From positions 3,675,324 through 3,739,323 of the forward strand of contig BDGG01000001.1 in the NCBI GenBank assembly GCA_001949185.1: a DNA stretch of 64,000 nucleotides, read 5' to 3'. Positions 1-64,000 of this stretch are shown one piece after another (positions within the stretch are counted from its first letter, which is position 1; each line of letters begins with the position of its first letter). The position numbers and the translations under genes are program-made. A model generated the notes under the pieces. It saw nothing but the letters and a program-made list of their open reading frames with translations. It was not told where the DNA came from and made no database searches. The stretch is from Ramazzottius varieornatus. Taxonomy: Eukaryota; Animalia; Tardigrada.

Positions 1-543
1 ATGCTCACATTTGGGCCACGCGCGTGTACAGTATGAAGTGGACTGTTAACTTTAATCTCGTGAAGGATAACTATACAAAAACTTCGCTGAAATGTTAAGA
101 CAGGCACGCAGTGAAGTCTGCAAATAATGCGCGGAAAATGCGGCGTTGCTCAAGTGTGGAGTATCTGGATGGAATATGGACAAAAAAATCATAATCTGAA
201 CAAATGACTATACTACTATGCTTTAGATCGAAAGTTAGCGTTATTAGTCACGTCGACAACCTCCAGTTCGACAGTTTGACATGTATAACGAACCTGGGAC
301 TTATAAAATTCGCATAATGCTCACGATTAAGAATGATTCGTCGATTACAAATCTCCGACGGGCGAAATTAAAAGAAGGACCGGATGCTTCAGTGCGATTA
401 AACTGTGCCTCACGGATTCACAACTTATTACGGTTGTTAATTATGTGCGTATCAAATAGGCTTCTGGTATACATAAAGGGAGGACAAAATATTTTGCAAT
501 ATTCTGTGGCGTGGTTCTGTCAAGGTACATTAGCTGCCTAAAC

Positions 544-1615
544 ATGTGCCGGTTTTTCCTCTTTGTTGTAATTTTTGATAGTGTTTTTCACGGACAATGT
601 TGTACGTACCGGATTGCAGAAATAAATTGCAATAGTGCAGTTGTTCACTCCGGCAAAGTTTATGCAATAGGAGGATACGTGGGGATAGAGCAGGTATGCG
701 ATGGACGAACCAAGCGGGAGTTGTCAGGACCCATACACCATAATCTCGACTCTTACCACATTGTTATTTGGGATCGTCGGTCACTCAAGTCCAGGGTCGT
801 TCTGCCTTTGTCATCCGGAGACGGTCCAACAAGTCAGGTCCCGTATGACCAAGATGCGTTTCCACTTCACGGTATATACGACAAGACTGATATTTTGCAA
901 TGTCCTGGTGGGCTCAACTACAATGTGGACTCTTGTCGAGAGCTTCTACCTTCCCGAAACTTTATGGGAACTGTGGCTCTGTATAAAGGAGCTAAGTTTG
1001 TTCCTGTGGGTGATCGCACTGTACACCGCCCATTTGACGCTGAAGCAGACCTGCAAAACGAAAAGCTCGTCGAGTTTGTTCCTTTTTTTTGTGGACCATA
1101 CGAGAATGCCACTGATGGATTCACCTTCGGCGAGGTAACTAAAATAAACTAAGTTGGATCAGATGCACTAAAGACTCGAAGGATTATTGGTGCCTGCGTT
1201 CATTTCAAGGTAACGTGGAAGATGTACGACTCTTCCATGTCACGCTTTGACAAGGGTTCAGTAACCATGTTTGAGTATGGGGTGCCAACACCAGGCTCTC
1301 CTAACATTGCGTATTCTGCCGAGGCCCCACTGAACGAGTCACGGTCATGGCTGAATAGGCAACCCTTGCCGGAGTCCTGCTACGACATGGCTCTTCCATC
1401 CGTCTCGTCGGCGAAGCGCAACAGTCAAGCCCTGCCTGTTGGTCCTCCCAACAAACGCCGAACCATCCAACAAAAATTGTCGCAGTTTTTCATCCAGACA
1501 ACAGAGTCTTCAACATCAAAAACCGTGGAGGACAAATCCACCCCTCAAAGTCTGCCATCTTCTTCAACAACGGAAGCAACCACCGGTACGGAGACACGCA
1601 CAATGACCGTACAGG
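544..1615 (+). CDS. Two exons (544-1134, 1210-1615): signal-peptide-like start, Cys-containing domain with one Kelch-like motif, Ser/Thr-rich stretch; in frame with the downstream transposase
   Basis: MCRFFLFVVIF start; SAVVHSGKVYAIGG resembles a Kelch blade; phase-0 GT-AG intron 1135-1209 removes the TAA at 1150; N-glycosylation sequons NAT and NES; ends TTESSTSK...SSSTTEATTGTETRTMTVQ at a phase-1 donor (1616). Confidence 0.55.
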
Positions 1616-4600
1616 GTATCTAAAGCATCACACATGTTCTCATTACTCAATATGCGGATTCTTGTTAGGCTTTTCCACCACTTGCAACGATGTTGAAATG
1701 AATACTTTGGAAAACTCGTGCCCGCTGTTGCCCGCGCACTTTCAACCGCAGCTAACTAACAGGAATCCCTCTTGTGACGTTATGGATGAAAGTGACCGTC
1801 CCCCAACCGTGACCACCACAACATCGGCAGCGCCCGAGAGCCCTTCCGAAGCCGACATTGGGGAATGGATAACCGTACCACTAGCTTCGATTCCAGGGTC
1901 CGTTGTTCGGCAAATAATCGAGAGTCCATGGGTACCACCCACAAACTTCACATTTCCCATCACGGGCAATGGGGGCCAGCGGAGAATTTTTCAGAGAGAA
2001 TGGCTAACCAGTAATCCATGGCTAGTCTGATCCAGAAAGAAGAACGGAGTGTTTTGCAAGTACTGTAGCATCGGATTTGGCAGGCAGAGACAGAACAGCA
2101 GCCGTCAGCATATGGTCCACCGGCCACTAGAAGACTTTAAAAACGCACTAATGAAAATTAAAGCTCACAAGGAAGCCTCCTACCATACCGATGCTGTAAT
2201 CCATACTGAAGAGTATTTCAGGTGAGAGCGATGAGTTTTGGAGAAAAATGAATCTGGCTGATAACAGTGGCTTGACCATATGCTTCTCCCTTGCATATAA
2301 TCGGCGCCTTCCCAACAACACGATATGTTACTTACAGACAACTGGACGCCAGGACAGTTCCTGTCGATGTGGCGGTTGCCGCGCAAGGAACGGGAGATGG
2401 GCTCCGACTTAGACAGCGTATCGTAAAAGGCGTAACCAGTATTGTCAAAGCAATTATAACAGCGGCCAGGCTAGGTCTTCCACTGCGCGGTCACGAGGAT
2501 AACCATGCACCTGTACCTGTGGAGGACTTCTACCAGCTTACCGATTTTAGGTTCGGTGTACTTATCGCATTGCTGTACATGATGATGGACGCGGGGGATG
2601 TAGGTCAGTGTTATTGTAGGATAGCTCGTAGTTGGTCGATCCCAGTTACTTATATCGATGAACCGCGTTACTGCAGGTCTACGAGAACACCTCGAACAGA
2701 GTCCTGCAAACTCTTTATACGTCACTGACGGTCCGCAGAATGATCTGTTGAACATTATTCGAATCATGATCCGGGAACAGATCGTGAAGGAAGTCCACGC
2801 CAGTCCATTCTACTCTCTTCTACTAGACACAACTACGGATGGAGGAGGTCTGGACCAGCTTTCTCTGATCCTACAGTACACAATGGAAGATGGGGAGATA
2901 CGCGAAGAGTTCCTCGAGTTCATCGACGCAAGTCTTGCAACAACAGGTGCCACTGCAGTGCAAGCATTCCAAATTTCGGTTAACTTCTTCAGCGCTCTTT
3001 CAACGACGCTTTTGTGTGGTTACAGGCGAAGAGTTGACCAGGGTAATCATGGACCGTTTGAGGGCGTGGGGCTTGGATATCCGGCGGCTTCGTGGCCAGG
3101 GGTATGACGCGGGGTCAAACTTTGCTGGCCACCATATTGGTGTAAACGGTCGTATCTCGCAACTGCAACCTCTTGCGGTGTACGTTCACTGCCGGTCTCA
3201 TTCGCTGAATCTAGCGCTAAAGGAAACAGCCTGGGCACAGTTTGGTCGGCACGTCAAGTTACTAAAGGATTTGGGAAACTTTTTCAGCAGTGCGAAACGT
3301 GGAGCAGTCTTGCGAGAGAAAGCTGAGAAACTAAATCAGAAAAAGAATGCTGTCAGCACTCCATGTACGACCAGATGGTCCGAACTGTCATCCAGCACGG
3401 AGAACTTCCTCCAGCTATATCATGCTATTGTCCAAGCGTTAGGGTCGATCGCCGGTCCGCGCAGCATTTTTCAGGAGGAAGGTACGAGGGAAGACGCGCG
3501 CTTGCTTCTAAACCGCTTGCTTGACTTTGAAGCCGTTCTCACTGCAGCGGTAGGTATTCGATTGAAAACTAACATTTCACGGCGATATGCATGACTCACT
3601 GCATGCGTTTTCTTCAGATTGCGGAAGAGTTCCTCGGTCTCACCAGGACAGCCAGCGACGCACTTCAGACAAGGGACTCATATGATTATGTTATGGCTAT
3701 GCGCCAAATTGGTACAATCCAACAAACATTATCAGCGTGGAACACCACACTCGAACAAGAAGGTATATTTAGGTGAATCCGATTGACAATTAGTCTTTGA
3801 ATATTTGCTTACTGGTCTCGATATCCCAGTAACTATTCCTACTGCATTCAAAAAAGGTTACAGGACTAAGTGCTAAGAAATTATTTAACTGTTTTCTCCC
3901 TTGTTGTAGATTCGGCATACCATAAAGCCTGGACGAAAGCTACTGGGCTACTGCAAAAGTACAACATCCGACCAAGCAACGAGACAGGCAACATCAACGA
4001 CACCTACGATACAATGTGTAACCGTGTCGCTCGTCCGATCTTGACCCACATGATGAACCAACTTGCCGTCAGGTTTAGCAAACGGTCTGACGTTCTCTCC
4101 CAGATGGCTTTCCTCATTCCCAGTTTGCTTCTAAGAAACAAGCAGGATATTACCGGTGCTGCTTCGTTCTCTCCCGTGATCGACATGTACCGCACAGACC
4201 TTTCCAGTCCGGAAGACTTCCCCTCGGAACTCACAAGATGGGTTAATCAGTGGAGGGGTCATATCGGTCACCTACCGCACACCGTTAGCGAGGCCCTGAA
4301 AAACTTCCCGCGTAGATTGTATCCCAACATTCGCGTTCTCTTGGATATTTTTGCAGTGGTACCAGTTACAACAGCAAGCAACGAGCGATCATTTTCTGGT
4401 TTGAAGAGAATCAAAACGAGGCTTCGGACAGTCATGTTACAAGACAGGCTGAACGCACTCGCTTTGATTGCTTTTCACAAGAACCGGGTTATCGATCCAG
4501 CAGAGGTAGTGAGACGATACTTTGACGATCATCCTTATCGTCGGATTTCAGGCAGTCACGTCCGGCCGTGTAAACGTGAGATTTTTGTTGACGACAAACG

Positions 4601-4892
4601 GGCTTTCGGGTTCGACAAGAAAACTATCATCAAAGAAACCATGGATCAGGACCCAGAATGGAAAGAACTGCAGCAACAGTGTGAAAGATTTCTGGATGAG
4701 CTAGACAACGAGCAACAAACGGGCGCTAGCGGTGCTCAGCTTGATAACGCAGAAGATGGGGACGACCCAATAACTGCAGATGAGCTCCCCTTGAAGGTGG
4801 GTGAAGGACCTGTTCCCCAAGCCGACATTCAGGAACTTGCATCGACACTCCCTTTTTTCCCAACTTTGGTGATGCCCAGTTACCTCAGCTAA
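1388..4892 (+). pseudogene. hAT-superfamily transposase (ZMYM1/DUF4371-like), multi-exon, with an in-frame TGA at 2028-2030
   Basis: Phase-compatible exons 1210-1615, 1669-2221, 2338-2603, 2677-2946, 3026-3549, 3619-3762, 3910 onward. Motifs: TTF-type zinc finger FQREWLTSNPWLV*SRKKNGVFCKYC...H...H; GLPLRGH; FYSLLLDTTTD (first Asp); RGQGYDAGSN (second Asp); HCRSHSLNL (CxxH); TRW; VTTASNERSFSGLKRIKT (catalytic Glu, dimerisation domain). Confidence 0.92.
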
Positions 4893-5521
4893 CGCATACA
4901 GCCAGAATCATTGACTTTTGGGGAAATGATCCAGTTCCTGGTCAGCTACGTGACTGGCTGAGAGCTTCAGGGGTTACGGTGCAGGATTCCATACGCACTG
5001 GTCAGTTGGACGGAGCGGCTTGCGGCTTCATAGCCGCGGAGGCTGTAGCTTTGCTACACAAGACCGAACTGCCTTTTGCGGAAGTTTCTGACGATGAGAT
5101 CGCTGGTGTCAATACGTGAAGTGTGGTTATTAACGGGCGAAGCTTTACGGGACTTGGAGCTCGCAGTACCCGCTGGTTGTCTAGCACAGAGGTCATCCGG
5201 CTTGCGGCCAACCGGATGGACATCAATATGTCCTATGCTATTCAAAACTTGGTCAATGTTGGAAGGACTCACCATTTCGTTGATCTCATGTTTCCAATGC
5301 ATTCACTGCTGTTACGAGACACCGGAGGAACTAGTTCATCCAAAGTTCTACGTTTTTATCTCTAGCGTTTCTAAGCTTGTGTTATTCTCTACAGGTACTA
5401 CGTTCCGAACACCGACAGCATTGGCAACGGCTGGCATTGGTACGTGGTTGCAGTCACCTATGGTCCAAACCTTGGCGTTATAAAAGATCCGCGACGCGCC
5501 ATCAAGGAACTTTCGACTAAA
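4859..5521 (+). pseudogene. Cysteine-protease-like domain (Ulp1/adenain-like motifs in permuted order), in the -1 frame relative to the transposase, TGA at 5117-5119
   Basis: Hand translation: ...ARIIDFWG...TGQLDGAACGFIAAEAV...NT*SV...RWLSSTEVIRLA..., then after an unresolved splice/frameshift near 5290-5394, YYVPNTDSIGNGWHWYVVAVT. Confidence 0.6.
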
Positions 5522-5581
5522 AGTGAGAAACTAGCACGACTCATCGTTCTTTGACACATCTGCGTTACTAATTCATTTTAG

Positions 5582-5781
5582 GCGTTGACACCGCTATCAG
5601 CGAGAGTTCCTACTTGGCTGCTGGAGGTGCATCGGCCATTCTTGTTGTCCTTTTCCTGGTTACGGTTGTTCTCATCAAACGACGACGCCACAGTGCACGA
5701 GAAGTTCGCAACGTTGGCCGGAACAACATTCCGATGGAGTCGGAAGAGCCTCTTGGCTTGCTAAACAATAACATCGTTTAA
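5582..5781 (+). CDS. Terminal exon encoding a transmembrane helix and short tail (not in the ORF track)
   Basis: Acceptor cattttag| (phase 1); VDTAISESSYLAAGGASAILVVLFLVTVVLI-KRRRH-SAREVRNVGRNNIPMESEEPLGLLNNNIV*. Phase-compatible donors at 5522 (a|gtgaga) and 1616. Confidence 0.65.
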
Positions 5782-6117
5782 TTAGACTTTTGATGCTTAA
5801 TACTTCTCACGATGGACGCTCTTGTTTAGTTCGATCTGTTGTTGAATTATCTTCATTACTACTACTTTCACGTCCGTAATAACACCAATAAACAACACTA
5901 TTGTGCAGTCCAGTATGAGATAGATGCATTGCAGACGCAGATAAGAGCTTAAGGGGGTACCTTCCAGACCATCGTACGCGAATCTTAGCTTAAACAGTTC
6001 TACGTGATGGCTAAGACTCTGGGTTAAGTGCAAACTACTATAGGGATATGCCGCGAACCACTCCCGAGAGCTAACGAGAATCAAATGCACCATCAATGAA
6101 GAACCAGTGAGTCTGTA

Positions 6118-6329
6118 CACGTACTTTGTCTAATCACGGGCATGGACGCAATTAATGGCAACCTGTTTATGTCGGAAATCAGTGCAATGCTTGACTCCAC
6201 TGAAGTTTAGTCACATAGCTTATGGAGCTGTAAGGTCCTAGGTGAGACCCAAAACAATCAGCCTTCTAGCTTGCTCAAAAACGCGTGGCCCATAATTTTG
6301 TCCCGACCCATAATTAAGTGAAGTACGTG
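6118..6329. mobile_element. MITE with ~45-bp degenerate TIRs starting CACGTAC (probably Tc1/mariner type)
   Basis: Left cacgtactttgtctaatcacgggcatggacgcaatta versus reverse complement of the right end cacgtacttcacttaattatgggtcgggacaaaatta; flanks TA / CA; same TIR family as 9184-9622. Confidence 0.65.
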
Positions 6330-6489
6330 CACAGTGGTCGCGGAAAAGCGGGAAACAAAACCAGCAGTCCGCAACAATAATGCGAAGCGGAAGTCCAATA
6401 GACACCCGCTTCGCAATTCGGTTTGTTGTTGTTTCCAAAAATTACATTTTGAATTTGCATATTTCGGTGCGCCGTCCCTACTGAAGATC

Positions 6490-8340
6490 GCCGGCTTCGA
6501 CTTGTCTTCCCCCGAAACCTCCATCCAAAAGTAAGGACGAATACATAAGTACTTGAAAAGCACCTACCTTACTGGAAAGATGTTCGTTTCTTCGTAGGAA
6601 ACAGCAGCGGCACTATGCCTCCCATCCTTCGACCCAAAGGATACTTTCAGCAAGGTAGGTGCTCTTCAAGTACTTATCTCTGTATCTCTTACCCAGAATA
6701 CTTGCCAGATCTATACACTCTCGTTAGAGATGTATAGATATGTCAAGTATTCTGCTTTCAATGTTTTGCGGTGGTCCCGATGGTCGTCAGTCCCGGCGCC
6801 GATGGATAATTGGCCACATTCAGTACGAGCAGATCTCTTTGCAGCTCGATGGAGTGATCAGCACAATCGCACTGAATGCGGCCGAATATCCATCTCCGCT
6901 GGGCCTGACTATCTATACAGTTATCGAGAAAGTACTCTGGCTGCGGGAAGATACACGGATGGCGGGACTTCAAGAAGTTATGGACGGATTGGCAGCTGCG
7001 CACAGTTCACCGGATAGTTCGTGGCGTGAATGGTGCTGAACTCATCTATAACTTTTGAAAAACCCGCCATCCGTGTATCTTCTCGCAGCCGGAGTACTTT
7101 CTCGGTAACTTCATAGATGCTCAGGCCAATCGGAGATGGATATTCAGTCATATTCAGCATAAATTGTGATGTTCACTCCTTCGGGCTGCCCCGTCAGAAT
7201 TTATGAGGAATTGGCTGACTATCCATCTCCGACGGGACTGAACACCTGTGCGATTGCCAAAAACTTCTTGTAGTTACTTCAAGATACGAAGGTGGCAGAC
7301 GTTGGAATAGCTACGGATCTCGAGTCTGGATGGTTGAGAACTTGTACCAGTTCGGTTTTCCAGACTAGATATCTGTAGTTTTCTCAACGTCTGCCAACTC
7401 CTTATCTTGAGGTAACTCGAATAGTTTCTCGGCAGTCACCTAGATGGACAGTCCCCTCAGTCGACAGTATTTTGCTGCATCCAGTGAGTTTTGCCTTTTA
7501 CAGCATGGATGACCGAGCTGGATGCTGGATGCTGGATGCAGCAAAATATTTTTTGACGACCGATGGGATTGCTGAACGATGCGCGTGCCGAAAATCTGTG
7601 GACTTCTGTCCAACCGTGAGTTTGGCATATATCCCAGTACTCGGGAATCTGACCTGTGTTTTGTGGGTCCTTCATTTCTGAAAGAAAGATCCCGAGTACG
7701 GGGATATATGCTATACTCACGTCTGGATAGAACTCTACAGACTTTCCGGCACGCGCACTGATCAATGGTCCCATCAGTTGTCGGTATTATGCTGCGTGGG
7801 ACCTACCAGGCTAACAACGCCAAAATATATCCTGCCCGGGCCAACTTGCTACCACCTAAGCTTTTCACGTTAAAAAATTCAGAGTGCATCTTTTCCGCGC
7901 ACTCGTTCACGATGTCCAGAAAAATTTTCAAGCTGTTTCGATTAGTACAGAATTCCTGTGCTTACACTAAGAAATAGCTTTGAGATTCTGTCTCATACGA
8001 CCGAAGGTGAGTGAGACATGTCGCTGCTACTGAAATACAGTTTCCAGAATTCTCGGTGCGAGCTACGATCCCCAGTCTGAGGACAGTACACTCCATAGGG
8101 ACATCGAACTAGCTCGGCAAATGAATTGAGACTAGGGAACTCCGCCACTTATCCAGCGAGTAATTTTTGGCGAGATGGCAAACAGTATGTTGAATCAAGG
8201 AAAACTAGGTTGGAAGCTGGACGATGATCGGGTCGAGAACACTTCAATTTTATGTGTGGTAGCAAGTTGGCCTGGGCGGGCTTGTACTTGGGTTCGCTGG
8301 ATGCAGCAAAAGTACCCAAGAAGTTGGATGGGTGTCACAT
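6490..8340. repeat. Array of ~11-12 diverged copies of a ~110-nt unit in alternating orientation (chained palindromes)
   Basis: Inverted pairs read directly: 6547-6580/6644-6676, 6694-6721/6726-6754, 6787-6826/6869-6910, 6871-6990/7041-7160, 7230-7330/7358-7465, 7468-7485/7532-7548, 7561-7650/7688-7775, 7818-7860/8250-8295. Confidence 0.85.
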
Positions 8341-8462
8341 AGCTTTCCCTTACAGATACGCGGCGAAGTACCTTCATTGCATGCGTTAAAGTATGCAATG
8401 AAAGTATTTCGCCGCTTGTTATAATGTCTGACACCGCGACAACTTAAACGATTTGTTTTTAG

Positions 8463-8785
8463 TTGTCGACCTGGTTACCACGACGACGGTCGCAATGACC
8501 ACGAGCGGGTCGTCCACCACTCTGCCGACCAACAGCACACCTATCCCCGAGGTTCCTGCCACCACCCCATCCCAACAGGATCCCGGAGGACTCACGCCAG
8601 GTCAGATTGCCCTGATTGTGATCGGAGCCTTGTTGGTTTTCGGTTTGGGCGGACTCGTTTGGTTGTTCGGTGTCCGTCGTGGCAAGTCTGGGCGGGAGCG
8701 ACGCAAGTCCCACTGCTCGGACGCGTCCGATATGGACATCCTTCGCATGGAGAAGCTCCGAAATGTGGCTAAAAACCACAAGTAA
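8463..8785 (+). CDS. Terminal exon: Thr/Ser/Pro-rich stalk, transmembrane helix and basic cytoplasmic tail; upstream exons not identified
   Basis: Acceptor tttttag| (phase 1); VDLVTTTTVAMTTSGSSTTLPTNSTP...GLTPGQIALIVIGALLVFGLGGLVWLFGV-RRGK... Confidence 0.65.
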
Positions 8786-9183
8786 GGCGTCCAGCGGGCC
8801 AGAGACCCTCCTGCTTTTTCTTTTCCTTCTGCTGTCTCCTTCTTTCTTCTTTCTTTTGTTAGTTTCCAGTCTTACCTATTTTTCTGTCTTATCTCTTAAT
8901 GTTTTATACTTTTCTACGTTTCTATGATCATCTAACTCTTCATTAGGCTCAGTTTACAGTGAAACTGCGTAACCACCACCTGTGACATTCACAAATAGAA
9001 ACCAAGGTACTTTTATATGACGCTCCATATAGAATTAGCCTGATTTCTTCTTTTTGCGTACCATACTCCTTTTTTCGTTTTTTTCAGCCTCGTGAGGCTC
9101 CTTCACAGTTTTCTTCAGCTTCGAGGCTCAAAACCACGGTTTTCCCAGCCTTACCCATCCGCGGGACCTCCACGCGCCCCTGA

Positions 9184-9622
9184 CACGCACGACGAGATAT
9201 TACAGGCCAGTAAAAATTACGGGCCAGGCGGAAAAGACGGCAAAATTTACAATTTGTATGGAAGTCAGAAACAGAAATCGCACAAATGACGTTGCGTAGT
9301 AAAATTCAACCGTAGAAAATTGTCATGGACAGTGGCCATCAGCTGATCAGCTGTTTTACTCTGACGCTTCTATGCTGCTGTCGACTTTCTCCCGGAGGCC
9401 GGAGAAGCCTTGGAATAGTTTGAACTGTTGAAGGTATAATGAAGATCTGACTGCTATAACATTAACATGACAAGCTTTAGCTCCCCAATATCCAGCCCGC
9501 ACGTACAGCAGTGCAGCCTTCGATGTGGTTTTTACCTTAAGCAAGAATCACCTGCCCGTGCCGCCGTAGCGAAAGGGCCTGGTCCGTAATTTTTACCGGC
9601 CCGTAATATCTTGTCGTACGTG
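9184..9622. mobile_element. MITE with ~46-bp TIRs (CACGYAC family)
   Basis: cacgcacgacgagatattacaggccagtaaaaattacgggccaggc versus reverse complement of the right end cacgtacgacaagatattacgggccggtaaaaattacggaccaggc; flanks GA / TA; no internal coding signal. Confidence 0.85.
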
Positions 9623-10052
9623 TACTGACTGAATTAAGTAGAGATTAAGTTGCCACTCTCGTTCACTTTGCAACTGTAGCTACGGCCGTGCTCCGCCCCC
9701 TTCGTGACTTTTAACTACATTTTGCTTTCCGGAGCTCCCCTTATTTTCGAAAAATAGCGTAATCGGAGTTACGGTTGGCTAGCATTGGGAAGCATGGTGG
9801 CTGCCCAACTATTCAAAGTTCTGATCAGCTGCTGCGTTTATGAGTGACGTTGCAACTCATCTTAGCTACAGTGGGACCTTCATCTGGCGGTGGCAGCTTA
9901 ATGTCTGTAGTGTTGCAAATTGAAATCGCGCGGCAGGTACAAATCCAGTCGTGAAAGTGTTTTGAGACTCGTTTCGTCGACCTTCTAATTGTCGTCTTGA
10001 ACATGATCACACGTCTGGCCATCAGATCCGAACTATAGGTACTCTTGCAGGA

Positions 10053-11462
10053 ATGGCTGACGGCGAAGCATCGACGGCGGCTGCACTGGTAAGTTGCAAG
10101 ATTGTTCCTAGGCTTAGATCAGCTTCCGGCCTTCCAAACTCGGAACTTCTTTATTCCATTCTTACAGGTTACAGGGGCCAACAAAGGTATTGGGTTCGAG
10201 ATTGTGCGCCAGCTGAGTGAACAGTATCCTGGAACGGTCTACCTTACGGGTAAAGGCATATTGTGCTATTATAAAATGATCTCTCATGTGTCCCACTTGA
10301 ACCTGTAAGAAATCAGTTAGCTAAATGGCAGATTCATTTCTTTGTTGCCGGTGCACCGGTTTCTCGTGGTCATGCATGCTTGTTGGATCTTTCCTGACGA
10401 CTGTATTTTCAGCACGAGACGAGAAACGCGGACAAGAAGCAACAAAGACTTTGCAGAATGAAGGTCGGAAGAACGTGCAGTTTCTGCGGATGGACGTCGG
10501 GGATAAGGAAAGTATCGAAGCGGCGCGCGACTTAATCAAGAAGACCCACGGTGGACTAGACATTTTGATAAATAATGCCGGCATTCTGGTTGTAAGTCTT
10601 ACTTGAAACCTCATAGAAGATGTGGCTCGCGGTTAGGAAATTGCTGATGCAGAAACGTGTTATCCAGACAGCAGGAGGAAGCTCATATCAACAGACACAG
10701 CATGCATCAGCCACCCAAGATGCTATTAGCGAAACTATCGCTACGAACTTCATCGGGTTGCTGGATGTTTGCCGAGTCATGTTCCCGATTCTTCGCCCGG
10801 GAGCTAGGTAAGAATATCTGACAATTTCCACATTATGCTTAAGAGTGACATTGCTTTACATTACAGAGTTGTGAATGTCTCGAGCAGTCTGGGCACTCTA
10901 CGCCGTTTAAAGAACCCGGAACTTATTCATAGACTCACTTCCGACTCGTTGACGGTCGAAGAGCTCGAGAAAATCATGGCTGATTACGTCAAGTAAATGC
11001 ATCTCAGATGGTAGTCCTCTGCTATTCGATGGTTTTGAAGTTCGGATGATTATTTAGGAACGGAACTGACGAGAAGCTAGGATACCCGACAGGCGGATAT
11101 GGTCCGTACGAAATGTCCAAGATCGGAGTCACAGCGCTCTCTCGTGTCCAGCAACGGGATTTCGACAAGGACCAATCCCGACCTGACATCGTGGTCAACG
11201 CGGTAAGGATATAAATCAAGGATATAACCGTCTGGGATGTATCTTGACCGTCCACGTACGTTTGGCTTTTCGATAGTGCACTCCTGGCTACGTGGCTACC
11301 GATATCAACAACCATTCCGGGCCTCGCACTGTGCAGCAAGGCGCCGACACGCCCGTCTACCTCGCCTTACTAAAGGGGAATAATATCCCAAAGGGACAGT
11401 ATCTCGTGGATCGGGAAGTACTCGATTGGGTGAAGAGCGAAGGGGAACTAAGTACCGTCTGA
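10053..11462 (+). CDS. CBR1: Carbonyl reductase [NADPH], CBR1-like short-chain dehydrogenase (multi-exon)
   Basis: ALVTGANKGIG, HGGLDILINNAGI, TNFIG, RVVNVSS, catalytic YEMSK, CTPGYVATD, GADTPVYLALL. Confidence 0.9.
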
Positions 11463-11646
11463 AAAACGTCCAGCCGTCCTTGGAAGAGGTACAGTATTGT
11501 CGTGTCTTATGACCAATGGTTCATTTTGGCTTCCATGCGCCAGCAGCTCTGGAGATTTTATGGCAGACTTTATATATTCTCGTATACTGCACGTTCTTTG
11601 AGCCGGATAAGCTGTGTGATAAAACTAGAAGAATGTTCGTAACTGT

Positions 11647-13326
11647 TCAGAACACAAAAGGAAAAATACGATACGGAACTCTGGTTCGAAATTCCTTCCA
11701 AGCATCGCCATACTTCTTCGAGCACACTTCTTCGTCTCGAATCTCACGGTGAATAAGTAAAGCAAAGAAATACCCACAGTATATAAAAGGGTAGAAGCTA
11801 TCTAAGCCACACATCAAAGTCCACGACATGGCCAGCAGAAGATCTCCGAGGTAATTTGGATGCCTTACGAAAGACCACCACCCATCACAAAGAAGGTTTT
11901 TGCCCAGCACCGATGTCGGTATTGTCTTCCACGCTATACAACAGAGATCTGGCTATAGGCTATGCAGTTGGTAGATGATAATATCACTTGAACCGTCGAA
12001 AGTACCTTTAACACGAGGGTCATTGGGAGAATTTCGGAATAAGTTCTTCTGGAGATTGCTCTGTCGGAAGATGACATACCCGACGAGATGTAGTACGATA
12101 GAGATGAAAACGAGAAGCCACGGGACGTCAGGGCGAGCAGAGACCAGGTATAACGTCTGGCTCGAGTAGAAAAAGGGAACCCAGGCCATATCACCGAATA
12201 CCAGCATGAAACCGAAACCTTCCTCAATTATGTCCTTAGTCGACAAGAGCGCTGGCTGCAAAACCAGCGGTATGAATTAACTCGTACAGACGGTAAACAG
12301 GACCTGGAACTCCGAATGTCTTCTTACCTCGTTCCACAGAGCATCTCCAACGTACCAAGCGTGGAATGCTGTGAGGAGCACCAAAGGAAGCGAGCATGAG
12401 CCAGTCGTGTGGTACTCAAAGGCGACCATACTGAGCTCCAGCATAATCTGCAGGACGAAGACTTAGAAGGCTCGTTGTTTGAAGAGACAGAAGATGCTTC
12501 GTTACCCATCCAATCAGTCCCGGCCTCAGTTCGCAAAAGTACTTCCAGTCGAACTTCCCGGTGCGCGGATTCAGTTCTCTTCCCATGAAAAAGTCGTAAA
12601 TATGATTACCTGCGCTAAAAGCAAAGATCAAGCGTAAAAGTTAGAGAATTTTCGGGGACATTCAGGAAACTTACCTGACATTCCATGCTGCGCTAGCTCG
12701 TCAGTCCGTCGAAATAGTGCTCGAATATACAGGTAAACACTCAGCGCGAAACAAAGTCCGCAAGCTACAGACGCCATTGGCCAGATGATTTCAAACAGCC
12801 GATACAGTTGAAGTCCCAAGACGAACTGAGCAATAAGCGCGACACCCGCAGTCACCACAAACGCATGGAACCCTGAAAAGGAAGTCCGCGGTCAATAAAT
12901 GAGTCCTCCACCATAATATGATGAGATTTCTGCCGATTTCCCACCATTGCATCGGTACTTAAGGCGTTGTCCCGTGCTCAGTGGAAGCCCGACGATGTCT
13001 TTGCCTAGCGGCGACAAGTACAGAACAGCTTGGAAAAGAAACCAGCCCAGAAGGCACCATAGAGCAGTCCAGCAGTCGTCGAAGAAGCCATTCAGTCGTT
13101 CGAGTATGCCGGCGAAACCGTCCTCGTTGTACTGCAAAACGTCGAACACTGGTCACGAACCTGTCGTTCCTTCGCCCTTAACGGGCAATATGAACTATCC
13201 ACTTACGCAGATTCCGAACAGGATCATAACGTTGATGGCCAACGGCAACGCTAGCATTATACCTAGAACGCCCAAAGGACCTCCGAAAGCATACTCGAAG
13301 GCGCGTTTCTCCGCCTTGGGCTCCAT
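11647..13326 (-). CDS. TM7SF2: Delta(14)-sterol reductase (TM7SF2/LBR/ERG24 family), no N-terminal Tudor domain
   Basis: [95 protein letters not shown]. Confidence 0.88.
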
Positions 13327-14066
13327 TATGGTTGCGGCTTGTCCAGAAGTTTATCGGAAAGGGAGTAACCTGAAAACACGAGCGACACGGGTAGATCGAC
13401 GGTGCCGTCAGGTACAACCGTACAGGGAGCTAACAACCGGGAGTCACCAATAATACTACAGGCTGTTACACTACAGCAAGGGCTGAATCTTACCTCAGCG
13501 ATTCTTACTTCGGAAACAACTGATGACTATCTCTGCCGTGGATACGCTACCCAGCGTGGTCTTCGATCAAAGTGCAGAGTCCATCGGACGATGACAAGAC
13601 CAGAGATCTGATACACATACTTAATTAAACAATTTGAGACTTTGAAAACTTTTGACTGCTTGGTACAATCAACAATCAAACGAACCGGTTGGAGTGAGTG
13701 AGTCAGGTGCGGTTGATTTGTTGTGATTTGATTAGTTAGCGAAAGTAGCTTGAGCTACGGTCTTAATTGCGGTCTACACTACTTTCCACAACTTACAAGT
13801 TACAAAAGTTATTTCTTCGGATTTTCTTCCTCGACCTCTTCAATTAGCGACATTTTTACCTCTTCTGGTGCTACTGCGAGCTTGCGTAGCCTGGGACCGA
13901 AGCATATCGAGTCTCCGACATCACTTGTTTTTCGGGAGCTCGCGTCGCGCTCAGTTCTGACGGCTGTATGGTATCCTTATAGAGCGGATCTGACATCGGC
14001 ACGCTCCCACTTTCACCAGATGCTCATGACGCCTCGTGTGTAGCTGTGACTCGTAGGAGAGTCGAG

Positions 14067-15647
14067 ATGGAAGGGAACAACGATGGCCCAGTAAGAGTGG
14101 ATGGACGGTGGGACGGGTGTAAAGTGAAAATATCATCTGCCATCGAACGGTTACAAAGCCGGTGGGGATTGACGCGGATTGTCTATAAATTATTGCTGAA
14201 TATACTCTAAACATATCGTCAAAGGTTCTTCCTCTGTCAAGTCGCGGTTTCTTGTTGTAGATCGGTATGGATTCCGTTCTTACTTGGTCAGGTTTGTTCC
14301 ACGTTGCTGTGTGGGACAGCCGTTACTAGCACTTACCTCATGCAAAAGGGAGTAAACTGTCCCACAGGTACATCATATAAGCTTCGACACTCACAGCTCC
14401 GATTCTGACTGAATATTTTATTTGATTAGCACAGAGTTTCCTGAATTATCTCCTCATAGGAGTCGTCTACTCCATCGCGTTCGGCTACAAGTCTAATAAG
14501 AGCTACGGATTGTCCACCGCATTCCGAGAACGCTGGTGGAAGTACCTGATCCTAGCAGTGATCGATGTAGAAGGCAACTATCTGATGGTCAAGGCTTATC
14601 ATTACACCACCTTGACCAGTGTCCAACTGCTAGACTGCACGACTATCCCCGTTGTTCTCATCCTGTCCTGCGTCGTCCTCCAGTACAGATTCCGTGCTCT
14701 GCATTACATCGGTGTGATTCTTTGCGTCGCTGGAGCTGTCGCCATGGTCTTCGGCGACCTGTTCACCAAAAAGAGCGATGAAGAAGGTAAAGTGCCTCGT
14801 GTCACTTCCGGCTGTTTCGAGCCTTGACTAAACTTCGATTTTCGACTTTTAGGGGCCAATCGCCTAATGGGGGATTTGATGGTCTTGGGCGGATCTGTAT
14901 GCTACGGATTCTCGAACGTTGCAGAAGAGTATGTGGTCAAGACGTACTCCCGGCTGGAGTACCTTTCCTTGCTGGGCATATTCGGGAGTGTGGTCAACGG
15001 TATCCAGCTGTAAGTATTGACTCAAAGGAATCTTTGTCAATATATTCTTGACGATTAGTTACGAGCTCGTGTCTTCTTTGGGTAGAGTGGCACTTGAAAA
15101 GAATGAATTAGGAAATATCAACTGGATCGACTGGGAAATCAGTAAGGCCGAAGACCTTACTGCCGGTTAGGTCGCTGAGCTTTTTACCTTATTTCTTTTC
15201 TTCGAGGTTTATACTTTGTCCTGTTCGCGATGTTCCTCTTCGCATTGTACTCATTAGTACCGTACTTGATGAGAAAGGCCGGAGCCACAATATTCAACCT
15301 TTCCATTCTGTCTGCCGATTTCTACGCGCTGGTAGTTGGTCTCACGTTGTTCCGTTATGAGGTACGTCTTCTAAATTCCGAACCCGGAAATTATGACAAA
15401 CGTTTGGTTATGATACAGCGATGATGGGCAGTTTCTAAAGCGCCGTTGTCTGTTTCAGTTTCACTACATGTATTTCATCGGCTTCATCCTCGTCGTTTCC
15501 GGTCTCATAATATACTCTATCCAGTCACCGCGTATCCACTTATCCAACGAGGTAATGCTCGACCCGGCATCTAGCAGTATTCCAGAATGGAGTACAAAAG
15601 ATGTGGTGCTGGTGAAGTACCTCGAGCTGTACGATTCAAGAAAGTAA
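14067..15647 (+). CDS. SLC35F2: Solute carrier family 35 member F1/F2-like transporter (multi-exon)
   Basis: LGQVCSTLLCGT, PTAQSFLNY, WWKYLILAVIDVEGNYLMVKAYHYTTLTSVQLLDC, SNVAEEYVV, NLSILSADFY. Confidence 0.88.
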
Positions 15648-16020
15648 AGCAGCAGAGTAGCAGCTTATTTTACCTCGGCAGCTTTGACTTTGAGTGTTAG
15701 CAGCTATGTGAAAATATTGTGATAAACTCTGTTCCGGCTTTTCCGCACCAAAGGCTTGTGATATCATTCATACCTTTATGGGCTTTTCTTGTTTCACTTT
15801 CATACTTCGTTTGTGTGACTGGCGATCGTAACTTCCGTTCCTGTACTCGTAAATTTCTTGTACATCGTTTTCAGGCTCGAATACCAGCTTCACCGGTCAC
15901 AGTTATAATATAACATACAAATACTGTATCCGTTACGAATCGACAGAACTAATGCACATTACCTACACCACCACGAGTAAAACATTTCAGAATAAAAACA
16001 AAAAGAGAGCACAGACTAAT

Positions 16021-19000
16021 TTATTTGGCGACTGTTTTACGTTTCTTAACTCCGCCAGTTGGACCACCACTTAGGTAATCATCGAAAGAAGCTTCATTCG
16101 AAGAGGGCGTCGTCGCAGTCGAAGTAGAGCTCGCGGCTTTTCTTCGATCTTTCCCACCTGCATTCCTCCCCGCTATCTTGCCAGACAGTTGCTGTACAAT
16201 GTCCAGCACGGTGGGGCTGACTGTGTCTCGTTTGAAGTACAGCGCAGCCGCGACGAAGATGAGAGGAAGGACCCACATGGTGCCAGGGGTGATCTCGGGT
16301 TCCAGCTGACGTCTGGACGCCGAGAAGGGAAGAACGATGTGGCGGAATGTAACATTGGCTGTGATTGGAACGTCGGAGGGGGAATAGATAAAGTCCTTCT
16401 TGGAGAGGGTCGACTCAAGGCGAAGGAAGTACGCTCGATTGTCGAGCGGGACTGCGTTGAGGTAAAACATGGGGTTCACGGTGAAAGACACACACTGCTG
16501 AGCTTCGTCGGGTCGATCCGCCCGATACAGACACACCTATTGATATCACAGAAAGCTTAAAGCCATGCCTATCAGAATGCTGTGCTGTTTAGTGAGAAAC
16601 GAAGACACTTTCTACCTTCAAAGTTGGCAAAAATTCTTTGGTAGTTTCGATGCGTCCAGTAAACTCTGCTTCGTTAAAACCACGGAAAGCCAGGAAGGAA
16701 AGACCAACGACGTTGTCGGTGCCCATCTTGATGGTTCGGTTTGCCGGAGAGATCCACTGGATGTCGAAGCGGCCCAACTCACCAGACTTCGTTCGAACCT
16801 CGTAATCGCAACCCGCCTGCAAAACGCAGTTGGATAACTCAGTTGCTATTGAAGGAGGATTATTCGCTTGGTACCTTTAGGCCGGAAATTCTAAAGTGTC
16901 CGTCATTTCCAGTCACACATTCTTCCTGCATTTGAGGACACGGAGGCTTGCTGACAGCTTCCATGACGAGGCCGACTTCCGGGTCGCCGCCTAACGAGCT
17001 CACTTTCCCCAAGGCGCTGTAAGCTATCCGAATACCATTCCAGCTAACCTCCGCCGTCTGGCCTTGGGTCAGAGTGATCGACTTTGAGGATGGTTCGAAC
17101 TTGTACTCTTTGACCATTGGTCGCACCACATAGTCACCTGGCGCGAACGACACGAATGAGATGGTCCCCGAAGCGTCAGTCAAGTTACTCGTCCTATAAA
17201 GAAACAACAGTTGTCATTCAAGTCTAAAAAACTCGCAAGAATTTTCAACCTGGTTTTCCTTGACCAAAACCGCAAGTTACCTGACGCCAGCTGTGCTACT
17301 GATGGAAACCAGAACTCCAGGGATAGCTGCCCCATTGGCATCCAGAGTCTGGATTCGAATCTCGGAAAGCTTGACGGTCTTGAAGTTGTTGGTACCTTTC
17401 ACCCGATGGATCTGATATCCGCGCTTTTCGACGGCTATGTCTTTCAGGGACGACCGGGCAACGGGTCCAACACTATGAAACAGACAATTATGAATGTTTC
17501 GTACATCGCCTTTCCTTTGTCCGAACATAAATAACACTTTCTAGTACAAGTGACAAAGGCAAGCATTCAGTTACCTGTAGTTCCCACTGGAATCGGTTTT
17601 TCCACGTAGGACGTCGTCTTCCGTGGTAACTGTGACGTCTGCATCAGCAACAGGTGGCACGAGGCTACCGGTGATCAGTACTCCCTTGAAAGCCTCGAGT
17701 ACCAGCGTGTTCTTTTCGCAGTTGTCTGCAAAAGCACAAGCATGTTTTCGTGTGCGAGTTTTAGCAGCCTGAGCAACTTTGACCGACTACGGTTTCAGAG
17801 CAGCATAGGCCAATTTTGTAGGCGTTCAGTCAACATACCTGTAACTGAAAGCTCGGCTTGGATGGGCTTGAACAGCAGCGTCTCAGACGATGGATAAACA
17901 GTCAAGTCTTCATTAGCGGCGAAGTACTCGAGAAAGTTGTACTGGAAGAGTTCCGGAGTGATCTGTCTCGGAGAGCCGGAAGGACTAAGGATGGACGAGG
18001 AACCATCCGAGCTTTTCCTGTAAAGGCGCAAAATGAAGCGTCTAATCTAGAAAAATGTTCATAGGAAAATATTAGTATCGATAAACCATAGAACACCAAC
18101 TTGATTCGCAGTTTGAATGACATCTTATCATCATCCGTGTTGACAGAGATATTCGTCGAGTGCGCCACCGCTTGCATGCTCAGCTTCCCCGGGTTCTCCG
18201 TGTCAAACGTGTAGCTATCCTGTTCGAACTTGTGACAGGACCTCGGCTCGATGGTGTACTGCCCCGGCTTGGGCAGGCACAGCTCCGTGAACTTGCCCTT
18301 GATTGTCGCAGTCTCCGGCGATTCACTCTTCCCTTCCCCAGCCAACTTGTAACTGATCATCGTATCATGACTACTCCAGATCTCGAAGACGTACCCAGTC
18401 TGGATAAACCCAACAGTCACACTCGGCTTCGTCACTGTCAACTCAATCGTCTTCTGTACCATGTCCCAACAGGATCTCTTCGATTGCGAATCGACGATCT
18501 TGATAACATGCATACCCAGATCCACATTCGAGAACTTGAAAAACCCCACTGCTTTGTTCTCTAAACTCTCCTCGACTTTAACAAAATTCTCCCCACTTCC
18601 GGTCAGAATGGAAACTCGAAGGTCTTTTGGGCACACATTGATACACCTGATTTGTCCGGAAACTGTTCCGAGGACTTGTTCGAAAACCAAATCGGTGATT
18701 GGAAAGTCTTTCAGTTGGATGAGTTTCTCAGCGGGAGAAAAGACTAATTTCTGTTCTTTGCTATTCTGTGGCGCGTCAAAGATCGACACTTTGTGTTCAC
18801 CAGCTTCGAGCAGTATACAAAACTTTCCATCCCGTACTACCGTATCTCTGGACATACCCGTCTTGACATCCACAGCATCAAACGACACCATTCTGTTCAA
18901 CGGTCTCAACGTGGTGACGCTACCGCACACCATCATACTTCGTGCAACGACCGGAGGAATCACAGCTTCGGTTGGCGTAATCTTCGTGTACACTGTGGGG

Positions 19001-20621
19001 AAATCGTAATACTCTTTCTGGATCTCTACTTTGTACCACCCGGTGATGGTTTTGTCCAGTTGGAACTGGCCTTTCTTGTCTGTTTTGGTAGTGAGTGTAT
19101 TGTTGATGTAGACGTCAGCACTGGCAATACCTTGACCGTTCTTGGACGTCAGAACACTACCGTAAGCAGTGAAGCCTTTCACTTCGAACAGCTTCGCGAT
19201 CTCGACTGGTTCGTGGTTGACGGTGAACTCGTGGAAGGCTGGCTCAATGTCGTACTTTGTGCTACCTCCGGCGTATTCAGGGACGAGGGTGTAGCGGGAG
19301 GATGCCAAAGACCGGAAGGTAAATTTACCGGCGGAGTCGGACTTGACCGAACAAAGCAGCGTTCCGTATTGAAGGTTACCTACTTCCGCTTGATTTTCTT
19401 TCAGTTCCGGCTTCTCACACCCCCTGACATCCTGGAAAGAAACACTTCAAAATTTTAAAGCGTTTTCCACTAACTTCCGCTTCGGCTGAAGCGTTTCAGT
19501 CTAACCGAGAACTAAATGTTCTCATAGAACTGGTGTTTCAACCTGATTTCTACATTCAGGTGTTTTACCGATGGTTTTGCGGTCTTCGAGTAGAGGAGGA
19601 ACGAAACACCGCTGATGGGTTCTCCGCTGCTCTTGACGTTTCCGGTGAGAGAATATCCGTTAACCACCAGCGACTGGTCGGGAAGCTCCACATTCTCCTG
19701 TGCGACAACGACGGAGAGCTTGGGCTGGACCAGCTGGAACTGTGAGTGTGTCGCCTCCAGGGTGTATGTCCCTGGTAGCAGCCTCTTGATCTGAAACCTG
19801 GAAAAGACCACGAAAATAATTAGGGCGGAACTCAAGCTTGGTAATTGAGTTTATTAAGTACGAAATGTCATATAAAAATTTTATATTTAAGCCTACCTTC
19901 CACCACCTTCGCTCATGGTCGAAGCAACTTCCTTGCCTTTGCTGTCAGACAATTTAATGGCGACTCCAGCAGGACCTTCGGCACTACCCGCGCTCTGGAT
20001 CCGTCCTGAACACGAAAAGCCAGCGAACCGGAAATTCAAATTTTCTTGTTTCGAGCATGGATCGTTCTTTCCATCTACGTGCAGCATCAGCTGGTCCGGC
20101 TCTGCAGGAGCACGAACACATGTTCTTTATGGAAATTTGTTTGTTACAAGGTGGGAAAACAAGTTTTCGTTTGAGGATCACGAGCTTACCAAAGGATATT
20201 CCGCTGGGCGCGTGTACCGTCAAGATGAAGTCGCCTCGCTTGTCAAAAATCGGTACCTCGTAATTGCCATTGTTCGCGGAGCATCCAGTTTGATACTTCA
20301 GATTCCCATGTTTATCCAGTAGATGAACCTGCATTGAACAGACGGCATCTACATCAATCTAGTGAACCGAGTGAATTCCTATACCGCAACAGGCTCGCGG
20401 TCTCAGAGTTTTCAACTCCAATGCTGTCTCGCATTCCAGCTGGTACCAACGACGCCGTAGGACAGTCTTACCTCGATTTTGCTGTAGTCCAAAGAATACT
20501 CCGACTGGACAAAGCCTCCACAAATAACCGTATCTGAATCTTGCGCAGCACTAGGGTAGCCGGAAACGATGTATGCAAGTACGGCAACGAATGCAGAGAC
20601 ACGATCCAACTGGCTGTGCAT
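16021..20621 (-). CDS. NOMO1: Nodal modulator (NOMO)-like type I ER membrane protein (multi-exon)
   Basis: Signal peptide then ICGGFVQSEYSLDYSKIEVHL, KYQTGCSANNGNY, repeated prealbumin-like beta domains, VVRPMVKEYKFEP, C-terminal TM (MWVLPLIFVAAALYF) and KKRK tail. Confidence 0.9.
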
Positions 20622-21982
20622 TGCGAGCTCTGTAAAGCTCCCAGGCGGCGTCAACTCCACTCTCGTCTCTCCACAGTCCTACGAGCGCTCACCTGAAAGA
20701 GACAGCAACTATGGGATCCGGGAAGTTCGAGAAGAAAAAAAGGAGCAGGAGACAAAAGTAATGGACATGCACATAAAGCTGTGGAATTCAAGCCGCTATG
20801 TTCCGCACGAAGCAATCAACCAAAGTAAAATCAAGCGCACGCACTATGAGGAAAAACGATGTGACGTCACTGCAGATAAGACTGTGCATAGTATGACAAT
20901 AGTATGCTTCCAGCCAGTGGGCAGTAGAATTTTGGAGGTTCCTGAGATCTGAGCTCGAGTCTGCAAAGCATTGTGCTCCTGGCTAACTTATGTGTTGCAT
21001 TCCCGTTCTAGCCATCAAATGGGATCTGCAGAATGGCGAACATGGCGGCTGGCAAGGAAAAGGGAAAAAGCTCGTATGCGGGAGACCACTGGTGCAAGAA
21101 GATGCTCATCCCTTCGGAGATTTATCTTCGGGCAAAGAACATGAGCAGGAAAACTGCGCGGATCCCTGCTCGTAAGTACCACTTCCGCTGACATTATGCG
21201 TGGAAAGGAGATCGCTTTCTTCGTAATGCTTGATCTTCGTCTTTGGGTTGCGTTCCCCAGGTTGATGCCGGGAACGGAAAGCAAGGTACATTTCAATGTA
21301 AATATGCATTACAGCGAGGCCAAGAAAGACGAAGCGATACACGGGGGCGCCGGAGGACATTAGAAGTTCAATTATAAACACGGAGACAGTAAAGATTCCG
21401 TTTCATGAAAGACCGTTTCCATGAGTGCACCCATACAACACGCGTGTATTCAAGACTTCCGCATAACGGTCTGTAGTAACACTTCAGGATTAAATACTGT
21501 CTTTTGTGACCACACTCTTTATTCTACCTTCTTTTATGGTTCAGATACGCAAGGTGAATAAGAGCGTAATTCCCCATGACGAAAAAACAGTTTATGGTAG
21601 TGGTCGTGACTTGCAGGTGTAGGAAATCGTGCTTCATCAGCAGGTATATGGGGTTTGGTGCGTATTGAATACCAGTTTACGTAAAAGAAGGTGATGGTAT
21701 TTTGTTGTAGTAAACACCACCCATCGTTCGACGTGGACCTGACAATGGACCACTCGGAAGAGCTCCATTCAGCGACCGCAGTCATATCCATATGCTGCAA
21801 CGAACGCCGCTGCCAAGAATGCAGCTCGTCGAAAAGCCAGGTAGGTTGGTTTGTTATCGGATGACCGTAGTTTTCAGTATTCTCGCATGGCTCTTCGCGA
21901 CAAAACACTGCTACTTATTACATTAAAACACCGCTGCTGCTCGTTTAGCCGCGTGTTTGCTACGTTGTAAACCGTCACCACA

Positions 21983-24900
21983 ATGGATGGCTCCAACCAA
22001 TGTATCCTGCCGAAACTACCTGTTGTCCGGCGAAACATCACAGTTATCCAGGGAAATGTCATGTACGTTCTCTCTTAATTTCAGTACTCGAAATATTACA
22101 CACTGCGATTTGTTTGATATAGTTTACCGGTACCATGCTGGTCACTGGGTTCCCCCAGCCTCATTTACATCTACTTCCTGGTCGGTCTTGGTATTCCACT
22201 GGTCGCCATGTTATATGCCCACTTGCCGACGATCTACAGACGGATAACGGTGCTGGTAAAACAGAGATCATGGTTTCGTGGTCGGGTAGTTACCGAAGTT
22301 CGGGAAGTGGAGAAGAAGAAAAGCGAGGTCGCAGAAAAGATGGGAGTCACCCCATCCGCTGTCGATCGTATGCAGGTAAGCGTACTGGAGTCCTTGACAT
22401 TGAGCTTGCCCCCTGATTGACCGGAGGACTGTGGTCTAGCGTTTCGCTTGTTTCTGTAGGCGCTGGCCGAAGCCCGCGAAAGAAGATCCAAGCTGGCGGT
22501 GTTCCTGTCCGAAGCGTCGTCCCCGCAGACCAATATCGGGCAGCTACTGGTGCGTATCAGTGCGACTTGTCTGATATTGAATAACGAAGCTTCACCCTTT
22601 GCTTTACTCTTCTCTTTCGTCGAAGATGAGCATTGCGGTTGTCTGCAGCATGATTTCGCTGATGATCTACATGATCACGGTCGCCCGAAAGAACGAAGCA
22701 CTGGAGCTTTGTGGGACTATGCCAGACAGTCGCCAGATTGTTGACATCGTAGCGAATCTGTATCTTCTGTTTTACTTCGTCATTCGAGTGAGCAATTGAG
22801 ATAACTTTTTTCTGCGCCTGCGTAGAGTGAGTTCTTTTTGTGTTGCAGACAGCCGGTGCGGATAATAAGCAAAAGTCCTTTACGTCGATGTTTTCCATCG
22901 TCGACTACTTCACCATTCCCAGCGTCATGACTGGGGTTATATTCAACCGGTACTTCACAGGTATTATAATGGGAATTCCTTGTTGTCCGTCGAGCCGCTT
23001 TATACCCGATAATTATGTGGCATTCGCCGTACAATTAGCTGTACATTAATCCATTTTTCGCCGCAGGCTTCAACTTCTTTCGCGCGTACAACTTGCTGTG
23101 GCTAGTCGACGTCCTGCAACATCGTCGCGTTCTCCCTACGGTTAACGCCGTCCGTCTTGTAAGGCTGATTGTTTTGGTCTGGGCCATCATCATCATTGCA
23201 TCCGGCTTTCTTCATGCGGTACTGTAAACAACTCTTCGAAAATCAATCCTACATTCAGATGTCTGGCCAAGACCTCATTACTGTAATTTGACTCCCTAGG
23301 CAGAGAATATGGGCGATCCTTGGCTGACGGACACCGACGGCACCCCGTTGTACAACGGCCAAAACATAGTCTTTTGGCGCTGTTTCCTTTACGTCTATGG
23401 GCGCATAACTTTGCTGGACCTCAGTCGCTTGAGAATGCATACTATGCTCGGGAAGATCATCATCTACGGTTTCCAAATTCTGGCGCTGGTAACAAAAAGG
23501 CCATGAGAATATAACGACAAGTCTGTAACATGACTCGTGGGCAGATGAATGAACCGGATCGTTTTTCCAAGCGGCGCACACTTCCAGCCAATGACAATGA
23601 GAACCTGCGCTACTTGGGATGGCGATTTGGCCAGTTTCATTTGTCCAGGCCGTAATGTTATATGTTATGATGAGCTTGGTGGCTTGACCGTCTTGTTTGT
23701 AGGGTATTGTGGCGCAAGCGATACCTCAAATTGTCGCCAGGTTGAAAGTGAAGCCCGACTATGATCGAGACTACTCCGGTAGTAATATGTTTATGTAAGG
23801 ATTACCAAGTATTTCTTTGCGCTCGTACGGGGTCCTCAAGTCGGCGCTAACAATGATCTGCCTATAAAGAACAAGTGCAGAGGATGTCCACCGTTTATGT
23901 TGCAGTCACGTCATTGTGTGTGGTCACGTCACAACCATCACAATGGAGGACTTCCTGAAGGAATTCTACGTGAGTTCGGCCCATCGGAATTACTGTATGC
24001 TTATTTCGTTTTCGAGTAAGGGCTGGTTTCGATTTTCAGCATCCTGACCGTGGTACCAACGAGTTCTTCAAGATAGTCGTGCTTTACGAGTAAGGGGTCC
24101 TCTGTGGAAAACCTTCTGTATGAAGTGATGACTGCATGAAGTCCCTTGCAGGCAGCCACCTACAGAAGACATGGAAATTCTACAAGAACGGTACTTCGGT
24201 AAATTGGACTACTTGCGAGGATCGGTGCTGAATATGAAGGACCTCAACCGGGCCAAACTAGCCGAAGCCAAAGCTACGTTGATTCTGGCCAACCGGATGG
24301 CACCAGACGCCGACGCGGACGACTCGGCTAACATCATGAGGGTATAAGGTTGCTGAGAACTAGAAAATTAATTTACTCACGTCTGGTTCAATGAGGTGAT
24401 AACAAGGTCTATCATGACGTTCGGCATCACCTCGGACTTTTCTGACAGGTCGGTTCTGGTGTCGTTTCGCAGGTGGTTTCCATCAAGAACTACAAAGCTG
24501 ATGCCCAAGTCATCGTGCAACTCTCAATGTATCATAATAAATTTGGACTTCAGAACATACCTAGCTGGAGTCCCGAGAGAGGAGATATCGTTATTTGTCT
24601 GGCGGAACTACGCTTAGGTCAGCCGCATAAGCAGGATTTGGATTATTTAACCAAAATCAATTCTTAAAAACGTTTTGCTGAAGGTTTACAAGTATTGCGA
24701 ATATAGGTCTGCTGGCTCAAAGCTGCATAGCTCCTGGGTTCTCCACCCTGTTGGCCAATTTTGTCACAACCAGGTCCTTCGACCCTGACTTCCAGTACAA
24801 GGAAGAGTGGATGGAGCTGTATTGTCGGGGAGCCTCGCTGGAAATGTACACGCGCCCGCTCAGTAGCGCATTCGTCGGCATGTCCTTTAGCGAGGCTTGT

Positions 24901-27900
24901 GACTTTTGCTTCCGGGTCATGAAGATCGTCCTGTGCGCCATTCAGACTGAGCCCACCAAAAATCCTCAAATATTGCCACCACCATCGGTTAAGATAATAC
25001 CAGGTAACGTTAAACTGGCGATCAGATTTCCGCCGCAGTCTTCGCGCAAAGACACTGCGCTGAAGCCTTTTCTTCCAGGTACCATGGGATATTTTATCGC
25101 CGACAACACGGTACAGGTGGACAGGGCGCAGATTTACTGTACGCAGTGTCATATGAATGTCGATAACGTCGAAGACATCAAAATGTGCAGCTGTACACCC
25201 GGTGAGAACTTAGTGATCCAAAAAGCATACCATGCATTCGTTTGGGACCTTTGACAAGTACTGTGTGTTTGGGGAATTTTGTCTTCAGAACAAAAAGCGA
25301 GCGGACCTACCATCGGCAAGCTGGTTACACGCACAGCAGATCTGGCCAAGCAGCTGACATCGACCCCAGAAGACATTATTGAGTCCAGAGTGTGGAGCTA
25401 TATCAAATCGTTTGACCGTTCGCCGACGGGCAGCGTGAAAGATCTGTCGAAAGACAGCGAGTCACCAGTATCCAACGAAGGCCACCGTCCTACGAAGGTC
25501 TACGATTCCACAGGTGAGCTTTTGGCTGAGACAGGTTTTTGGGCGTCCCTTCCCAAAACTAACGTTTGTGTTTTACATTCAGGAATGTTCCATTGGTGTC
25601 CAGCTAGGCCTATTTCCGCCGTTACGATAGTGAGCGAATAATAGACCTGTTTCGCAAGTCACGTTTCGGCTCTGAATAGAATAAAATCTCATGATTTTAT
25701 ACTATGAGATTTTATACTGTGTCAGTTTCTGTGCAGAAACCGTTTCGCGGTTTGCTCACTTCCGGCACAGAATATTAGCATAAAGGGATATTAGGCCGCG
25801 CGAGTTCAGCAGGGCATCGGAATTCGCGGGTCCTGTCATTTAGCCCTCTACTGGATAAAGCCCGGACTTCTTTCGCTTTTTCTGGCGATAGTTTCGGGAA
25901 GACAATTCTCTTCCTAACTTCAATGCTAGTTTTGGTCGAAAACATGATGGATTTCGAGAAGGAACGAGAGCGGAAGTCGAGTGGCGCAATGTGGGAGAGG
26001 CGTGTAGCTCGGATCACTTGACGCGCCAAGTCCAATTCGCTGATTGGTCTGATCACGCTCCACTCCACCAAAATTTCAAATTTCGACCAAAGTGGTCAAT
26101 AGTACAATCAACTCAACTTGCACAGAATTTGAAATTCTGTGCAGCGATATTAGGCAAAACATAAGCCGTGGATAACTGCACAGCATAAAACCTATACTTA
26201 TGCTGTCCAAGCCGAAAACATGACTTGCGAAACAGGTTCAATGTACCCATTTCGACTTCCGTAATATAACCTATGTTTCTGATTTCGGTAGAGTCGTCGA
26301 AAAGCAGCTATAGGCATCTTCAAGAACCACGTTGTCGTGTGTGTCTTGTCACAGCCGAATTCTCAGATAACTGGCCTTGCTTCGTTCGTCCTTCCACTAA
26401 GATCTAGCGTCATCAAAGCTGACAACCTGCAAGATATTATCCTGTTGTGCGATCCGAAATACCTAGAGAAAGAGTGGATTTACCTTTACAACTTACCGAA
26501 ATTACACGTTGTAAAAGTGAGCAGTTTAGAAATCAATTGTCGTTTCCGGTGTCTGTTTCTTGCATTTCCAGTATGAATAATCCGGACTTTCTCTGTAGGG
26601 AACTGCCTTGAATCGTTCCGATCTTCGCAGTGTTAACTTGCCCACATGTAAAATGTGCGTTATCCTGGGAGCCCCGACTTCCAACGAGAAGTTTACTGAT
26701 CCCACCATGATGGACAAGGCTGTGATCTTGGCCACGCTCAATGTGCGTGCAATGAAGTTCTCGGAGGAGGAAGGAATGGTCTCTGACGAAGAAGACGATG
26801 TCCGCCAAAAATCGTCGGCGAGCAACTCGCCCCGAAACCACGCACATTCGTCGAATAAACGGCACTCAGTCGTTTCCCACCGAAGAACCGGCTATGATGT
26901 ACCGGTCATCACCGATTTGAGTGAGTCGATCCACTCCTAAAAATTCTCCGCTAATCAAGCAGTCTCGATTACATGTGCACCATCTTTCAGCGAGGGATTC
27001 CAACGTTCAGTTCCTGGATGACCAAGATGAGGACCTCCCGGGCACAGAATTCTACTTGACACAGCCATACACTGGTGGACGAGCGTTCACAGCTAGCGTG
27101 CTGGACCTATTGATGTAATTCAGACGAGTTCTATTGAAATGATGGTGCCTGATTGACGACAAGGAATTCCATTCGGTTGACAAATCTGTTACAGGGTGAC
27201 ATCTTTCTTCAATCCGACAGTGGTGAAAAGTATTCACGCAATCATCTTCGGCGGTGCGTCACTTGAGCTGGAAAGGATTATGGCCGAAGGTGCAGGCTTG
27301 ATCGGCGGAGACAACATTTCCCGGCCAGCAAAGAACAAGGACCAAGTTAGCGTCATGCAGCTGGACATCAAAAACGGACCTCTTTCCCTCCATGCGGTAC
27401 TCCATGCTAAACATGACTCCCTATGATTCAATACGATTTCACACGGGATATATCTTTTCACAGGGCGGAACGTATGGCGACTTGTTCATCGATGCACTTA
27501 CACACATGGGTGTGCTGGTACTCGGTCTCTACCGCCGGCTAGAACCACACGGCGAAAAGCGCTACGTCATCAGCAATCCACCGGACACCCTGGAAATACT
27601 GGAAGACGACCAAGTCTTCGCCCTGAAACGGGCCAACTTTGAATATCCCCCTGGTTCACGGTTTTCGATGATAAAAAAGAAGAAGCCGTCCAAGAACCCT
27701 GCGGCGCTGGAAGAGAAGTTGCAAGACTTGGGAGCCAACGTTGCCCAAGTGGAAGAACGGTACGACAACCTGGTTCGAGCTGAGATACATGCCAGGAACA
27801 GTCTGATCGAACTGGAGAAGAACCCGTCGGAGAATCAACCGCTTCTCGGGGTGAGTGACAAAGGACTTCCTGACCAACTGACCATACAGCTCGAACGGGA

Positions 27901-28078
27901 GAAAATATTGCTTAACGAAGAGCTCCGTATGATGGAACAGAAACTCGCCAGTATAAAGCGGGATGTGGCGACTATGCAAGAACTATACGGTGGACGTAAT
28001 GGCAATGCCAGCGTCAGGAAGCACAAAAGATACGAACCAACCACGTTCGTCAGTAAGCGACGAAGTACCGAACTGTGA
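21983..28078 (+). CDS. Slo/BK (KCNMA1/slowpoke)-family channel, divergent paralogue with non-canonical pore
   Basis: S0 helix; [10 protein letters not shown]; ENMGDPW; HVIVCGHV; [15 protein letters not shown]; [19 protein letters not shown]-like motif ([19 protein letters not shown]); [26 protein letters not shown]; YDSTGMFHWCP; [11 protein letters not shown]...YLTQPY; GVLVLGLYR; [11 protein letters not shown] 21983 has an upstream in-frame stop. Confidence 0.93.
25640..26242. mobile_element. Non-autonomous DNA element (MITE) in an intron of the Slo gene
   Basis: atagacctgtttcgcaagtcacgtttcggc versus reverse complement of gccgaaaacatgacttgcgaaacaggttcaat; accounts for this intron being about tenfold longer than its neighbours. 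Confidence 0.8.
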
Positions 28079-28473
28079 GAACAGATTTGGTCTTGGTTTC
28101 TTGTTGTTAAGATATTTACTGAGAAAAAATAACAAAAGCAAGCAACAATACTGCAGTCGTCTCGCGTCACGTTTGAGCAAAATGGTATACAAAATGTAGA
28201 TACGCGGTAAAATAGGTAAAGACGACACAAAAAAGGCAAATTGGTCCGTCTGTAAACGAGGCAAACTGATATACAGTACAAACCCGCCTTCAATAACGCT
28301 TCAAAATATCGTCAAGGAAGACGACGCGAGCATCTTGAACTTACAAAACTGAGAAAATGAAGGACACTATAAAAAACGCAGAAATCCAGTTTTACAGGAT
28401 AAGAAATACTAAAAGTCTCTGTCGCGTATTTGGTTTGCAAGCTTGAAGCGGCTTTCGTTCCGGAAGAGGCAGA

Positions 28474-31400
28474 TCATACAATGATTTCTCGTATTACTTT
28501 CCGCCCTCTCGAGTTACTTGTTGAGTAGCCGCTTTCCAGGCTTTCTTCTCCGAACGATGGAGTCTTTTCGTATTCTTCATATGGATCCGGAAGTCCATTG
28601 ACTTCCACCGGCATTTGCGTGTAGTTCGACTCTGTAAGATCATCCCACGTAAGAAAGAATTTCCGCCTCTAGTTTGAACGTCCTAAAACATACCTAAAGG
28701 AGAATGCTGGTGTCCGTATCCCTCATCGTAGCTCGGATACGACTGCATGTAGGTGTTTCCAGTGGAGTACACTGCGCCATTATGGTCCATCATGTGAGGC
28801 TTGTAGTGGTTATTGGTTTCCATTAGGCTTTGGTTATAGTTTCCGGCTGCTTGCGAGTACAGCAGACCTATAGGCAGAAGGAAGCAATCAATCGAAAGCT
28901 CAAAACTTTACTTCTAACAAGTTTTTCTTACCGTTTGAGTAAGGTGAGTTGTCCATGTAGGTCGGTGGAAGTTTGGCCGATGCATGCGATGCGTAAATCT
29001 GACCGCCAGTCTCATGCAGATGCTTGTCGGCATAACCATCCGCGTAGAACCCAGCGTCGTTCTCGTGCTGGGAGCTGCCAGTGGACGCCAGTGTCAAGTT
29101 GGATGTCTTGGCCACTTTGATGGGTGTCCTTCGACTGCGCCTTCTGCACATGATAAAGATCATACAGGAGACTAGGCCGAGTGCCAGGATGAGGACGATG
29201 GGCAGGATGATGTCCAAGCGAGGAGCGGCCGCAGTGGAAGCTTGCTGAAGAACGGTGTTCTCGTCGACAAACGGCCCACAGACCGTCTGGCTGTTGTAGG
29301 CGCAGTAGCGCAGTCGGACTTGTTGAGGTTGAGCGGGGCCAGCGATGCGGTAGGAACCTTGGTTATTTTTCAGCGGGACGCAACGGGAAATGGGGGTCCA
29401 GGTGTTGGCTTTCAGGACCTCCACCATCGCACACAGTTCTTGGACCTAAAAAAAATACCCAGCTTACAGAAAACAAGTTATCGCTACTATTTTAGTACTA
29501 CTCTTAACATTTTTCTACAGTAATTCCTCATTTAATTGTGTTATTCAATGTCTAGAGCTGTGTCTTCGAATGGGGTATAATGATATACCTTGGGTGATTC
29601 TTTGACGGCAAAGTTGACAGTGCCGCTCGATGCATCGTACTTCAGCGAGGAAGGAAAGGGAATATCTTCCGGTAGAACAGGCTTGACTGGTGTAATGATG
29701 TCGATATTCTCGCTCGTTCCCTTACTATGACCCAGCTGGTTCTCGGAACGCAGCTTAAAAGTGTACGAATTCATCGGCACTAAGCCCGTTACCCTATACT
29801 CCGACACGTCAGACCCGATGGGATATTCTTGGCCACTTCCATCGGGGCGAGTCATAACCACTGTGAACTTTTGCGGGTATCCACCGTCGAAACCAGAGTC
29901 CCAGGTCAGCGTCACTGCGTTGTAGGCCAAGTCTTTCTGCTTGAGGTTCCTTGCTGGTTCGGGGATGCTTCGTCGAACCAAGTTGAACGTTTTACTGTTG
30001 TCACCGATGAGGTTCTTGGCTGAGCACTGGTATTCCCCCAGGTCCGACTCGTCAGGTTGGTCAATGGTCAGCACAATCTTGTAGGTTTCAGCCGAGATGT
30101 TCTGGACAGCTTCGACGCGAAGGCGACCAGTGAAGGACTGGATGGGTTGGTTGTTGCGGGACCAGGTGATGGTAGGCTCGGGGTTGCTTTCCACTAAGCA
30201 CTCCAGCTTGGCGCTGGCTTGTGGGGATACATCCGTAGCGATATGGCTGTGTCGATTCACGAATTCCGGCGGGTCTACAGGGAACGTAACACACTGAATA
30301 TGGACACAGAAGAAGATGAGAAAGTGGTCGGACGGACTTACACATGATCTGCAGATGGCTTTCATGCACAATGGGCTGACCAGCATCGTTGATCGCCTTG
30401 CACTGATAGCGACCTCTGTCCGTTCGTTGGAGTGTGTCGTTCGAAGAAAACAGTTCCGTACGTGCTGGTCCTTCGAACTGCAGCTCGCTTCGTGTGACAA
30501 AGGAGTACCTACAAGTACGGCGAAAACGAAATCAGACATTATCCAAACCAAGGTAACATACTTCCGTCTTTCACCTCCTACATACTCATGCACTGTGAGG
30601 AATGTCCAGTACACTGCATGTAGGTGCTTGACAGACTATGGATACTGCATAAACTTCGATGTTACCTGTCAACGATGCCCGGTTCGGCAGTGGCAACTTT
30701 ATAGAATTTGTCATCTTCCGGGATCTGCACACCATCTTTCAGCCAGACGAACGATGGTGCAGGTCGGCCTCTGGCTGCGCAACTTAAGCTCATGGGCTTC
30801 TCGGAGATCTTTCTTACGATGGTGGGTTGGAACGCGTTATCGCTGGTCCACGAGACGGCTTCGCTAACTTCGACTGTGATCACTTTCGGAGTACCTTCTC
30901 CAATTTCGTTGAAAGGTGTGCATTCGTAGTCACCGTTGTCGTCCAGCTTCGCATCGGTCAGGTTAAAGTACTGTCCACTTGCAGCAATACCGTTTCGTCC
31001 ATCGAGCTTGCGCCATCTGAACTGGGCAGCCGGAAGTCCAGCGTCGGGAGCCGAGCAGCGCAGCGAGATGACGTTACCGACGGTTGCGCGAGGAGCCACT
31101 GGATCGATGATGGCATCTCCGGGACGATCTGTAGTGGGACAAACAAAGCGTTAGCAAATACTAGCCAGAAAATATACAGAAAATCATTTTTCGACAAATA
31201 TTGACGAATACTTTAAACTTTTACTTCAATAATATTTTCGTACTGAATATTGTCTTATATTTCTGACTACGGTTATTTTCACTTACATTGAACATCAATT
31301 TTGGCACTTCCTCGTCCTTCACGCGTCGCTTTCACACCATTAGACATTTCAAAAACAACTTTGACGCGGCATTCATAGACACCACCTTCGGGTCGTTTAA

Positions 31401-34400
31401 CGTCGCTCAAAGAAAGAACTTCTTCAGTAGCGGCCAGCCGATCACCGTTGGCTCGATACCACTCAATGCTGACCGGCTTCGGGTTACTGTCCACTTTGCA
31501 CTGCAATGCCCCGTTGGCGCCTTCTCGCAGTGCCATCACGCTCGGAGTAACAGATACCACAGGCGCGTAGAAGACATCCACCTTGATCCTGCCTTCTTCT
31601 TCGCTTCCCACACCATTCGAAGCCACGCAGGAATACTCACCGGCCGAGTCTCGCGTCAGGGTACCTTGGGTAAACGTGTAGTTGAAAGAGCTCTGGCTGA
31701 AGACCTGACCGTTCTTTCTCCAGAAGGGAAGTGCAACAGGTGGATTGGCATCCACGGAGCATGTCAGCTTTGCTTCTACTCCAGCTTCCACCGCAAGCAG
31801 TCCAGGCGTGCTCGATGGAACATCTTGGACACCTCCAACAAACCCTCCCACCTTCACTCTTGGCTTGTCTAAAAAAACGAACTTTCAGTAGATTGATGGA
31901 GAAACCGGGGTTTTCCATTGGCATGAGTATTAGGTCGACCTCGATTTGTATTCAGACTGCGGAACATTGGTTTTACAACGGGAATATTTTAGACGTACAT
32001 TTGACATTGAGTGGATCGGTACTCTTGTCTAATGGAGTGTTCAGCGAGGGGTTCATCACTTTGCAGGTGAAAACGGCTCCGTTGTCTTCTTTGGTCAAGT
32101 TCAGCACCAAGTCGGCCTTAGAGAAACCAGCGCGGTTCGCGGCGGGAGTGTTGATGACGTTGGTCAGGATCTGCGTGCCTCGTAGCCACGTAATCTGAGG
32201 CGGAGGATTGCCGCCTTGGCTGGAGCAAGAGATGACCAGCTTGTGATTCTCTTCGAGGCTGTTCGCGCTGGGGGAGAAGCTGACAACAGGTGGCTGTGGT
32301 TGGTCTGCAAAAACATTGAGGAAAACCGGTTAAGTCCACTCAAAATTCCGTCAAATGCCATCTCAATCAGATAACGTTCAAAAAGCCACAAAATGCCGCT
32401 TATCATCGCTACAAAATATTTCCTTGAATAGAGGACATCTGTGACATTGTTATACGGCTTTTAGCCAAGACAATATTTTCAGACAAAATATTCCGGAAAT
32501 CCACTTCGATATTCGAATATAATATTGATCTTGAGCTTACGTCCAGGAATATTCATACAAAAATAGTATGCAAGAAATCCTGTGGAAACAACTTACACTT
32601 GACGTAAAGGTGGGCGATCTTGGTCCGTAAGTTCCTTCCTTTAATTCCATTTCGTTCCGGCAGGCTGATTTCGCAGTAGTAATCGCCATCGTGAGCTTCA
32701 TAGGTAGTGTTACCAATCTTCAAGTCGAACCTTCCCGTGCTGGGTTCCGGAATCAGCTTGGTGATGCCTTCTTGTGAGTTGAAGCCAATGCCGGTATCGC
32801 TGTTGAATGTGACCAAGGTGGACTCTTCCCCGGTCGACGCCACTCTGGACCGCCACTGGACAAAGTACCTCCCGGTACCCGTCAGTTCGGCAGGGTTGAT
32901 CTGACAGCTGAGTATGATGACGCCGAAGGGATCCACGAAGAGATCTGGTGATCCTTGCAGATACATTGTCTGAGTTTGAACAGCATGGAGTACTGAAGAG
33001 ACAAAGCAAGGCTCATTAATCACCATTAAAACAATGGGTAAGAAACGTCCCGCGTTGGTGTGAATCAAGGAGGCCAGGGAGGAGTGCCAGGAGGAATGGG
33101 ACATGATGGATGAACAATTATTATCCATGACAAATTTAAATACCGGCAATTATCGTCTCTACTTTCTATGTTACGACCACCGTCAAGATTCCTGCATGGT
33201 AAACAGAGGCTCTGACTGACTTTTCCTCACAAAGTCAAGGCCAGTTTGCAGCTTACTTGAAGAGCACGACTGCATGGTGGATATCACTTGCCGGTCAGCG
33301 CCGAGTGACGTTTACCTTTCTCTTTTCAAGTCACCACGGAAATTTGAAATTGTCCAGTCAATCTGGTCTACCTTTCCGCTGCTCACTTTACTTTTAAACT
33401 CCCTCTTTACAGGCAAAACATGCAGCAAAGTCTTATGTCAATCTCTCACAGTCAGAGCACACACATACTTGGCCGTCTTAGAGACATATTTCCTATATAC
33501 CGGCAGCCATAACACATGCGCGGTGGATAGTGGCATCTTCTGTCTTGACCGCCACCGCCGATTAATCTCCAACGGGGAACTGACCATATTTCACCGGCTA
33601 AATGCCTTCTTATTTAACTACAGGCGGTTTGTTGGTTTGCTTCCTTCCCCATCTGTGTTTACTTTATCGTAGCCACAACTACACATTGTATACTTAATAT
33701 TCCATATCGTTGGCGGCTGTTGGTGAAGGCCAAGCCACTACATTGATGGATTACTCGTGTTCCACTATTGTTCTGAAACGTCTTAGTTTATTTTCTTAGG
33801 CCGCCCCATACATGTTCGAAAATTGCTTGTTGGTTTATGCCGAATAAAGTGACTGGCAGAAACTGTCAGGAAGGGAGAAGACTGCTCTCTTTCCTAACAA
33901 GGAAGTCTTTGTCCGAGCTTAGAAGTATGCACAGGTGTGGCGAATTCTCAACAGGCAATACTTTACGACACCAGGTTGACCGTCGAGAAAAATATTCTAG
34001 TCCAGTAAAACACACAGAAAATAAAGGGCCTAACTTTTCGACAGATGGCACTTCAAATGAAAACGTCGAAGGTCCATCGTAAGTATTTTCGAAAATTCGC
34101 AAGATTCGTATTCTTCCTTTCACGACTTGGTACTTGAGTAACTGAAGATTAGATGCTTAATTGTCCACATTATCCACCTGCAACTCTTACGACATGCTCA
34201 ATGCGGTCTTTATCGTGAGACGATGCCGCGTAAACACTTGAAAAGTTTCGCCAGTGTCCCCTCCTCGAAAAGTGATAAGGGAAATTATCCAAGATTATAC
34301 TCTTTAGGAAAAAATGTCAGCCATGCAGAAAAGCAGCAAGTTAGACTGAAGAGAGCTTTGACTTTCTAAACTTTTGTCTCGTCTATATTCATCGAACGCC

Positions 34401-37400
34401 TCGACCGAAAGAATTCCCTTTATGGCCAGCAGGCTAATTATTTCACAAAGCGAGCCTTTCTTGACGCATGGCTGAGTCTTTTATGGGGGATTTTTCAAAG
34501 CTTTAAAAACATCCATAGAACCGCTACTCTTCTGCTGATACGAGTCAAAGTCGAGCCGCGAAAATCCTTTGCGCCCTGACGCGTTCCACTTTGTGCCACC
34601 TGCAGCGCAACCCATCCCTTTCCAGCCAAGCGATAATGCCAACGAGGAAGTGTCCATTATGATAACGGACAAAAAGTATCCATAGCCAGGTCACAAAAAC
34701 ACTAAACGATTACGAAAACTGTTTGGCCAATTTTGTTACAGTTTCTCCTTTGTTCTCTGCCGACCCATAACAGCAGCGCCCTCTTGGAACAGAAAAAATC
34801 AGAAGCCTGCATACGGCATGCCGTACATTAACATGGGACACGAGTATGCGGATGGGTGCAAAACTTGACTTGGTCCATTCCAACCCCGCAGCCATCTTCT
34901 TTCTAGACACACGAGTCATTCCTTCATGTCCACGTGTTCTCTTCTTTCGGCATCAGATTCATTTTTAGCTTATCTCTGGGACAGGTTGATGGACAAGTCC
35001 AGGGGAACGACTAGATTAGTCATGGATGGATGAGTGGGATTTGTGATTGTCTACGTCTGACTGGCACTGCCTTCGTTCCAAAGCAGTGCTTTCTTCGCAT
35101 GCTTTTCGTGAATATTTTCTGCAGACTTTGTAAGGTGAGGACAGAAGACAAGCAGGCGAATCCCCGAAGCGCATAATGACACGGCCACCAAGCGAATTGT
35201 GGCGGTGTGAAAGAGACTAGCCGAAGCTCCCGTGGCTTCCTTCGTATGCGAGCTGCCATCTTTGACTTTTATCTTGTCGCTCATCGGAAGCCTCCGGGTC
35301 CTTCTGTCCTTGCTACTGTCTTGTTAGCCTTCTGCCTTCGATCCGTCAAATCCGAATGACCGTCCTTGCACCAAGCCACCTCAGGGACTTCAGCCGATGT
35401 TCGTGATACAGGAAGGAGCCAAGAAGTCCGCTGGCGTAGATGAGACAGAAGGGTTTGCTGGAGCGAAGCTGAGTGATACCGGCATCGCTAAAGTCAACAC
35501 CTTGCCTGCACGCACTTTGAAACTGCCAGAGAAATTACCTCGCCGTACTCATAAATTATTACGCCACGGTAATAACAGGGTATGGTCAGTGTTTCATAAC
35601 GCCGAAGTGGTATGACGCGTTTCAAAGCCCGGAAAGAGCGAAAGCACCACATGTGCAGAAGGGCGTTTTTCATGTGGAATAAATATGGAGGAATCATCTG
35701 GCTGGCGCTTGACGTCGTCCACTACTGACCCTCTTTTTGAAGATAAATTTATGAAAAGATGGCAATCACAGTCTCGCTGGTCAGCCGCAGAATCTGCCCC
35801 CCTTTCCACGTAAATCATGATGGAAAATTACAGTGTAACTCTGTCTCTTCGTTTCAAGGACCAATGCCTGCTATAATCTCTCATTTTAAAATATACCGCC
35901 TCGCTCAACCTGATTCCCAGGCTTTTCTTTTCATTACCTGCGGACATACATATTTTACTATCATTTCCTCAGAACCATATGGGAACTGGACATGTATGGC
36001 CGAGATCGGCTTGACGGAGCGACGGATGTGCTCTGATGGCCAGATCATGTCGGCCATCCATACATCATATTTTACACTCATCTGTCTTCTCAACCAGCTC
36101 AAAAACAATAATCCCAGAAGTCCATTTTATCGCTTTCGTGGTTTAATGGGTGTGAATGTTTTCCTCGCTGGAAGAAAAAAGCCATTTGTCGTTGAGAGGA
36201 ATGTGTGTAAGTTAGAGAACTGCTGTCGTGTGCTGCCAAATATCTAGATTAATTTCTCCTGAAAACTTAACGAGCTCGAAACCAAGATTGCAATGAGGGC
36301 CTATCACCCACAATCAGGCTTTAATGTTTCGACGTACCAAGAAACCAATGAGAGAGGTTCGCGGACCAAAAGTATCAGTTTAGCCCACCTGCATACAGTA
36401 AGTCGCATACTCACTGTGAAGCGCGTGTATGCAGGTACGTGCCATGGCGGCGATTTCGTTTGCAACCTTTCCGCTAATTTTCAATTGACACACCACGGGT
36501 TGCTTTGTTGGTAGGCGAAAGGTCCTCCGAGAGTCGGTCTAGATACCTTACAGTGGATTCCGGAAGAGAAATAAGCACTTGAAGAATTAGAGTGGACTAA
36601 GTTTGCTTGATGGAGCAGCACAACCTAAAATTCATGTAATGGCTCGTAATGAAGTCTCGGCGACTTTGCTCCGTTTCCATACGTTTTGAATATGGTTTCT
36701 TGATCTCCAGAGTAATCTGGGAGACTTAATGTAATCACCCTGGCCATTTTAACTTCACACTTGACTGGTCACCGCAGTGCCCCAAAGACCTGTCATCATC
36801 AATCTTGAGGTGGCGTAAGCGAGCGCGGGTTTTTTGCAAAGACCCTCACAGCGTCGACTAATAGACAACCCACTGCGTGGCTGTCATAGTGTCGACAAAC
36901 ACTGCCGCTTCAACAATCCCTAGGAAACTACGAAACAATTTTCAAAAACCAATTTGTCCAACAATGCAGAACCGAGACTTGACCGACAGACCCTTCTGGG
37001 CATAATTGACACCTGCAATTGTCACAACAGCGGAAAAATACTCTCACTGTATGTACCTCAGATTCCCACAATATACTTTTCATTACTTGTTTCCTCCACG
37101 GGAATATTATTTTTCCGAAGAATTGTCTGAAAGTTTCAGCTTGAAAATTCGTAATAACTTTCATGATGGTTTTACGGTCAGACCTTCCATAAATATGATC
37201 GATCAGGAAACAACGTCTCTCACATGCGGCAGCATTGCGTGTGTCCCGGCAATTTTCCTCCTTGTGGCCATATTTATGGACTTCGATAGGATCACTCTTG
37301 CCTTGTTACAGCCTTTTAAATTACTCTTTCGTTTTGCATCACATTGAATAACTACCGTCATAATCGTAAACGTGTTTAGCAGACAGATTGCCGACTAAAA

Positions 37401-40400
37401 GCTCCCCATTTTCATATGGTCTTAACCGTTGTACGATGTACCACCGTGGACCTCACTTTCTTCTCGTTTCAACCAGACAGAATAAATTTGTGGCTGCCCA
37501 AATTCAACTCAAAGCCTCATTAGTGTAATTTCACGTGGTACCCCCTTCCGGAAAGACAGTTGTCTTGTCAATACATGAACGAGCAGTAGCTCGGACCATT
37601 TTATAATATGGACAAAATTGTCTGCGATCGCTGCAAGGAAGAGCAAACTGTGGAACATTTCCCACGACCACTGACCCCTTACTTTAATGGTCACTTGCTC
37701 CCCCAGCCAACTCCTATAAATTTTCCTAGCATGCTAAAGGCCTCCCGAGACTATCATACTCCATACGGAACATATGGCCCACATACTGCCCATGTATTGG
37801 CTTTTAAAAACAATAAAGAGGCCCAATGTCCATATTAGCGTTTAACAGCTGGATCGTTTCTTCAGCCCCTACATGCCAATAATCTTCTCCGTCTTGTCAA
37901 AACAAGACATGTATCAAAACACATCGCAAATACTATACCTTCGCTTTCTAGAATCTCAAATCTTGACCAAACAGCCTTTTAACGCCGAAGGAACCTAACG
38001 AACCTCCTTCAAGAAAAGTCAACCCGGTTCACATTGCTGAAATGCTAACGAGATGCCTGCAAGTTCAAGAATGCGTTCAGACTTGAAAATTCGGCCTATA
38101 GTTTGTCTTTGTCCGCTGGTCATTGCTACCTGAAGGAGCACATAGTTATTCTGCCATAGTGTTATGAAGAGGTGAGTAAATTATGCCGGAGTCTGCACCC
38201 TTGCCGGTGAATTGGCATGACTTCCTCGCTGTAGCCCGACCTAGCCAACGTCCGGCAGAAGGGACAACACCTATGCTCGGCATGCTTCATATTCATGCAT
38301 TCTGACCTCCTATTATCTATTCTCATACCCGTAGCTGCCTCTCTCCAAAGGCTCGAGCCGCCATCCTCGGCCAATATGGCGAGCGCCAGTGCCTTCAAAC
38401 GCTGCATAATCACCACAAGGTAATCGAATGTGGAGGTGGAATCGGCGCCAGCTCTGAAGGACTCCAGCGAATATTAGTATTTCATGACAATAAATTATTC
38501 AATAAAGGTTGGCGGAATATCACCCTGCGTCTTGACTTTTCTCAAGACGCTGCAGAATTTTATTCATGAAAATTTTATTACGTGAGCCAGGCTAGACCAG
38601 CGAGGCGGGGAACAAATCATCCATACTTTTGCAAGCACCTGCGTACTCGAATAGTGCGGCAGATGCGCGGTTCGATGTACGCAGGTGCCTGTCTGGTGTT
38701 TCTTCGGCTCTTTACTGCTCGTAAATTCTTAGGCGACACCTGAAACGGCAAAACCTGATTTCAATCAGTTCATAATCCATATTTAACTACAGCTCTATAT
38801 AAACTATTCACGCAATGTCGAGCAGTTGAAGGAGAGTCTCGTCCATTGGTCATCGACTGGCAGCAGCTGCGAATAAGACGCTATTTCAAGACCTTATCAC
38901 CATGCATATTGCATCAGATGTAAAACAATGTGGTGGTAATTAAAGCAGACCCAACCCAGACATCTTGGAGTGTTTATCGGCAGCTTTGTAGCATCATACA
39001 AAGATTTATGGATTCATAGTTGCACCTATTGAAAGAAGAGCTTTCGTCGCCGTCGTTATCTGGCTCACTCTACCACACATTACATACTTCTCTGCCATAA
39101 AGCCTCGCGTATCCCTATTCCCTCCTGTCAACTGACATCGCTCTTTCGCAATAAATGAAACTGGCGATAGCGTATCTTCATGAGCATGAATTTCCTGTCC
39201 TTTATGCAAGATCGATTTCTCAAAGAAAACCTACGGCAGAAACTTCGAAATATTGTATCCACATTGAGCCGCGCAGTACCCGAAATATTCGCGCATAATC
39301 TCCATTCCCGTTCGTTTCGCGCATGCAGCGATTTCGTTTAGCATACAAGAACAGAGTGAACCTATATTTTTTTCTCGCAATTTCTTCTGGAAAGCATTGA
39401 CGCGTGAACGCGGGCGTGAGCTTTAGGTGTCTTTCGTGCCGAAGATGCGTTTCCATTTTACGTGCTATACGTGAATGTCGTGCCTGTCTTGACCAGGATA
39501 TTATAGAGGCGGCATCCTCATAGTGCTCGGGTGGAGTAGATTAAGACAACGACGAAGCCGCACGACGTCTATTCGCCCATGACAAAGGTTGCTTTCCCCT
39601 ACGAATACGCGGAAGAAAAAGGTAACTATGCACGGCAGCCGGAAAGAATATTATGGCCGTTGAGGAAAGACAAAGAACCCCCATCAAGGGCCAGGTAGAA
39701 AGAAAGAGTCGGCATTGGTATTCATCATATCCCCCCAGCTACCTTCATCTTTTCAATTTGCACTGGCCAGTGTCCTTCCTCGTTCCTTTCCTCCTTCACG
39801 AGAGGAACTAGGACCAAATATACCCAAGTCCCATCAAGGCGTAATCAGAGCACTTGAACAGTGCCTCGTTAAATCCCAGCGTGTTCAGAAGAGGCTCCAC
39901 TTGAACAGCAGCCATTTTCAGGCTCAAATGCCCCTTCACAGGCTATCTGACACCCTGGACGAACGTTCCGCTGTTCCACCAGCCAAATTACCTTTCCTCT
40001 CAGCGACACCTGAACTCCCTCCGAAAATCCTTCTAACTTCGACAGCTAGGTCCATCCACCTGCTATTCCATTACGCGCAGTCCCAAAGGTCCATTCAGTC
40101 AACCTGGCCATTAATTTCATTAGCTCATGGTGGAATTTGGAAGCAAGGTTCATCTACCGATAATTAAATTATAACGAACTCATTAATCAAATCGATCCAC
40201 AATTTGAACCTGTATACACTCTTTACTCGTTTACTCGTATGGTCGCCGTGTCAGGCATAATATTTGAAATTTTCATACACTTTCTAATTTGCCATGATTT
40301 GCTACCCTTTCTGGAAAAACCACCCGATGACCAGACGGAGAACCCTTCGGGTTATTTACTGTAATTTCTTTCCATTTCACAATCTTCTTAATTTGTAAGA

Positions 40401-43194
40401 AAATATTGATGGCGTTCTTATGACAAATATGACTGCAATAGTAACAATAATCAGCTGGTCGAAGTTTACACGATGGCCTGGAAAGCGTCTGAAGCTCCAA
40501 AAGCACCACTGGCACTGGATTCGATCGCCATTATGAGCAAGGCGTGAGAACGCATAGGTAAATATTACCCCGGAAAAGGGGCGACATTGTTGCACATTTT
40601 CAAACAAGGACATTTTCAAATTTACCTCTATCCTCTTCACAACCCCTACAGTTACTCTTCTATATTCATTAAATTCATGATCAATATTGGACGAACAAAA
40701 TCCCCATTATTGCAACGCAGGAAGTTACTCGCCTCTTCCCTTAATTCCCATGTTGGTACACTGCCTTGAAAGCTCCACAAACGTACCTGATCTTTACTGT
40801 ACTTCCAACAGCTTCGCCAATTACATAAGCCCTAGAATGGTTTAGAGTGATACCTCAAAATGAATTTTCACATCGCTACGGAAAACTTTTACCAAAATCT
40901 TGCGGGAAGGGAGAAACTGGCGCTTTCCTCTCTGACTTTTCATTGTGGTACCGACAAGGCTTGTTCAAACTTCTTTGTCTACTTCGCTCGCCCTTCGCCA
41001 CCAGTCTTTCCGTGTTCCTCAAGCCAGCTTAGCTCAAAATCTTTCTCCGAAGAAGGGGAAACGATTTATTCAAGCGATAGTGGACGCTGGTCAGTCGAGC
41101 TTTTCCTCGAAGCAAGGCAGCTTAGCTTGCCTTGCTTTCCTTCATTATAAAGCAGCCCACCAATCGTCATTTGACAATGTCGCGCAAGGTGCAGTGTGCA
41201 CACCGGCAGAAATGCGTCTTTCCTTCTGGACCAACCAACGTATCAAATCACTCCACACCGGCTTTGTCCACTGGTCAGCTGGTCCGGCCATCGTTTAGAC
41301 AGCGCTGTAGAAAGTCCATCAAGAGAGATCAAGAAGCATCTGATTTTAGCTTTCACGTCTTTTCAACCGGAACTACTGACCAAACAACTGTTAACGCTCG
41401 TAAAGCCAGATTCTATTACCAATACAGTATATTCTATCCGGTGTATTGATATTAACGGTAAAGCCATACCGGTAAAGCAACTCGCCATGTTCGAGTTTTT
41501 GAAGTGTCTCATTTTTTTGTGGCGCAAAGTCAAAAATGAATTCAACAAAGAAGCTTTGTGTTGTAGAGCTCGCTGGTTGATTGGCGACCCACACTTGTTC
41601 TGGCAGAGTAGGTTTCATAATGGTTCTTCGGAGACTTGACACAGTTTGACACAGTTTTGCCTGCTCAAAAAGCAGCGATCAAACTTAAATCAACACACTT
41701 GTCGGCTGGAATTAATACCAGTTTATAGCTTGTCGTCTGGCTTATGGAGAGCTCTGGCGGCATCGGCGTACAGTACAATAAACCGCTGAAGTGGGCAATG
41801 CAATCCACGGCGAGAAAACGCGATCAATTACATGAGAATAACCTTCGACAAAAAATAATTACGCAGACACATGCCTCGGCTGCGGCAGTTTCCTCGTTGA
41901 CTAAACTCGTCGGAAGAGCTTTGTCCACCGTCACAAACGTACCTATAGTCGTCGAGGACAGAGTTAGTGTTACACTTGAATGATTAGTAGCAACTTTTTT
42001 TAATCATCCTCACTTGAGCAAGCAAAGCAAGCTCAAACATGGACGCTCACGTTCAACTGTTGCGCTAAAGCCACCGTTGCCTTCGTTATTTTACAGCCAG
42101 TCCTTAACCTTGGCTTACAGCTTGATCTCCTCAGTCAACGAGGCCCTTCCGGCTGACAAACATAGATCCCTGGCTGAACAAGAGACCGTGGAAAAAGCAC
42201 CACAAAGCCTTTTCAATAACTACAAGTGGGATTTCTCTTCCGTTGAAAACTACAATTAAGAAAGATCGTTAATCACAAAGCGCGCGAAGTCACCCGGGGG
42301 AATCTTGGTCCGAAGTGCGGACAGGCATTACGATCAGAGCAACGGTCCGATCGTAATGCCTAGCCGGAAACAGCCTGAAAGAGTCGCCTCGGTTTCGCCT
42401 GGTTGCTGCCTTTGATTATATTTACCTACAAAGAGAAGACTGTGACAAGAAACGTCAAGATTTTTTGGACGCAGCCTGCCACCGGCGAGAGCCAAGTTTG
42501 CCAGCCTACAAAGACCATAATTATAAAAGAAGACGAAACCGAATGTGATGCACCAATAATTTCCCTACCGTCATATCTTCCTTTGTTAGGCTACAAATTA
42601 TGTACCAGCATACTGCAGATCATAAAGTCAAACAACCATATGCCTCGCGTCGTTATGTGCCGCAGCGACTTCATAAACGGGAGTATTTGGCTACGCTCGA
42701 TACCAACCAGCAATGCACTATTTCGGCCAAAGGACGGACCACGATGCCGGACATCATAAAGGCATCCGTATGAACCATCAAAAGAAACCTGAGAAGCTGT
42801 TGGATCCCCCTTGAAATCACTGATCCTGACACCAACATAAACATACGCTTGATTAATGACTTTTGGTCAACATAAACAAGCAAAAGGCGGACAACATCGC
42901 AATAAGCTGGTTTCTGAAACCACTTAACAATCAAGCGTACGATTCAGCAAAACAAGAAAGTGGGAGCTGTGGGTCGGCACGGCCCTGTTCGGGACCGCGC
43001 CTCAATCTGATTGTTGATCAATCAACAACACGGGACTCCAGAATGATTAAAAGTCTAATCTGTATTCTACCTTTCCTCCTGGCACTCCTCATTTCCTCCT
43101 TGGTGACTCGGATATTGGCGTTTGCTCATTAACACTTACCGGATGAGATGAGACAAATGAATCCGGCAACAGCAGGAAACGCTGCTGTTCCCAT
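28474..43194 (-). CDS. ed: Echinoid-like IgSF cell-adhesion molecule (about 7 Ig + 2 FN3 + TM + PDZ-binding tail)
   Basis: Ig motifs (DGDYYC, SAGEYSC, DNGDYEC, DLGEYQC), FN3 (LTWDSGFDGGYPQ...YTFKLRSENQLG), TM LDIILPIVLILALGLVSCMIFIMC, C-terminus RKVIREIIV* as in Drosophila Echinoid. Signal-peptide exon 43194-43140 (MGTAAFPAVAGFICLISS, donor g|gtaagt) joins in phase to the exon at 32992 across a ~10.1 kb intron (this join is inferred). Confidence 0.88.
36386..36437. repeat. CACCTGCATAC-N30-GTATGCAGGT inverted motif, copy A
   Basis: Arms 36386-36396 and 36427-36437; spacer exactly 30 nt. Confidence 0.75.
38635..38688. repeat. GCACCTGCGTAC-N30-GTACGCAGGTGC inverted motif, copy B
   Basis: Perfect 12-bp arms; spacer 38647-38676 = 30 nt. 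Confidence 0.8.
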
Positions 43195-46100
43195 GATGAA
43201 AGGCGAAACGATTCCAGGTGAGTTGGATGCGACGGCTGGAATAATCCGGTTTCTCTTTCTGACACCTCGTTTCGTGCAGGTTAAAAGGACGCGATAGTGG
43301 CTGCTGAGTGTAGAGGAGGAAAACCCAAATCCGGTTTGATTACTACACTGCTGTCACTGCAATAGAAAGAAGAAAGGGAGTTTGATGGAGTTTGGAATTT
43401 CGCGTCAGTCAAAAAGGTATTGTGCAAAGCTTTTGGCTTTGCTCATCAGTAAAAAGGGGTGTTTCGACATCAACCCTCGCAGGCAAGAATATTCTTCTCC
43501 AGAACGTAATACTGACAACTGATGGACCAACAAATTGCAGTACATGAGAAAGTTATGGGAGATGCTTAGAAAGCTGAAACCACTGTCCAGAATTATGTTA
43601 CACCAGTGACTTTGATAGCGGCGCGACTAGGCTGACGCAGGCCGTCAGTCTGCGCCAGCTTCTCAAGGAGAGAACAATTGGTTCGATGGACGTACGTACG
43701 TCGTAGGGCGCTTTTGCGCAGGTGTGCCGGGCTTATGAGGAAGCATGGGCGTGGTTAAGAGTAATGCAATGGAAACCGCAATCAGAGAGAAAGTGCTGAC
43801 GATAGTCACGATACCGCTCAGGCATGAGGTGTCCTCGGTTCGAATCTGCTTTCGGACTGCGTTTTTAGCTTTCAATTCGCCGGAAACTTTCGGACATATT
43901 CTTGGGGGCTGAAGACGGATATCTGTATACTGAGAAGAGGGAGCTTTCGACTGCGCGACTATACGTTTTGGTCCTCCAAAATCCCAGCTCGTGACGAACC
44001 GAACCAGACCAGGGCCAAAGAGAAGGACTGCAAGAAAGTCCGATGTTCTCCTTCAGGTGTTCGGTTCAGAAGTGACACTGGCTATCGGTCCTTGCCGCCA
44101 GGTTACAGCCGAAATTGCTCATAGATTGCCAGAGGGAACGTATGCATTACTTGCTACATTAATACCTAGGGCGCTATCTCTCTGCAGTGAAAGCTATTAA
44201 TAAATCAAAGAAGCGCTACCGCTCGATCGCCTCTTCCTTCCTCGTTGGCGCTCGGACAGTGCAAACAGCGGAATATGGGAGACGCCTGGTGCACTCTACC
44301 TACGGCTGACTGCCGCTCGCTCACCTTCCTCTTCCTGAATCCCTGCTGTTGCATCCAGAAAGGAAAGAGTCCATAGGTGTGCATAAAGCCCTTCAATGAT
44401 TAGAAATCATCCCGGCGTTCTGTCACTTTAATCGGCATAATGGTAATCAATAACTGACCACTATTTGTTCGTTTCAGGGTATTGTGGAGGCAAAGAGCTC
44501 AGAGCATGTTGCCTTCTGTAACGGCTTTGCATGAAAAGGAAATGTATTTGCATCCCATATTTGGGGCTACACTTTTCAAGAGGAGCATAACTTGATAAGC
44601 GCTCAGGTTTCCACAATAGATAGCTAATCAAAAGCGTCAATATCGCTTAGAAAGAGTACGCGGTATATGATATGTTATGTAATCGTCTGCTGTTTTTTAA
44701 GCCGGGCAGATGGTCAATAAAAAGCGGGCAAGAGTAAAGTCAAGACCTCCAAATGAGCTCTTCGGCTTGCTTCTCAAGCACACCCTCCAGATTTCAATAA
44801 TCTTCTATGGTCGGGTTTTCTGCTGGGGATTACAGCAAGGGGGGAAGCTCATACACGCTGTTGATTCAAGATCAGATCGCCAAGCTGGGTAAACACAACC
44901 CAAAGCCGCAGGTTACGACATCTGTCTTCGATTTTCTGAGCAGATTTTTTATCAATCAACAGCCCTTACTCAAACAGTGAAACAGTTTGTTTGTTGGCTC
45001 TTCGGATCAACCCAGAAATCAACGGGGAAATAAGACCTCCTTTACTGTATCAAAATATTACTCTGGTTTGACCCAGAAGTCATAAGACAATTTGTTCAGA
45101 TTCAATCAAAATTTATTTGATGTTGTGTTATTATATTTTGCACTAGTCAATTTGAAGCAAGGACCTCAATAACAATTAGCGAACTGCCAGTTTGCTTAAA
45201 ATTTATTATAAATGACGAGGTTCCCGGAGTGAAAAAGAGATGCTAAATAAAAATGGCCGTATAACTCTTCTGATGATGGGCCATTCCCAAGAGCAGATCA
45301 CCTGCTTGAGAAAGTCTTTTGAGAAAATAAGCTCTCCTTTGACCGGTTGCCGGCAAGAGGTCTTGAGGCTGACGACAGCAGGTAACTCTACCCTTGCCGA
45401 CCACTGCAAGTAAACCGAAACTTCAAGCTTCTGATCCATCACCAGAGCGTTCATTAGCGGCAATACGTAAAAAGGAAAACGCTCGGTGGAGCATTTCGGT
45501 TGACCGGCGGAAACTAGAGCCGAGGCAGACATGCGGCTCCACCCGGCCTGGGAGGAAGATCGACGTTGTGCGACGTTCCGCGTTATGCACCTGTCCATCA
45601 AATGCAAAGCAACACTGCCAAATGACCACAGCCGATTGTCGGAAAGAGCAACATGGCCTTCATTGTGACCTAGCTGTTCGCCATACAAGTCACTCACTGC
45701 TACAAGAGCTACAAAGAGTGTTTCTTGACAAATTACGGAAGTAATTTTCCTGTGGTTTCTGATCGTCGACAAACTTAATGGCTACGCTACGGAAGAGTTT
45801 CCTACGTCTACATCCTCGTCTCTAATTCATAGGCGTATAGCTGTGAGGTAAAATGACTTTGAGAAGATTTATTGGCAAATTGATAATTACACCGTTCGAC
45901 GTTTCAGTCTTAGAGGACAATTTATTGCTTTGTAGTTTGCACTCGCTCATCTGAAGGACAGGTTTTTTAGTGCTGAACAAAACCTCCCACGCAGTTTTTG
46001 TTACGGTGTTTTTTCCGAGGTTTGGTATTACGGTTAACAAAAGATAGTGGAGGACATCTACGCGTGCGTCGTCCATCCGAGATAAGCATAGATGAGTTGG

Positions 46101-49100
46101 GCGTTCGTTAGTTCCCATGTGAATTAACCTCAAATACACGGGAGGTAAATAATTGATAAAGCCGCAAATTGCTGGCTTTGCAAACTTGATGAAGTGCAGC
46201 CTTCGCGCATCCCTTGCTCTGCTGAAAGCACTCTGGTCAAATTTCTAAACTCATTACGGGAGTAATCAGGAATTAGTTTCGAGCTGGTTCATGAGCTCAA
46301 GTTGCAGTGCCGATCTGGCGAGGTATGCAGGTCTTTTAAGGGTAAAAGGTCGGATATTCACCGTAAGGGCATAAAACTGAAGTAAATTAAGCTCGGTAAT
46401 CCTAAAAGGGGCTTTACATCAGACTGACCATTCAGGTAGGACCTAGTAAGCCACTTGTCCAGCCAGCTCAAGGACCTTCGGCCTCCCTATGGTCAACCGA
46501 TCGCAGAATGGTATCGCCTCTAAACCGGCAACAATACTACTAACTTCTCAGATACAACGTCTCAGCTTTCCAGGCCGGAAGTTCTTTATTTCGAACTTCG
46601 AAGTTGGGTTTTCCGGGTCTCGGTGTCGAGGAAGGCTCGTGCAGATGGCGCCCCTGTACATGCAGACCAGTGATTTTTGAATCAAGAACCTATATACATT
46701 ATTCTGCAGAAAGAGAACGAAGAGCTTACTAGTCTTTAAACGGAAAGGTGACAGGTCGGTCGGCAGGAAATTACATTAGGGGTAGGAGTGTGCTCTGAGG
46801 GGTTACGCCTTGTTCATACACGGTATCTAATGCGGTGACCACATCACTCAATTAGAATAACAACTTCACATTTTTTAGCTTTGTTGTACGGGTTTTACAA
46901 TAGAGTTTAGACAAAAACAATATTAATGTTTCGCTTTCTTATAGATGTGCTCCCCGTTCTCTATTACGAGTACATGGATAACTGACACACCTCTCTTCAT
47001 AGCCCGCGAAGTTCCTGGAGGTTTCAGTGGACAAAAACCTCGGAAACTGGGCGTTTTTCAGTAGCTCCCGAAGAAAAAGATCGAAAAGGGTTCTTCGAGA
47101 TTTCCGAAGGACCTCCGGTATTGATCGATAAATGGAAGGCCTGAGTCAGCAACGCCGTTGCTGGGTTCTTTGACGGTTCGCTAGTTCGTCGCAGCAGCTT
47201 GTCTACATGGCGCGCTTACATCGCTAGACCGATCAAGTACGCGATGAGGTTTTGGACTAAATCTTTCGACAACTCTTATCGGCGGAAGAATGAGCTGTTG
47301 AACGATGGTCTCCGTTAATTGTGATAGAGTTGCACACATTCCGCATGGGTCATGCGGAGCACATTGGCTAATTACCCTTCTAGTCCAAACAGATATGACA
47401 TTGTGCTGCTAGCTGACCAGTGAGGAGATGAACTGCCAAATTCATCAGTTATGTATCAGTCTATGGCGACCAAATTTCAAGACATCTCCACAATGAGACA
47501 TGACAAAGTTCTAACTAATGACTCTGAATTTTATTAACCGATAACGTATAGCTCCGTTTTGCTTGGACGGTCTCCGTACACGTACGGATATTGCACTGCT
47601 TTTACTGGGTCTCCCCACAAGCATTTCGCCGCATGCTGTGTGGGCGTTTATCGGTTGAGTCTGCTGAGCTCTTCAACGACCGCGTTGCTAAATATAAACC
47701 GTGCTCAGGTCCGAGCGGGCACTTGATGGTCCTTGTCATCAATCACTAATGCAAATTTTGTCAAAAACATTGCGAATCCCTAATGGGTCAAGATCATTGT
47801 CAGCGCTTTGCAGACTTCACTGTTAATGGTAGTTCATTGTTCATTCGCACAGTTCCTTATCGAGAGTCTACTCCGTGCAAGCAATGAGGTTCTTCGATAG
47901 AGGCTCAAAGAACCACGTGGGAAGCCTCTGAACCTGAATACACTGTAATCTTATGTTAATCCGGTCTGTAAGTGTGCGAGACATGGCTTTGCAGATCACA
48001 CCATATTGGCCCATAACTCCATTTGAAAAAAAACGGCGTCGGGTCGCCGATCGTAAAGAACAGTAAGTACAACAGAAAAAAATTAGTACAAGCATGCCTT
48101 AATGCTCGATTCGGACGGAAGGCGTCGAAAGCTATTAGGGTAGCGGAAAGTGGGCGCGGTTACCACCTTTGCTGATCGGCACGTATCGTAATCTCGTTCC
48201 GAGTATATTAGACACTTTATTGATATATCCGCGGCGAGTCGTGGCCATTATAACTATCAGAGCAATGCAAAAAGACCGTGTAAAAAGGCGAATGTGGTCG
48301 ACGGAATGTCCATCGTTATTCGAGCTTAGGCGACCGTAATTGTTTTGGACATTAATATGGTAGATATGGAGTCAGAACTAAACCCCACACAATGTACTGT
48401 ATTGTGTTCGACCACTCGTAGGGTTTCCTGAACGTCGAATGTGAGAGACTTGCACTGCTATTAGATTTTGTAATATCTTATAATTACAGGTCATAACGGC
48501 TCTTGGACGGTACTTTCATAATTTGGTGGAACGCCTCTTAACCCACAAAAAGAAGCAATTCATGTCAGGAAAAAGAAGTCAGGTGTGTGCCGCCGTATGA
48601 AAGGTTTTTCGTTCTGATCGAAACTATACGTACACGATACAGATTCGGTCATCGTGTGAACTGTCATGTATTCGGCGCAAGCGCTTCGCACCTACACGCA
48701 TAGAGATCCAAGTGACGCTCAAGCGGAAGTTACAAATCTTTGAAGAGGAGCGGATAATGTGAAGACGTGCGAGTGGGCGGAAATTGCCAACATCAACGCA
48801 AGGAATAAAGGTACCAACGCTCGTCATTGTTCTTGCGTGAATCGTCAGCTTTGCTTATGCAAGAACACCAGGTATCATTAAGCCCAAATGTGCTTTGCAA
48901 TCATAGATTCAGGTGCTAAGACAAACGCGATAATGCGTGGGACCACAGACACACGCTTGCGTTCCCACGCATCAGCTACCATACAAGATCGACATTGAAG
49001 ACGGAGATCGAGACCAAGTTCACTTCCTGCATGACCACTCGCATCATTATCTCCACGCTGGTTGACAGCTACCAAGTGGAATCAAGAGATCGTCCGTGCT

Positions 49101-49205
49101 TCCTCTAACCTTTAAAGAGTCTTGAAGCTTTCTGTCCCAGAAAACGCTACACAGGAAGCGAAGCAGCTCTTCGACCATCCATACGGACAAACGGGATGGC
49201 GACAC

Positions 49206-49259
49206 GCACCTGCATACGCGTAACCATCACATCGCTCCAGGGTTCTTGTATGCAGGTGC
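49206..49259. repeat. GCACCTGCATAC-N30-GTATGCAGGTGC inverted motif, copy C
   Basis: Perfect 12-bp arms; spacer 49218-49247 = 30 nt. Confidence 0.8.
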
Positions 49260-52090
49260 CTGAACGGTCACGTTCCCACACCACAACATAAGTTAAAGTA
49301 GTCTACCCGGTAACGCTGTTGTTTTCGGAGGCGCCAAACGTGCGAAAAGATTCGAGGTTTGGGGATTCAGACTGACGTGCTAAAAGAACTGGCATGTCGT
49401 TCGAAGATCGCGGCACGTTGAGCCGATATCGCCGAAGAAAACAAGAGTTTGGCGACGGTAGATTGTGGAGATTAGTCTAGATATGCCACTGCAAATACAT
49501 CGAAGGAGGACCGGTCGGACAGGTGGTGTTCGTTATATTTTCGTTGGTCTTGTTTGGCCAACAGCGCTCCGTGCAATAAATTGGTGGTCTCTATCCCAAT
49601 CTGTGTTGAATATCGTCGATGCGTGCAATTTGTACAAAAACGAGTTATGACTTTCAGAAGTGGTCAAGTGGTCCAACACTGTATGTATTTTAGGCATGGA
49701 CTTTGAAATGACCATCCAAGACGTCAACATTGAGCCTTGACGAACACCTGAGATCTCTTTTGGTGTGGCGAGGTACAGCACGTACGGTGAAAGGGCAGCA
49801 TAATTAAATCCATAAATATCCTATATACACACCGCTTACAGACAAGTTCCTCGTTCATGTCAACACCTTGCAAGACTGAATGAACCTAATTAAAATTATC
49901 TGTCACATTATGCAGACATTGCTCTCGAAATATGGCTTTTTTCCATTGCAGAATAAATCAATCCGCCTAACTTTCTCGGACTTGCGCCACCTGATCGAAT
50001 GTCTGTCGATATTTCGAGCTCGAGCTCAAGTAGATTCCAGAGGTACTTAACCTGAGTGTTTGGAAGAAATTTGAAGAAAAATTCCGAGCTTTACCCTAAG
50101 GTTCCCCAGCAAGTTACGCACTTGACAGCAGAGTGGAGGTCCACTCGAAAGTCCCGATGCAATTGTTTACCGCCTGTTTGTAAGAGTATAATTTCTTAAG
50201 TGTCTTATTGCAGTATTGCATGGACTCTTCAAACAATCATACGCTCCTTGCAAGATGCTGGCACGGACTTCCGGTTGCTTGTCATCAACACAGGGTAAAC
50301 ATATCGAGCTGACAAAAGAAATTCCATAATCAAGCGCAAACACGCTGACCTGTTGCCCGGTGTGTGCTGAGATACCGCACCTCGGACCTGTAGGACCTTG
50401 CAAACAATGGACCGCCAGGACCGAAACGCGATCCTCGTCGACGCGAGGAAAACTCTCTAACAGACAATGGACTGAAATTATTATCAGTTATTTCTACTAG
50501 CGGTAGTTTTAGAATTCTTTTCTTGAGCATAAACAAAAGTTACATTATCACGCCGCGTTTTTACCCGTCATCAATCCCAACCCGCGAGCTTGCCGCGTTA
50601 GCTACTTCCGACAGAAATATACAACGGAAATGCAGCTTCGATGTTCGTCACTTATCCAATTACCTTTTCAGGACATCGCAAAGCCTATTTGGATTAGCAA
50701 AGATGTGTCCGAGATGTCGCGAGGACCGACTGCCGGCTCAAAAGGGAGGAGAAGCAAACGAGCAGGACGGAATGAGGGCTAATAATCCAGATTTGGACGG
50801 CTGTAAATAATGGGTCGACAAAAATTACTGGAATGGATGTAGTCTTTACCGGTAAGTATTGATAATAACTCGAGCAACAGTTAGCCTGTCCGACCGGTAT
50901 GGGCCACTATGCATCATGCTCGATTTCGGCTGTTTGTTAGTGCAAGGTTGAAAGTGGTCAAGCCGTGTGTATAGCAGAGTTCCACCTGTCTAAAATGGCC
51001 TCCGATGAACCTTTCGACGATTCGCTGCTACCTTTGGCTAAAAAGTCGGAGATTAGCTGGCTCGAGGTGGAGGGCGGCCTGACGATCAATCATCAAGTAC
51101 CCGCCTAAGTGGAAACACGCAGCGACACCAGTGATAAAGTTTTACAGCTTCCGCGACTCCATTGTATGCTGAGACCTGCTGGTTTCGTGTACGGTATTGT
51201 CGCGGACACCGGTAGCAATTGCCGGCAAAAGCGAAGATTAATGTTGACAAGAGTTGTAGCAGTCTGCAATTTACAGCTAAATCCCATCAACAATCGCTCT
51301 TGGCCATTAGCTTGTTGCACGGAAGACCTTCAATTGGTTTTGCAAATTCTTCCGTATTAATAAACCATTCGTCCGTATCGAGCACGATTACAACATCGCG
51401 AAAGCTGGCGTTGCGTTCCTGCGAATTGTATAGCACAAGATGTTTCGCTTTCCGCCATTGAATACGAGACCTCCGCTGGTTCCCCGCCGTCTGCCTACGA
51501 TGGTTGGCTCTGGCACCCTCAGCTACGGATCGTTGTGCACGATTATTATTTGTGTGAGATACACCGAAACTTATAATATGCCACCTCGAAGGTTGTACAT
51601 AGAAGGAGAAAGAGAATCTTGAAAGGTCTAAGGACGATTGTCTTATATGTAACAACATCAAACCATATCGCAGTGAGGCGGACACGTGAAACTCGTGTTG
51701 TGGGCCTGTTGGCGTCCGAAGTTTTGTTTGAACTCTTTGCTGTACGAGTACACAATCGCGGTAGATGGAACGATGCGGTCAGTTTCACAGAGCTTCTCGG
51801 TTTGACTAGAGTCCTCGGAGATTGATAGGATATTAATTAACGAAATCTTTCATTGCAGCCTGAGAATCGCCGGAGGTCGACGAGAACTAGGCGGATGAGC
51901 ACAAGATGCATGCAATGGAAATTCGTTGGCCGAGTTCCGTGATGTGGAAAATAGGTGAGACAAAATCAGATTGGTTTCGAATGGACTATAACTTCATTTC
52001 TGCGACACACCTGCATGAAGTTCCTCTCTCTACATCACTTTATATTTTAGTATTCCACGAAACTTTCACTTGGAGCAGCCGAATAATACC

Positions 52091-53177
52091 ATGCCGGTTC
52101 TCAAAGTACGGGTTGTCGGATTTGTCGCTTCCGGTGAGTATAAGTTGGCTACTAACATTTGCGTCAGAGGAGATTTCCGGTATTCTAACCACCATTTATT
52201 TATAGTGCTTCTCACGCTTGGTAAATTCGTGTCTCCCTTCGGCGGCGGTTATGGAGGGTTCGGAGGTTACGGCGGACTCGGCGGAGGATACGGTGGAGGC
52301 TTCGGAGGATATGGGGGCTTAGGAATCGGAGCAGGTTTCGCATTATGGGGCGGCTATCCTGGTTTTGGTTATCCTTGGTTAGCGCCGCCTCTTGGATTCC
52401 AAATTAACACTGGTTCGATCTACGGTACTCCCGGAATCGGTTTCTACAATCCTGGTCCGCGAAAGTCCTACATCACTTCCGGAGGCGCAGGAGTGGGTGG
52501 TACGGCCAATCCACCAGGTACTGCAAGAGCGGGCTCTCCTGGTGGGCCTGGCGGTGCTGGTGGTGGACGAGCACAGGCTGGCGCACAAGCTCAGACTGGA
52601 GGACCGGTCGCCAATACTGCCGGAAGCACCAACGCTGCAAGTCTGCCCGGATCAGCCGCTCAACAAGCGGGCAACCCCCAGGTACGGATTTTTGTATCCC
52701 ACAGGAAAAATCTAGATTAATAATAATAGCGGTTTAATTAGCTGAAGGGCCAGATGCAGGAAAAGCAGTCAGAAACAGTAGTTACCGGAATATAATTTAC
52801 CAACAAAACGTATCTTATGATATAAAATAATGAAATTGCAGGGGCAGAACAATCCGAATTTACCAACGGGAGCAGGAGCTGTTGTTGCTGGAAGTGCGGG
52901 CTCTCAGTCAAGCGGGGGCACTTCCAGTTTGCAACAAGGGATGACAGCTGTTAACGGCAGCAGTGGTGGCGGAAATGGTGGCGCCAGCGGCGGAGGCGCT
53001 GGGATCGGTGGCGGTGCAGCATCAGCCTCGGGATCGGGAGCGTCTGCAGCGAGCGGATCGTCTGGTACTGGAGGCGGTGGAGGTGGTGGTAGTGTTGGAG
53101 GTAGCTCATCGGGAAGTGGTGGGTCTTCGGGCGGAGGAGGTGGTGGCGGTGGTGGAGGAAGCGGTAGAAGGCGCTAA
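52091..53177 (+). CDS. Secreted glycine-rich low-complexity protein (cuticle/eggshell-like), 3 exons
   Basis: Signal peptide MPVLKVRVVGFVAS|VLLTLGKFVSP; GGYGGFGGY repeats; Gly/Ser/Ala tail ending GRRR; introns 52134-52206 and 52682-52841 keep the frame. Confidence 0.8.
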
Positions 53178-53926
53178 CTTAGGCCTAATGCCATTCTATG
53201 CGTTTGGCGTGAACGGACAACTCATTTCGCATCCTGCCGGGATCTCTTGCTTGCTATTATTCTAGTTTCTCATGGGATACGAAGTATAAATCGTTCTCCT
53301 GTATTGCTTCCTTTGTGGACCGTACAGTATGTGCAGTTTGAACCTTCCTTCAGTATTATATATTACCGTTCGGCCTTCGACTGGCATGTTTAATAAGCCC
53401 ATCATCGCCGTCTATAAATTCGAAATGTTCAAACAGTGGAATGCAAACTAAAGATAAGCATATCAAAGTCACGGAAAAACTAGGCTAACACTCGCCGCAT
53501 AAAACAGTAACGAGTACATGTGCCTGGGTCCTGGAAACTCGGAACCTGCTGAAGAACGTGGTGTCTACTTCCAGCGAGCGCTGCGCCATCTTCCTTTGTG
53601 GCCAACTAGGTTTTCGCACACGGTACTCGTCAGCGATGTTGAAAACTGTAGTTGACATCATCATTGCTCCACGTGTTAGATGATTGATTGCTTACCTACG
53701 CTGGGCATGATTCACCCTTTCCATCCCACTTGTCCATATGTGTTGTGTGCGCTGGATCGCGCACCGGGCTGATTTCGTATTAACTATCAAGCCATTCGTA
53801 GAGTTTTGAGTTCTTCGCAGTGATTCTTCCTCACCAGAGCTTCTCTTGGACCTTACGATCCTTCCAGCAATTGTTACATCGTTTCTGGGAAGTCTGCTTT
53901 GCTGCGAGACATCTGGTTTACCGGAA

Positions 53927-54636
53927 ATGGTACGTAGGATGTTGCTGCAAGCGGCCTAGATGTCTCTTACCGGGCGAATGTTCGTTAATGTTTGCTGCTA
54001 TGGGTTTAGGGTCGAGTCAGGACCAAGACCGTGAAGAAGGCATCCCGTTTGATTATTGAGAAGTACTACACCAAGCTAGGAAATGACTTCCACACCAACA
54101 AGAAGGTGATCGAAGAGGTAGCAGTTTTACCAACGAAGAAGCTGAGGAACAAAGTTGCTGGGTAAGTTTGATTATTGGTTGATTGATGGTTGTGTTATGC
54201 TCCGTCAGAATGTCCTGTCTTAAACTTCCAGTGTTTCTCTGATCTGTACCGTATGTGACTATGTGTTTACAGATTCATCACTCATTTGATGAAGCGTATC
54301 CAAAAGGCACCTGTCCGCGGAATTTCCATCAAGCTGCAGGAAGAGGAGCGAGAGCGTCGAGACAACTACGTTCCCGATATTTCCGTTCTGGACTCGCAGA
54401 ACAGCATCGATGTCGATCCTGACACCAGAGAAATGCTAACCAAGCTATTGAACTTCCCGGCCAAGATGAACAACATCAACGTGCAGAACGCTAATGCCGA
54501 TCAAGGTGCGGGAGGTTACCAGCAAGATCGTCGAGGAGGAGATCGTCGCGGTGGCCCAGGTGGTCCAGCTGGTGATCGTGGCCGAGATCGCCAGCCATTC
54601 GGTGGAGAACGTGCTAACGTCGCTGCCCAAGAGTAA
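53927..54636 (+). CDS. RPS17: 40S ribosomal protein S17 (eS17) with C-terminal extension
   Basis: M|[20 protein letters not shown]...KKLRNKVAG|[34 protein letters not shown]. Confidence 0.97.
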
Positions 54637-55118
54637 TTGTTTTTAACATCTGAATATATTGTGCAGTGCGAACGGAAAAGTTTCTTCTTACCATCTTGGG
54701 GTATCATCTACGTGTCACGTTGTAGAACAAAACAACTGTTGCGGCTCTTTTCTGCAAATGACTAGATCGGAAGAGCACTAGTAAGAAAGTATAGTACTGA
54801 GAATGCCATTGCTTGGCTCGCGTTGCGTGTTGTAACTTGCGTGCTTGAGAGTCCTGAGGTTTTTAGCGAAAGAGTTGGAATTTTCTTTTCAGGCGGCTGC
54901 TGCCCTGCAGCGCTTCAGCTCCTTTCCCGGATGACAGAATGGCGATTGAGAAATAAGATGATGAAGGCCTTCTTGATCCTTCCGACAGAAGTAGCTAACA
55001 AGGCCGCGCTGGCACCAACCTGATCGAGGTTTTGATTAGAAGGAATTGTTGGATGCACAGAGCAGGTTATGTGATCGGCCCATTCCTGCCAGGTATTTTG
55101 TGTGCTTCAGTGTGGATC

Positions 55119-56051
55119 ATGGGTCGAAGAAGACTACGGAAGATTGCTGCGCTTCTTGGACTCTGGCCAGTCCAGCATTCCTCGGCAACAGGTGAAGCTC
55201 GGGTACCCCGTCACTTCCGGTTGGAAGTCCGCTGCTTCTGGAAGACCTGGATAAAGAGCCGTGTAACTCTGTACTATTTCCTACTCTATAGAAAAAGACA
55301 AAAAAATGACCCATCATAATAGCCATGTCCGTGCTTCCACCCACGGAGGACGAGGGGGGCTTGACAAATGGCGAGGTGCTGGAAGACCAGGACGCAACAT
55401 CCGCAACCGCTCTACAGGAACCCGCAACATTCCATTTCATACACCCACCTTCAGACCATTCGCTCTGTTTGCTCCGTTGGACGATCAGCAAGACGAAGAC
55501 GACGCGTTTGCTGCTGGAGATAACCGAATGTCGACAGGTCTTGCAGTAGTTCACTACTTCTCTAAATAAGAAAGAAAGTCTGTCTAGCTTTCTGCTTGTC
55601 TTTTCCCGCAGTTAGAGCAACAACCAGAGCAAGGTGGCGCGGCTTCCGGTTCGGAAGACCTCGGCTATTACATTCGCCGGATGGCGACCGTGGATCCATA
55701 CTTCCGGTACTGCTTCCTCCACGGATTGGCTGGGAACGACAGGTATCTATTGCAGTCGCCACTTGTGCTTGAATGTAGCATGACAGTCTTTTCGTAGCGA
55801 GGTCTCTTCGACAATCTACCGATCTGGCAACAATGGGGCCAACCGTTAGGTCCCGGGATGGACACACGCACCCCTCCGGTTCCTGCACGACGATTACTAC
55901 GAGACCGCCGTTTGCTCTTCCTCAACCGGCCCACGCACCCAGTCAACTCTATTGCCACGCTGGAGTTCCCTATGCGACGCCGACGCTCTGGATCGAATAC
56001 ATTCTCCCACGAAACTCTTTCTATAAACCAACCCTAAAATGCGACTGTTGA
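55119..56051 (+). CDS. Hypothetical spliced gene, reading frame unresolved
   Basis: Plausible GT-AG introns at about 55192-55290, 55538-55611 and 55743-55797; two frames stay open across the junctions; no family recognised. Confidence 0.3.
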
Positions 56052-58351
56052 AAAGACCAAACGAGCTCTAAAAGCCCTTCTCAGGCAGCTGTTTTCATTC
56101 ATTCGGTGGTTATTGACCGCCACAAAGAAAAAGTAAAATCGTAACGGAACCGTTAGTAGCACATAAAGAACCATGAGACGGACGAAATCAAGACATTTTT
56201 GGCATTACAGTTGATATGAATAATTTGATCAATGTGACGCAGGGATGTTCCCTCCGCGTTTGCGGGGGAGGTATCATTGACAAATCGGTTTGATTGTGAT
56301 GCTATTGGCCATAGTTTCTCTTTTCACCACATTTTGTGAGTTGCCGGGTCATATTAGTTCCTCGTAATAGGCTATCTCGTAACCGAAAACTGATTTTATC
56401 ACAGATTTTTTCATTGAGTTGCTGTAAGTCATGTTTGATTGACCGAATGTTTGTGGGTATGAAATCGACGTACAATGTGGTGAATGCTTCAAAGCGAAGA
56501 AATTACAACACTTTGATTGTTACGGATCTACTGCGCGTGCCTTCGTTGTGTAACATCCCACCGAGAAACACATTTGAGTTCCATCCACGGAGGCGTCTTA
56601 ATCAAACTCACCTCCGCTTCCCAGCTGAGGACTGTAACGCAGTTGGAAACCCTGCTGTGAGACCTGAGAGCCACTTCTACCAACTTAACAAAGCGGCTTT
56701 TGGAGCCTTACCTTGACACCGAAAGAACTTGCTCGAAAGTGCCAAGAATGACCAATGTAGATCAGGTATTACGTCAATACAAAAAATAGAAGCCAACTTA
56801 ATGCCCAGCGGGAATGTCACAAGGATTCGCGCCAAAGCTCTGCCGGAGCGGATACTTGCGCAACGATGGTGAGTCGGCCGTACTGTTCCCGCTAGCCGAT
56901 TTGGCGAATCTTTCATAAACAAAACGTGGAGCCAAGCAGTTTGAATATCACATTGTGTATGCTGGTCCCATGCCAGATGTGTCATTAAGATCTGCGAAAA
57001 TCAAGACCAAAACCAACAACTTCAGATTCATATTGCCCTATAAAATCCGGGTCTTCGTTGTTGTTGTTCTGTTGTTATTGCCCGCATCTTTCATGCTTGC
57101 TGTTCCTGCTCATTTTGCTTCTCTTTTTCATCTGTGTGGTGCTTGCTCACTTCAATCATAGTTGCCATTTGGCAGAATTTGATATAGCTAGTCGTTAGAA
57201 GGCGAGTTACGAAAGATCCTGACTACTTTACCGCCGGTCTTGATCCATCATTCGCTACTTTGCTCAAGCTGTGACAGCTGATCAGCCATTCTTGTCAAAG
57301 TCGAGGTTTAATCCACTGCGGAGTGTCAAGCATATAACACAGAAATCACTTAGTATTTCTGTCGAATACCAAGTGATCTGTGTTCTTGCGGGCTACAGGT
57401 ACTTCCTGCTGATACTTTCAGTTCGGGGACCTGCTCCTCACTTCCGCACTGCCCAAGATCCACCCGGATCGAGGCATGCAAGCTCGCTGATATTCCACCA
57501 TACCATCTCACGACCCTTGACGCCCACGAGGAATCGCAGGAATATCCAACATTCTATTTGGATCTACCGGACTGCAGTTCGACTGAGATCCAGCCAAACA
57601 GGGAAGAGTTCCGTGGCACTTGACCGCCAGAGTAAGTCTCTTGTTTATTGGTATAGTTTGTCCCTAATTTTCATTGTTTTCTTTGTGCTTTCTCAAGTTG
57701 CACTTTCTTTCTGCTTTCACTTTCGGCTCATTGTTGAGGGTTATTCCCATAAGCCCTTGTGTCTGCAACAATGGATTTTGCTGTGCAAGTGGGTCACGAT
57801 TTGGCCTTGACCACTGCCCAAAATAACTGACGCATCCAGCTCTTCATTAACAGTGCAAAGCATAGCCCAAGGCAGTATTTCCCAAGTATCGTAAGCGGGG
57901 AATGCCAAGGGGACTTTGCAATAGAATTGTTCGCAGAGTTCTTTCGTGTTATCTTTGATCCGAGATGGAGTTGCATTAGCATTCCTAATGAAAACATTGC
58001 AATTTCGTTATACTTACTCGTATTGGCATATGTCATGTAAGTTGTATTGTGTTATTAGATTAGCATCTGTTACAATCAGTCTGCGGTTCAGTATGTGCCT
58101 CCATTAATATTTGGCCTGTTTGTTTTAGCGTAGCCGGCTGACATAAGGTCCGACACGAGGAACTCGTCAGCCGTAGCATGAATTCTTCCTTCCCCACAAT
58201 TCACACTTATGTGATTGTTGTAATATCGGCTTGCATCTCTATTGCACAATCCCAATGTGAGTTATCAACTTATCAACATAGCGACGTATTGTACACAATT
58301 TGTTGGTTTGCCTAGACAAAACTTGCTGACGCGTGTTTGACTTCCTTACAG

Positions 58352-59422
58352 TTTGTGGTCGTGCGCCGCCTATTGCACAAGCCCGGATCGTCGGTGGGCA
58401 GAGAGCTTTCTTCGGACAGATCCCGTGGCAAGTCTCCATACAGGCCTTCGGAACCCACTTTTGCGGTGCTGCCATCTTGAACGACAGATGGATCATCACA
58501 GCCGCCCATTGCGCTTCCGCGTAAGCTGGGAAAAGGACCTACAACAGCAAAAAATAAGATGGTTTTCTGTGGCGGCGATAATGTTCCTCGTTTTTAGGGT
58601 CCAACAGAACCAACTGCAGCTCGTTATCGGAGCCCTTGATATCACAAAGTTTGATGCTTTTCTGCAAATGATCCCCGAACAGCGTTTTGGAGCGGACCGT
58701 GTTATCCTCAACGAAAACTTCAACAGGAGACAGCTTCTGTTTGACATTGCTTTGATTCGTCTGGATGGGAGGATCAACTTTAACGGTCAGGCTCAGCCAG
58801 TATGCTTACCGCAGCAAGGAGAGGATTTCGTGGGATCTATGGGACTCATTTCCGGCTGGGGAAAGCTTGGCGAAAGTATGGAGAACCTTTCTCTACGAGC
58901 CAGCTGACATTAACGCGATGTCATTTTGCTTGTGGGAATATCGTTAACGTTTTCTACTTACAGATGACGTTGGGTCGTCGGCGCAGATGAACTTTGTTCA
59001 ACTGCCGGTTATGATGAACCGAGATTGCCAAATGATGTTCAGTAATCGAGATCCTCCTCAGAAAGTCATCATCCGTAACGAATGGATCTGTGCTGGATTC
59101 CGAGAAGGTGGCCGTGATGCATGTCAAGGAGACTCCGGCGGACCCATGACCGTTTTCAAGAATGGCGTCTGGGAACTTGCTGGCATCGTATCGGGTAAGG
59201 TCTGCGGAAATGTAAAAAATCGATCTTCAGTGAAAATCGTCCTGTGAAAAGCTAAATAGGGTAAACATGTCCAGCTAAAGTGATGAAAAGTCGCCTACCG
59301 CAGCTCTAACGTTGTCCGTTACAGGTGGATTTGGTTGTGCTAGAGCGAACTCGCCAGGTATCTTCACGCGTGTTGCAAGTTTCGTGGACTGGATCAACCA
59401 GAAAATCGCTGCGAATCCATAA
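58352..59422 (+). CDS. Trypsin-like S1A serine protease (catalytic exons; likely upstream exons at about 56299-56335 and 57422-57630)
   Basis: CG...R-IVGG activation site, [22 protein letters not shown] (Asp at S1 pocket), PGIFTRV. Confidence 0.93.
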
Positions 59423-59844
59423 ACAATTTGGCAAAAATCAGTTATCTGTAAACTGATAACCGCAGTGATCTGAAGGCAAAGTAGATCTTTGTTCGTTTAT
59501 AAAGGTTTTTTTGTTACGTATCTCGTTTTCTTGTTGAGATGACGCGTGAGGTACATGTCCTCCTCCGGGAAACTTTCTCCCTGACGAAACTACGCATTGC
59601 AGTTTGTGATCCTACATTGCTTGTAAATGATAAAAGAATAAGTACGAGGTACTAACCTTTTTCCGCACCTATGACGTACCAGTTCCATCTTGGCAGACCG
59701 CTAAAACTTATCGAGAAGCAGAAGCGCCCGTTTCCGGGTTGAAGCCAATCATACTCACGGTTTATTTCTTCACGGGCTTCGAGCGAAGATGACGCTAGAG
59801 AACGACAGCTGGAGAAACTACTGTATTTTTCTTTTTCAACCTCA

Positions 59845-60209
59845 ATGATGCACACCACGGTAAGCGCGAGAACCCAATCTGTCTACTTGAGTTTCATGTC
59901 ATCTGAGATGCCTTGATATCTCAGCTGTGGGTATCGGCAGCAACGATGCTGCTGATTCTGCCTTGCTTAGCCCTGGGAGCTTCCAGCGCATACTGGAATG
60001 GAGGGGAGACGCCGGGAACTGATGAAGAAGTTGCGCGGAGGAACTGTGGCTTAGGACATCCAGCTCTGTACGGCATGGGCATGCCCGGCACGAGTGGTAT
60101 GTATGGAGCTGTTGGGATCACACGAAGAAGACCCTCCATCGAGCAGCGCAATCTAATCCCCTTGTACTTCAACCTTCGAAAAGATTACGAGCCAGAGAAG
60201 AAAGCTTGA
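59845..60209 (+). CDS. Small secreted protein, neuropeptide-precursor-like
   Basis: Exon MMHTT (donor g|gtaagc at 59860) plus exon 59925-60209; signal peptide LWVSAATMLLILPCLALG; basic sites RR, RRR, R, RK, KK. Confidence 0.65.
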
Positions 60210-60348
60210 ATGAGAAGTTTACAGCCTTCAGCGACCTTGCTTCATACGTTGTTTTACGGATATAAGATTTGATGGAGTGAAACAAAAACGGCCAAAGGAC
60301 TGTTTCAACCGCGACCAAACTTATAGACCACATCACTTATCAATTTAA

Positions 60349-61599
<1,251 letters not shown>

Positions 61600-62206
61600 C
61601 CTGTGGCTGGCCAGGATCGGCGGAAGATGTTTCAAACTCCGGAACGTAAACTGAAGATCACGGGAGAAAAGGCAGACACGTAAAGGGGGAAGATCGCGGA
61701 GCTGGGAAAACTGAGTTGAAAATTTAAGAATCCCCTGTGTGACCTGTGCTTGCGCAACAGCCAGTCCCTCGGTGACCAGCTCCTCGCCCTGGGATCAGAC
61801 CCTGCAGACTGCAGACCGACCGGTAAGCCCGCGATATCAAATGTCATGTACAGTACTTGAGCAGGGGGCAGAATAGATCAGTAAGGCGGGGCTAGTTGGG
61901 GAAGTATGGAGCAAGAACAAGGAGAAAATTATCGTTAGTCTGCCAATCAAGATTGTCCAAGTAGGAGGACTTGTTTTCTAATTGGTCGTTTACGAGTATT
62001 CTTTGGTTTCATGCTCCACTCCATATGACGTAATCTGGCCACGCCTTACTGATCTACTCTGCCCACTGCTCATTTTATGAACGTGCCCCGGCTCGAACCA
62101 TCCCGTCATGACTCGTGACCCTCAAGTGGAAAAGCACTTGTTGCGGATTATAATTACGGATCTCGGATTTTCGGAACGACACTCTGGCAGACTTTTGTGT
62201 CTGATC

Positions 62207-63470
62207 ATGGACAATTTGCTGCTTCCCGTGCTTCATAGATCATCTCCTGGTTCGCGCATGCCTATGGAGCTTCCTATGGAAGACATCTCCCCACAAAGCC
62301 ATACGATGGAGGAGACGAAGGAGATCGATCAAAAGTTGGCAGAGGCTTCCGCCGGCACAACTATCCGCGACATCCCGGATCATCTTCTCATGGACGTCTT
62401 CGAGTATTTTGACGCTGTTACTCGTCTTCGCAAGCGAATGTAAGTTATCGCCGAGTTTATGGAAACCGTGGAAGCTAATACCAGACGGTTTTGCCAGGGT
62501 GTCCAAGGAATGGAAGGCCATGCTGAGCTCGCGCCAGCTAACAAGAAAACGCATCTTCCTGGACTTCGACATGTACTTCAAAGAGTCGGACCTTCCAGGC
62601 CGATTGAAGACTATAATGAAAGCCACGCCGACTACGGAGACGCTGAACCATTTTGAGAACAAGTTCAACCAAGTGCAAAGCCTCATGAGCAATTGCCTCT
62701 TTCGCCGTTTCGATGAAGCTGACACGCTGTATGTTCGCATCAACGAGCCTCTTCGCACTGTGGAAGCCTTGATCAAAGAGAAGAACTCTGACACGGCTGA
62801 AAAATTACGTGACATAGTTGAGAACGAGTTCATATCTCCTCTTCTGGCGTTCTCGCAGGCTCGGCGTCTCGTCTTTTGCGACAGTATGATGGAAGAGGAA
62901 TGCTTGGCTGTCGAGATTGTCGACGACTTCGATGCAGCTGGCGAGGACGAATGGGTGGACGTCCAATCACATCAAATCGGATTCAACCGCCCGCCATGGG
63001 CGAATTCTTACGTGGAAGAGATATGTATGCGAAACTGTGTGGTCGTTTTCGAGCCTATTGCGGAAAAATCCATGGAGCATCAGAAAGGATTTGTGGCTAA
63101 CTTGACATTCCAACTGGAAACTCGACCTCGTTACTCCGACATCATCTGTGCCGCCCTCGATGCTTCTACCTATCGGCCAACTCTTGAAACGTCATCCCAC
63201 ATCATCGCTAACATACTCACTTTTCACGAAGCGGAAATCGAGGATTTTCCCGGATTTTTGGAAGAAACACTGTGGGTAGCCTAATTTCATCCGCAGGAAT
63301 ACCGAAGACCATTACAGTATATATACTTTCACTCACCTGGTTTTGCGTTCTTTAGAAATGATGAAGTTGCGAATATCCCGGAAGAAATCAGCCGGAAGGC
63401 CCTCTCACAGATCGACTTTCCTAGTCTGAAGCATTCCTCCTTGTATCTTCTCCATAGAATTTACGGCTGA
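62207..63470 (+). CDS. F-box-like protein with unrecognised C-terminal domain
   Basis: TIRDIPDHLLMDVFEYFDAVTRLRKRM|VSKEWKAML across intron 62440-62498; second intron 63272-63355 inferred; the start could be 62108. Confidence 0.7.
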
Positions 63471-64000
63471 ATGACGAACGCCGTCCGCTGAACATCCAGA
63501 GTCTCCGTCCAACTTTGCTCAGTCTTGTAAGAGGCCCGATTTTACTTTCTACGTCCGTCCGACTATCGTTCTTTCCGGTTTCTAAGCTTCTCGATTTTAT
63601 TTTAGAGCATGGTTAGTTCAGTCTGAAGATACAAAAATGTAGTTACAAATCTGGTTATATCTTGTGGCGAATAAACTGAAAAAGTGGCCGCTAGTTCGTC
63701 CATCCTTGGCAGATTATTGGATCATTATTCGCGAGTTAACCATCACTAGCTTCCGGTTGGCCTTTATGGTATTGAGTTTCAGGTGCTTTTTCCAATGTCT
63801 CGGACTTCCCAGCAGCGGCAGGTTATCTCCAAATTTGTACAGCCTGTTGGTAAACCTTACGACGTGAGTCACGTTGCAAAAACCAGTTTTCGATACATTT
63901 ATTGAAGGAGACCGTGTAGTACTCGGAAGGTAACTTGCGTACTTACTTTTTGAACCAGCTATTATTATGAATAAATTTGCTGCCTCGGTACTTCGTAGTT

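What the first reader, a model, noticed from the sequence alone, without database searches (positions are those of the whole stretch)
23300..23488. Slo/BK-family channel whose K+ selectivity filter TVGYG is replaced by LLDLS
Seen: the pore exon reads [27 protein letters not shown] and aligns without gaps to Slo1 [27 protein letters not shown]. The ORF looks otherwise intact across about 20 exons, and I found no alternative GYG exon in the flanking introns. Established: TxGYG/TxGFG is essentially invariant in K+ channels. Inference: not a K+ channel. It could be a Ca2+-gated channel of new selectivity (an Asp sits in the filter, loosely as in Ca2+/non-selective cation pores), a non-conducting Ca2+ sensor, or a dominant modulatory subunit for canonical Slo1.
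Basis: partly seen in the sequence, partly recalled or inferred. Interest (0 to 1): 0.88.

Follow-up and report, generated by a model that had tools for sequence, protein, structure and literature searches.

The report
Tardigrade BK-like channels without potassium filter
This tardigrade gene encodes a complete BK/Slo-type calcium-gated channel whose potassium-selecting loop (TVGYGD) reads TLLDLS instead, and the same altered loop is strictly conserved in five paralogues and in three tardigrade species, so it is a maintained new pore type, not a broken gene.

Summary
Window 23300-23488 (+) is exon 7 of an intact 21-exon, 1249-aa Slo1/BK-like gene (ATG 21983, TGA 28078). It reads TLLDLS where Slo1 has TVGYGD, in an ungapped profile alignment to solved BK structures (E 3e-15). 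No alternative GYG exon exists in 19000-31000.

New here:
- The genome is Ramazzottius varieornatus, with 12 Slo-like genes. Five carry (T/S)(L/M)(L/I)DLS, one carries TLGSAD and six carry GYG.
- 1:1 orthologues in Hypsibius exemplaris and Paramacrobiotus metropolitanus carry the same motif. They are publicly named ordinary BK channels.
- The LDLS clade is monophyletic and was found only in tardigrades among 1.84 billion representative proteins.
- The pore helix and loop are among the most conserved parts of the protein, with synonymous sites saturated (pS 0.7-0.97, pN 0.08-0.24).
- The gating-ring domains and the Ca-bowl acidic pattern are kept. Two of three S4 arginines and the inner-mouth glutamates are lost.

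A pseudogene is excluded. The most likely reading is a Ca2+-gated tetrameric channel that cannot form a canonical K+ filter. What it conducts, if anything, is untested.

The scan's first readers had flagged two paralogues of this gene elsewhere in the same genome.

The parts
21983..22062 (+). exon 1, start codon ATG at 21983
   Evidence: 80% identical to residues 1-20 of the H. exemplaris orthologue P0125. In-frame stop upstream. GT donor.
22123..22375 (+). exon 2: S0 helix and part of the S0-S1 linker
22460..22549 (+). exon 3: linker and start of S1
22626..22787 (+). exon 4: S1-S2
   Evidence: 57% identical to P0125. Splice sites.
22849..22960 (+). exon 5: S3
23067..23218 (+). exon 6: S4 and S5. 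S4 reads F-N-F-F-R-A-Y-N, so only the middle of Slo1's three arginines is kept (R codon at 23081-23083).
23300..23488 (+). exon 7, the finding: turret, pore helix, filter loop and first half of S6
23408..23425 (+). the six filter codons T320-L-L-D-L-S325, in the position of Slo1 T-V-G-Y-G-D
23703..23794 (+). exon 8: second half of S6 and the linker. It reads A-I-P-Q-I-V-A where Slo1 has Y-V-P-E-I-I-E, so the inner-mouth glutamates are lost.
23906..24617 (+). exons 9-12 (23906-23969, 24040-24089, 24152-24341, 24473-24617): RCK1
   Evidence: Pfam Slo-like_RCK. Splice sites.
24707..25003 (+). exon 13: BK_channel_a domain
   Evidence: Pfam PF03493, E 4e-23.
25079..25629 (+). exons 14-16 (25079-25201, 25298-25513, 25583-25629): end of RCK1 and the poorly conserved RCK1-RCK2 linker. 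The acceptor of exon 15 is uncertain (25298, 25289 or 25259).
   Evidence: Linker conservation is 0.42.
26292..26920 (+). exons 17-18 (26292-26516, 26599-26920): RCK2, following an unusually long 662-nt intron
   Evidence: Pfam Slo-like_RCK..
26991..27114 (+). exon 19, with the Ca-bowl [14 protein letters not shown] at 27008-27049
   Evidence: 90% identical to P0125. Acidic pattern compared with canonical Slo1.
27195..28078 (+). exons 20-21 (27195-27396, 27464-28078): Slowpoke_C domain, C-terminal tail, stop codon TGA at 28076-28078
   Evidence: Pfam PF21014..

Best explanation
The window holds an intact, selectively maintained member of a tardigrade-specific clade of Slo1-derived proteins. 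This gene belongs to orthogroup A, one of five such genes in Ramazzottius varieornatus.

After a duplication of a Slo gene in the tardigrade lineage, the pore helix and filter were remodelled once, from [10 protein letters not shown] to Y-G-(R/K)-x-(T/S)-(L/M)-(L/I)-D-L-S. The new sequence has been held nearly invariant since.

What is kept: the seven-helix Slo membrane layout, a P-loop (pore helix, extended loop, S6), the tandem RCK gating ring and the acidic Ca-bowl pattern.

What is lost: two of the three S4 arginines and the ring of glutamates at the inner mouth.

Most likely it still assembles as a tetramer and is opened by intracellular Ca2+, with little voltage dependence. Its pore cannot adopt the canonical four-site K+ filter, so it passes something other than a K+-selective current. 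My preferred guess is a cation pathway shaped by a ring of four aspartates between leucine rings, non-selective or permeable to divalent ions.

Shown: the gene structure, the clade, the conservation and the retained and lost motifs. Inferred: tetramer formation, Ca2+ gating, conduction and selectivity.
For: Gene:
- 21 GT-AG exons and 1249 aa, with no stop or frameshift. The protein is 62% identical to its H. exemplaris orthologue OQV15848.
- Pfam Slo-like_RCK twice, BK_channel_a and Slowpoke_C.

Filter:
- Ungapped profile alignment to BK structures, E 3e-15.
- No alternative GYG exon.

Clade:
- Four more loci in this genome carry the same motif.
- Orthologues in H. exemplaris and P. metropolitanus carry it too.
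- Further exon pieces of unknown source also carry it. D-L-S is invariant in all 18 sequences seen.
- Among the 119 hits at E <= 0.001 from 1.84 billion representatives, every named protein with this motif is a tardigrade protein. All non-tardigrade hits have GYG or GFG.
- In the ML tree the LDLS clade has SH-aLRT 99, and 100 with the pore columns removed. Three orthogroups follow the species tree, and the filter type needs only one change for LD.

Selection:
- In the 20-codon pore block, pS is 0.70-0.97 against pN 0.08-0.24 between paralogues.
- Across nine clade members, exon 7 is the second most conserved exon, and the pore helix plus filter is the third most conserved 20-residue stretch. 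S6 is also in the top ten.
- The window gene's branch (0.33) is no longer than its orthologues' branches.

Retained parts:
- Ca-bowl Q-F-L-D-x-x-D-x-D and the A-E-L-(R/K)-L-G stretch of RCK1 are kept.
- An AF2 model of paralogue D has pTM 0.70. It shows a pore helix, an 11-residue loop and S6 at pLDDT about 80-90, and its best structural matches are Slo1 chains at E 1e-70.

Lost parts:
- S4 keeps one arginine in all clade members.
- The inner glutamates are replaced.
- Pfam Ion_trans and Ion_trans_2 no longer match clade members, but do match a GYG tardigrade Slo and a wasp slowpoke.
Against:
- Nothing here measures conduction, selectivity, Ca2+ binding or assembly.
- The homotetramer prediction for the pore domain gave no answer, which is not evidence either way.
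- The structure model is of a paralogue, as a monomer, and its alignment included canonical Slo1 sequences, so it may simply copy the BK fold.
- Strong conservation of the loop would also fit a purely structural or regulatory role.
- The window gene alone has R-L after D-L-S where nearly all relatives have G-M. The effect of this is unknown.
- The public R. varieornatus protein for this gene did not appear in the searches, so its current annotation is unknown.
Confidence: 0.5

Rival explanations
1. Non-conducting Slo-derived subunit. The protein keeps the Ca2+-sensing gating ring and the membrane scaffold, but the pore is closed for good. It would act as a Ca2+ sensor or scaffold, or co-assemble with GYG-bearing Slo paralogues of the same animal and silence or modulate them.
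For: - Leucines at both glycine positions are expected to abolish the K+ filter (established knowledge).
- Pore-dead K+ channel subunits are dominant negative in heteromers (established knowledge).
- The genome also has six GYG-bearing Slo genes that could be partners.
- The gating ring and Ca-bowl are conserved.
- The loss of S4 charges and inner-mouth glutamates fits a protein no longer tuned for ion throughput.
Against: - A merely broken pore has no reason to keep one exact sequence. Yet D-L-S, the Y-G before it and much of S6 are invariant or nearly so across paralogues that have saturated synonymous sites.
- The clade has radiated into at least 5 genes per species and evolves more slowly than some GYG paralogues. 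That suggests functions of its own.
- No evidence of co-assembly was obtained.
Confidence: 0.3
2. Still a K+-preferring channel that selects by a non-canonical mechanism, for example a hydrophobic constriction as in TMEM175, or a shortened filter using the threonine and the first leucine carbonyl.
For: - The threonine at the base of the filter is kept in 17 of 18 sequences (S in the other).
- The P-loop architecture is predicted to persist.
- K+ selectivity without GYG is known in TMEM175 (recalled from memory, not tested here).
Against: - All five other signature positions differ, and the outer aspartate of GYGD is a serine.
- There is no sequence similarity to any known non-GYG K+ filter.
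- The conductance-promoting glutamates of BK are gone.
Confidence: 0.12
3. Decaying or artefactual gene: a pseudogene, a mis-assembled exon, or a gene that really uses another pore exon.
For:
- The window copy has a private R-L after the motif.
Against: - Open frame over 21 exons with consensus splice sites.
- 1:1 orthologues in two other genera carry the same motif.
- pN is far below pS in the pore block.
- No other pore-like exon exists within 19000-31000.
- The motif is present independently at five loci of this assembly.
Confidence: 0.03

Closest known systems
Slo1 / BK channel alpha subunit (KCNMA1, Drosophila slowpoke, C. elegans SLO-1; structures 5tj6, 6v22, 7pxe)
   Same: - S0-S6 layout and a P-loop between S5 and S6.
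- Tandem RCK1-RCK2 gating ring with BK_channel_a and Slowpoke_C domains.
- Ca-bowl acidic pattern.
- About 30% identity, and Foldseek E 1e-70 for a paralogue's model.
   Different: - The filter is T-L-L-D-L-S instead of T-V-G-Y-G-D, and the pore helix is rewritten to end in Y-G-R.
- The pore-helix glutamate (W-E-C) is arginine or lysine.
- S4 keeps one arginine out of three, and the inner-mouth glutamates are lost.
- Pfam Ion_trans and Ion_trans_2 no longer match.
Slo3 (KCNU1)
   Same: A Slo1-derived paralogue with a changed filter (GFG) and altered gating ligand. A turtle KCNU1 sits among the canonical sequences in the tree.
   Different: Slo3 keeps both glycines and remains a K+ channel. It is a vertebrate duplication unrelated to the tardigrade clade.
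NaK and CNG-type non-selective tetrameric cation channels (NaK filter T-V-G-D-G)
   Same: An aspartate sits where K+ channels have the tyrosine, and a threonine is kept at the base of the filter. This resemblance is recalled from memory and was not tested here.
   Different: NaK and CNG channels keep glycines in the loop, while here both are leucines. There is no sequence relationship beyond the general P-loop fold, and the cytosolic domains differ.
Electrically silent Kv subunits (Kv5, Kv6, Kv8, Kv9) and engineered pore-dead GYG-to-AAA subunits
   Same: Channel-family members that need not conduct by themselves and can modulate or silence relatives. This is a functional analogy only.
   Different: Natural silent Kv subunits keep GYG. 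The engineered ones are not conserved natural genes.
The second tardigrade variant, T-L-G-S-A-D / T-I-G-S-P-D Slo paralogues (G000 C2 ~279 kb; OQV20958; XP_055333001)
   Same: A tardigrade Slo paralogue with a non-canonical filter, conserved in the same three species.
   Different: It is a separate branch of the tree, with an independent change of the filter that keeps the first glycine.

Membership tests
Slo/BK family (Slo1-like) | Tandem RCK1-RCK2 cytosolic gating ring with the BK_channel_a and Slowpoke_C domains | tested here: met
   Pfam on window exons: Slo-like_RCK in two places (E 1e-10 each), BK_channel_a at E 4e-23, Slowpoke_C at E 5e-12. The same domains are found in the full-length orthologue P0125.
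Slo/BK family (Slo1-like) | S0-S6 membrane domain homologous to Slo1 | tested here: met
   The S4-S5-pore profile matches BK chains at E 3e-15. The exons are colinear with the orthologue from S0 onward. The AF2 model of paralogue D shows the helices and matches Slo1 chains at E 1e-70.
Slo/BK family (Slo1-like) | Ca-bowl acidic cluster in RCK2 (Q-F-L-D-Q-D-D-D-D-D) | tested here: met
   The window reads Q-F-L-D-D-Q-D-E-D at 27008-27034. The first aspartate and the D-x-D pair are kept, in register with canonical sequences. Ca2+ binding itself is not testable here.
Slo/BK family (Slo1-like) | K+ signature filter T-V-G-[YF]-G-D | tested here: not met
   T-L-L-D-L-S at 23408-23425. No other pore exon exists.
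Slo/BK family (Slo1-like) | S4 with three arginines (R-F-L-R-A-L-R) | tested here: not met
   N-F-F-R-A-Y-N: only the middle arginine is kept, in all clade members.
Slo/BK family (Slo1-like) | K+-selective, Ca2+- and voltage-activated conductance | not testable with these tools
   This needs electrophysiology.
Tetrameric P-loop cation channels (Pfam Ion_trans / Ion_trans_2) | Match to the Pfam pore-domain models | tested here: not met
   P0125 and P0131 match neither model at E <= 0.01. Tardigrade GYG paralogue P0058 and wasp slowpoke P0035 match both.
Tetrameric P-loop cation channels (Pfam Ion_trans / Ion_trans_2) | Re-entrant pore helix plus extended loop between two membrane helices | tested here: met
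   In the AF2 model of paralogue D, read against its sequence, the pore helix is 361-373, the loop 374-384 and S6 385-412, with pLDDT of about 80-90. It is a monomer model of a paralogue, so the support is indirect.
Tetrameric P-loop cation channels (Pfam Ion_trans / Ion_trans_2) | Assembly as a tetramer around a central pore | tested here: inconclusive
   Complex prediction with four copies of P0125 residues 226-372 returned 'no answer'.
Pseudogene | Stops, frameshifts, lost splice sites or relaxed constraint | tested here: not met
   Intact 1249-codon frame with GT-AG introns. pN 0.08-0.24 against pS 0.70-0.97. The branch is no longer than the orthologues' branches.

The most novel reading that the evidence does not exclude
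Tardigrades turned a BK-type K+ channel scaffold into a new kind of Ca2+-gated pore. Its selectivity filter would be a ring of four aspartates flanked by leucine rings (Y-G-R-x-T-L-L-D-L-S), conducting non-selective cation or divalent (Ca2+) current. The type then radiated into at least five genes per species. It would be a natural, conserved case of a K+ channel re-engineered into another ion pathway, and possibly part of tardigrade-specific physiology.
Probability: 0.35. Interest if true: 0.88.

Novelty: new variant of a known kind. Interest (0 to 1): 0.75.

Why it matters
The T-x-G-[YF]-G signature is treated as a near-universal requirement of K+ channels, and BK is one of the best-studied channels.

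A whole clade of otherwise complete BK-like proteins has swapped that signature for a different, equally invariant motif. It has kept the new motif through at least the split of two eutardigrade superfamilies.

This is a natural experiment in how a pore can be re-purposed on a fixed gating scaffold. It gives a directly testable question, namely what a T-L-L-D-L-S loop conducts, using proteins that can be expressed and solved with standard BK methods.

It also matters for annotation. Public records name these proteins 'calcium-activated potassium channel', which is probably wrong as to the ion. The reported 'duplication of a calcium-activated potassium channel' in tardigrade genomes (PMC5531438) in fact mixes GYG and non-GYG genes.

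Tried and rejected
The source species of the unnamed Logan and ENA exon pieces (P0003-P0007, P0009) stays unknown. I showed only that P0004 and P0009 are read-through frames in which the pore exon alone matches, so they are not transcripts.
- Pore exon alone against solved structures: no hit at E <= 1. It was superseded by the profile search.
- Complex prediction, four copies of the orthologue's S5-S6 (P0125 226-372): 'no answer', score 0.00. This is no evidence for or against.
- The search for homologous proteins with P0002 returned only two proteins, because the candidate cap filled. Neither that search nor one search returned the public R. varieornatus model of the window gene.
- The tree with the mixture model did not finish in time. 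LG+G4 'quick' trees were used instead, so support values are SH-aLRT only.
- ESM Atlas look-alikes of the pore region pointed only to Slo-like or K+ channel fragments (best score 0.90, a lead only) and to no other family.
- Literature searches found no description of a GYG-less Slo clade. The one relevant line is in PMC5531438. Its supplements gave nothing on these genes.
- The joined 21-exon model was built and used only inside local scripts, for alignment, conservation and trees. Those tools received exons by reference or public orthologue and paralogue ids.
- Rejected readings: alternative GYG exon, pseudogene, reading-frame artefact.
Full report
**Observation.** The stretch is bounded by an AG acceptor and a GT donor and is exactly one exon, 23300-23488. 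The six codons at 23408-23425 read T-L-L-D-L-S.

**Is it a Slo pore?** The exon alone is too short and too changed to hit any solved structure at E <= 1. A profile of the S4-S5-pore segments of this gene and its paralogues (alignment A1) matches Aplysia, human and Drosophila BK chains at E 3e-15 to 1e-11. That alignment is ungapped through the pore and places t-l-l-d-l-s on T-V-G-F/Y-G-D.

A profile of canonical Slo pores finds this exon (E 6e-6) and nothing else in 19000-31000. No T-x-G-[YF]-G occurs there in any frame, so there is no hidden alternative pore exon.

**Gene.** The window exons hit Slo-like_RCK twice, BK_channel_a and Slowpoke_C. I used the Hypsibius exemplaris orthologue found later (P0125 = OQV15848) as a guide to resolve the junctions.

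- The gene has 21 exons, all with GT-AG introns. Twenty introns are 60-214 nt and one is 662 nt.
- It runs from ATG at 21983 to TGA at 28076-28078, 1249 codons, with no stop or frameshift.
- Only the acceptor of exon 15, in the poorly conserved RCK1-RCK2 linker, is ambiguous.

The joined model was used only in local scripts. It was not sent to any search or fold tool, which received exons by reference or public protein ids.

**Whose genome.** The assembly has 55.84 Mb in 200 contigs. One paralogue is letter for letter GAV00740, RvY_11543-3 of Ramazzottius varieornatus.

**It is a family, not one gene.** A search of the own genome with the pore exon finds four more loci whose pore exons are 59-74% identical and carry the same replacement:

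| Locus | Filter |
|---|---|
| C6 ~88 kb | T-L-L-D-L-S |
| C6 ~1.57 Mb (RvY_11543) | T-L-L-D-L-S |
| C2 ~544 kb | T-L-I-D-L-S |
| C1 ~5.53 Mb (RvY_01959, P0131) | S-M-L-D-L-S |

All four are colinear with their orthologues over the available length.

The 14 BK_channel_a hits correspond to 12 genes. Their filters are as follows:
- five LDLS genes;
- one T-L-G-S-A-D gene (C2 ~279 kb);
- six GYG genes, among them a conventional Slo1-like gene at C6 ~424 kb with S-T-V-G-Y-G-D and an R-F-T-R-A-L-R S4.

**Distribution.** Profile A1 was run against 1.84 billion representative proteins and gave 119 hits at E <= 0.001.

- The eight best hits that cover the pore have T-L-(L/I)-D-L-S.
- Four very divergent 'uncharacterized' proteins have Y-G-K-L-V-x-L-D-(L/V)-T.
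- Two have T-(L/I)-G-S-(A/P)-D.
- All other hits that cover the filter have G-Y-G or G-F-G, apart from three with a gapped or truncated loop.

The named variant proteins all come from R. varieornatus, H. exemplaris or Paramacrobiotus metropolitanus. Their public names are 'calcium-activated potassium channel subunit alpha-1', 'slowpoke' or 'slo-1-like'. The unnamed ones are single exon pieces from Logan or ENA contigs. I found no non-tardigrade protein with this motif.

**Phylogeny.** An ML tree of 37 Slo proteins (LG+G4, SH-aLRT) makes the ten LDLS proteins one clade, with support 99, and 100 when the pore columns are removed.

- Inside the clade are three clean orthogroups in which R. varieornatus and H. 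exemplaris are sisters and P. metropolitanus is outside.
- The window gene pairs with OQV15848 (62% identity) and then with XP_055331309.
- The duplications, and therefore the remodelled filter, predate the split of Hypsibioidea and Macrobiotoidea.
- The divergent P. metropolitanus L-D-(L/V)-T group joins the LDLS clade in the best tree (97 with pore columns, 77 without). The filter states need only two changes on the tree, one for LD and one for GS.
- That group has no R. varieornatus orthologue.

**Selection.** In the 20 codons from F-W to two residues past D-L-S, the five R. varieornatus paralogues differ at 70-97% of synonymous sites but at only 8-24% of non-synonymous sites. The same leucines, glycine and serine are written with different codons.

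- Across nine full-length clade members, exon 7 is the second most conserved of the 21 exons (mean 0.73, with 32% invariant columns).
- The pore helix plus filter is the third most conserved 20-residue stretch in the protein. The S6 segment is also in the top ten.
- Y-G and D-L-S are invariant.
- The window gene's terminal branch (0.33) equals those of its orthologues (0.36, 0.29). The clade evolves more slowly than one of the GYG paralogue pairs.
- One private feature: the window copy has R-L after D-L-S, where nearly all relatives have G-M.

**What is kept and what is lost.**

Kept:
- The Ca-bowl pattern: Q-F-L-D-D-Q-D-E-D here against Q-F-L-D-Q-D-D-D-D in canonical Slo1, with the first aspartate and the D-x-D pair in register.
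- The A-E-L-(R/K)-L-G and D-A-(D/E)-D-A-x-N-I-M-R-V stretches of RCK1.
- The G-D-P-W turret start.

Lost or changed:
- S4 has one arginine instead of three in every clade member.
- Y-V-P-E-I-I-E of S6 is A-I-P-Q-I-V-A.
- The pore-helix W-E-C is W-(R/K)-C, and a second basic residue precedes the filter.
- Pfam Ion_trans and Ion_trans_2 fail on clade members but match a GYG tardigrade paralogue and a wasp slowpoke.

**Structure.** An AlphaFold2 model of paralogue D (P0131, 35-row alignment) has pTM 0.70.

- It shows S5 (311-340), a pore helix (361-373), an 11-residue loop holding M-L-D-L-S (374-384) and S6 (385-412), with pLDDT of about 80-90.
- Foldseek ranks Slo1 structures first (E 1e-70). 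The gating ring alone reaches TM 0.93-0.94.
- This is a monomer model of a paralogue, built with canonical sequences in the alignment, so it shows only that the P-loop layout is compatible.
- A homotetramer prediction of the orthologue's pore domain gave no answer.

**Interpretation.** The gene is real, complete and under purifying selection, so the pseudogene reading is excluded.

Both glycines of G-Y-G are leucines. The first glycine of the signature needs a backbone geometry that L-residues disfavour (established knowledge), so the canonical four-site K+ filter cannot form.

A merely dead pore would have no reason to hold one exact sequence, together with S6, across old paralogues. I therefore favour a pore that still does something specific. 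The scaffold argues for Ca2+ gating with weak voltage dependence.

What passes through is inference. Four aspartates between leucine rings are reminiscent of carboxylate-ring cation and Ca2+ pores and of NaK's T-V-G-D-G; both resemblances are from memory. The rivals are a non-conducting sensor or modulatory subunit, and a non-canonical K+ filter. None can be decided without recordings.

**Prior knowledge.** Full-text searches found no description of a GYG-less Slo clade. Yoshida et al. 2017 (PMC5531438) remark only that 'a calcium-activated potassium channel' was duplicated in both tardigrades.

Within this scan, first readers had flagged two paralogues in the same genome. Note s1-812295 is the C1 5.53 Mb pore exon, which I re-read myself. 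Note s1-794842 lies on another contig.

**Not done.** Codon-based dN/dS between orthologues was not computed, for lack of their coding DNA. No functional test was possible.

Noticed in passing
L021 (G000:C2:271000-280999), minus strand, pore exon about L021:8043-8273: A second non-canonical Slo filter in the same genome, T-L-G-S-A-D instead of T-V-G-Y-G-D. It is conserved as T-L-G-S-A-D in H. exemplaris OQV20958 and T-I-G-S-P-D in P. metropolitanus XP_055333001. It lies on a separate branch of the tree, so the GYG loss is independent.
   Followed up: partly
Proteins P0051, P0083, P0087, P0097 (P. metropolitanus XP_055356806, XP_055343068, XP_055350993, XP_055350982): Four very divergent 'uncharacterized' Slo-like proteins with Y-G-K-L-V-x-L-D-(L/V)-T in the filter position. 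They group with the LDLS clade and have no orthologue in R. varieornatus.
   Followed up: partly
L030:256-2667 (G000:C2:540256-542667): Slo-like C-terminal segments (matching residues 870-1192 of P0128 at 50-69% identity) lie just upstream of paralogue C. They may be a partial tandem copy or the end of a further gene not picked up by the BK_channel_a search.
   Followed up: no
G000 loci L022-L026 and L031: R. varieornatus has six GYG-bearing Slo-like genes besides the variants. Some tardigrade GYG paralogues (for example RvY_16557, P0047) have lost the Ca-bowl acidic cluster and evolve fast.
   Followed up: partly
window 25630-26291: Intron 16 of the gene is 662 nt, against 60-214 nt for the other twenty introns. 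No channel-like coding potential was detected in it.
   Followed up: partly
window 14426-15644 (+): The upstream neighbour is a multi-exon SLC35F-family transporter gene (Pfam PF06027, E 3e-39 and 3e-14 on two exons).
   Followed up: partly
contig sizes reported for P0125/P0130, P0126/P0127, P0128/P0025 and P0129/P0037: Linkage hints. Orthogroups A and B share a contig in H. exemplaris and in P. metropolitanus, but lie on different scaffolds (C1, C6) in R. varieornatus. Group C and the G-S-A gene share a contig or scaffold in all three species.
   Followed up: no
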